64,000 nt of DNA. It comes from Callorhinchus milii. Lineage: Eukaryota. Below the pieces are notes generated by a model, which worked only from the letters and a program-made list of their open reading frames with translations, was not told the DNA's origin and did no database searches. Positions within the stretch are counted from its first letter, which is position 1. Every line of letters begins with the position of its first letter. A program made the translations under genes and the position numbers. The stretch covers positions 3,038,001-3,102,000 of the forward strand of contig NW_024704770.1 in NCBI RefSeq assembly GCF_018977255.1. The letters run 5' to 3'. Shown piece after piece: positions 1-64,000 of the stretch.

Positions 1-114
1 GCGACCGCCAGGAAGGTGGAAGGCGAACTACCTCTATTTTTCGTCTTAGTATTTCTTGTGTTACTTGCTGAGAATGTCTTCCAACCACTTCATCGCCTTC
101 TGTTTTTTTTGAAG

Positions 115-3100
115 CTTGAAACCAGGTCGGTGGAGCAGGCTCAGGGCAACCAGGCCTTAGAAGCAGCGAGGCACGAGGTCTCCGAATATCGTCGGCAAAT
201 GCAGAACCTGCAGGCTGAGTACGACGCCCTGCTCGGCAGTGTAAGTCACGCTCCTTCCACTTCTTTTCTTTAAAGGAAGGTTTCAGAAATGCCCGATCCT
301 AGTGTGAGCTTCCTCACCCTCCTCTAACATAGAACCGCTCTCTCTCTCCCCCTCTCTCCTAGATCGGCTCTCTGGAAGCTTCCCTGAGAGACACAGAAAT
401 CCGGTACGACCAACAGCTGCAGGGCTACATGTGCATGGTATCGAACTTGGAAGGGGAGCTGATGAGAATCAGGAATGAAATCAACCTGCAAGTGAAAAGT
501 TACCAGGATTTGCTGAACATCAAGATGAAGCTGGAGCAGGAGATTTCCGTTTACAGACAGCTCCTGGATGGTGGTGGACAAAGGTACACCTGTCTACGAA
601 TAAATAAAAGCATCTCATCCATCCAGCACTCCAAACACTCACATACTTGGCACCATCCTGCTCTCTCTGTCCAATGAATCTGCAATGAGTACCTCTAATT
701 TTAGTACAAAGACCCTTGCCTGTTTAACCCTAATTAGTAGTTAACGTTGGAATAGTTTCCTTACTCCACACACACATCTTTATTTACCTAGCAGTAAGTG
801 GAAACCCGGATGTCAGTCGATTGGCGGGTCGTTTTCTGGGAGTAATAATCCTAACAGTGCAACACAATCTTATCGTTATACTGAAGTGAGTGAATGTATC
901 TGGTGTAATTTCTGTATAATAATGAACTCTCTGCATTGTTCTCAATACGAGCAGTGTTGTCTCAAGCTCATCAGGTGGCTCAGGAATGTCCTCATCAACC
1001 TCTATGCAATCTGGTAAGTGTTGGGTTTGATTTGAAGTTGAGATAGTTTGGATCATGAGGTGTGTTTCACATTTGGTCTTTCAGTCACCCCCGTAACCCC
1101 TTCTCTCGCTCCTGAGGGCCCAAGCAATAGCAGCTCAGCTGCCCTCAGCTCTGAAGCTTATTAATCATGATAAAATGAGCGGCATGTCTGATACACACTT
1201 ATTAAGAGGAGATATGTAGAGTCTCTGGAGGGGAGGCTTTTGGAGTAAAGGGTTGTCTCCCTGGGTTGAACTGGCTTTGAAGATACATTGACAAAGCAAC
1301 AACAGGGTGACCAAAAAGTTGTGATCCCATTACAATATCTAATAAGTCTTAAAGAAACGATGAAGAACTAAAGTTATTATTCAAATAAATGGTATCACGA
1401 CTTTTTGGTCACCCCGTAGTAATCATTTTGCCTACAAAATTCATTTTACAGTATATTTTGGGAAGCGCTTTGAAACGTCTCGAAGACATAATATATCAGA
1501 TGCAAGGATTATTATTTGTTATTATTATTTATTGTTGAGTTTAGGTGTAGTTATTGTCCTGAAACCAGCAAGCCAAAGCCCTGGGAGGGTGGGTGATCCC
1601 AGCTGAATGAAGTCTCGGCTTACTATTGCTAAATTGACGACTGTTTCCAGCCAGAACTGAAAGGGTTTCGGAGAACACCTGATCATCTCAGGCCACGAAA
1701 GGGCTATGCATGTTTAACTCCCAACTGGACTAGTCCCTTACAATCAAAAGGATTTGGAGTTATTAGGCTATTAGTTTATGGATGTGTGGAAGGAATATTC
1801 GGGGAACTTGGGTGGGTAACCTGATGGGCTATTGCCTAAAACCTGTGCTGTTTAATTGTAAATAACCTTTCCTTCTGTTTATTGACTCGTCTATGTTTCT
1901 TCCTAATTCAGGTGGAACTGGTGGCAGTCAAATCATTACCATGTGAGTTTACCTCCTGATTTTAGATGTTATATAAGATATTATTAATAATAATTTGGTC
2001 ACTCAATCCACAAATGTTTGTGGGACACTGCTGTGCCCAATTGACTGCTGCGTTTTGCCCATAAAAATATACAGTAGATAGTGTGAAGCGCTTTGAGACG
2101 TCTCGAAGACGTGATAAGGCACTATATCGAATACAAGGATTATTATTATCAGGGCTCTCGTGAATGTTGACCCTCTCTTGGAATCAGGGAGATGGGGAAA
2201 TTGACGAAATATGTCACTGTAACATTTCATTGCCAGCAAATCCAACATGGTTGGCCAATGCCTGCATATGAATGTCATAAATTAAAGAGGATAAACATTC
2301 CCTCACACTATGTGCCTTCAAATAATATTTTATTACTTAAGTGACGAGCGTTCTGCAGGCAGTTAGCCTCAGGAACACGACAACCTCTATGTTGGCTTAG
2401 TGGGTAAAGCCAGTACTTAGCCACACCAAGGATTAAGTCTTACTGTGCTAAGCCAGAGCAGCCATTGGAGCTGCAAGTAGCTTTCACGATAGGGAAGGAC
2501 AATTAGCCAAGATTTCTGATAGCTCCTCGGCCTGTGGAAGGCTTGTGGGTACAAACTGGAGCTGGCTTGTTGATTGCCCTGCTGACCCTCCCTGTCATGA
2601 AGAACGATTGCTTGGATGAGATGGGAAAATTGACCACTTCAGCAAAATCAATCCTCTAGAAAAAGGTGCAACTTGGGAGGAGAAGTAGATGGATTATTAG
2701 ACGGGAAGGAAAAAGCCACAACCTTTAAGTTTTCTTTATTGCTAACTCTGGATTGGTGTGATCTGTGATCTTTGAGTTCATGTGTGAGCATGCGATGCAG
2801 GCGCTAACCGCTCTTTACTCTTTTACTTGCAGGAGCACCACAACAAAAGGTAATTAACTCTTACTTCACTAGGGGCATTTGTTACAGACTCGCCTTTTAG
2901 GCTCTTACCCTCTTTTAGTGGATAAAGGCAAGACTACACAAGAGTGTTCCATATGAGGAAGGGAAGAGTTCGAAAGGGAGAATTTCTGTGGAGTTTAGGA
3001 ACCACGATAACTTGCGTTTAAATAGCCCCCTTAACATAGGGTGGGTGTTGGAGCACTTGGGATGGAGTGATAAGGGAGAGGGAGGGAGTCCTGTAGAGTG

Positions 3101-3346
3101 CAGGAAGAAGTACACAGTGATTCATTGTCAGTGAGAGACAGTGTGATGTCTGGAGTTTAACACAGTGAGGAGTACTGATGGATAGCACCGGAGTAAAGAG
3201 GGACTGGAGGTATTAGGGGAGAGGAGAGTGTAAAATTATTAAGCGTGGATGTCAGCGGCCAAGATTGTAAATGGTTTTGAAAGCTCCTTTTCGAAAATCT
3301 GAATCAGATCATTGACTTGTTCACAGAAAGCAAAATTCGCTACTGA
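115..3346 (+). CDS. Type I keratin A, 3' portion (5' exons lie before the window). Exons 115-240, 363-583, 955-1013 (or 952), 1912-1942, 2833-2849, 3327-3346
   Basis: Exon sizes 126 and 221 nt match type I keratin exons 5 and 6. Helix-termination motif [17 protein letters not shown]. All exons are AG/GT-bounded and phase-compatible, giving a tail ending VVSSSSGGSGMSSSTSMQSGGTGGSQIITMSTTTKESKIRY*. The tail exons are less certain than the rod exons. Confidence 0.88.
1303..1416. mobile_element. Tc1/mariner-type MITE
   Basis: ~28-bp terminal inverted repeats CAGGGTGACCAAAAAGTTGTGATCCCAT / ATGGTATCACGACTTTTTGGTCACCCCG; TA on the right flank; AT-rich interior. Confidence 0.7.
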
Positions 3347-3872
3347 GGATCAAAGACACGCCCCTGCTCGCCCGCATTAAGGTGTGCTCCTGGCACCAAC
3401 ATCCACTGTGCCAACCACATCTCCCACCCGCTTGACTTCTTGACTTACTTTACTTCCTCCTAACGCTTCTCTGAAAACTCAATGTGTAACTGGCTGTACG
3501 TTTCCAGGGGCAATCCCCTCTGTGTGGAGAGTGAGATAGCACAGTACATGCTCTCTTTAAAAGTAAATGGTTTCACCCAAGACCTGACCTGAGATGGGGA
3601 CAGTGAAGATTGCTGTTGGCTGCAGCATCATCATCCAGCAGTTGGTGTTGGTCATTGGACGGTCTCTAAACAGGGGACAAGTCGAAGATTGCGCTGACAA
3701 GGTTTGTTATGTCACTACTGCCAATCAAAGACCATCGCAGCAACTGTCTTCTGGTTCACTTCCACTATAGGAAGTAGTTCTGCCCCAACACCCCACCGTG
3801 TGTGCGTCTGCCTCCACAAGCCTTCGGCTGCTCTGAGTTACTAAATGTTCTCACTTATTCAATGCCTTTATC

Positions 3873-3878
3873 AATAAA
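3873..3878 (+). promoter_or_regulatory. Probable polyadenylation signal of keratin A
   Basis: AATAAA ~530 nt after the stop, followed by T/GT-rich sequence. Confidence 0.55.
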
Positions 3879-5289
3879 TATCTTGCATCTAATCCCTTTG
3901 TTTGATGTCAATCCAGTCCGTAACGTGCTTGAGCTGCAACCTGATTTAGGTATGAAGGGTATTGCTGGAGTAAATGGGACCAACTGCTCTCTCTTGTTCG
4001 GTATATAGTTATTGAGGGATTGGCAAAAAAAAGAAATAAGGAAAGAAGAGTGGTCATATTTAGTAATGGGAGAACTGGCTCAATGGGCTGAATGGCAGCC
4101 TCTGTTCCTGTGAGCATTGAATTTGGAACCAGCAGTTCTAGACTGAATTGATTTAATCAGCTCTTTCGAGGAGAGATGTGTTCTCCTTGGGTTGAATTGG
4201 ATTTGAGCAGACAAGACAGGCAGGTCTGCAAGGTCCTGCTTATAGGTCAGAAGCCTGTCTGGCTAGGAAGTGTAGACCTCACCTCTGAAAAGCAGCCTAT
4301 ACATTCAATGGTGGTGTTTTGACACAACATCATAGATAGAAACAACAGAAATCCAGTTAATATGTGGAAGTAAAGGGTTCCCCCGATGGCTCGGTGTGTC
4401 AGTAATGTTTTCACCCACAAAATATGCAGTCAGTTCACTTCACAGTACATTCAAATCCACTGAGCCATGCAGACCAGAGAGGTCTCAGGTTCGACCACTG
4501 GTCTGTGCTGAGTTGGTCGATCTCAGCCGGGGTGGGGTGGGCATTCTAATTGGCCTCAGTGGCTTTGGGCTGGGAATAATGGGAAATCGGCCAGAAATCC
4601 CAGACTTGGAGCAAGGATTCCTATCTGCACTTACACATTGCCAGTAAGTGGGAAGGAGCGAGCGGTAAGAGAACACAGGAACAGGAGGCTATTGAGCCAA
4701 TCCAGTCCGCTCTGTCCTTAAGTCTATGACAACTCTTTCAATTCCTTTTCTCCAAGCCTGTTCTTTCTACCAGTTTCTTAGATCATGTCAGATTTTTCAA
4801 TCTCATTTCCCCATCTCTTCTCCATAACCCTTGTACTTAAGATACTTCCCGAGTATCTCTCTACCTCCCCTTTGCACCATCCCAATCTATTCTGCCTTCT
4901 GTGTGATAAAATGTGTTCTAATTTCCTTTCTAACTGCCTAATGTTAATATTAGGGCCCCTAGATTGCTTAGGCCCCAAATAACCAGTAGTTTAGCCTGTG
5001 AGACAATTTTATCTTAAAATTGTGGAAATATTAAGATTCAGTTTTAAGATTAAAAGCTGGATCTTTTTGGAATTTTTTGAATTTCAAATGAAGACTGAAT
5101 TTAAGAATTGTTCTTTACTTCTTTACTTACCCCCACTCCCCCCAAAGTAAGCAAATATATCAAATCATGCACAGCCCAGTCCTCAAGCATTGATTTAGTC
5201 ACCACATTATGAGTCTGTGCTTGGATCTTTGATTCTACTGTTATCAATGAACTCAATTGCTTTGCACCACCAGTAAGAGCAGAAAGATA

Positions 5290-5295
5290 TTTATT
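5290..5295 (-). promoter_or_regulatory. Probable polyadenylation signal of keratin B
   Basis: TTTATT on + (AATAAA on -) ~630 nt past the stop at 5924. Confidence 0.55.
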
Positions 5296-5923
5296 GATCA
5301 GCTTTGCTTAAACAATGAACAGATGTGAAAATATTTGGAAAACAGAGCAGCCAAGGGAGAGGAGTAAGGGAGACAGGCGACGTGGATCAGGGCTCCTGGG
5401 GAGTGAGAGACACAAGTAATGGGGACAAGGGCATCTGCTGTATTGGATCTCCAGTAAAACAATTTACTTTTATGTGTGTTGACCTGCTGTCTGCTTGCGG
5501 TTTCCAAACTACTGGGGTTGCAACAGCCCAGGTTGTTTTCCATAACAACTGAGCACCCCAGCAGCGATAAGAGGGATGGTAGACGCCGCCATTGTGAAAC
5601 GGTATGGCTCGTGAAGGCTGCTATATAAATTCAAGTTGTTGTTGTTGATGGCATCGGCGCGATGCACTGACATTGCCCCAGTGAGGTGCTGAACTTAATG
5701 TCAAGCGCAACAGTGGGATGGGACCCCATTGCTTTGTATACTCAGGAGTTGGGAATCGCACTGTCACAGGAAGAGGAATAGAACAAGAGGAAAGTATGAA
5801 GCCAGGCAGGGGGCTGCTGGCAAAGATCCACATTCCCAGACACCAGCTGAAGCTGCCACACGGGCATTGTGCCCGAGCGGGTACAAGCTTGTTTCTTGGT
5901 GATAGCGAGCGAGGCCATGATCT

Positions 5924-8900
5924 TTAACTTGTAACCTCATTAACTTCTGTGAGGACAAGACAAGACAAGAGTTAGTGACCTTCACAGCTGCCTGGTAAAT
6001 ACCATAGTAAATTTCCTTCCAAAAAATATAATAGTAAATAACTGCCATGTTTCACCCACAAAATATACAGGCAATTCACTTTACAGTATATTCTATAGTT
6101 TTGGTTGAGTTTTCCGTCGAGTTGGGGGTCGAGATCGGGGAGGGTGGAGGGCGGGGGCTGGGGAAGCAGGGTGATCGAAAGCACGGTTGAAGAGGAGGAT
6201 CTTGAGATGGGTCTTGAAGGAGGCAAGGGAGGGGGCAAGGCGTGAAAGGCGTTATACAAATGTAATCCTCTTGTATTGTGGGATGGAGTTCCAGAGGGTA
6301 GGGGCAGACTGGCAGACGGACGGCCCGCCAATAGTGGGGTGAGTGAGATGGGGGACGTGAAGGAAGCCGGAGCCCGCTGAGCGGAGGGAGCGAGCAGGAT
6401 GGTAGGGGGTTAGGAGGACGCAGGTAAGGTGGGAGCAAGACCATGGAGGGCTTTGTAGGCGAGGACCAGGATTTTGAACTGTATCCTCTGTGTGATGGGA
6501 AGGCAGTGGAGCCGGGCGAGGATGGGGTAGATAGGGTCAAGGAGTCTGGTGCGGACACGGGCTGCAGAGTTCAGGATAATCTGCAGCCTGTGGAGGGAAG
6601 AGTTGGGGAGGCCGACAAGCAGGGAGTTTGCATAGTCAAGCCTGGATGTAAAGAAAAAGTATTCACAGTAATGGAAGAGGGGCTTCTGGCTTCTCCCAGT
6701 GGCCCAGTAGGGAGTGGCATCACATGGGTCACATAGAGGAGGAAGGTGTCTGTGCTGTTATTCTCAGCCAGGGCAGCAGTCAGGGCTACAATTGCCTCAG
6801 TTCCCCTGATCACTGCTGGGAGGGACACGTGTGGATGTCAGGTGAGAGCACCCATCTCTCCTCCCCCCACCCCACCCCCATCAACACCAACACATGGAAA
6901 ATGGCCACTTGTGTGTGGTAACAGGATGGAACCATAAAGTAGAAACAAAATGCAAATCACGTAAAAAGGGTGGAAGTTTTACTGTATTTACCTTCGGTCG
7001 TTTTGCTAAAATAGAGGGAAGAAAAGAGGAGCAGTTAGTTAGTGTCTGTGATAACCTGTGCTTTGAGACGACTCGAAGACGTGATAAGGTGCTATATCAA
7101 TACTCCCCAACACACACACAGACACACATACTCCAATCCTCACACACACAACTCACACACACCCACTGCTCCTCACACACGGCACACAACACTGCCTTCT
7201 TCAGTTGTTTACTGTACGAGAGTGAATGACTTACATGATTATTGTGCTCTTGCTTCCGCCTCCTTTGGGAAGAAAATCAGAGAGGAGTTAGCACAACAAC
7301 AGCAACAAGTTACATTTGTATAGTGCCCTTTGCGTCGGAAAGACCGTCGGAAAGTCCCGAGCTGGGAATTGGAGGCAGGGTGGGGGGTGGGAGGGTGGTC
7401 GAAGGCGCGGTCGAAGAGGAAGATTTGTAGACAGGCTTGAAAGGGGCACGAAAGAGGGTGAGGCAGAGGGATTGCGGGACAGAGTTCCAGAATGTGGGGG
7501 CAAAAATGCTGAATGCCCAACCGCTAAGGGTGGGCCGGGGAAGTGCGGGGGACCTGAAGCAGGCCGGTGTCCGCCAAGCGGGAGGGAGCGGACTGGCTGA
7601 TACGGGGTTAGGAAGCATTTACTCACCAGACGAGATACTGGAGGAAGACGTGCCGGATATTGAGCTGAGGGAGAAGCACAGAATTGTTATCTCTGCAACA
7701 ATATTATTCCATTCATTCACCTTCGCTCTCTCCTGAATAGCGCAGGCCCATCTACACAGCAAATCCCACCGTCTTTTTTTAATCAACAGTAAAGATTCTT
7801 TGAGAGTTTTGAAGTGGGAGCGAGGGTGAGGGAGCTTGCTTTCTGAACGCTTGGCCACCAATATTCCAATGAGAGGCAGGGACGTATGTGTGTGGCGACC
7901 GCCAGGAAGGTTGGAAGGCGAACTAGATGGATTGGGGTCTGTTTTTGCGTCTAGCGTTTCTTACGTTCTTACGTAAGTGGCACAGTAATTGGCAGCAAAG
8001 TCGCCATTATTGACCTACCTTTGCGCACCGCCGTCCAGGAGCTGTCGGTACATGACAATCTCCTGCTCCAGCTTCATCTTCATGTTCAGCAACTGCTGGT
8101 AATTATTTGCTTGCTGGTTGATTTCATTCCTGATTCTCCTCAGCTCGTCATTCAAGGCTCCCTCTTTGAAGAGGTATCCCTGCAGCTCCTGATCGTACCT
8201 CCTCTCTGTGTCTGCCAGGGCGGCTTCCAGAGAGCCGAGCTAAGAGAGAGATAGACAGACAGAGAGAGAGACGGAGCAAGGTCCTGTGTTAGAGTAGGAT
8301 GAGGAAGCTCACACTAGGAGCTGGTGTTTCTGAAACAACAACTTGCACTGATATAGCGCCCTCCTCGCACGGTAGCGTCTCAGCGCTTAACAGTGGCGGA
8401 GCCTGACTCCGAGCAGGAGGGCCCCGGAGGCCTGAAGCACGGTCGAAAAGGAAGGATTTGAAAAAGGAGAGAGGGGACAAGGCGGAGGATTGAGGGAGAG
8501 TGTCCCAGAGTTTTGGGGAGTAGTGGCTGAATGCCCGACCTCCAATGGTGGAGCGGAGGGAGCAAGGGACAAGCAGAGGGGGCCGGGTGGTGGATCGGGG
8601 AGTGAGGAGGTAAGGAAGGTGCCAGGGAGTAAAAGGGGTTTAAACCTTCCTTTAAAGAAAAGAAGTGGAAGGAACGTGACTTACACTGCCGAGCATGGCA
8701 TCGTACTCAGCCTGCAGGTTCTGCATTTGCCGACGGTATTCGGAGACCTCGTGCCTCGCTGCTTCTAAGGCCTGGTTGTCCTGAGCCTGCTCCACCGACT
8801 TGGTTTCAAGCTTCAAAAAAAACAGAAAGCGATGAAGTGGTTGGAAGACATTCGTGGAATCGTAGAATATTACAGCACAGAAGGAGGCCATTCGGCCCAT

Positions 8901-11900
8901 CGAGCCACCCAATCAGTCCCACTCCCCCCCCCCCCCCCCCCACCCCCCCTGCAACTTTTTCCTCTTAAAGGTTCCTATCCGATTTCCTTTTGAAAATTGC
9001 TATTGAATCTGGTTCCACCACCTTTTCAGGTCACTGTAACCAGCACGGCGCTTTCTCTCTCTCTGCGTCTGTCGTACCTGCACTTTGTACCAGGTCTCCA
9101 TATCGCCTTGATTTTTGTTGACCATACCATTGTAATCTTCCCTGATTTTGTTCAGCACCTCCTGCAGGTTGATGGAGGGCTTGGAGTCCACTTCCACCTG
9201 CACATCTGAAGTCTTCTGCTGCCTCAGCATCCTCAGCTCCTGAAACACAAGCCCCGCACGTCAGCCAGCAGCACCGACTGCCCTTCCCGGCCACTTTGGG
9301 TACCACTTGAATGCCTCTCTCCATGCCATCAGGCAGAGCACTATTGCACCACTAGGTGGCAGCACGTTGACAACAGGGAGAAGGGGGACGACAACAACAA
9401 CTTGCATTTATACAGCGCAGCTGAGGGTGAGGGTGGGAGGTGACCATAAGCACGATCAAAAAGAGAGGTATCGGCTCAAAAGTAATAATAATAATCCTTG
9501 CATTTGACACAGCGCCTTATGTCTTCGAGACGTCTCAAAACGCTTCATGAGATACACGGTAAAGTGTAGTGACTGTATCATTTTGTGTGTCCCACAAACT
9601 GGTGGATTGAGTGACCAAATTATTCTGATTCATTTTTTTTCAGAGAAATATATAGAAATGTTGGGTGAACGTGGGATGTTGGGCGCTGCTGTAACGGGAG
9701 TGTCTTTCTTCCCCGCAGGATCACGCAGGAGGACGGTTATGGCGCTTGGGAAGCAATGCTACGTGTGGCGCAAAGCCCGAGACCCACCCACCTCAGCATG
9801 ATTCTTCTTCAGGTAAGCGATCTCATCCTCCAGGGCCCCGATATCGTTGGTCAGGCCAGTTTGCAGCTGCAGGTAAGTCTCCTTCAGCTGGTGCAGGCCT
9901 CCGATGTCATTCTCCACAGACTGGCGAAGCATCAGCTCATTCTCCCACCTGGAACAACAACAACACACAACATTTACACGGCGCCCTTTTCACGTCACGA
10001 GCACGTCCCGAGGCGCTGGACAGTCAGGGGTCCTCACCCGAGCTGGTGGTTGGGATCAGGAGGGGTGGAGGGCAGGGTGGGGTAGGGGTGGGAGGGTGAC
10101 CGAAGGGCCAGTCGAAAAGGAGGATCTTGAGATGGGTTTTGAAGGAAGCAAGGGAGGGAGGGAGCGAGGCGGAGGGACTGTGGGATGAGTTCCAGAGGGT
10201 GGGGGCAGAGAGGCTGAAGGCCTGCCCACTAATGCTGGTGTGGGCGAGGCGGGGGATTATGAAGCTGGTCGGAGCCCACTGAGCGGAGGGAGTGGACAGG
10301 TTGGTAGGGGTGTGAGGAACATGTAGCCTGAGGAGTGAAGAGTAGTAAACGTAACGGAACAGGCTCCCCAGGGAAGAGGACGGTGGAAGCAGAAAGTGTT
10401 GTTTGTTTCAAGAACAAATGAGACAGATTTCTACTAGAAAATAATATCTGGGGTGGATACAGAGTAGTTTGGGACATGACATGTCAAGTGATATAATAAT
10501 AATAATACTAATCCTTGCATTTGATATAGCGCCTTATCACGTCTTCGAGATGTCTCAAAGTGCTTCACACAATATACTATAAAGTGGTTTGACTGTGTAT
10601 TTTGTGGGTGAATGATGAAAGGCAAACTAGCTGGACCTTGGTCTTCTTTCACACAGTAAACTGTCATGTTCTTAAGAGCAGTATTTCCGCACAGGGACCT
10701 CTGGTGTGGTGAGGGACAGGTTACCTTCTCCCCCCAGATATGAGTCAGTGTATTCTGGGGACAGACTCCGCCTGAAGGGACCAGAACATTTTCTTCACGC
10801 AAAGGGACACACTGCCACAGAAGGCGTACAGAACTGATTAGGAGTGTAGAAGGGGTACATACGTAAGGCATGAGGGAATTAAAAGTATTAAAGGGTAATT
10901 GGAGAAGAGGCAGAGAAATGTGGTGAGATGATCTGCTGTGGAACAGACTCGATGGGCCAAATACCCTCTTCCCAGACCCAACTCAGGCACCCCTCACAGG
11001 GCTACACTTTCTGGTGATGATAGGGGTGGGGCGGGGGGGAGGGGGTTGGGGGCAGGAACAAGTGAGGAAGGGAAGGGATTTGCCCAACTCCCCTCTCGTT
11101 CCTCCTCCCCCCCCCCCCCCCCCCCCCCACTATGGAAGCAAAGCGAGCTAACATCCTGTGTGACAAAGGGATATTGTGCAACAGTGCAGGACAACAGGAG
11201 AGGAAGAGACAAAGACTGAGCGATCCACGTACTTGCTCCTGAAATCCTCAGCCGCCAGCTTGGCGTTGTCGATCTCCAGGGCCACATGAGAGTTGTCCAT
11301 AATGGAGGACAGGATCTGCAAGAAATCAAGACAGTTTCAAGCACGAGTTAAACTCCCTTTGTACATTGTCCATTGTCCACCCAGTCAGCTGCAGGACAGG
11401 TTACATACACAGTAATACAATTAATAATTATCCTTGCATTCGACACAGCACCTTATCACATCTTCGAGGCGTCTCAAAGTACTTCACAGGATACACTGTA
11501 AAGTGAATTGCTTGTGTGTTTTGTGGGCGAAATGTGAGTTTTAAGGAATTGTTACCCCCAAAATTGTTGCCCCCCCCCCACCACCCGCCAGTCGACTAAC
11601 AACTGGGTCCTACAACTGCTGGGTAGATAGAGGCATGTGGAGTAAGGAAACTTAAGTTTCAGATATTAATATTTCAGCATAGTAAAGCTCCCTCCACACT
11701 GTCCATCCAACGCTGCTAGATCACCCTTTGCCCCCACCCTTTGGAACTCCATCCCACATTCCCTTCGCCTCGTTCCCTCCCTCACCTCCTTCAAGGTCCG
11801 TCTCAAGACCCTCCTCTTCGACCGTGCCTTCAGTTACTCCCCTACCCCCACCCTCCCTGCCCTCCAACCCCTCCTGATCCCAACCCCCTCCTGCTCGGGT

Positions 11901-13080
11901 CCAAATTTCTCACTGTCCAGTGCCTTGGGACGTCCTCCCGATATGAAACGCGCTGTGTAAATGTCATTTTGTATTGTATTGTATTGGATCAGCCACAGTA
12001 AGGGTTATAGACAGAGTAAATCTCCCTCCTTCCAGCTCCAGCCCCTCTATTTGCCAGCTCTGTGCCACTTGACGGGCAGCCTTGCTCTGTTGTTCACTAC
12101 AGCAGCTCTCTCTCTCTCTCTTTCCATGTAACAAGCTGCTTTGCATTGTAGGGATAGGTTTGGTGTTCGTGTTGGAGGGGGGGAGGGGGAGTTGTGGTAG
12201 GAATGCAAGCAAGGGTGTGGCAAGGTCAGGATTAAGGTACGGTCAAAATCGGGCTGGGGACAAAAAACCCAGACTGAGGTGTGCTGCAGAAAAAGAAAGA
12301 GAATGTTTTACCCACGGAATGGAAGATGTACTCAACAGAGATAACCAGCAGAAGCCTAGAGTATTCATGATCGAACATGAGAGCGGAGGATTGGGCAAGG
12401 GAGGCAAGGTCCTGATGGAAGTTGGAACGGGAAGATCTAGAGAGAGCGTAAAGAGCAAATGACATTTACACGGCGCCTTTCAAGTCAGGAGGATGTCCCA
12501 AGGCGCTGGACAGTCAGGGATCTGCACCCGAGCTGGTGGTTGGGATCAGGGAGGGGTGGGGAGGTTGACCGAAGGCATGGTCAAAGAGGAGGGTCTTGAA
12601 GGAGGCAAGCGAGGGCTGGGGATGGTGGTGGGGGGGGAGCGAGAGGCGGGCGTTACTTACCTGACTCTGGAGGGGCTTCACTGTGTTCTCATAGATGGTC
12701 CAGTCGAAGCCTTGGATGATCTTGTCAGTGGACAGCTCCCGAATCTTCTTCTCCAGTTGAATGTTGCTCTCCTCCAGGGAGTGCACCCTCTCCAGGTATT
12801 TGCTCAGTCGGCTGTTGAGGTTCTGCATGGCGTCTTTCTCGTTGGCTACCAGCCCGCTGGTACCACCACTCAGAAGCCCCCCAGCGCTCATCCCTATTCC
12901 CATCCCCAACCCTATTCCCATTCCGCCTCCGCTTCTCATGCCACTACCAGCCGAGCTCACATTGAAGGAGCGACTGGAAGAAATGCTACGAGCGCTGCTG
13001 CCGAGGCCGCCATAGAGGCTCTGGGACCCAAACCCGGAGCGTCCGGTTGACATTCTCATCGATCGCTGGGTGAGCGACAT
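5924..13080 (-). CDS. Type I keratin B, complete, 423 aa. Exons 12661-13080, 11233-11315, 9792-9948, 9078-9239, 8685-8810, 8019-8239, 7627-7664, 7235-7262, 6992-7005, 5924-5946
   Basis: Gly/Ser-rich head, then [17 protein letters not shown] (coil 1A), [13 protein letters not shown] and [17 protein letters not shown]. Internal exons of 83/157/162/126/221 nt are the type I keratin pattern. Summed CDS of 1272 nt is open to TAA. Confidence 0.93.
6115..6645 (-). mobile_element. L2-like LINE 3' fragment
   Basis: Carries the recurring CCTTCAAGACCCATCTCAAGATCCTCCTCTTC motif (FK.HLK.LLF, the L2 ORF2 C-terminus); degenerate. Confidence 0.6.
8336..8640 (-). mobile_element. L2-like 3' fragment inserted in keratin B intron 5
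   Basis: (TTG)n tail on -; absent from the homologous intron of keratin A. Confidence 0.65.
9952..10310 (-). mobile_element. L2-like 3' fragment
   Basis: Same family as 7290-7615, 12462-12620, 18725-19090 and 24300-24650; its tail abuts the acceptor of keratin B exon 3. Confidence 0.6.
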
Positions 13081-13168
13081 GACGACTGACACAGGAGGAG
13101 GTTAAGCAAGGCTGATGAGGTCGAGACTGATCTGGAAGCTCAGTGACAAAGGACCAGTTCCTTGGCTA

Positions 13169-13176
13169 TTTATATA
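13169..13176 (-). promoter_or_regulatory. TATA box of keratin B
   Basis: TATATAAA on -, ~90 nt upstream of the ATG. Confidence 0.7.
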
Positions 13177-13906
13177 GCACAGTAGGGCGTTCAACACCCA
13201 CTTTAGGCCCTTCCCACCAACTCCAGATAGGTAGATACTGAGCTGCCTGTGGCTCAGGTTACAGCAGCTTTTAAGTCCCCGAGCTGATCTGTACAAACAG
13301 GTTTCAGAAAGAGCTGCACTTCAAGCAACCTCGGAGTTACTAAGTTTTCCAACCGTCGAAGAAAATATCACCAAGTGTATTTGCTTGATACTGAGAGCAG
13401 CTGACTCTCAGCGCACGGCTTTGCTTGATCAATGTGATTAAAACCTGCATCCAAAAATAACCTTAACTGGCTTCCTTGTCAAGCCACCTTTCAGGTCAGA
13501 AACTGGGAACAATGCAGACAGCCCGAGGCACGTTAGCCAAATGAAGCCTGTTTTTACAGCCCCGTTTGCCGCTCCGAGCGGAATAACGTTGATAGTGTTA
13601 ACGTACGGCTTACAGTAACGCTGAGAAGTCTCAAAGCGCTTCACAGGGCATTGCTGCCCAGTATAGTGACTGTGTATTTGCATTCAAACACAGCAGCATA
13701 ATAGCACAGCTAGGTCCCACGCAGCCATGAGGTGACTGACCAGTTGATCTGAGGGATTCGAAGTGAGCCAGGACACTTGAGAAACTCCGCTCTCNTTTTT
13801 CAGTGTCAGGGGTTCTTTAAGTTGAATGGGCAGACAGTTTCCATTGGAGGTCGTGCTTTCAGCCACGACACCCCAAAACACTAGAACACTCTCCCTCAAA
13901 ACCTCT

Positions 13907-14212
13907 ACCTTGCCCCCACTCTCTCTCCCTCTATCCCTCCGCCTCGCCCCCGCTCTCTCTCCCTCTATCCCTCCGCCTTGCCCCCGCTCTCTCTCCCTCT
14001 ATCCCTCCGCCTTGCCCCCGCTCTCTCTCCCTCTATCCCTCCGCCTTGCCCCCGCTCTCTCTCCCTCTATCCTCCGCCTTGCCCCCGCTCTCTCTCCCTC
14101 TATCCCTCCGCCTTGCCCCGCTCTCTCTCCCTCTATCCCTCCGCCTTGCCCCCGCTCTCTCTCCCTCTATCCCTCCGCCTTGCCCCCCTTCTCTCTCCCT
14201 CTATCCCTCCAC
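13907..14212 (+). repeat. 34-bp pyrimidine-rich minisatellite (~9 copies) inside an L2 fragment
   Basis: Unit CCCCCGCTCTCTCTCCCTCTATCCCTCCGCCTTG, followed by the L2 end (FKSRLKTFFFDRA). Confidence 0.9.
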
Positions 14213-15546
14213 CTTATGCCCCCCCATCTTTTCCTCTCTTTCAAGTCCCGCCTGAAAACTTTCTTCTTCGACCGTGCTTAAGGCCACCTTTCCCCGCCCC
14301 CCCCCCCCCACCCAGCTCGGAGTCAGGTTCCGCCACTGTTAAGAGCTCTGAGACGCTACCCTGCACGGAGGGCCCGGTGTAAGTGCACGTTGTTGTTGTT
14401 TGGTTGTTGGTGTAACATGTGATAATAATCCTTGCATTTGATGTCGTGCCTTTTCGAGAAGTCTCAAAGCGCTTCGCAGAATAAACATAAAGCGAATTGA
14501 CTGCACACTTGTAGAACTGAATGCTGGCCCGGGAGCTAGGGCGATTAATCCAGTGGGCTTTTGTTCGCTTAGGGTGTGGTGGTTTTGATAGTTAAATGTG
14601 ACCATGGGCAACAGAATTGGTTGGTGGTGTTCTGCTCTGTGGGAGTGTTGCTGCCTGTAAGGCTCTTATTTCACACGCAAGTTTTAAACGCTGTTTTGTA
14701 GTGTCAAGCCCGACTGCTGCTTGAAATAGATTCAACATTTCACCTTCAAATTTCTAACCTTACCTTGATTAAAGTGAGAGTGGGCTTGCAAGCAAGCTGT
14801 GGCTAACCTCTCCCAACTGACTAACTCAGCACATACTGTACCTGTGACCTCTTTGTCTCTCTGAGTCTGTCTCTGTCTCCCTCAGCCTCCCATGTCTCTC
14901 TCCCTCACACAACAACAAAGCATTTATGTTATAGTCCTTCACGCCAACAGTGTCCCAAAGCATATCACACTCTCTTTCAGTCTCTCGTATACCTCAATCT
15001 CTTCCTCTCTCTCTCTCTCTCTTCCCCCTCTCTCTCCTTATCATACGCACGCACACCGTCTCTCTTTCTATCTTCTTCCTTTCTCTCTCAGTCCCGGTGT
15101 CGTTATGTCCCTCTCTCTCTCTCTTCTTCCAGCAGCAAAGCTCTGTAGCCGAGTGCACTGTATACTCATTAATTTATTTGCTGCTGACCTGTAACTATTA
15201 GAATAAACTGGTTTTGAGCTGCACACCTGCCACGTGAACTAAGGTGCAAGCTGAGGGAGGCGGGGGATGTTTTTGAGGGGGAAGTTTCTGAAGGTTTGCA
15301 TATTAGGAGCAGCAAACAGCCAGGGGGTGAAATGGCAATTTACATCAAGAATTATTATCCAGGACACTGGGAGAAACCGCCCTCTCTTTTCCAATAGTGT
15401 TGCACAATCTTTACCGTCGTCTTGAACATTCATAAACGCTTTGGGACGTCCTCCTGACGTGAAATGCGCTATATCAAATGCAAGGATTATTATTATTATC
15501 CATCTGAAAGATGGCAACTCTGTTAATAAAGAGGCTTCCCCCAGTT

Positions 15547-15912
15547 GGAGTTCTGTAGCTCAGTGGTTAGAGCACTCGCCTCGCAAGCAAGCGAGAGACC
15601 TGGGTTCGATTCCCATCCGGGCGGGTCAAGGCAAAACATTGGGCAAGTTTCCTTACTCCCCACACGGACGCCTCTGTTTACCAGCAGTAAGTAGGAACCC
15701 GGTTATTAGTCGGTTGGTGCTTTTCCGGGGGCAATAATTCCAAAAAAAAAATTGGCCAGTCAATCCACAACAGTTTGCGGCACACTTTGGCAATTGGCTG
15801 CCGCATTTCGCCCACAGAATACGCAGTCGATTCACTTTACAGTACATTCTGTGAAGCGTTTTGAGATAGATGAGGCGCTATATCAAATGCAAGGATTATT
15901 ATCATTATTATT
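15547..15912 (+). mobile_element. Full-length tRNA-derived SINE with L2-like 3' end and (TTA)n tail
   Basis: A box GTAGCTCAGTGG and B box GGTTCGATTCC; body shared by many copies in the window; ends in AAATGCAAGG(ATT)n. Confidence 0.85.
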
Positions 15913-16604
15913 ATACTTATTACAGCCCTGGGGTGCTGTCCTAAAAAGTAAGCTCAAAGTCCTGATGCAAGGGGGGCTTGAAACCACCCAGAACCTTTGA
16001 TTCAAGAGGCAAGATTGCTAGTAACTGAGCCAGGCTAACATCAAATCAATTCAGTCAATTGAGAGCACAAGATTTCTTAGATTCGAGTGAAAGGATGGTG
16101 CCTCTGGGTTTAACAGACTCAATGGGCAAGTTCACACTCACCCTGGAACTCCATCTGTTTGCCCAGGAGATACAGAGCTGATTGACTCATCTCCACAGAG
16201 GAATGTTTCTATTGCAAATTTGGGTGTGAGTGATTCATCTCGGGCCACATTGTCCTATTTACTTCAACTGTGACTTCCTGGGCAGAGTGCAACCTTGAGC
16301 AGGTTTCCTTACTCCACACACAAGCGCCTCTGCTTACCCAGCAGTAAGTAGGAACCCGGTTGTTAGTCGATTTTGGGACGGCTTTTCCGGGGTAAAAAAA
16401 ATCCTAGTCGCTCAATCCACGCCTGTTTGTGGGGACGCTGCTGTGCGCAATTGGCTGCCGCGTTTCGCCCACAAAATATACAGTCAATTCACTTTACAGT
16501 GTATTCTGTGAAGCGCTTTGGGACGTCTTAAAGATATAATAAGGCGCTGTATCAAATGCAGGGATTGTTATTATGAGCTGAGCCATTCTTTGGGCAAGAC
16601 GTCA

Positions 16605-16850
16605 TTCATAGAATCTTACAGCACAAAAGGTGGCCATTCAGCCCATTGTGCCTGTGCCAACTCTTTGAAAAAGCTATCCAACTGGTCCCACTACCCCGCT
16701 CTTACCCCATAGCCCCGCAAATTTTACTTTTCAAGTGCCTATCTAATTCCCTTTTGGGAGCTACTATCAAATCTGCCTCCACCACCCTTTCAGGCAGCAA
16801 GTTCCAGATCCTAACAACTCTCTGGGTCAAAAAAATTCTGTGGCATTTCT
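16605..16850 (-). mobile_element. CR1-like LINE 3' end
   Basis: Recurring end GGGCTGAATGGCC...TGTGCTGTAAGATTCTATG, also seen near 8860, 31780, 37085, 49620 and 62578. Confidence 0.6.
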
Positions 16851-18079
16851 CTGCCTGTTAATGATCCTGTTACACAGTTGGAAAAGAATAGGAGCTGTTT
16901 ACTCTGGAGGTTTGACCTGAAAGTCAAACACCAAATCTACTTTCAGTCAACTGAGAGCAAAATATTTCTTAGATCAGAGGCAAATAGGGGAGCGTTGGGG
17001 GTGTGACGGTTTATTGTTCACCATCTAGGCTCAGGCTCAGGCTCAGTCTCAATGGGTTGAGGTTTTCCCAGAAAGTCAAACATCAACAACAAATGACATT
17101 CACACATCCACACCTGAGCTGGGGGTTAGGATAAGGAGGGGTGGAGGGCGGGGAGGGTGGGGGTAGGAGGGAGGGAGGCACGGTTGAAGAGGAAGGTCTT
17201 GAGACGGGTCTCAAAGGAGGTGAGGGAGGGGGCGAGAGAAGCGGAGGGACTGTAGGATGGAGTTCCAGAGGGTGGGGGCAGAGAGGGCACCAGCTGCTCA
17301 ATCAGCAACAGAGAGAGAAATGTGAGGCTAAGTGGGGAGAAGAAGAGTGAGTGAGTGAGTGAGTGAGTGAGGAGGATCCAGACAGATTAGGGTGTAAACC
17401 AGTGCAAACAGCTTGAAACAGAGTCAGATATCGCTGATGCTGAGGCCACTTTTCCCACACGCACATTTCTCAGGGTTTTTACTCAACTAACAGGTCTCAC
17501 TAAACAGTCCTGACGTGAGAGAGAGAGAGAGACGCTGGACACACACACACACACTGTACAAGGGCTTTCATTCTGTGACAGCTGCACCTGGGATTGTTTT
17601 TCTGACTGTTATTTACTAAATACGATTCTCATCACATTGGAATTGGCAGGTGAGAACATTTACATGGAAGTCCTCTAACTGATTGTAGATTGTAGCTGCT
17701 GAGGCAGATTTCAGCCCTGGGAGCTGGGTTCAGCTAACTCAGCTGCCTGTGGAAGAGGAAAGTTTGAAGCCTGCAACTTGTCGGTCTGTAAATCTACTTC
17801 TTCCACCGACCTCAGGCAAAGCATGAACATACAATAAATCTCCTGCCTGTCAGAGCACCTGGAGACAGCCCAGAGGCTATGTGGCACATTCCAGAGAGAT
17901 TGTCCAGGCCTGCAAACAGACACTCCCTGAGATCAGACATGAGCAGAGATGGCAGGTGGGAGCAGAACAATTCAGAGGCAGTTTCCTTTTCTGGCAGGAG
18001 TTCACGTACTGACACAGCCCTGTATCACCCTGGGCAATGCACCGACAGACTCTGAGCCCATTTCATTATTTTAGACACT

Positions 18080-18467
18080 ATAATAATAATTGCGTTTGAT
18101 ACAGCGATTTATCACGAGATAGAGAGGTCTCAAAGCGCTTCACAGGATATACTGGAAAGTGAATTGACTGGATATTTTATGGGCGAAACGCCAACTGCAC
18201 ACAGCAGCGTCCCCACAAACAGTCGTGGATCGAGGGACCCAATTTTTTTTAATATAAACTTTACTTGTATTTTTGCAAAAAGAGTACCCCCGGAAAAGCG
18301 ATCCGCCAATCGACTAACAATCGGGTTCCTACTGACTGCTGAGGTGAACAGAGGCGTGCGTGTGGAGAAAGGAGACTTGCTTACGTTTCGTTTTTGTCCT
18401 ACTGGGAATCAAACCCAGGTCCCCTCATCTTGTGAGGCGAGGGCTCTAACCGCTGAGCTACGGGACT
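18080..18467 (-). mobile_element. tRNA-derived SINE copy
   Basis: Reverse complement of the 15547 element, head to tail. Confidence 0.8.
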
Positions 18468-18724
18468 GCGCCGTTGGTGTTCCATTGTCACCTGTGTTTC
18501 TGTTGTTCCGTGCCCACACACACTGCGCCTGTTATGCGGAGGGAAAGGCCATGGTCAGTGAAGGTTCATGGTCACCTTCAGGATTGTCTAACATTCCAGC
18601 TGTATGTATGTTTAAGGAGAGGTTAATGTGTGGGTGAGGCAGCCCTAAAGGATTAAGCATTGAAAAATGTGGTGGATCTAAGGCCAAAAATGTCTAAAAT
18701 ATTAAAGGCAGATGTTCATGTAAT

Positions 18725-19090
18725 AACAAGAACAACACATGACATTTACACAGCGCCTTTCATGTCAGGAGGACGTCCCAAGGCGCTGGACAGTCAGGGA
18801 TCCGCACCTGAGCTGGTGGTTGGGATCAGGAGGGGGTGTAGGGCAGAAAGGGTAGGGGTAGGAGAGTGACCGAAGGCGCGGTCGAAGAGGAGGGTCTTGA
18901 GAACGGTCTTGAAGGAGGTACTGGGGTAGGGGGGGTGGGCAAGGCAGAGGGACTGTGGGATGGAGTTCCAGTAGGTGGGGGCAGAGGGGCTGAAAGCCCG
19001 CCCGCCAATGGTGGGGTGAGCGAGGCGGGTGGGGGGGACGTGAAGCAGACCGGAGCCCGCTGAGCGGAGGGAGCGGACAGGTTGGTAGGG
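18725..19090 (-). mobile_element. L2-like 3' fragment
   Basis: Minus-strand translation GGRAFSPSAPTYWNSIP...[15 protein letters not shown] is typical of the L2 ORF2 C-terminus. Confidence 0.75.
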
Positions 19091-22000
19091 GAACAGTAAT
19101 AATACTTGCATTTGATATAGAGCCGTATCAAGTCTGTTAGACGTCTCAAAGCACAGCGGAGGCGAGGAAGCTTGTTAGACATAGAAATCGGGACTTGAGC
19201 TCACAGTCTAGACTGGACTCCAGAACATTGCTTGGGAAAGCGCTGCCTTATCACAGCCTTATCATCCTTGTCAGGACGTCTCAAAGCGCTTCGCAGGATC
19301 TACTGTAAAGTGTAGTGACTGCATATTTTGTGGGCATGTGCACAGCAGCATCCCGCAAACAGCCGAGTGCGGTGTGCGTGTGAGTGTGTGTGAGCGTGAC
19401 CAATTTTGGCCAGGACACCAAGAGAAAACTCACTAGTCCTTTTCGAATGGTGCCATGAGGTCTTTTTATGAGTCCTGAACAAGCAACAACAACAACAACA
19501 GCTTGCGTTTATCGAGGGGAGGGTATCTCGGTTTAAAGTCTCATCCAACGGACTGCACCTCCTTCAGCGCTGGGTTGGAAACCGTGTGATTCCAAGTCCC
19601 GGCTTGGAGCTAAACCCACAACCTGCTGGTTTGGGGCCGAGATCACCACCACTGAGCCGGGCTGATGCACACATATTTGAGAAGATGTGGCAAGAATTCA
19701 GGCAGGGCATGTGTCCTAATCTGCCTCAGCTGCACAGTTAATTGTATAGCACAGAAGGAGGCCATTCGGCCCGTCGCGACAGTGATTGAAAGAGCTGTCC
19801 AAATTAACCCCACTCCCCCGCGCTCTCCCCATAGCCCGGCAAATTTGCCCTCCCCAAATATCTATCTACATCTGTAATAAATCGGATTATTTTACTGCAC
19901 TCAGCATTTAACCAGGGAGTTGCATCTCCGAGTCCAGAAATTTGTGTTCCTTCTCCACCGCTCTTTTGTCGTCTCCCGCTCATTCTGTACGGAGAGAGAT
20001 TAAGTCACCTGCAGAGAGAGAGAGGGAGACATATATATAGGCAGAGAGAGAGAGAGAGAGATCGCTTGCTGTGCAGAGAGATATAGTAACACAGTAACTG
20101 GGCATTGGATGAATTTAGAAGTTCATTAGCAATGGATGTGTGTGCACATGTATGTTTGTGGAGACGCTCCTGTGCGCATTCAGCTGCCGGGTTTCACCCA
20201 CAAAACATACAGTCGATTCACTTTACAGTGTGTCCTCTGAAGCGCTTTGAGATGTCTCGAAGACGTGATAAGGCGCTGCGTCAAATGCGAGGATTATTAT
20301 TATTGTGCATGTATGCATAAGTGTGTGCGCTTGAGTGTATGTGAGTGTCTGAGCGTGTGAAATACCTCAGCTACAGGTCCCAGCTGGTTGTGTAAACTGT
20401 GCAGCTCTCTGTAAGACCATATTTGGAAAATTAAGCTTAAATCTTGGCACATCACTGCCAAAGGGATGTAGAGAAACTGCCAAAGAGCAAGATCCAACGA
20501 GGTAAAAATGTAATCACCTGAGATACACTTTTAAGGTGTCGTGCTGACACGAAAGGTGGCACATCAATGACAAATCATTATTTTATTAATTTAATTAAGA
20601 GACATCCCACCCCCAGGCAAGGACAGAGAAGCCTGCTTCGATGAGAGACTGTAGCTCTCCTCCGTATAGCTTTATTCCCTATCCCAGCCCCTCAGAGAGC
20701 GCTGTTTGTATAGTGAAGGGCGCTATACAAATGTAATTTGTTGTTGTTTTCCCAGTCGGGGTGTCTGTCTGACACACACGAAAACCCATCACCGTTGCTT
20801 AAGAATCTCCAAACCAAGCTGAGATTTCCACGCATCCCACCTACACATGGAAATCCCACAGATAGATTGTTGGAATGGAATGCACTCTCTCTCTCTCTGG
20901 AGGGATGCATCCTGATTACCTAATTCCGGAGAGAATTAGGCGCAGGTTGGCAAGAGCCGAGGCTTTTGGGGGGTGGGGGGGGGAGCCCAGAGTGTGCGTT
21001 GGGGGTAACTGCTGGAGTCCAACCAGCTAAACCCACACACAGCTTGGCCACTGACATTGCTGTCTGGCCAAGCTTTCCCGCTGCTTGTCCAGCTCGGACC
21101 ACCCACCCCGTTAGTTAGGGCTTTAGCTGTGGGGTTACCAGGAGCTGAGGTCGAGGATTCCCTGCCCCCAGGGACTGGTCGGCCCTCCCAGGTCCTGCCT
21201 ATGAGCCGGGCCGGGCTGTGCTGCCATCAGCAGTGAGTGCCCTGGGACACTGCGGCCCCTCCTGGCTCAGGAACCGGGGACTAGAGACCGTCACAGAGGC
21301 CTGGCTCCATTCCCACATTCCGTTGCCCGGCCGGTCACCTTGGGCCAGTTCAGCTGCAAGGAGACCCCGACCCTCATCTCCCAGCGTGATGCCTCTGGAG
21401 ACAATAGGACCTGAGTTTGCACCGTATTTGATGCAGCGCCTTATGACTGTTATTGAAGCACAACACAGGATGTTCCTGCAAAGTGTAGTGACTGTGTACA
21501 GCGATACCTGGTAGCAATAGCTTGGAGATGTCTCGAAGACTTGATAAGGCGCTGTGTCAAATGCCAGGATTATTATTATTATTATTATTACAGCAATACA
21601 CTGCAAAGGCAATTTCCAGGGTCTGTGCCGGGGACACAGCTGATGCTGTCACCTACTGACCACCGTGTGGTACTGCTGTTTAATCAGTTTTTGTCATATA
21701 GTGCCCCCCATCGGGTTAAGTGCACTATTGCATTGTGAAGTGTCTGCGCTCCAAGGTTATGTGTACACGGTGAGAGAGGGCAATCTGTGGCCCTGAGGTA
21801 GCTGGGATGTGAGCCTGGTGACTGTGTTAGCCGTTGCTGTGCTGTTATGTGTAAATATTCCAATGTGGAGTCAGCTGAATGGGAAGCTTCTCCAGCTTGT
21901 GTTGACACCACCATGAGATGGTAACAGTCGCTTGGAGCTCCTGCCTCCTGCCCACTCAGTGCCACTCACTGTCAGCAACGCCAAACCTCACTGTCCTCAC

Positions 22001-22200
22001 TGGGTAGGGCTCTCAGCAAAGCCTCATCCATTGAAGACTGCATTTGGTCCAACGGGGAAATGCAGCAGGATTCCTAGGTGATTGCGCAGTGACGACCCTT
22101 CACCTCCAACAACATGGGGTGGGTTTATGGTCCTGACTGTCTTGACTGCCTCGGATGGACAGAGTAGCATCCAGGACAGTCAAAGCTTTCAGACTATTGT

Positions 22201-22481
22201 GGAGTAGTGGTTAGAGCACTCACTCGCCTGGCAAGCGAGAGGACTGGGTTTGATTCCCGCCCGGGCAGTGCAAAACATTAGGCAAGTTTCCTTACTCCAC
22301 ACTCTTCTGTTTAGCTAGCAGTAAGTAGGGACCCGGTTGTTAGTCCACTGGCGCATCACTTTACTTGGTAATAATCCCTTGAAAAAATACTGTAATAATA
22401 ATTCAGTCACTCAATCCGTGAAGCGCTTTGAGATGTGTTGAAGATGTGCTAAGGCACTATATCAAATGCAAGGATTATTAT
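22201..22481 (+). mobile_element. tRNA-derived SINE, internally deleted
   Basis: Head and tail match the 15547 copy. Confidence 0.7.
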
Positions 22482-22538
22482 CAGAATGATTATTATTATG
22501 ACCGCACTCTCACAGACAGTTCCATCTTAAACGTAGTA

Positions 22539-22544
22539 TTTATT
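22539..22544 (-). promoter_or_regulatory. Candidate polyadenylation signal of keratin C
   Basis: AATAAA on -, ~600 nt past the stop. Confidence 0.45.
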
Positions 22545-23145
22545 GCACACAACAACGACCCAGGACATCCCAACTAATCCTGAAATCTCAGCCCAGCCCT
22601 CCGAACCACCGCACACCACCGGCACCACATGGTGCAGAAACCGCACACCCGGGATAGCAAATCCCATACAAGTACGGCGCATGCAATACAGAACAGTAAC
22701 GCGTAGCAACAGAAGTCTACGCTTAACCCAAAGCCATTCCCTTTCGCCCGCACGATCCTGCTCAGATCTGTGGCTGTTGTTGGAGACCATCAGCTGTGTT
22801 ACGGCTGTGTTTCTGTGGAGTGTTCCTCTGAGCTGTATTCCACAGTCTCAGTCTTGATGACCTGCAACAAAGGGACCCAGATTACCCACATGACCCAACT
22901 CCCATTTAGTCCCTGTGTGGGTCCTGTCTTGCCTCTACCTTGCTCGAGCCAGCCCCCTTTATAATAATACTTGATATAGCGCTTACATCAACTATTTTGT
23001 TTCGCCCGCAAAAACACACAGTCACTCCGCTTTACGGTATATTTGGTGAAGCCCTTTGAGACGTCTCAACCATGTGATGAGGCGCTATATCAAGTGGATT
23101 CCAGTCTCAGTTCAAAGCTTGAAGCTTAAACGCCCTCCCCCAGGC

Positions 23146-26100
23146 TCAGGCCTTCACCCCTGTGGTTTTGGGCTGTTGTTGCTGACGTAAAGCGCGAGAG
23201 GGAGAGCTCACCTGTACTCCAGTGACACCATCTCCGCTCAGATCCTGAGGATTCCCGATTGCGGCCTCAGATGTCATCTCACTCTGTGTCTCCAGCTTAG
23301 TCACTAACGTCTCAGTCTGTATGTCAGGCACAATGTCAAACTGTACCTCCAGCTTCTCTGTCTGTGTGTCAGGCAGAGTCACAGTCTGTGTGTCAAGCAG
23401 TGTCACAGTCTGTGTGTCGGGCAGTGTTACAGTCTGTGTGTCGGGCAGTGTCACAGTCTGTGTGTCGGGCAGTGTCACAGTCTGTGTGTCGGGCAGTGTC
23501 ACAGTCTGTGTGTCAGACAGAATCACAGTCTGTGTGTCGGGCAGTGTCACAGTCTGTGTGTCGGGCAGTGTCACAGTCTGTGTGTCAGACAGAATCACAG
23601 TCTGTGTGTCGGGCAGTGTCACAGTCTGTGTGTCGGGCAGTGTCACAGTCTGTGTGTCAGACAGAGTCACAGTCTGTGCGTCAGACAGAGTCACAGTCTG
23701 TGTGTCACGTGTCATGTCATACTGTGCCTCCATTCTCACAAGCTGTATGTCAGATGGCTTGTCAAACGGTACCTCCAGACTCTCCATCTGTATGTCAGGC
23801 AGAGTCAACACCCGGCTTACTATTGTCTCAACCTGTGTCTCCCTCTGTGTTTGACGGCTAATCTCTGGAGCTTGCTGTGTCTGCAGTGTCTCAGGCTGTG
23901 TCTCAAAGCAAGTCTGTATTGTCTCCAGTGTTTTAATTTGTGGCTCCAATTGAATGTGTGTGTGAGTCTCCTTAGTAGTCTTTGCCACTAGACTAGCTCC
24001 AGTTATACCCTCGTGGTAGGTCGGAATGTCAGGCTTTGTGTTAGATGTAGTCTTAGCGTCAGTCAGTGTCCAGTCTCCAGTCTCACTTCTCGCAAGAGGC
24101 CCTGTGACAATCACAGACTTAGATATAGGGTCAGCATCATCTGGATAAATAGTCTCAGTTGTGATCACTCTCCTGATCACAGTCTTAGTCTCAGTTGCTC
24201 TCTCAGCTTTAGTCTCAGCCTTGAGATCTGTCAATTCAATCAGAACAAATCAGAGTTGATTAACATCAGCATGCGTGTGTGCGTGTCTTGTACATATACA
24301 TACAACGACTTGCATTTACACAGCGCCCCTCACGTATGGTAGCGTCCCAGAGCGCAGAGCACGAAGCCGGGGGAGGGGAGGTGACCGTAGGCACTGGTCG
24401 ATTAGGAGGGTCTTCAGGCGCGACCTGAAAATGGGGAGGGAAGGGAGCAAGGGGCAAGGAAAGGAGGGAGGGATAGAGGAAGAGTGTTCCAGAGTTTCAG
24501 GCACTAGTGGCTGAAATCGCGGCCACCAATGGCGGAACGGAGGGCACGGGGGACATGCAGGAGGCCAGAGCGGGTCGAGCGGAGGCAGCGGGTTGTGGGT
24601 TTGCGGGGGGGGTTAAGCAGGTCGGAGAGGAAGGGAGCTGCCAGGGCGTATAGATACAATAACACACACACAGACACACACTCTCTTAGGATTGTTATTA
24701 TTATGATTATTATTATCTCACTGCCTTACATCCTTATCGCTCACCAACTCGTTCCATCCTTGCTAATGGCCCTGACCTTCCCAAATGGGAAGGAGAGGGG
24801 GGGAGCATGGCTGAGTATGATGAGGGGGGGAGGGCGGGCGGGGTTGGTGGGGTATGGGTGGGAGGGGGCAACACACCTACCTGAGCTAATGGTTGATCTC
24901 TTCTCACCACCCGAGGACTGCACCATCTTCCCGCTGAGAGTAGAACGGAAACAAAAGCCTCTCAGTTAGCATCCACAATCCCAACGTATAGCCTCAAGGG
25001 TGGGGGTGGGGGGGAAGTTTGGGGGCAGGGAGCAGGCAGGAGGCGGGGAGGGGAAGGGTGGGGGGGGGAAGAGCGCCAGTGTGCTCATTCACCCCAACAC
25101 CTTGCTGGTGTAAATTGGCTGCCCTCTCTCTGCCAACAAAAACAGTCAGAAACAAGGCAGCAGATCGAAAATACAACACTCCTCACGTCGGGAGGAGGTT
25201 CCGAGGCGCTGGACAGTCAGGGAATTCGCCCACAAAAACACCCAGTCGCCACACTTCACAGTAACCTCTGCGAAGCGCTCCAAGACGTCTCTAGGATCGA
25301 CGGGATGAGGCGCTGGATCAAATGCAAGGATTATTGTTATTTTTTAATTATTTGGGAGTTTCGGAAGGACCTTCGTCGCACGGCGGGTGGTGAGAATACG
25401 GAGCTTACAAGTGGGAAGCCTCGGGCGAGGACCCCCCAACGCTCACCGTAACGATCTGCGGGTTATCCCCGATTATATACCTGCCAGCTGTGTCCAGAAG
25501 GCCCCTGTAGGTGCTGATCTCGGCCTCCAGCTTGCTCTTGATGTGCAGCAGCTCCTGGTATTGCCGGCTCTGCTGTCCGGTGCCGTTCCTGAGCTCAATT
25601 AGCTCCCGCTCCAGCCCTGATAGCGCTCGCTGGTACCTGCTCAGCTCCTCCTTGTACCTCAGCTCTACCTTCAACAGCGAGTCAGCCAAGGACTGGTTCT
25701 GAAGACAGCGATGGTCAGGTTAGATATCGGCCCTCCCTTTTCGATCGTACCTTCAGTCATCTTCCCTCCTCCACCCTGCCCGCCATGCCTCTCCGAGCCC
25801 AACCCGCAACTCGGGTGCGGACCCCTCATTGCCCAGCACCCTTGGGGACATCCTCCCGACGTGAAAGGCTCTAGGTAAATGCAATTTGTTGTCGTGGTTG
25901 ACTGTTTTTGTTGGCAAACGTAGCAGGCAATCTGCACAAAGATCTGTCCCACAAATAGCCATGAAGTGAATAATAACAATAATAAAATAATAATAATAAT
26001 AATCCTGGCATTTGACCCAGCGCCTGATCACAGCTTCAAGACGTCTCAAAGCGCATCACAGCATATGCTGTAAAGTAAATCGACTGTATGTTTTGTGGGA

Positions 26101-29100
26101 GAAACGCAGCAGCCAATTGCCCCAAAAACAGTCGTGGATTGAGGGATCAATTTTTTTATTTATTATTTTTCTTCTGGGTAACCAGAGGCGCGTGTGTGTG
26201 TGCGCGTGTGTGTGCGCGTGTGTGTGTGGAGTAAGGAAACGTGCCCAATGTTTCGCCCTGACCTGACCCGCCCGGGATTCAAAACCAGGTCTCTCGCTTG
26301 TAAGGCGAGGGCTCTAACCACTGCAGGAATCCTCTGCAAAGGACGATACCTCCAGTACAGTGCAGCGCTACCCCCCCCCCACCCCACAGTCCTGAACTCC
26401 AGCATCAGTCTAGGGAGAGAGGGAACGGAATGGGCTACTTACGGCTCCAGCTGTGGAATCCAGCTCTGACCTGAGGGTCTGCACTTGCCTCTGGTACCCC
26501 ATCATCTCTGCCTTCATAGCCTCCATCCCCTCCCCTCCGTCTGAGGTCCTGTGCTCTTCCGTTTCCAGCTAGGAGAAACAACAATAAACCACTCGGGGTT
26601 TACACAGCGCCCCTCACTCAGGGTAGCGGCCCGGACGGTGACCGAGAATGACTCCCCCGAGCCAGGTTGGGGAGGGACGGGGGAGGTGACTGTGGGCACG
26701 ATCGAAGAGGAAGGTCTTCAGGCGTGACCTGAACCTGGGGGAATGAAGGAAGCAAGGAGGAAGGAAGGGGGGAAAGGCGGAGGGATAGAGAAAGAACATG
26801 CGAGACTCCGAGCTAAAACGTATCCTCGGTAACAAATACACTGAACACTTAACACAGAGCTATAGTCCGAGGCCCCTGGTTTGAGAGGAAGCCGGACAAG
26901 GTTCCCACCGTGGGATTCATTTTATATTGAGAAAGATAGAGATGTGTGGAATGACAAATCAGGGGATAAGGGGGAGGGATACAGAGCTTTATCACATCTT
27001 GGAGACGTCTCAAAGCCCCTCAGGGAATACACTGTAAAGTGAATTGACTGTATATTTTGTGGGCGAAATGCAGCAGCCAATTGCACACAGCAGCGTCCAA
27101 CAAACAGTGCTCTAACCATTGAGCTACAGGACTGCGCTATATCCTAAGCGGGGTGGGGGGTGGGAGTGGGTGGTGCTGTGTCTCGATCTCCTGTGGGCTT
27201 GTGGGGCCTGTAATTACCTGCTTCTGATACCAGGCCTCGGTCTGCTCCTGCTGCTTTCTGACCATGGCTTCATACTCTGCTCGAACGTCGCTGAGCATCT
27301 TGTTCAGGTCGGCAGCGGGAGCAGAGCTCACCCCGACGTGCACATTCAGGCCTTTCTGCTCGCGGAGCAGACTCAGCTTCTGTAACACAACGGCCGTTAG
27401 CGGGTTCACCTCAGACAACGTGCCTCCCGAATCCCACATCCCATCCATCCCCCCACCCACCCCCCCTCGCCTCCTTCAAGACCCTCCTCTTTGACCGCGC
27501 CTTCGGTCACCATCTACCCCCCTGCCCTCCACCCCCCTTCCTGATCCCAACCACCAGCTCAGGTGCGGATCCCTGACTGTCCAGGGCCTTGGGACGTCCT
27601 CCTGACGTGAAAGGCACTGTGTAAATGTCATGTGTTCTTATATAATGAACACCAAACCTCCACTCCCTCCCTCCCTTCCCCCCCCCACTCCCTCCCTCAC
27701 TTCCACTCCCTCCCTCCCTCCACCCTGTGTATATCGAAAAAATATATATTTTGGAAAAGAGAAGCGAAAATCTCCCAGTGTCCCAGCCAAAAATGGTCCA
27801 AATAAATTGGTCTTCAAACTGAGGTCGTGTCTGTCTGGTCAGGGGTGACGAGTCAGGGACACTAACCCACGTGAAGGCCACTAAACAAACACAAGTTGTT
27901 GTTGTTGTTAGATAGGAGGACGTGTACAGGTTGTGGTCTGGGCTACCCACCTCCTTCTCATGATCTTCCTTGAGCTGAGCAATGTCAGCCTCCAGGCTGC
28001 TGATCTCGCTCTCCATCTGAGTGGCCAAGTTCAGGTATTGTGTCTTGAGAGCGCGGAGAGACTCAATGTCAGCAGCGACCGAGAGACTCATCTCCACCTC
28101 ACATTGCGACCTCAGGGAAACACGATGAGAGTATGAGAATGTGCAATCCCCACCGCCCCATATCCCCACCAACATGTACGTAGAGTAAAGGTGGGTCGGT
28201 AACCGGGGCCCGTGGATTTAATATAAATTTAAGTTGTGGATCGCACTGCCCGGAAAGGGGGTAGAAACAGATTCAATAACTACTTTCAAAAGGGAATCAG
28301 ATAAGTAAGTATGTGGCTTCACTTGAGAACCACACCAACATAACCTGTACATAACACACACACACACACACACACACCTTGCCCCACACACAGATATCCC
28401 ACACACCTTCTTAGTTAGACTCGGTTCACTTACTTGATGCCGAAATTTTCAGCTCTGTGCTTTGAGCTGTCTAATTCCATAGCCAGGCGTGCATTCCCAC
28501 AGAAGAGATCTTCAATCTGCGTCAGTGCGATAGCCAGGGGAAGAGAAAGAGACAGGCATCACCTGGAGCCCTTTAAACCCCTCACTGAAGTGTCACCCAG
28601 CCTGCACCGTGAGCTCAAAGCCTTGGGGTTTGAACCCAGCACCTTCTGACCTAATGCAAAGGTAATCAACGCTCTATATAATCCTGTCTTAAAAAAATAA
28701 AACTAATAATAATAATAATAATAATTTGGTCCCTCAACCCACGACTGTTTCCGGGACGCTGCCGGGAGCAATTGGCTGCCGCGTTTCGTCCACAAAACAT
28801 ACAGTCGCTCCACTTTACAGTGTGTTCTGTGAAGCGTTTTGAGATGTCTCGAAGACGTGATAAGGCGCCGGGTCAAATGCAAAGGATTATTATTATCATT
28901 ATTATTATGACTGGAGCTGAGAGACCGTGAATGAACAGTGAATGTTTGTTCACGATGCTGCAGGGAATGTATTTTTAGACGTCGACAGCTAATCTGTCAA
29001 GTGCCCAGAGCTCTCCGCCCTTTTCAGTGCTGCAAGTAGCTAATACCTTGCAGCCAGAAGCATCTGACTCACTAACTATTATTGCTAAGTGGTGCCAGAA

Positions 29101-30779
29101 TCCTGAGATGGACTTCCCAGACCATCAGCGAAACAATGACTCCCGTTTATATCGCACCCTTCACGTGGAGTAGGGTCCCGGATCGCTTTGACCCAGATAT
29201 AAAACGTCAGGGTCTTGTTGTTGGATTAAAATATCTGTACACTTCAGGAGCTCTGTGAGACTGGAGACATAGACACCAAATCTGTCCTGAGGAGCCACCC
29301 TTTAAATCCCAAATTCCCGTCCCCCTGTTACTGAGCCCTGAACCTTCTATCACGCCCAGAGTCTTGTCTTCTCTTATTAGCCGTTATTATGGCCTCACAA
29401 CAATAAAGGAAAAATATTTCCAAATCTGATCAAGATCTTACGATATTCACAGGTTTGAAATGCCCGTCACACAGTGAATTAATTACGTTGTAGTGTACTC
29501 ACTGTTCTTGCAACCTAATCCATGTTAGCATTTGCACCCTTCTTCAAGGCAAATCTCAAGACCCTTCTCTTTGATCGTGCCTTCGGCCACCCTCCTACCC
29601 CCACCCTCCACCCCTCCCTACCCCCAGCTCGGGTCCAAATCCCTGACTGTCCGTCCAGCACCTTGGGACGTCCTCCCGACGTGAAAGGCGCTGTGTAAAT
29701 GTCTTTTTGTATCGTATAGGGTTAATGGGCATTGTGCACCTGACGGTATGTAATCTGATTCTGTTCCCAACGCCCTGAGGGCTGAGCTAACAACTCCAAC
29801 CACCGAGAGATCATTTCATATTTTCCTCACGACCCCACAACAGCGGCAACTGGCATTTATACAGCGGGCTTCACACGGGGTAATGTCTGGGAGCCCCAGG
29901 GTGTGAGGTGTGGCCAGAACAACTGCTCCCAGTCTCCGACCAACTTTCGGGGCAAAGCTATGGGCAGGTCAAGAGTACCTGCGCCACGTGGAGCCCTGTA
30001 GCTCAGTGGTTAGAGCACTCGCCTCGCAAGCCAGAGGACCCAGGTTCAAATCCCGCGCGGGCAGGGCGAAAGTTGGGTAAGTTTCCTTCCTCCACACATC
30101 TCTGTTTACCCAACAGTGGAACCCGGTTGTTAGTTGATTGGCAGATCACTTTTTGCGTGATACATTTGTCACTCAATCCAGGACTGTTTGTGGGACGCTG
30201 CTGTGCGCAATTGGCTGCTGCGTCTCGCCCACAAAATATACAGTCAATTTGCTTGACAGTATACTCTGTGAAGCGCTTTGAGACGTCTCGAAGACATGAT
30301 AAGGCGCTGTATCAAATGCAAGAACTATTATCTGCCCCAGAACCACAGCACCTGTACCTGCTTCAGCAGAGCCTTGACTCTCGTATCGTACAAACTCCAG
30401 TCAAATCCCCCCAGGGTCTTGGGTTTGGAGAATTCCTTGATCTTTGCCGCCAGTGTCAGGTTGGACGATTCCAGAGATTTGACCTGCGACAGGTAGGAGG
30501 CCAAGCGGTTGTTCAGGTTCTGCATGGCTTCCTTCTCGTTGCTCAGGTTTCCGCTACCACCCCCATCACTGTTCCCACCGAGCTTCCTGCCCCCAGTCCT
30601 GTCCCTGAAGAGAACTTAATGGCCATCCTCCCTCCCACAGCTAGTCCGATCCCTCCAGGGGCAGCTTGCCCCAATCTGTAGCTCCTCAACGCAACGCCAT
30701 AGTTTCTCTTGTTGTAGCCTCCACCCAGGGAAAGGTTTGACAGCGAGGCTGATGTTTGCTTGGAGGAATACAGGGTCAT
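23146..30779 (-). CDS. Type I keratin C with long Thr-rich repeat tail (~768 aa if the exon-1 frameshift is corrected). Exons 30358-30779, 28434-28516, 27951-28110, 27218-27379, 26443-26568, 25481-25698, 24881-24933, 23146-24227
   Basis: [17 protein letters not shown] and [16 protein letters not shown]; exons 83/160/162/126/218 nt. The 53-nt exon 7 ends in phase 1 and joins the 1082-nt open terminal exon (G|AT CTC AAG). Exon 1 is 1 nt short near 30560, so a pseudogene is not excluded. Confidence 0.82.
23350..23710 (-). repeat. Coding 24-bp tandem repeat, ~15 x (P/S)DTQTVTL
   Basis: Unit CACAGTCTGTGTGTCGGGCAGTGT on +; the frame is preserved throughout. Confidence 0.95.
25970..26322 (-). mobile_element. 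tRNA-derived SINE copy
   Basis: Matches the family consensus seen in the window. Confidence 0.75.
29990..30330 (+). mobile_element. tRNA-derived SINE, full length
   Basis: A/B boxes and conserved tail; lies antisense in keratin C intron 1. Confidence 0.85.
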
Positions 30780-30854
30780 GGCTGTTTCAGTGTTTGTCGC
30801 CTCCTCTTACCTACGGCTTGGCTGCCAGTACTGAGACGGCCACATGCAGCCATA

Positions 30855-30860
30855 TTTATA
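30855..30860 (-). promoter_or_regulatory. TATA box of keratin C
   Basis: TATAAA on -, ~75 nt upstream of the ATG. Confidence 0.7.
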
Positions 30861-32719
30861 CTGAAGACATCTACCAACACATGCCGCCTCCCCTCCACCC
30901 CCCCCCACACACACATACCCACCCTGTCTTAATTGGCTGGCTGGCAGGCAAGGCAGGTTCCTCGCCACTCCCAATTCAGACTGGCTTCGATGATTCCTGT
31001 GTGTGCAGTCTTCGTTGCAGAGATTTAGTGAAGTGAACACAATTATTAGACGTATAGGAAACATTGATTCACCCCCACACACATCACAGGTCTCCACAGC
31101 CGTTGAATTAACTGCATCCTCAAACCGTAGCCTCTGCATCGGGTACAGTAACTGGACCCTTCCAGGCTCCTGAAGGGCTTCACTGTTAATCGCTGTGAAG
31201 TGTAGTGACTTGCACCAGCAGTAAGTCCCTTCACAGACCTGACCTAGCCATGGCAACAACAACTTGTATTTATATACCCCTTTCACGCTGGACGGGGTCT
31301 CGGAGCGCTTGACATGAGTGGAGCCCGATGCCAAGCCAGGAGGTGGTGAGGGGGGCGGGGGGGGGAAGGTGACCGTAAGCACAGTCGAAGAAGAAGGTCT
31401 GAAAACGTGGAGAGAGAGCGAGGGGGCGGCAAGTGGTGTAGAGTGAGCGACAGAGCATATTGGCCAATTGACCAATTTTATCTGGGACTAGGACAAACCC
31501 TTGTCTTTCCAACAGGGCCCTGCCATCTTTAACATCCAGATCATCCTTCAGCCCTTGTTAAACAGTCACAGTTTCTAGACCCTCCTCTGAGCTCAGGCGC
31601 CAACTCCAAGGCTGGAACGCACGGCCCGAAAGGGTGGTGTAAACTGATTTTAATAACAACTTTCAAAAGGGAATCGGAGAGGTATTCGAAGAAGAAGAAC
31701 TTGCAGGGATGTGGGGGAAAGAGCGCGAGAGTGGGACTGGTTGGGGAGCTCTTCCAAAGAGCTACCGGCACAGGCACGATGGGCCGAATGGCCTCCTTCT
31801 GTGCCGGAACAATCTATGGTTCTACATGTGTTTGTTTGGTTCCTGTTGTCTCAGATGCACTTTGGCTCCAATGCCAAAGGCTAACAGGGCTGTCAAGGAC
31901 CGAATGAACCCGAGTAAATAAGGAAATTATTAAATATCACAGGCATTAGGCTTATCTCAATACATTCAACCGAGACATCCTCTCTCTCTCTCTCTCTCTC
32001 TGTGTGCCGAGGGGCTGATCTCAGCCCCGCTCTGTGCTGAATGGTTGGTCTCCGCTGAGATAGCAAATGGGTGAGGGAGGGGGTCTCGCTCCTGATCACT
32101 GAGCAGCAGGCTTGAGGCTGGATTCAAGCACCTAGCTGTGTGCCCTGGGGAACTTGGCTCACACCAGCCTACAAACACCCAACAACAACTGAGACACCAT
32201 CAGCAGCTGAAACGCCTGGAGACAAATCAGCAGCTTAGCTCCTGGAAACACCCTGTTTGCTTTTCTCACACTCAACCAACTCCCAGCCTCTCCCACCGAG
32301 AATTTGACCAGGGTGACCACACTGATGCTAGTCAGCGGTTTTAGGGGCACCGTTTGGCTTCTTAACAGCCACCGACCACTCTTTTAAAGCAGCTCGATGT
32401 TGGATCAGAGGCAAAAAGCGAATGCATTCCCCGTAAAGGTCCACCCAGTCCGAGCTTATAAACAGAGCCATGCCAAGCGCTCCAAGGCTTACTCTGTGTA
32501 TGTGAGCCTCTGAAGCATGTTATGTAAGGTACAAAGCTCTGCATTGGCCAAACCCTTCCATCAGGTTCTGAAATAGCAGCAAATTAATTAATGGAGATTC
32601 TTCCCAGAGCAATGGGAGCCCCAGGCACAGGTTGGGGAGGTTTTGAGCTGTCAGCACAAAGAGCATCTGTGCTGCTCATTCCCCCATTGCCATCCGAGTT
32701 ACAGAAGGCAAGAAATGCT

Positions 32720-33260
32720 CAGATGAAAATAAGACCAGGGTCCACCTCGTTCTCCGTTCCACCTTCCTGGCGGTCGCCTGCACACCGAACTCCCCACGTA
32801 CTATATCCCGTCAGGGTGTTTCCTAAAAGAAAACTTACCTGATCTGCGTTTGAAGGAATCAACATTTCCCGCTTTGACCGTCCCCCCGGGAGCTGTTCCT
32901 CAGGATGGCTATTCGCTCACTGAAATAGCGTTTGAGAAGATTCGCTCCGAATTTATCCCCCGTCGGCCGCAGCCCATGTCTGTCCTCGGGTCTCACTATC
33001 TGGACCGGATGAAACAGTCTGTTGTGATGTGAGTTGTTTGGCCCCTTTAGAGTCTTATAGACAGCAATCGCGTCCCCTCTCAATCTTCTCTTTTCCAGCG
33101 TGAACTCTCCCAAGTTACTTGGTCGCTCCGCATAGTCCAGACCCTCTGTTCCCTCCTCTGTAGCCTCTCGATTCCTCCCCTTTTTGTCCTGCAGTGACCA
33201 GAGCTGTACACAGTATCTTAGTGTGGTCTCCCCAGTGATTACCCGCTATGTTGATCAACA
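32720..33260 (-). mobile_element. CR1-like LINE ORF2 3' fragment
   Basis: Translation FTLEKRRLRGDAIAVYKTLKG matches the CR1 ORF2 C-terminal motif. Confidence 0.75.
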
Positions 33261-33962
33261 GCCCATCCCATGCATTAACCCCACAGTGCCTGCGCATCAC
33301 CCACGTAACCCATGTCTCTAGAGGTCAAGTAGCCAGAATCTCTGATCAAATAATAGCCCTCACTGTTCCTCACTGGGCTGATAGTTTGGCTGTGAAGTAC
33401 AGGAGAGCATTGATGGAACCATTGGCCCTCGCACATGTTATCGTCCATCGAGGAGGAGGGGGAATCCGGGGAAATGTAGGATGCTCCTCCCTCTCCTCCT
33501 TCAAGGCCCTCCCCTTCAACCACGCCTTTGGTCACCCTCCCCACCCTCCCGATCCCAACCACCAGCTCGGATGCAAATCCCTGACTGTCCAGCGGCTTGG
33601 GACGTCCTCCCGTCCTCCCGCCGTGTAACTGTCATGTGTTGTTGTTGACCCATTAGGCCAATGTGGCCATTTATTCGTGTGGGTCTTTGCTCCTCCACAT
33701 AGCTGTCCATCCTAATGCTTGCTCCAGCCCCCAGTCCCACTCATATCCTCTGCAGCTCAAGTCCCGATGAATTTAGAACAATTCTGCGTGAAAATGAATC
33801 AGGCTTTCTCACTAAGTGGGAGGTGCAGCCACACCCTGAGCTAACCTTAGCGTGAGTGTTTACCGCACGCATCTGCACTGATATAATTCCACTTGACAAA
33901 TGGCTTAAAGGTTAAAATTAATTTCAGTGGGGACACTGACTAGGGATTTCCAGTCAACTGAC

Positions 33963-34312
33963 TAATAATAAATAAATAATAATAATAATCCTGGTATTTG
34001 ATATAGCGCCTTATCAGATCTTTGAGACGTCTCAAAGCCCTTCACAAGATACACTGTAAGGTGAATTGACTATATTTTGTGGGCAGCCACATAAGCACAG
34101 CAGCGTCCCACAAACAGTCGTGGATTGAATTACTACCCTCGGAAAAGCCATCCGCCAATCGATTAACAACCAGGTTCCTATCTACCGCTGGGTGACCAGA
34201 GGCGCGTGTGCGGAGTAAGGAAACTTGTCTAACATTTCGCCCTGACCGGGAATCAAACCCGGGTCTTCTCGCTTGCGAGGCGAGTGCTCTAACCACTGAG
34301 CTACAGGACTCC
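33963..34312 (-). mobile_element. tRNA-derived SINE, full length
   Basis: Reverse-complement copy with intact head and (TTA)n tail. Confidence 0.85.
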
Positions 34313-35861
34313 AGCAGATGGCGGGGAATAGGATGGACCTGTGCTGAGCATAGGGAGCCGGGTGCTGTGTGGGTGGGGGGGGAGAGAAGAGAGGCTTTTT
34401 CTCTGCAGGCCTGGCTCCAGTGAAGCGGAATAAAGAGCACCTGATTGTCATTCGGTTCGGATTCTGCCTGAGGTGAGGCGGGGCTCGGTATCAGCGATCA
34501 GCTCGCCTCGCTGAGCAAGGTGACATCTCGACTCCGACAGGTAACACAATAGTCACATTCCCACCCATTGACTCTCCTCCGAAATCTAATTATTTAGTCA
34601 AACAATAATAGTAATAATCCTCGCCTTAGCCCATCTTCTCGACGTCTCAAAGCACTTCACGGAATATGCCGTCAAGTGAATTGACTGTATATTTGTGGGC
34701 AAAACACGGCAGCCAATTGCGCACAGCAGCGTCCCCACAAACAGGCGTGGATTGAAGTGAATCTGTTGTTGTTTTCTGCAGAGATTGTTATCAGGCGAGT
34801 TATAAACAAGCGAGGACTTGGTGGAGCACAGTGGCTGCTGTGATTGCCAGGGCTGGAGGGCCGGGCGTTGTGTGTGACAGACGCCAGGGCAGTCAGCCCC
34901 GCAGGTGCTGTGGTTTAATTTGCCCGATGTCTCTGATTAATTGCAAAGACAATGAGTGCTGAGCTTTCTCCCTCATGGGCAGAGCATGAGGGGAAAGTGT
35001 CTGCAGCTCCGGCCCCAATTGACTCATGTTCTGTTCTCTCTTACACTCTAAAGGTGGAGCTCAGTGGTAACAGCCCTCGCCTCGCAAGCGAGAGGACCTG
35101 GGTTCGATTCCCGACAGGGCAAAACACTGAGCAAGTTTCCTTACACCCCACGCTCGCGCCTCTGGTTACCAGCAGTAAGTAGGAACACTGTTGTTAGCCG
35201 ATTGGCGGATCGCTTTTCCGGGGGGAATAATCCCTCTAAAAAAAATAAAATAATTTGGTCACTCAATTTAACAATAATAATAATGATCCTTGCATTTGTT
35301 ACAGCGCCTCATCACATCGTTGCGACGTCTCAAAGCGCTTCATAGAATAAACTGTAAAGTGTAGTGACTGTGTATTTTGTGGGCGAACAAACAGTCGTGG
35401 ATTGAGTGACCAAATTATTATTATTTTATTTTTTTGGCAGGATGGGGGGGAATTATCACCCCTGGAAAAGCGACTGCGCCAATCGAGTCACAAATGTGTT
35501 CCTTTGAGCCGAGCTATACTGTAGCATCATTCAAATATGCTGATTATTTAAATAATAACTCAATCACTTTTATTGGCAGAAACACAGAGGAGTTTGTTGG
35601 AGCTGGTTCGCTTCACACTTTTATTTGATTTACAGGATTTGGTGTCAACGCTGCCCAACAAGCCAGGGGGAGTCCTTGCGTTTGCCTGAACAACGGGAAT
35701 CTGGTCTGGGAATAATCTTGGGAAGAGGAGCATTAACACAAGCAGAATATAGAAACTACTCTAATATATCTTTCCCTCCTGAACAACAAGCAAGAGAGAG
35801 GGCGAGAGAGAGGACAGGATTAACAGGCAGCGTTTCGGAGCAAGCAGCCACGGCAAAGCCA

Positions 35862-38191
35862 TCACACGTGTTTGATGAGCTCCAGGAAAAATTCCGACTT
35901 GAGGAATCTGGGAAAGGAATCGTTCTCCATCAGGCTGCGGATCCGCTCCTGGGCCAGCTGGAAGCAGAAGGCGCTCGGCTCCTCCAGGTTCCTGGTAACC
36001 TTCTCCCTGGTCGTCGAGTCCAGGTTAACCTGGCACAGAGAGAGAGAGAGAGAGACGTGCGCAAACAACAGAGGGCTTTACACTGACGATCCAGAACACC
36101 CCGAGTCCTGCAACACTCTCACTCAGGTACAGCAATGCACGCTACACTTTTATAGCACTTTCACGTCACGGGGGGGGGGGGGGGGGGAGAGAAAGCACGA
36201 TACACCTGGGTACGCGTGCACACACGCGTGCACACTCACGCACTTGCACACAATGCAAGGCACCGAGACACAACACAATGTGAGAAAGCGACACTTATGC
36301 ACACACAGTGAGCGACAGGTAGAGACACACACATACACACACATGAGGGAGAGAGAGACACACAGAGTGAGTGAGAGAGAGACACACAGTGAGAGAGAGG
36401 GACACACACACAGTGAGAGATAGAGAGACAAACACAGTGAGAGATAGAGAGACACACACACAGTCAGAGATAATAATCCCATAATAATCCTTGCATTTGA
36501 TACACAGCCTTATCACGTCTTCGAGATGTCTCAAAGCGCTTCACAGGATACACTAAAGTGTAGTGACTGTAGTTTGTGGGTGATTGTGGGTGAGAGACTG
36601 TGTGTGTCTCTCTCCCTCATGTGTGTGTATTTCTTACACACACAGAGTAAGAGTCAGACGGAGACACACACACACCTCCCCCACCCCTCCTCGTACACTC
36701 TCCACCTTCCCTGGCTATTCGGTGATGCCCCCCCCCCACCTCTTTAGGAGCCTGGACAGTGATGAACTCCCGGTAAATCCTCTGGGCTTTGTTGGCGAGT
36801 TCCGCGCTGGTCCTTGTGCTGCGGTAATCCTCACAGGCCAGCCAGAACTCCAGGTTCTCCTCACTGAACTCCGAGCACAGGAAGGCACGGAACGTGGTCA
36901 CTCCACCTGGAAACAGAGAGTCAGTCAATGGGCCAATCCCGGTCCCAATGACCCATCATGTCCACCTCCCAGCCCTCAACCTCCAACTCCCACATCCCAG
37001 CCCTCAACCCCCACATCCCACCCTCCACATCCCAGCTCCCAGGGGAGTGGGACTGACTCTTCCAAACAGCTGGCACAGGCTCGATGGGCCGAATGGCCTC
37101 CTTCCGTGCTGTAATAATCTATGATTCTAAGCCTCATGTCAGGGGCTTTGGGCTCACAGTTCGGCTGTCGTGAGGGAAGGCTAGGCTCACGCGTGTCCAT
37201 GCTGTGTGATCTCACACTCACTTTTGTTGGACAGAAGCTTGTCAAAGACCTGACCTCCTCCTAGAGCTTCCTCTGTGCTGGGCCTGTGGAGACAAGGAGA
37301 GAAAGAATACTGAGAGTGTGTCTGTGCTGGTGCTCCCTCTACCCCCACCCATTGGAGCTCTCTCCTCTAACCCCATTCCCTGCTCGCTCTCTCCCCCCCC
37401 TCATCGTGTCTGCGCTGGTGACTGACCTGCTCGTCCAGGGGAGTTTTTGCTGTTTGACGGCCACACTCTCAGGTTCACTGATGGCTTTGGGTTTGTGCAG
37501 CAGAGATCCCAGCTGCACCCTCATCTCCTTGGCCCTGCCACAGACAGACAAGAAACATAACAACCTGCATTTATACATTGTCTGTCACCCGGGGTAGAGA
37601 CATGGAGCGCTTCACAGTGACGGAGTCTGACAACCAGCCGTCAGAGGCGTCTTACCGTCTGCAGATCAGCCTCTAACTAGCAATAGTTACTATTAACTGG
37701 GTAAGAAATGCTGGGGGTGAGGATGACACATAATAATCATCGTTGGATTTGACCCAGAGCCTCATCACATCTTCGAGACGCCTCAAAGCGCTTCACAGGA
37801 TACACTGTAAAGTGTAGTGACTGTGTGTTTTGTGGGCAAAACGCGGCAGCCAATTGTGCCCAGCAGCATCTCCACGGACAGCCGTGGGTTGATAAGAACC
37901 AATCGCAAGGCACAAAACAAAGTGACTACGCTTTATGGCGTATCCCGCGAAGCGCTTTGAGACGCCTCGAAGACGTGATCAGCCGCTGTGTCAAACGCAA
38001 GGATCATTACCATCAGCTCGTCCTTGAGCAGCTCTCACACCTACACGATGAACCGCGCCCCCACCTTCACACACCAACGCCCGTCCTAGTGGTGGTGGTG
38101 GGGTGGGTGTGTTAGCTGTGTGCCGGGCTTCGCTGGGCGCGAAATACCTCTCGATGCAGGTGGAAGGCAGCGCTGCCAGTCCTCGACACAT
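35862..38191 (-). CDS. Regulator of G-protein signalling, R4 class (RGS5/RGS16-like), 182 aa. Exons 38148-38191, 37427-37534, 37222-37283, 36740-36906, 35862-36029
   Basis: N-terminus [18 protein letters not shown]; RGS box [17 protein letters not shown]...APKEVNLD...[13 protein letters not shown]; five coding exons as in R4 genes; the 549-nt CDS is open. Confidence 0.93.
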
Positions 38192-38265
38192 CCTGATCGC
38201 TGACGGTGGCCGGATTCCCAGCGGCAAAGAGTCAGGCGGGTGTGACTGAGATTCACACACACACA

Positions 38266-38271
38266 TTTATA
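38266..38271 (-). promoter_or_regulatory. TATA box of the RGS gene
   Basis: TATAAA on -, 75 nt upstream of the ATG. Confidence 0.65.
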
Positions 38272-41074
38272 TGCTGTACGTGTGCTGTTGATGACCCATT
38301 AGCCAGTGAGAGGCAGGCCCTCAGCTCATCCATCATCAATCTCCCACAGCAAACACCGTGGCCTGACATTTAGCAACAAAAGCAACAGAACAAGAGGCAG
38401 TAATCAGCACAGATTAAGGGATAGTGTCAGCACTTTTTAGCCCTTTCCATCCTTAACATTTCACAGACAATACGACATGGCGTTTACACAGCGACTGTCA
38501 GGTCAGGAGGAAGTCCCAAGGCACTGGACACTCAGGGATCTGGGGGAAGTTGTGGTGGTGGGGTGCGGTGGGGGGGAAGGGTGTTGGGATCAGGGAGGGT
38601 GGAGGGCAGGGAGCACCTATAGCATGACGTTGAGATGTTTCTAGACGCTCCCCAGGTTATGGTGTTAAGTGGAATGACTGGGTATTTTTGTGGGCGAAAC
38701 GGATTCTGGTGGAGGGAGCCCGAGCACGTCAGCATTTGCACTAATATCCGTCCGACCGGTTCCCCCCCCCACCCCCCAGGAGTGAGTCAGCGTATCTGAC
38801 AGGTGTGGCGGGGCCCCAGATCGGTTCACACCTGTACACAGGGACACAGGCACCTGCTGTTTTGTGTCTCTCCCTGAAGTTTCCACTGAGAGCACCTGTT
38901 ACAGTTGCAGCCTCAGCATTCTGTGAGCACAAAGAAATCAGTGATCAGGATCTCGTTCAGTGACTGACAACCTTGTCCACAGCTCAGCCTCAGGCAGGAG
39001 GGGAATGTCCGGTCTCTCCCCCCCACCGGAACAAACTGCCCGCGACTGTCATTATCCATCAAACATGAGAGGTTTGCAGATTATGGGCTTCGCAACAGCA
39101 ACACATTACATTTACACAGCGCCAGACTTTCACGTCGGGAGGACAGCCCAAGGCGCTGGACAGTCGGGGATTCGGACCTGAGCTGAGGGTTGGGATCAGG
39201 GGGGGGGATGGAGGCAGGGAGTGTACGTGGGGAGGGTGATGATTGCGCAGTCAAAGAGGAGGGTTTGAAGGAGGCAAGGGAGGGAGCAAGATGAAGGGAC
39301 TGGGGACAGGGTGGGGGCAGAGAGGCTGAAAGCCTGACCACCCATCCAGGTTTTATCACTGTTCACAATGTCTAAGTTCTGTTAAAAGTGCAGCGACCAT
39401 CATGTAAGCAAAACTGTTAATGTATCACACACAGCAATGAAATGACCAACCACCAAATCGTTAGTGTAGGAAGGAGAAATATTGGTAAACTAGTAGAAAA
39501 TAATGCCCGTTCTTCTTTCTCCAGAAGGCAAGGTGCAATCCTTAAACATTCAGCTCGACAAGCAAACTGCAGCTTAGGCTTAAAAGCTTCGTCCAAACCA
39601 CAGCGTCTCCCAACACTGGACTGCGAGAGGTGAGTTTACCCAAGGCATCGATACGGCGCCTCATCGTGTCTTTGAGGCGCCTCAAAGGGCTCCACAGAAC
39701 AGACCGTGAAGTGAACCGACCGGATATTTTGTGGGTGAAACGCGGCAGCCAATTGCGCACAGCAGCGTCCCCACAAACAGTCGTGATTGAGGGATCAATT
39801 TTTTTTTAAGGGGAACTATCATCCCCGGAAAAGTGATCCGCCAATCGACTGCTGGTAAACAGAGGTGTGTGTGTGTGCGGGAGTAAGGAAATTGCCCGTT
39901 TCGCCCTGAACCGGGAGTCAGACTTGCGAGCGGCAGCTTCTATAACACCTGAGCTCCTGAGCCTCGTCTTAATCATGGCTTCTTGTCGAGCCCCGGGATA
40001 GACTGCCACCCAGTGGTACATCACAGTACTGGAGCAGAGGCGACGCCTCGGGGTGGGGTGGGCGAGAGCTTTGCTACACACACACACACCACCTGGAACA
40101 GGGCATTCGGTGAACTTAAAGGGCAGGTATTATCATAACGTTCTATGCATTACCTGCATCGTCCCCCACCCCTCCTCCTCCTCCTCTCTGCTGCCTGTGA
40201 CAGCCAGACTCGTGAGTCATCTGTGAAGCGCTTTTGTGACGTCTCGAGACGTGATAAGGCGCTGTCAAATGCAACTATTATTATTATTACCTGCACTTCA
40301 ACCCGGACCTCTGAGCTCCAATCCTCTCACTCTCCAGCTGCTTCCCTGCACAAAGAGTATAATCCGGGCATTTGATCGACCGAGCCTCATCACATCGTCA
40401 AGTTGTCTCAAAGTGCCTCACGCAATAAACTGCGAAGGGGATTAACAGCATTTTACAGCACTGCAAGTTGTTAATGCTGAGCTACAGGGCTTTCTGTGTC
40501 ATCCACACACACGGCACATCTTAACCTCCCCCTGGCTGCCAGGACAAATGTTCTGAACTGGCTTCATATTCCACCCCCCCAACCTGTGGATTGACAGCAC
40601 ATTCAATTGACAGCCTTGCCCCCTCCCCACCTTCAAGACCCATCTCATGACCCACCTCTTCGACCGGGCCTTCAGTCACCCTCCTGCCCCCAAACACAGC
40701 TCGAGTGCAAGTCTCAGCACCTTGGGACGTCCTCCTGACGTGAAAAGCAGGCGCCGTGTAAACATCATTTGTTGTTGTTGGGCACCTCTCGCTCTCCATA
40801 ATCCTACAACCTCTAAACTCTACCCCGATTGTCTGCCCCTCGTCATTCCCTCCATCACCCCCCAGCCTGGACTTCAGCCAGGAGTCTCTGCCATCCCTTA
40901 AGGGAATCATTCAGCGATCCCTCTGCACAACTTCCATCACCCCACCCACTTCCCCCAACACCCCACGCTGCCCCAAAGCTCGCGGCAGGTGATTTTACCG
41001 TCTACCGGCTGTAGCAACGTTTCCTCTGAAGAAATGAGTCACCCTGAAACACACTGGCCAGTGAACAGCTTCTC

Positions 41075-41080
41075 TTTATT
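41075..41080 (-). promoter_or_regulatory. Polyadenylation signal of beta-tubulin
   Basis: AATAAA on -, ~180 nt past the stop. Confidence 0.6.
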
Positions 41081-41259
41081 TGGCAAGGAATAAAGTACAA
41101 GTTGGCGCAGTCACCTCCCAAATCAACACGACTTTTGAGGACAGCAGGAGACAGAAAAAGGACAGACTCCAAAAGTGGGGGCGGGGGGGGTGGGGGGGAA
41201 AAGAAAAAAAAAGAGAAAAACTAGACTGAGGAAGAGGAAGGAACGAACGAAAGGACTTT

Positions 41260-47422
<6,163 letters not shown>

Positions 47423-47604
47423 TTTTTTTTTTTTGGCACTGATTTCTCTTTCTTTTCACTTAAAAAAATGAATGAGTTCTTTTTCGCTTTGTTTCTGCGT
47501 CTGTCTCGGTGTGTGGGTGTGTGTCTGAGCTGCTGCTGCTCCTCAGCTCCGGACCCTGTACCCCGCGTTGGCTCTCAATGCGGATGATGCCGCGGCGCTG
47601 TGCG

Positions 47605-47680
47605 TTTATATAGACAGCGGGGCGGACCCGATAGGGCCAAGCCTCCCAGCCCGCGCCTGCGCCTGTCGCTCGTCACGTGC
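47605..47680 (-). promoter_or_regulatory. Beta-tubulin core promoter: TATA box, GC box and CACGTG within a CpG-rich stretch
   Basis: TATATAAA at 47605-47612 on -, GGGGCGG near 47619, CACGTG near 47674. Confidence 0.65.
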
Positions 47681-48639
47681 GGGGGGGTGGGTGGGGCGAG
47701 CGCTTGCGCACTGCGGCGTCTGTGACCGAGGCGCGGCTGCCATGTTTGATGCTGGCAAAGCGAAACACAAAAGATCCTGGCAGCTGGCAGCCCACAGCTG
47801 ACTGTGCAGCACAAGAGAGAGAGAGAGGTGGGGGTGGGGGTGGGATTGTGGTGTGGTGGGGGGGGGAGAAAGCAACTGAGTTCACGTTCTGTTCTGATAT
47901 GCTGTGCTTTTGCTGTAAGAAGCACTGTCTGTGTCAGGCTAATCAAGGGCTGCGGACGGGGCGATAAACCCTGTCCCCGAATAGTAATATCCCACCCCTT
48001 CCCCAAGACGGCAGAAGCTCCTGTCCCCGCCTGCGTCGCGCTCCCTATCGCAGAACGGATCGATTTCAAGCTCCCCTCTCGCTCTGTGGGTGGGATGCAC
48101 GCCCTCACTCTTTAACGCCTTCTCGTGTTTCACCGCTCACCGGCTTTGCCACGGCGTTTTTTTTAAAAAAAGAAGCTTTTAAATGTTGCCTGAACATTTG
48201 GCAGGTGACTGTGCGGTCTTTCCCACAGCTAGTAAATTGCTGGTTTCAAGGGCAGTTTTGCCTTTGGATTAAGCCGAGCACTCGGCACTGTGAGACGAGG
48301 AGGGCTGGACGGGGGAAAAGGTTCTTCCCCATCTCTGTAGCAAACAACAGTGCCTCCACTCCTTCCAGCACACCTCCTGTCGACAGGCAATTTACCAGCT
48401 TAAATTGCTGTTAAATCCGTCTTGGACCATCTGCCCTGTGTCTCAGGAATGCAGACACATCCACACACCCTCCCCATTCAGGAGCTACATCAAATAACAA
48501 AGGCTTGGCTGCAGCAGTCCCCACCCCAATCCCTGCAGAGGGAATAAAATTGCTGATCTCGCAGAGGATGAGTTTGGGGGGGGGTCCCTGAGCCCCTCAC
48601 AGCCTGGCTGTAAACAGGAATTCTCGCCTCATCATCATC

Positions 48640-49008
48640 ATAATAATAATAATCCTCGCATTTGACACAGCGCCTCATCACGTCTTCGAGACGTCTCAAA
48701 GCACTTCACAGGTTATACTGTAAAGTGGAGTGACTATATTTTGTGGGCAAAAGGCCAATCGCACACATCAGCGTCCCCACAAACAGTCATGGATTGAGTG
48801 ACCAATTTTTTTTAAAAGGTTTTTTTACCCCCAAAAAAGCGATCCGCCAATCGACTAACAACCGAGTTCCTATTTATTTATAGGTAAACAGAGGCATGTC
48901 CGTGGAGTGAGGAAACTTGCCCAACATTTCACCCCAACCCATCCGGAAATCGAACCCAGCACCCCTGGCTTGCGAGGTGAGTGCTCTAACCACTAAGTTA
49001 CCGGACCC
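48640..49008 (-). mobile_element. tRNA-derived SINE, full length
   Basis: Family match from head to tail. Confidence 0.8.
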
Positions 49009-51050
49009 TCATAGTATCATCTACACTAATAAAAATGTCTATTTATCCGCCAATGACACAATAACCGATTGACTTAGAGACATGATGTATACCTCATCAG
49101 AAAGGTCTTGCATGTGGAAGTGTCATGGGTATTTTTTTTCAGGGATCTCCTGTCGTTGATGAGTTATATTTTGAAAAAATGCTTTAATTAAGCCCCAGAA
49201 TATGAGGCATGATTGGTGTCTGCAACAAAATAGCCGCAGAGGGAAGCACACACCCCTCTAAAGACATACATCTATGCTCGAGGACCTGCCGGATCACACG
49301 GTAAACCCCTTTGGTTAGTGTAGCTTTGACAGGAGTCCTCCCACAGGAGTCCTCCCAGCTGAGTATAGATAAAGATGAGATGTCTGTCTGTGTGTTTGTC
49401 TGGGTGTCAATCTACATTCCATATTGGATTCTTTAGTTGCAAACGCAGCTGTAACGGGTATTTTGCTCTCGTGTAATAATAATAATTATAATAATCCTTG
49501 GATTTGATGTAGCGCCTTATTGTGTCTTCGAGACGTCTCAAAGCGCTTCACAGGATGTACCATCAAGTGGAGTGACTGTGTTTTCCGGGGGAAACCATCT
49601 GAACATGGCCAGGGGTATTCATAGAATTATACAGCACAGGAGGAGGCCATTCGGTCCATCGTGTCCGTGTCGGCTCTTTGAAAAGAGCTATTCAATTCAA
49701 TCCCACTCCCCCGCGCTCTCCCCATAGCCCGGCAAACTTGTCCTGACCAAATAATTAGCCTCCTCTCGCTTAAAACCTGTTATCGAATTGGCTTCCACCA
49801 GCCTTTCAGGCAATGCATTCAGGATCCGAAAACTCGCGGTGTGGAAACATTTCTTCTCACCTCTCCCTCTGTTTCTTTTAACAACTATTTTAAACCGCAT
49901 TGTGACAGATCCAGGCCACAATCAGGCTGCGAGGCTCCAGCCCGGGCATGAGTTAGCACCTTCAGCAAAGCCAGAGAGGATTCGGTGAGAGAAGTGTGCA
50001 GAGCACGAGCAGCCCCCAGTCACTGAACTGCCACCATACCACACGGCACAGTCAATCTCAATCAATGGACGTGGGCAACCACTAGGGGGCAGCGCAAAGT
50101 GGCACAGTGCGTCCTGCCCACCACACCCATGAGCATCTCAGATTGCTGCCAGGTGTAGTGACTGTAAGCTCAGTCGCTTTATACACTTTATACGCAGCAA
50201 GCTCCCACCTACAGCCAAGCTTGGCCAGGACACCAGAAGAAACTCCCTTCTCTGTTCCGAAAGTGTTTGCAGAATATTTAACGTCTGCCTCAACAGAACG
50301 GTTCTCGGTTGAACGCCTGAACCGAAAGGATGGGGTCCCTTACCCTCCCTTAAGCACCCTTCCTGTTGGCCGCATTACAGGCACCTGCTCTAAGGAGAAC
50401 AATCCCGGCTTCTCTTAGTCTCTCCATGTAACTAAAGTCCCTCAACCCTGGTACCATTCTGGCAAATCTCCTCTGCTCCCTCTCCAAGGCCTTGACATCC
50501 TTCCTAAAGTGCGGTGCCCAGAATTAGACACAATACTCCAGCTGAGGCCTAACTAGTGACTCATAAAGGTTTAGCAGAGCTGCCTTGTTTCTGTACTCTA
50601 CGCCTCTGTCTATAAAGCCACAAGGAACAGCTCCATCAACCTGTCCTGCCACCTTCAGAGAGCTGTGTACGTGAACCCCCCCACCCAGGTCCCTCTACTC
50701 CTGAACCCCCTATAAAACTCTACCAAATGCTTCACTTTCTGATTTGATTTCTAGAAACGATCCTAACCTAAGCCCCTAAACAGCACTGCTGAGCCTCAGA
50801 ACGTAGCAGGAAAGGTGGGTCATAAAGCGCATCATAAGATTTTGTCCCTACCTCAGTCTGTTGGGCTCACTATATATAGTCAGACGAGGGCTGATTTGCA
50901 TGTCACAGACTGAACTTCCTATATTCAGAGAACAGCGGAAAGAGTGAATGTGCAGCATCGACTAGAGAGCTGCAATATCGCCCCGAAAGCCGATCGATAA
51001 AGCCCAGCCCTGGAGGGTCCCACTGTGTAATCGCTGGTCATGTAGTAACC

Positions 51051-54000
51051 ATGGGATCCAGGATTAAGTAAGAGAGTCTAACTTGGCTCAAGTAACAACC
51101 CAGAGACATCTATTTCTTCTTTCTGTATCTTTCTGTCTATCTCACTGTCTGTCCCTCTCTTATCTGCCGCTCGTCCACTCTCTCTGCCTCTCTCAATCTC
51201 TCTCTGTCTCTGTCTCTCTCACCTCTCCCTGGCTCTGTATCTCTCGCACGTTTTGTCTGTCTCAATCTCTCTCTCTCTTCTGCCTCTGTCTCTCTCTCAG
51301 TGATCACTGCTCTGTCTCTGCCTGTTTTAGCCTCCGTTTCCGTTGTGACCTGAAACAACTGTAACCAGAATCTGTGATGTAATACGTGGGATTGAAGAGA
51401 AGTGATGTTCCAGTTGACATTGACCTCTGGAGAAGGTGCTCAGCTCATCACTAAACAGAGTGTATTTCAGTGGGTGTCTGTCTGTCTGTGTGTGTAAGTG
51501 TAACTGTGTGTCTGTATGTGAGCGTATCTATGTGTGGGTCTGTGTGTGAGTATATCTGTGTGTCTCTGTGTGAGTGTAACTGTGCCGGTGTGTGTAGGTC
51601 TGTATGTGTCTGTATGTAGATCTGCACAGAAGGTAATCACCATCTGAATGAGACGGGACCTCAGACTGAAAGCTGTCAGTAGTTGGTATTGTAACTGCAG
51701 CCTAGTCTGTTCCTCTCCGACAACGATCACACATAGCACAGGTGTACAGCACAGAGCGTGGCGTTCAGCTCAGGGTGTCTGTGCTGGGGCTCGAACCCCA
51801 TTCATTCCCTGCTCTCTCACTTTCTCTCTCCATCGTGTCTGCTCTGGTGCTCGCTCCCCCACTGGACACCCTGGCCACAAACTTCCTTCCTCTCTCTCCC
51901 TCTCTCTCTCTACTATGGCTGTATCTCACCTCAGGTGTGTTTCAGGCAAAATACTACAGATGCTGGAATCTGAAATAAAAACAGAAGTGGCTGGGAACAC
52001 TCACGCAGCAGGTCAGGAGAGATGGAAAGCGAGTTGACGTTAACTTGCTTTCCATCTCCCCATAGATGCTGCCTGACCACATGCTTCTCTCTCTCTCTCT
52101 CTCTCTCTGCTGTAGGATGTACCTCTCCTCAGGTGTCTTTCACTTCTCCTTCTCCTGGCTCTGTGTCAGACGTTTCTCCAGTCTGTTCCTCTTCTCTGCT
52201 TGTCAGCCCCACGTTGTGTGTTACTGAACCAGCGCAAAGCGAGTCCCGGGTGGGTCAGGTCAGGGCGAAATGTTGGGCAAATTTCCTTATTCCACACACA
52301 CACACACACACACACACAGGCGCCTCTGGTTACCGGCAGTAAGTAGGAACCCGGTTATTAGTCGATTGGCCGATCGCTTTCCTGGGGGGTAATAATCCCT
52401 TCAAAAAATAATAATAAATTGGTCACTCGATCCACGGCTGTTTGTGAGACGCTGCTGTGCACAATTGGCTGCTGCGTTTCGCCCACAAAACACACTCTAC
52501 AGTCTATTCTGTGAAGCGCTTTGAGATGTCTCGAAGACGTGATAAGGCTCTGTATCAAATGCGAGAATTATTATTATTATTATTATTATTATTTCAGGGG
52601 AAGTCCGGGAGGATATTCGAATGGTTTTTCGAGGCTTTGTGTCCGAGATCTTCCAATGCTGGTGAGAGACAAACCACCCTGAGTGGAACTGAGTGATTTG
52701 TTCACGTTCTCCAGTAAAAAAAACATGGCTCGGAACACTCAGCAGATCAGGCAGCATCTATGGAGAGATACATCTCTCTGTCTCTCCGTAGACGCTGCCT
52801 GACCTGCTGAGTGTTTATTTCTTTCAGATTTCCAGCATCTGCAGTGTTTGGCCTTTTGTTTAGTGTTTGTTAATGATCAGCATCGCTCTCCTCAGGCCCC
52901 CACCCCCCCCCCCAAAACCATCACCTCGCCCGTCATATCCCGAGGGCGAAGGTTGGCTCGTGGAGGGAGTGGAGTGGGGGGTGTTACGGGGAGGGAGGGA
53001 GGGAGTGGAGGGGTTACGGGGAGGGAGGGAGGAGGGAGGGAGGGTGGGGGAGAGGCAGTGTGCCCGGCACCTGCAGATTGTACAGTATTTAGCGTCAGGA
53101 GAGACAGGAAGTGTCTACTCGCGAGGCTGACACTAAAAGCTGATTTCCTGTTACGTTTAGTAACTGCTCGACCACAGCAACAGCTTCCCCCCCCACCCCC
53201 CCACAGCACTCCCTCCCTCCCCCCCCCCACTCCTTCCCCCCCCCCAGCACTCCCTCCCACCCACCCACCGCACACCTCTTCCCCTCCGCCCCCGCGGCCC
53301 CCCCCCCCCCCACACACACACACATGCACACCTTTCACCCACCCGCCCGGCCACCCCCCCCATTCCCTCCCGCCTGCCTGTCTGCCCTTACCCGGCAATC
53401 CCCCCAAAACACTGTACAAATGTCATTTGTTGTTGTTGTTGTGGTGGAGGTGTGTGTGGGCGGGCGGAGGGGGTGGGGGGGGTGTGCAAGGTGTGCGCGG
53501 GGTGGGGGGGTGGGGGGGAGATTCTCTCTCTGTACAAAGCCACATCCTGTACTGAGCTCAGTTTGGCTACAGTTCCAGTCACTGTCTCGGTGTCACTATC
53601 ACACCCGGAGCGGCTGAGGGGTGGGGGAGAGGGGTTTGCAGAGAGGGGGTTGGGGAGGGGGAGCGGGTTGGGGAAGGGTGAGGCTGCCCCGGGTCCCGGA
53701 CAGTCACCAGCCTCTCTCTCTCTCTCTCTCAGATCCTCAAATCCTGCGCCAGTTCCCTGAAGATTACAATGAACCGGTAGGAACCATTCACTGCTTTCTG
53801 CTGCACCTGTACCTGTGTGTGTGTGTGTGTGTGTGTGTTTATACATGTGTCTGTATCTGTATACATGTGTGTAAGTGTGTGTGTATACGTGTGTATGTGT
53901 GTGTATACGGATGTATGTATGTGCCTGTTTGTCTGTGGGCGTATACATTGCGCGTGTGTGCGTGTCTGTGTGTGTACATGTATGTGTGTGTATGTATGTG

Positions 54001-57000
54001 TGTGTACATGTGTGTGTGAGAGAGACTCAGTACAGCTCAAAGCTGATGGTGTGATAGCCATGTGGCTCTGTTTCAGGAATCTCTCCAGACTCTGCCCAAG
54101 TTCTGCTTCCCCTTTGATGTGGAACGGTAATAATAACAACAACAACAACAATAATAATAACCACAATAATAATAATAATAAACAGGGAAATCAGGTATTT
54201 ATGGATTGGGAGCGGTGTCCCAACTCCCAGCGAATGGCCGGGAAATGACTGGAAACGGCAACAAAGGCATCTCTCTGGGGCGAGGGGGGAGCAGGGCAGG
54301 TGCTGGCGTGGGGTTAGGGTGTTGCTGGGGGTTGGACTGAGGGGGAGGATTATTGGGGCGGCTGTTTGCAGGTGTTATGTTGGGGCGAGGAGGGCGTGGG
54401 GCGTGGGGGGGGGTGGCAGGTGTCAGATGGCGAGGGCGTGGGGGGGGGATGGCAGGTGTTAGATGGCGAGGGCGTGGGGGGGGTTGGCGAGGGGTTGGGG
54501 GTGTGGGTTGGCGTGAGGGCGGTTGGTGGGGGTGAGGGAATGGGGGGAGTGTTGGTGGTGGGGGGTGGGCGAGGTGATCGGGGAGGGTAGGCTGGGGGGT
54601 TGGGGAGTGTTGGTGGGGGCGAGGGAATGGGGGGGGGTATGTGAGTGGACGGGGGGGGGGTGAAGTTGCCGGTGTAGCTAACGGCCTCACTGCTCAGGGT
54701 GCGAGAGAATACTGTGGTCCAGCAATTCACCTTCGCTCTGACGGACTTGGACGGGATCCAGCGATTTGGCTTCTGTCGTCTGGCCGGCGGCGGCAAGAGC
54801 TGCATCTGTGTCCTCAGGTACCGCATGTGGCATGTCCTTAGTGTGTGCTGACGTGGGCCAGCGTGTGTTTAGCGTGTGCTGACGTGGGCCAGTGTGTGTT
54901 TGGCGTGTGCTGACATAAGCCAACTATGTCTAGCATCTGTTGACGTGGGCCAGCGTGTGTTTGGCGCGTGCTGACGCGGGCCAGCGTGTGTTTGGCGTGT
55001 GCTGACGTGGGCCAGCGTGTGTTTAACGTGGGTCTTTTATAGTTTCCTGCCCTGGTTTGAAGTCTTCTACAAGGTGCTGAACAGCGTGGCTGATTACCTC
55101 GCGAAGGGACAGGTGAGTCGCCAAAGCCAGGCCCTCGCTGACACGCCACACGCAATCGCGCACGCGTGGGTTATTTTCTGTCGTGTGTGTCATGCGTCTC
55201 TCTGTGTGTGTCTCTCTCTCTCTGTAGGAGAGCGATGTGAAGGAGTTCCTGGGGGCTCTGTACACACAGGCACCCGTCCCAGCCGGTTCCACCCTCAACC
55301 TGGGCTTTGTAAGTCACTCCCCGTCCCCTCTCTCTCTCTCTCTCTCTCTCACAGACTGCGTTCACCTACAAAATGACTGAATATTTTGTGGACGAAATTA
55401 TTATTATTATTATTCATTTTATTTTTTTGTATGAAATAATGATGTTGTGGCGATTTCCCATCACCCCCCCCACCCCGCCCGCCCGCCTGCCCCCACCCGC
55501 CCGCCTGCCCCCACCCGCCCGCCCAGCCCCGCCCGGCCGCCCGCCCCCCAGCCCGCCCGCCCCCCCACCTGCCCGCCCGCCCCCGCCCCCCCCCCACCCG
55601 CCCGCCCCCAGCCCATCAGCAAAGCCGGACGGGAATCACAGAGTCAGAGGAAACACCGTAACTTCCTGATGCTTCTTAAAGTGTCCCAGGACGCTATCCC
55701 ACGTGAGGGCGCTATATAAATGCAAGTTGTTGTTGTTGTAAAACCAGCAGCTACAAGTGACCACAAGACGGTCCCTGAGAGAGCAGCGAAGCCCCCCGAC
55801 ACCCGGCACGTCAGGGGTGAGTCGGGAATCACCCGATAACCAGCTCCGGCTTTGCCAGGACTCAGCCTCCTAACCCAGTAACCAGCCCGGCCCCCAACCT
55901 CCTAACCCAGTAACCAGCCCGGCCCCCAACCTCCTAACCCAGTAACCAGCCCGGCCCCCAACCTCCTAACCCAGTAACCAGCCCGGCCCCCAACCTCCTA
56001 ACCCAGTAACCAGCCCGGCCCCCAACCTCCTAACCCAGTAACCAGCCCGGCCCCCAACCTCCTAACCCAGTAACCAGCCCGGCCCCCAACCTCCTAACCC
56101 AGTAACCAGCCCGGCCCCAACCTCCTAACCCAGTAACCAGCCCGGCCCCCAACCTCCTAACCCAGTAACCAGCCCCGTCTTGGGATTGTCTCAGTCTCGG
56201 GCACTAACCCTTCTCTAATGTGCCCACTGCTGGTGTGAAACCCATGGTGCCCGCTGGCTCTCGCTCTTAACAGTGTGGGCGCCAAAACCCCCCACCCCCC
56301 ACCGCCGGGGGCTGCAATCTGAACATCACCCAAAATAGCACATCATTCGCTGTGTGTGTGCGCGGGTGACAGAGACTGAATGTGGGCGTGTGACAGGCGG
56401 TGTGTGTGTGTGACAGAGACTGTGTGTGTGTGAGAAACTATGTGTGTGTGTATGAGACAGGCGGTGTAAGTGAGTGAGTGTGTGAGAGAGTGTGACAGAC
56501 TGTGTGAGAGTGACAGGCGGTGTGAGTGAGTGTGTGTGTGAGAGAGTGTGAGAGACTGTGTGTGTGTGTTTGTGTGAGACAGGCGGCGTGAGTGTGCGTG
56601 AGTGTGACAAGTGGCATGAGTGTGTGTGTGAGAGAGTGAGACTGTGTGAGTGTGTGTGTGACAGGCGGTGTGAGTGTGTGTGTGACAGGCACTGCACTGC
56701 TCACTGTGTTGGTAATTTCCTGTCCGTGTGAAGAACGTCTTTTCTGACTTTTCCAGCTTTCCTACTTTGTTGCCCCGGATACTGGGAGTTTGCCCACCAT
56801 CCCAGAGAACGTGAGTACAGCCCCGAGCCCTGTGTACAGCCCTGTGTAATAATAATAATAATAATAATCCTGTCATTTGACACAGCGTCTTATCACGTCT
56901 TCGAGACATCTCAAAGCGCTTCACAGGAGACACTGTAAAGTGTAGTGACTGTATATTTGTGGGCGAAACGCGGCAGCCATTAATTTCAGGGGTGAGCTGA

Positions 57001-57020
57001 GTGCTGTGACTCTGACCTGC

Positions 57021-57054
<34 letters not shown>

Positions 57055-60000
57055 GAGGAACCTGACAGAGTATGTGGTGGCCGTGAATGTGAATAATCTG
57101 CTGCTGCTGTTTGCCAGTCTCCTGTGTGAGCGGCGTATCATCATCACCAGCACCAAGCTCAGCACGGTGGGGCTCTCTCTCTCTCTCACTCCCTCCCTCC
57201 CTCGCTCCCTCCCTCCCTCCCTCCCTCCCTCCCTCGCTCACTCACTCACTCCCTCCCTCCCTCGCTCACTCCCTTGCTCCCTCCCTCCCTCCCTCGCTCG
57301 CTCACTCGCTCCCTCCCTCGCTCCCTCCTCCCTCCCTCCCTCCCTCCCTCCCTCCTTCCCTCGCTCACTCCCTCCCTCCCTCGCTCACTCGCTCACTCGC
57401 TCGCATCGGCTCAATGTGGTACCGTCACTGTCTGGTGCTCTGGGACGCTCCTGCGTGAGGGCCTCTGTGTAAATGCGAGCTGTTGTTGTGGTTGTGTTAA
57501 CCCCAGTTAAACCCGTGCTGACGCCGTGTTAACCCAGTGTTTGACGCTATGTTGATGTGTTACAGTTAACGGCCTGTGTACACGGCTCGGCCTCCATGCT
57601 CTACCCCATGTACTGGCAGCACATCTACATCCCTGTGCTGCCCCCCCACCTCCTTGATTACTGCTGGTGAGTCTGAGCAGCAAACCCCACTCTCGGGCTT
57701 GTCCCCACGTCCAGAGCCTTGGGACGTCCTCCAGACGTGAAAGACACCGTACACTGTAACACTGTACTGTCTGTCACGGCCTCATCCCGTGTCCCTTGTG
57801 TTGCAGCGCTCCAATGCCTTACCTGGTCGGGGTGCACTCCAGCCTGATGGAGGTGAGTGTCCCCCCATTTCACTGTCTCCCCGTCTCTCTTGCTCTCTCT
57901 CTCGCTGTCTCCCTGTGTACTGGCCATGTCGACGTGTGTGGGTGTGTCCTACACTGTGTGTGTGTGTGTATATGTGTGTCTGACACTGTGTGTGTATATG
58001 TGTGTCTGACACTGTATGTGTGTGTCTGACACTGTGTGTGTGTCTCACACTGTGTGTGTGTCTCACACTGTGTGTGTGTGTGTCTCACACTGTGTGTGTG
58101 TGTGTCTCACACTGTGTGTGTGTGTGTCTCACACTGTGTGTGTGTCTGACACTGTATATGTGTGTCTGACACTGTGTGTGTGTGTCTCACACTGTGTGTG
58201 TGTGTCTCACACTGTGTGTGTGTCTCACACTGTGTGTGTGTGTGTGTGTCTGACACTGTATATGTGTGTCTGACACTGTGTGTGTGTGTCTCACACTGTG
58301 TGTGTGTGTCTCACACTGTGTGTGTGTGTGTGTCTCACACTGTGTGTGTGTGTGTCTCACACTGTGTGTGTGTGTGTCTCACACTGTGTGTGTGTGTCTG
58401 ACACTGTATATGTGTGTCTGACACTGTGTGTGTGTCTCACACTGTGTGTGTGTGTCTCACACTGTGTGTGTGTCTCACACTGTGTGTGTGTGTGTGTGTC
58501 TGACACTGTATATGTGTGTCTGACACTGTGTGTGTGTGTCTCACACTGTGTGTGTGTGTCTCACTGTGTGAGTGTGTGTGTGTCTCACTTCTAAACCCGG
58601 TCTTTCTCTTTACACTGTACGTCAAGGCAAAGCTTCCTCTGAAATATCCATTCTTTTGAGACGTCTCGAAGACGTGACAAGGTATCAAATGTGAGGAATT
58701 ATCTGTAGCTCAGTGGTTAGAGCACTCGCTTTGCAAGTGAGAGACCTGAGTTCAATCCCGGCAGAGGGCGAAACCTCGGGCAAGTTTCCTTACTCCACAC
58801 AGAGCCTAATAATAATCCCTCCAAAAACCAAAAACAATAATAAATCGGTCATTTTCAATCTACGACACTTTGTGGGACATTGTTGTGCGCAATTGGCTGC
58901 CGCGTTCGCCCACAAACATACAGTCAATTCACTTTACAGTGTGTTCTGTGAAGCGCTTTGGGACGTCCTCCCGACGTGCAGAGCGCTATATCAAATGCAA
59001 GGATTATTATTATTATATATTATTATTATTATCAGCACGTGAAGAGCCGAGCCCTGGAGGAGGTGGTGATCCTGAACGTGGACACCAACACACTGGAGTC
59101 GCCCTTCAATGACCTGGAGAAGTTACCGGCCGACGTGGTGAGTGACCCTGGGGGGGAGGGTGGGGGTCACCGGGGGGCCCAATAGATAACACCGGGACCC
59201 CACCCAGCAGGCATCCCTGCGACCCCAGCTCAGTCCCTCCCCCCCCTTAACCCCGCAAGCCAAAGCCCCTAACGGATAGGGTGGTCCTAGCCGGGCAAGC
59301 GGTGGGAAGCAGTGGCCAGACCGACGGAAATATCAGTGGCCGAGCTCGGTGTGGGTTTAGCTGGTTAGACTCCAGCAGTTACCCCAACGCACACTCTGGG
59401 CTCTCCCCCCCCCCACCACAAGCCTTATACCTGCGCCTAGTACTCTCCGGAATTAGGTAATTCCCTCCGGAGAGAGGGAGAGAGGGAGAGCGCATTCCAT
59501 TCCAACCACCTCTCTCTCTGGGATTTCCATGTGGAAGTGGGTGGGAGGCCTGGAATTCTCAGTTGGGTTTGGAGACTCTCTCGTTCCCTNNNNNNNNNNN
59601 NNNNNNNNNNNNNNNNNNNNNNNNNNNNNNNNNNNNNNNNNNNNNNNNNNNNNNNNNNNNNNNNNNNNNNNNNNNNNNNNNNNNNNNNNNNNNNNNNNNN
59701 NNNNNNNNNNNNNNNNNNNNNNNNNNGAAGATGAAGCTGAGGAAACAATCAGGGACCACAGGGGAGGGGGTGGCTCGGGCTTTCCTCCGTGCCCAGGCCG
59801 CTCTGTTCGGGGGCTACCAGGACGCACTCCGATTTAACCCCGTAAGTGCTGACACAGGAGGCATTAAACCGAGTGTGGGGAGGGGGTTGCATCTCTCGCT
59901 AAGGGGGTGTGAGGAGGGCAGTGGGGGGGGGCAGTGAGGAGTGGGCAGTGAGGGGGGTGAGAGGGCAGTAATGGCAGTGACTTTGCTGGTTACAGGATGA

Positions 60001-63000
60001 ACCTATAACGTTCTGTGAGGAAACGTTCATAAACCACAGAAGCAGCTCCATGAGGCAGTTTCTACAAAACGCCGTCCACCTGCAGCTCTTCAAACAGGTC
60101 AGAGACACGTTCCCTCACACTCGCTCACACCCACACCCGGTCACACCCACTCACACCCACTCACACCCACTCACACTCGCTCACACTCGTTCACACCTAC
60201 ACCCATACCCCCTCACATCCACACTCACTCACACCCACACTCGATCACAGTCCCTCACACCTGCTCACGCTCGCTCACACCCGCTCACGCTCACTCACAC
60301 TCGCTCACACCTGCTCCCCACTCACACCTCTCTCTCTCTCTCTGACTGCAGTTTATAGAGAGCCGCCTGGAGAAGCTGAATGAGGGGAAAGGGCTGACGG
60401 ACGTGTTTGAGGAAGAGATTCATCTGTGTGGCTTCTCCTCCGGTGAGAGACCTGATCCCTTCACAGCATCTCCCACTCTGTCTGTCTGTCACTCTGACTC
60501 TCGCTCTCTGTCTCTCAATCTCTGTCTCTCGCTGTCTGTCTGTCACTCTCTGTCTGTCACTCTGACTCTCGCTCTCCGTCTCAATCTCTGTCTGTTGCTC
60601 TCTGTCTGTCGCTCTCTGTCACTCTGACTCTCGCTCTCCGTCTCAATCTCTGTCTGTCGCTCTCTGTCTGTCGCTCTCTGATTCTCTGTGTCTGTTCTCA
60701 GGCTGGTCCAAGTCCTACCAGAACTGGCTGCAACACGTTAAGGTACAGAAGAGTGAGAGAGAGAGAGAGACTGCGAGTGAGAGAGAGGGAAAGAGTGAGC
60801 GAGAGAGACAGCGAGGGACAGAGGGCATGGAGGGAGATTGTGTGGTGGTGGTGGGGTGAAGTGGGGGGGTGGCATCAGTGGATTGTATGAGGGTGTGTGG
60901 GTGGACGTGAGCTGCTTGTGTGAGGGGGTTATGGGGGATGTGGAGGGTTTGACTGCTGTGGGGTGTGTATTACAGAAGGGAGGGGGGGCTTTGATGCACA
61001 CGGTCCGGTCCCGATCGCACCCCGCCGTCAGGAACATCTACAAATACGTGAGTGATGGGGCAGCGCGGTGGGCGGGGGGAGGCGGTGGGGGGGGGGCGGT
61101 GGGGAGGCTTGGGCATGCAGCCTGGTCAGGTTGGGGCGGGGCCTGCCTGGGTGGGGCCTGGCTGAGGAGGGGCCTGGCTGGGGTGGGGCGGGGCGGGGCT
61201 GTCTGTGTGGCTGACCCTCTGATCTCTTATCTCAGGCTAAAGGACAAGCCAAGCTGGGGCTGAAGGAGATGAAAAACCGACTGAAACACAAGGTGACAGA
61301 CACCACATAGCCCAACGCTCACTCACTCGCTCACTCACACTCACTCACTCACTCACTCACCCACTCACTCACACCCACTCACTCACTCATACTCACACCC
61401 ACACCCTCACACTCACCCACTCTTACTCATTCACACTCATTCACTCTTACTCACTCTTACTCAGTCATCCACTCACACTCACTCACTCACTCCTAGCTTT
61501 CCACATTCACTCCTGCTTCTTCTCACACTCACTCACACTCACTCTTGGCTTCTCACACTCACTCACTCAATCACAGTCACTCACACCCACTCACAGTCAC
61601 CCACACTCACTCACACTCACTCACACTCACTCCTGGCTGATGCTCCATGACAGCTCCCCCCCTCCACTTGCTGGTGGGGGGGAGGGAGGGTTAGGAGGGC
61701 TGATGGCTGTCAGACTGACTGTGTGTGGGGGGGGGGGGGGGGTTTGTGGGCTGACAGACAACTGACGTTGGCGATCTCTCTGCAGGACCTGGAGCGGGGG
61801 GTGCAGCGCGGAGGCTCACTGAGGTGTGAGGGGGGGGCCGGGGGGATGCAGCGGCGGATACAGTCAGACTGTTTACAGAGCCGCCTGCCCATCACACAGC
61901 ACTTTGGTCAGGTAATCACAGCGATAATAATAATATAATAATCCTCGCATTTGATACAGCGTCTTATCACGGTCAAGTGTAGTGACTGTGATTTTGTGGA
62001 CGAAAACCACCACAACGTGAGTAACCACCTCTCTCTCACTCTCTCTCTCTCCACTTGGCAGTAACCGTGTCTCTCTCTCTCTCTCTCCAGTCTCGACCCC
62101 GTCGACCAGCACGGCGCTACACCAACGTGGAGGGCTTCCAGCGGCCCCCCCCTCTCAGGTACACAACGCTTTCCTTCCTCTCCGTAAAGCCCCCCCCCAT
62201 ATCCTCTCCTCCCACCCCCCACCCCCTCACCCTCTGTCCCCACACACTCCCCGCAGTATCCAGACTTGCTGAGGGTTTCCCTGGGGCTGTCACGGATTGT
62301 CACTGTGTGTGACCGTCTCTGACTGTGACCGTGAGGGACTGAGTGTAAATATTACTGACTGTAACCGAGTGCTACTGACTGCGACTGACCTGAGTGTGAC
62401 TGTGTGTGAGGGTAAGTGTGACTGCACCGATGTACTGATGGGTGTTTACTGGTTTATTAGCGGCAGAAGGAGATGTGTTCAGTGGTTTAACACCGGCAGA
62501 ATAGGACGCGTTTCTGTTTAAAAGAGAAGTTTATTCCCAGGGAGTGGTTCTGATGGGCTGTTTCGGTTCAGACGAACATAGAATATTGCAGCACAGAAGG
62601 AGGCCATTCGGCCATCGTGCCTGTGCCTGTGTCTGCTCTTTGGAAGAGCTCTCCAACCCGGTCCCACTCCCCCTGCGCTCTCCCCATATCCTCGCTAGTT
62701 TTTTCCTCTTCAAAGTACCTATCCAATTCCCGTTTGAAAGTCAGCCTCTTCCCTCCCCCCCCCCACCATCACCCCACCTCTCCCCTCTCCCAGTCAGGGC
62801 TGAGGGATTGGATTTTTGAGTGGGAGAGGAACGGTGTTGAACGAACCCCAATCAATCATCACAATTATTTGCTTCCGTTTGTTTGTGTTGCTTTTCCACT
62901 GCAATGGAAATAAAAAGTTGTTTCCACCGACCCTTTCAGACCGTAACAACGCTGTGTGTGTGTATAAAAAATGTCTCCTCATCTCCCCTCTGGGTCTTTG

Positions 63001-63556
63001 GCCAGTTATCTTAAATCCATGTGCCCTGGTCACCGACCCACCTGCCGGAGGAAACAGTTTCTCCCCTCTCTACTCTTATCAAAACCCCCTCATCATTTTG
63101 AACCCTCTATAAAATCTCCCCTTCTCTGCTCTTAAGGAGAGCAATCCCGGCTTCTCTTAGTCTCTGCACGTAACTAAAGTCCCTCATCCCTGGCACCATC
63201 CTGTAAATCTCTGCTCCCTCTGCAAAGGCCTTGATATCCGTCCTAAACGAGTGTGTGACTGTTTGTTCGTGATTGACAGCAGTGACGTACGTGGCTGTGT
63301 GGTGATGGTGACAGTGAGTGCTATTTGCAGGGAGGGGGGCAGTGTGGATGTGACAGACGTCCCATCGCTGGAGGCGGGGGAGGAGGAGGGGGAGGAGGAG
63401 AGGGAGGAGGAGGAGCTGGAGGAGGAGGAAGACATGGACCTGCTCGGGGAGATCTTCGAGACGCTGAGCACACGAAGCTCACACGAGCGCGGAGTCCTGT
63501 ACGCCAGCCGCAGCCTGGACTGCTTCAGCCGGGACTCGGTCGAGGACATCTGTGTG
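51051..63556 (+). CDS. DENND1C: DENN domain-containing protein 1C-like (connecdenn family, Rab35 GEF), 3' incomplete. Exons 51051-51067, 52598-52661, 53733-53776, 54077-54126, 54698-54817, 55043-55112, 55228-55308, 55748/55751-55816, 56757-56810, 57056-57166, 57566-57666, 57807-57852, 59036-59137, (gap)59727-59841, 59996-60097, 60352-60442, 60702-60742, 60976-61047, 61236-61292, 61786-61911, 62091-62158, 63331-63556
   Basis: Start MGSRIK; DENN motifs [62 protein letters not shown]; 1C-type segments FEWFFEA and QRGGSLR...RLPITQHFG. The exon 1/2 junction is 1 nt short. Confidence 0.9.
52235..52592 (+). mobile_element. tRNA-derived SINE whose tail abuts the DENND1C exon 2 acceptor
   Basis: Family match; (TTA)n runs directly into TTTCAG. 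Confidence 0.8.
52735..52845. repeat. Palindromic (hairpin) repeat element
   Basis: ACACTCAGCAGATCAGGCAGCATCTATGGAGAGA pairs with TCTCTCCGTAGACGCTGCCTGACCTGCTGAGTGT. Confidence 0.75.
54840..55025 (+). repeat. 31-bp minisatellite (~6 copies)
   Basis: Unit GTGTGCTGACGTGGGCCAGCGTGTGTTTGGC. Confidence 0.85.
55866..56175 (+). repeat. 32-bp near-perfect minisatellite (~9.5 copies)
   Basis: Unit CCTCCTAACCCAGTAACCAGCCCGGCCCCCAA. Confidence 0.95.
57950..58590 (+). repeat. Compound (TG)n satellite punctuated by TCTCACAC/TCTGACAC
   Basis: Directly visible in the sequence. Confidence 0.9.
58703..59032 (+). mobile_element. tRNA-derived SINE whose tail abuts a DENND1C acceptor
   Basis: Family match; (TTA)n followed by TCAG at 59035. 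Confidence 0.8.
62575..63245 (-). mobile_element. CR1-like LINE 3' fragments
   Basis: CR1-type end; [21 protein letters not shown] translation; similar to 50340-50730. Confidence 0.65.
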
Positions 63557-64000
63557 GTGAGTCGCTCCCAGACACACATCATTCGCACACACACACACAC
63601 ACACACACACACGTACGTACATACACTCCCACCCTACACCCCAAGTCACACACATACACCCCACCCCAATATACCCCACTCCAGCCAGACGCCACGTTAC
63701 ACCTGCCTCCCACCCCCCCGCCCCCCACACAGACACTTCCCCTTCACATACACACATCACACATATAACACAACGCTCCTCAAACCAGATACACCCACCC
63801 ACCCCCCCCCCAACACACGCGCACCCCCCAGACACTACTGCCAAACACAGACAGATCGCCCCAAACACCCCCAGACACTACCCCCAAACACAGACAGCCA
63901 CCCACCCTCGCTGTGAGTGTGTTGTGTTCCGCACTGGCCCCCAAGACCACCACATAAACACAAGCTGCTGCTGTTGTTGTTGTTGTTTGCTGACCAGTGT

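Follow-up and report, generated by a model that had tools for sequence, protein, structure and literature searches.

The window analysed here is a stretch of 64,000 nucleotides from Callorhinchus milii (contig NW_024704770.1, positions 3,038,001 to 3,102,000 of the forward strand), and it contains, on its minus strand, a bona fide type I keratin gene of nine exons, which is transcribed and the product of which carries a tail of about 377 amino acids. That the gene and its long tail are both real is, in our judgment, practically certain. The locus corresponds to the annotated C. milii entry XP_007905353, "keratin, type I cytoskeletal 18", the current NCBI name being keratin 18, with version 1 having carried the name keratin 19-like. 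The tail exon matches the public C. milii model P0001 (= XP_007905353.2) with 100% identity over 188 residues, and the gene adjoins two other type I keratin genes.

Gene structure, type I assignment and splicing

All coordinates are positions in the window, and all features of the gene lie on the minus strand. A CCAAT-like element (near 30935) and a TATAAATA box (30853..30860, approximately 75 nt before the ATG) can be read from the sequence as candidate elements. The coding part of exon 1 (30358..30779, with the ATG at 30779) encodes the head, coil 1A and the start of coil 1B, and ends at a donor site after ..AAGCAG at 30358. The rod continues through exon 2 (83 nt, 28434..28516), exon 3 (160 nt, 27951..28110), exon 4 (162 nt, 27218..27379) and exon 5 (126 nt, 26443..26568), and ends in exon 6 (218 nt, 25481..25698). 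The tail is encoded by exon 7 (53 nt, 24881..24933), exon 8 (1016 nt, 23212..24227) and, across intron 8 (350 nt, 22862..23211, with the borders cag/GTGAGC and ttgcag/GTC), by exon 9, the coding part of which (22799..22861) comprises VIKTETVEYSSEEHSTETQP plus TAA, the stop codon at 22801-22799. The 3' UTR (22539..22798) extends down to an AATAAA at 22544-22539 that is likewise read from the sequence, and contigs of the transcript runs described below reach 22711 (X2) and 22663 (X3) at this end.

The earlier note, made from the DNA alone, had called the gene a type I keratin, and the searches agree with it. Searches at the level of the whole protein used the public models P0001 and P0151, and exons were otherwise treated individually. 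In the public model P0151, Pfam Filament matches residues 81-388 with 221.5 bits (cut-off 40), and the coverage of the profile, 1-309 of 313 positions, amounts to a complete intermediate filament (IF) rod domain; exons 1 and 6, searched singly, each match the same family, the latter with E 2.5e-16, as does exon 4 with E 2.8e-9. Among 19 non-self relatives, 15 are named type I keratins, four lack a name, and type II keratins are absent. In PDB searches, coil 2B of the type I keratins K10 (57.4 bits) and K14 (47.7) ranks above that of K5 (42.2) and K1 (35.0). The complete rod and the helix initiation motif LNNRLASYL are shared with type I keratins of the K18/K19/K20 kind, and the sizes of exons 2-6 (83/160/162/126/218 nt), with GT-AG borders and RNA joints in agreement, reproduce the type I pattern in the rod, being close to the 83/157/162/126/221 of human type I keratin genes. 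The C. milii gene differs from the K18/K19/K20 group in having nine exons, in a rod that shares only 32-37% identity with its relatives in the database, in a helix termination motif that lacks the usual R and EGE of TYRRLLEGE, and, above all, in its tail, which is approximately 377 aa long and rich in Thr, Gln, Asp and Glu, compared with the Gly/Ser-rich tails of 16-60 aa in type I keratins.

Transcription and splicing were assessed by comparing three RNA-like runs from two studies (X1, X2 and X3) with a DNA-sized run (X8), the reads being placed on 22600-28599. GT..AG joints for all rod introns and for intron 8 are found in X1-X3, and none in X8. Within the rod, these comprise 28108/28432 (cut +2), seen in X1; 27379/27951, seen in X1 and X2 and, like the preceding joint, confined to the RNA-like runs; 26568/27218, seen in X1; and 25698/26443, seen in all three and absent from X8. 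The connection between the rod and the tail is carried by two contigs that link exons 6, 7 and 8, namely, X3 record 16, made up of exons 5, 6 and 8 together with 53 unlisted letters, and X2 record 8, which consists of exon 8 and 78 further letters, with bin depths that fit the 53 nt of exon 7 plus 25 nt of exon 6; the 53 unlisted letters of the former, together with the bin depths in X2 and X3, fit exon 7, which is also present in P0001/P0151. In X1, exon 7 is uncovered, and the sole contig over the start of exon 8 (24104-24496) is unspliced. The junctions concerned, 25481/24933 and 24881/24227, keep the frame, have GT-AG borders and are also used by P0001/P0151, so that the two joints proposed in the earlier note are borne out by contigs from both studies, which provide transcripts that join the rod to the tail exon.

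At the 3' end, the outcome is different from the one previously proposed. The minus-strand frame 24249..23149 is open, and the earlier reading placed in it a 1082-nt terminal exon ending at a stop codon at 23148-23146. A joint at 22859/23210, which skips 350 nt (cut +2), is seen, however, in X1, X2 and X3 and is absent from X8; therefore, exon 8 spans 24227..23212 and is followed by exon 9 from 22861. Exon 8, which is covered by X1 record 1, X2 records 7 and 8 and X3 records 13, 15 and 16, is thus an internal exon of 1016 nt spliced at 23212, and, because it is not terminal, the C-terminus given before is wrong: its stop codon and final 21 residues are part of intron 8, and the true end of the protein is VIKTETVEYSSEEHSTETQP.

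The tail and its repeat array

Exon 7 contributes 17 residues to the tail, exon 8 contributes 338 full codons and exon 9 adds 20. The exon 8 product contains 23.1% Thr, 9.8% Gln, 8.6% Asp and 6.8% Glu and has a net charge of -31. Most of the length of the tail is a unique, acidic, Thr/Gln-rich stretch of this exon, in which a single tandem array is embedded, with 173 open and unique codons upstream of it and 53 downstream. Tandem Repeats Finder places the array at 23360-23706, with a period of 24 nt, 14.5 copies (a count known from this assembly alone, given that no RNA or DNA contig spans the array), 91% matches and 0% indels. At the level of the 24-nt unit, the array occupies 23347..23706 and comprises, in register, 14 full DTQTV(T/I)L(P/S/L) units (23706-23371) and a partial unit, DTQTEKLE (23370-23347). 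The Thr-rich tail of some 380 aa described previously stands, being transcribed and spliced to the rod, with the correction that the approximately 15 octapeptides are 14 full units and one partial one; the claim that no indel breaks the frame also holds, the frame being open and the array free of indels.

The units are nearly identical. Seven of the 14 are identical at the DNA level, and units 3-5 and 6-8 form identical super-units of 72 nt; with at most three mismatches allowed, the 24-nt unit occurs 11 times, always within the array, compared with 0 occurrences expected from 100 shuffles. The array is flanked by two homologous modules, an upstream copy of about 35 aa (23704..23805) and a downstream copy (23266..23379), which are 39% identical by BLASTP and produce a local alignment score of 76 that is reached by none of 1000 shuffles (highest score, 42). 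The possibility that the whole tail consists of degenerate octads was ruled out by lag-8 autocorrelation, with z values of -0.2, 0.5 and 0.8 in the three parts outside the array; the repeats are, therefore, limited to the array and the two flanking modules. The 24-nt unit derives from the first part of a 35-aa module that had been duplicated earlier, and its in-frame amplification to 14 near-identical octads is recent. Of the variants located in exon 8, all three outside the array change a residue, which fits weak constraint, and three of the five inside it are non-synonymous.

Distribution of the tail and the state of public models

Keratin tails are normally short, and long projecting tails are a hallmark of neurofilaments, nestin-type proteins and filensin. 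Eighteen related type I keratins fall far short of the C. milii protein in tail length, the 14 that were measured spanning 16-60 aa. When the tail exon and residues 306-513 of P0001 were used as queries, each retrieved the C. milii model only; among the best 150 of 515 matches, the non-repeat half of the tail was covered by P0001 alone, and none of the other 149 proteins contained an IF rod. Octad arrays of the PD.QT type do occur in unrelated proteins. In the window, the best tblastn match of tail pieces outside the tail exons of the gene had E 0.008 and lay on the opposite strand; neither this search nor an inspection of open frames yielded an assignable tail for the two neighbouring keratin genes, which the earlier note had credited with tails of about 40-50 aa. 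The ESM Atlas yielded no usable match. One apparent long-tailed relative, the perch protein P0153 (785 aa), was rejected as a fused model with two rods. By eye, short motifs of the K(T)VIRRV / VIKTETVE type in the C. milii tail resemble the tail motif ..KIKTVV.EVVDGKVVSS.. of K20, K12 and the Xenopus relatives. The long repeat tail is probably lineage-specific.

Literature searches for the XP_007905353 accession or for a Thr-rich or long keratin tail recovered nothing relevant. The catalogues of fish keratins by Kimura and Nikaido (bioRxiv 10.1101/2020.05.06.063123) and by Schaffeld (2007; PMC1896152) describe no such tail in their accessible text, and their supplementary tables may name the gene. 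The hagfish thread keratins were considered as a lead and dropped, the accessible text of the respective eLife paper being silent on tails and on threonine. Among the public models of the C. milii gene, two end inside the array, one has no tail, and none includes exon 9. These models are incomplete, and any comparative catalogue of keratins that relies on them overlooks the long tail.

A proposed projecting side-arm and its alternatives

We lean, by a modest measure, toward the view that the locus encodes an expressed, genuine type I keratin with an expanded acidic tail that acts as a projecting side-arm; the side-arm mechanism, taken by itself, is proposed tentatively, as plausible but somewhat short of probable. 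Under this mechanism, the rod would assemble with a type II partner into ordinary keratin filaments, and the tail, which would be unable to pack into the filament core, would therefore project from it as a long, negatively charged, extended side-arm, much like the tails of neurofilament M, neurofilament H and filensin. Neurofilament tails serve as side-arms. Such an extension could set the spacing, hydration or bundling of the filaments and could offer many Thr/Gln sites for modification, and the length of the array would probably be free to vary via replication slippage. In single-sequence AlphaFold2 models, the mean pLDDT is 32.5 over exon 8 (338 aa) and 40.0 over the array region (180 aa), and every residue stays under 70. 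A charge-hydropathy estimate places the array just within the ordered range (H 0.470 compared with a boundary of 0.455), a borderline position.

The same sequence features could have arisen without any selection for a side-arm. Under neutral expansion, a coding minisatellite would have grown by slippage in a region tolerant of length changes, leaving a tail with no function beyond sparing assembly. The near-identical units, including the identical 72-nt super-units, the prevalence of residue-changing variants both outside and inside the array, the lack of any relative carrying this tail in the protein searches (for one of these, among the best 150 of 515 matches) and the similar octad arrays in unrelated proteins are all compatible with this scenario. 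Against it stand the flanking codons in exon 8, which are also open and unique, the complete lack of indels in the array, and the fact that both intron 8 and exon 9 have been preserved and are used in X1, X2 and X3 alike; we consider a purely neutral origin possible but rather unlikely. A more drastic reading comes from the 5' end of the gene, where the window puts the head and the rod one base out of frame, with the break at about 30563-30559: residues 1-72 of P0151 match 30779-30564 with 100% identity, and from residue 73 onward the model requires one base more than the window contains. If real, this one-base break would leave a headless, assembly-poor protein, and the locus would be a transcribed pseudogene or a null allele, that is, a dead or dying gene; it is in line with such decay that the newer NCBI model, XP_007905353.2, begins at an internal Met. 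Yet, both XP_007905353.1 and A0A4W3GCL1, public models of earlier date, continue in frame across the site (..GTVMAGGSGNL..), the remaining 626 codons, in exons 2-9, are open, every intron is spliced, and in X1 the depth of exon contigs is approximately 100 times that of intron contigs, although contig depth is a poor measure. A gene lost or being lost is a very improbable interpretation.

Two further possibilities assign a specific structural role to the octads. The earlier note suggested a multivalent scaffold for LC8/DYNLL, in which the TQT anchors would recruit LC8 dimers that cross-link the tails. The anchor itself is present at 14 sites in exon 8, in a low-confidence, possibly disordered region, and avidity allows clustered weak motifs to bind, as in the case of ASCIZ and BSN (PMC6607443); the multivalent LC8 clients ASCIZ/ATMIN and Nup159 similarly carry rows of TQT in a region with no confident fold. 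The flanks are a different matter. In the accessible text of Jespersen et al. (2019; PMC6607443), permissive flanks have P, D or E at +2, a bulky or positively charged residue at -3 and a polar one at -4, with no internal Pro; hydrophobic residues are poorly accommodated at +2, where Val is very rare, known binders never carry a hydrophobic residue bigger than Ala at -4, and internal prolines are unfavourable, with large side chains preferred at -3. In the C. milii array, +2 is Val and -4 is Leu in 13 of the 14 sites each, and -3 is Pro in nine, Ser in three, and Leu and Arg in one each, so that 13 of the 14 sites, unlike those in ASCIZ/ATMIN and Nup159, depart from the published preferences at +2, -3 and -4. 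Moreover, the 8-residue period equals the length of the motif, which would leave neighbouring LC8 sites with no linker. Of the scaffold idea, then, the anchor survives, but almost all units have unfavourable flanks and the units abut; the caution that Pro at -3 speaks against canonical binding was apt for nine of the sites. The published motif rules disfavour LC8 binding, and we rate such a scaffold as very improbable.

Alternatively, the alternating Thr and Q/V/L residues of the octads, with a Pro-Asp turn, might adopt an ordered beta arrangement (a sheet, a solenoid or a cross-beta zipper), formed by a single tail or shared between several, which would bundle filaments. Pointing in this direction are AlphaFold2 strands at an 8-residue period throughout the array, predicted with low confidence, a mean Chou-Fasman beta propensity of 1.10 for the array, its placement as ordered by the charge-hydropathy estimate and a weak Pfam match of the tail to the octapeptide beta-helix of T4 gp5 (PF22178; E 5e-5). 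This match, however, scores 23.8 bits, below the cut-off of 30.9, the PDB matches to the tail, which are leucine-rich repeat proteins, have nothing but periodicity in common with it, the single Asp in each unit would cause charge repulsion, and the model of the array region has a pLDDT below 50 in 155 of 180 residues and a pTM of 0.33. The C-terminal beta-helix of T4 gp5 shares the 8-residue period with the array, but gp5 forms a trimer whose corners are occupied by Gly, and the C. milii tail has no confident predicted fold; most likely, the resemblance is one of periodicity only. The earlier comparison with beta-solenoid, ice-binding proteins likewise found no backing in a confident solenoid, low pLDDT in single-sequence models being weak evidence. 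An ordered beta structure thus seems unlikely. A more speculative model, in which a functional, filament-anchored array presenting fourteen in-register TQTV octads per chain would either zip the tails of neighbouring filaments together by cross-beta pairing or bind a strand-binding hub such as LC8 by avidity despite the poor flanks, strikes us as quite unlikely too; if it were true, holocephalans would possess their own means of keratin bundling or cross-linking, one that works without keratin-associated proteins.

If the side-arm reading is correct, a side-arm would have been invented independently on a keratin backbone, and this in a basal lineage of the jawed vertebrates. The finding alone neither answers nor opens a major question, but it offers a well-defined starting point for asking how the length and charge of a tail tune keratin networks. 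The closest parallels in this respect are neurofilaments M and H and filensin (BFSP1), which similarly have a long C-terminal extension with tandem repeats after the IF rod, the filensin tail being 438 aa long with 6.5 tandem repeats that resemble those of NF-M and NF-H (PMC2119801). These proteins belong to a different IF class, and the C. milii gene has the type I rather than the type IV structure; its repeats are Thr/Gln octads, its tail is acidic with no Lys-rich blocks, and, unlike in neurofilament repeats, the KSP motif is absent from the translation of the tail. By analogy, the C. milii keratin may work like a side-arm protein while not being a member of the neurofilament family.

Identity of the gene and its surroundings

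The tail exon belongs to a gene already annotated on this contig: over a stretch of 188 residues it shows 100% identity to XP_007905353.2 (P0001) of Callorhinchus milii, named "keratin, type I cytoskeletal 18". That this is a type I keratin, as the earlier note proposed, is borne out by the older version of the same protein, XP_007905353.1 (P0151; 598 aa, named keratin 19-like), whose residues 81-388 match positions 1-309 of the 313 in the Pfam Filament profile with 221.5 bits, and by its relatives: among the 19 non-self proteins at an E value of 1e-20 or better (32-37% identity), 15 bear a type I keratin name, and none is a type II keratin. When coil 2B was searched against the PDB, K10 and K14 outscored K5 and K1. 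The Sander lucioperca protein P0153 (785 aa, named keratin 13-like) consists of two complete type I keratin rods in a head-to-tail fusion, probably the product of a merged gene prediction.

A further two type I keratin genes lie in the window, at 112-578 on the plus strand and 13101-8033 on the minus strand. Exons for an RGS domain (Pfam, 6e-17) and for beta-tubulin-like sequence lie upstream of the keratin, at 36620-36955 and 43255-44010, both on the minus strand. TUBB4A and DENND1C adjoin at human 19p13.3, where no keratins are known; the keratin group of the window may lie outside the two classical keratin clusters.

Exon structure and the true C-terminus

Alignment of the public protein, together with GT-AG borders, places the end of exon 1 at 30358 (minus strand, as for all exons of the gene), followed by exons 2-6 of 83, 160, 162, 126 and 218 nt and exon 7 of 53 nt. 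Reads were placed over 22600-28599 from a genome-sized DNA run, X8, and from three transcript-like runs of small size out of two studies, the first giving X1 and X2 and the second X3. The minus-strand GT..AG joints 28108/28432, 27379/27951, 26568/27218 and 25698/26443 are confined to the small runs; the contigs of X8 continue unbroken over the exon borders. One X3 contig (record 16, 454 nt) passes from exon 5 through exon 6 and 53 unlisted letters into exon 8 (its first 88 nt), an X2 contig (record 8, 677 nt) carries 78 further letters beside 599 nt of exon 8, and bin depth equals contig depth multiplied by 53/200 at exon 7 in both X2 and X3, and by 25/200 at the end of exon 6 in X2. The junctions 25481/24933 and 24881/24227, proposed originally from the bare sequence, are therefore carried by transcripts of two studies, and the NCBI models contain them as well. 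In X1, exon 7 is uncovered, and the beginning of exon 8 is covered by a single contig (24104-24496, depth figure 888.5) that runs unspliced from intron 7. Retention of the intron, an internal start or fragmentation of the contig could account for this.

The long exon, previously taken as terminal, is not: in X1, X2 and X3 it is spliced at 23212 to a ninth exon, through the joint 22859/23210 (skipping 350 positions, cut +2), which is absent from X8. Exon 8 thus extends from 24227 to 23212, ending in GGAGTACAG before gtgagc, and exon 9 starts at 22861, where ttgttgcag precedes GTCATC, and encodes VIKTETVEYSSEEHSTETQP before a TAA at 22801-22799, with an AATAAA downstream at 22544-22539. The stop initially assigned (23148-23146) and the 21 residues preceding it lie within intron 8. 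The proposed tail length of ~380 aa survives almost unchanged, at ~377 aa, made up of two exon 6 bases and then 53, 1016 and 60 nt, but the C-terminus moves to exon 9.

In no public model found is the whole tail or exon 9 present. Both NCBI versions terminate inside the repeat array, short of exon 9, and in the UniProt/Ensembl model A0A4W3GCL1 translation continues past the exon 6 donor into a short tail (25405-25480), where the X1 depth figure is 24.7 vs 1807.5 in exon 6 (~1%), depth being a poor measure. At the other end of the gene, a one-base shift in the window separates the reading frames of head and rod: the head frame runs from an ATG at 30779 to a stop at 30546, the rod frame is open only beyond 30615, and the ..GTVMAGGSGNL.. 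of XP_007905353.1 and A0A4W3GCL1 can be read only if one base is added to the window at about 30563-30559. XP_007905353.2, the later model, lacks the head, consistent with this frame break.

Within the introns, a GT insertion at 24274, in the (GT)n run of intron 7, occurs in one X1 and one X8 contig. Summed X8 contig depth is very high (up to 785,980) at 27000-27199, 27400-27799, 25200-25399 and 26000-26199; these intron stretches, whose translations recur across the window, are high-copy interspersed repeats.

The octad array, its origin and its distribution

The sequence-level observation of a repeat tail was correct. On the minus strand the frame is open from 24249 to 23149, and Tandem Repeats Finder recovers a single array at 23360-23706 (period 24, 14.5 copies, 91% matches) with no indels. 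Thr accounts for 23.1% of the exon 8 residues, Gln for 9.8%, Asp for 8.6% and Glu for 6.8%, and the net charge is -31. Read in register, the approximately 15 units counted earlier resolve into 14 full copies of DTQTV(T/I)L(S/P/L) followed by DTQTEKLE, an incomplete fifteenth. There are super-units of 72 nt, units 3-5 being identical to units 6-8, and the 24-nt unit, at no more than three mismatches, occurs 11 times, always within the array, and never in shuffled sequence. No contig of X1, X2, X3 or X8 spans the array, and its copy number is therefore that of the present assembly. Six of the eight variants seen in exon 8 are non-synonymous, among them all three that lie outside the array; the common variant 24218 G>A, which replaces Ala with Val at the third residue of the exon, is present in all four runs.

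On both sides the array is flanked by copies of one ~35-aa module, aligned with a score of 76 that none of 1000 shuffles reached, and outside the array exon 8 has no 8-residue periodicity. The octad corresponds to the first eight residues of the module; the array thus expanded by recent slippage within an older duplication.

A search with the tail exon matched the C. milii model alone among 8000 scored candidates, and the tail part of XP_007905353.2 matched only itself among 921 candidates of 282-898 aa. A HMMER pass over 1.84 billion representatives gave 515 matches; among the best 150, XP_007905353.2 alone covers the non-repeat half of the tail, and the others align with the part of the query that bears the repeats, for the most part at about residues 170-300. 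None of these 149 contains an IF rod (phmmer, no match at E 10), and they are unrelated proteins with different octads (e.g., NGQTLTLS, EVPRMQTV, PDVQTIQL). Arrays of LPD.QT.R-type octads occur in the unrelated predicted proteins P0019, P0033, P0045, P0047 and P0149, one of them from the snail Physella acuta, and may represent coding minisatellites that arose convergently or a common simple DNA repeat. Orthologs of the tail may still exist in other cartilaginous fishes. Pieces of the tail had no match elsewhere in the 64-kb window. With one motif as a ruler, tail lengths of 16-60 aa were obtained for 14 related type I keratins; the motif is missing in four more. XP_007905353 is mentioned nowhere in the searchable literature, and no such tail is mentioned in the available portions of the keratin surveys by Kimura and Nikaido (bioRxiv 10.1101/2020.05.06.063123) and Schaffeld (2007, PMC1896152).

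Possible roles of the tail

The TQT motifs had suggested a multivalent LC8 scaffold, and the anchors are indeed present at 14 sites in exon 8, but their surroundings are poor. According to Jespersen et al. (2019, PMC6607443), LC8 motifs prefer P, D or E at +2, where hydrophobic residues are poorly tolerated, and bulky side chains, commonly K or R, at -3; at -4, no known binder has a hydrophobic residue bigger than Ala, and internal prolines are unfavourable. In exon 8, 13 of the 14 sites have Val at +2 and 13 have Leu at -4, and -3 is Pro in nine, Ser in three and Leu and Arg in one each; the sites of the array abut without linkers. With such flanks and no linkers, canonical LC8 binding is unlikely, though avidity, which by the same account can rescue weak sites, might do so here. 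As for a beta-rich structural domain, AlphaFold2 without an alignment gave a mean pLDDT of 32.5 and pTM of 0.19 for exon 8, and 40.0 and 0.33 for the array with its flanks, with short low-confidence strands every eight residues, and a Pfam hit to the octapeptide helix of T4 gp5 fell under its cut-off. This likeness and that to leucine-rich repeat proteins, the PDB matches of the tail, were taken to reflect periodicity only. A charge-hydropathy estimate is borderline. We favour the reading that the tail may form a long acidic side-arm, which would project from an ordinary keratin filament much as in neurofilament M and H and in filensin, whose tail spans 438 aa and includes 6.5 tandem repeats (PMC2119801).
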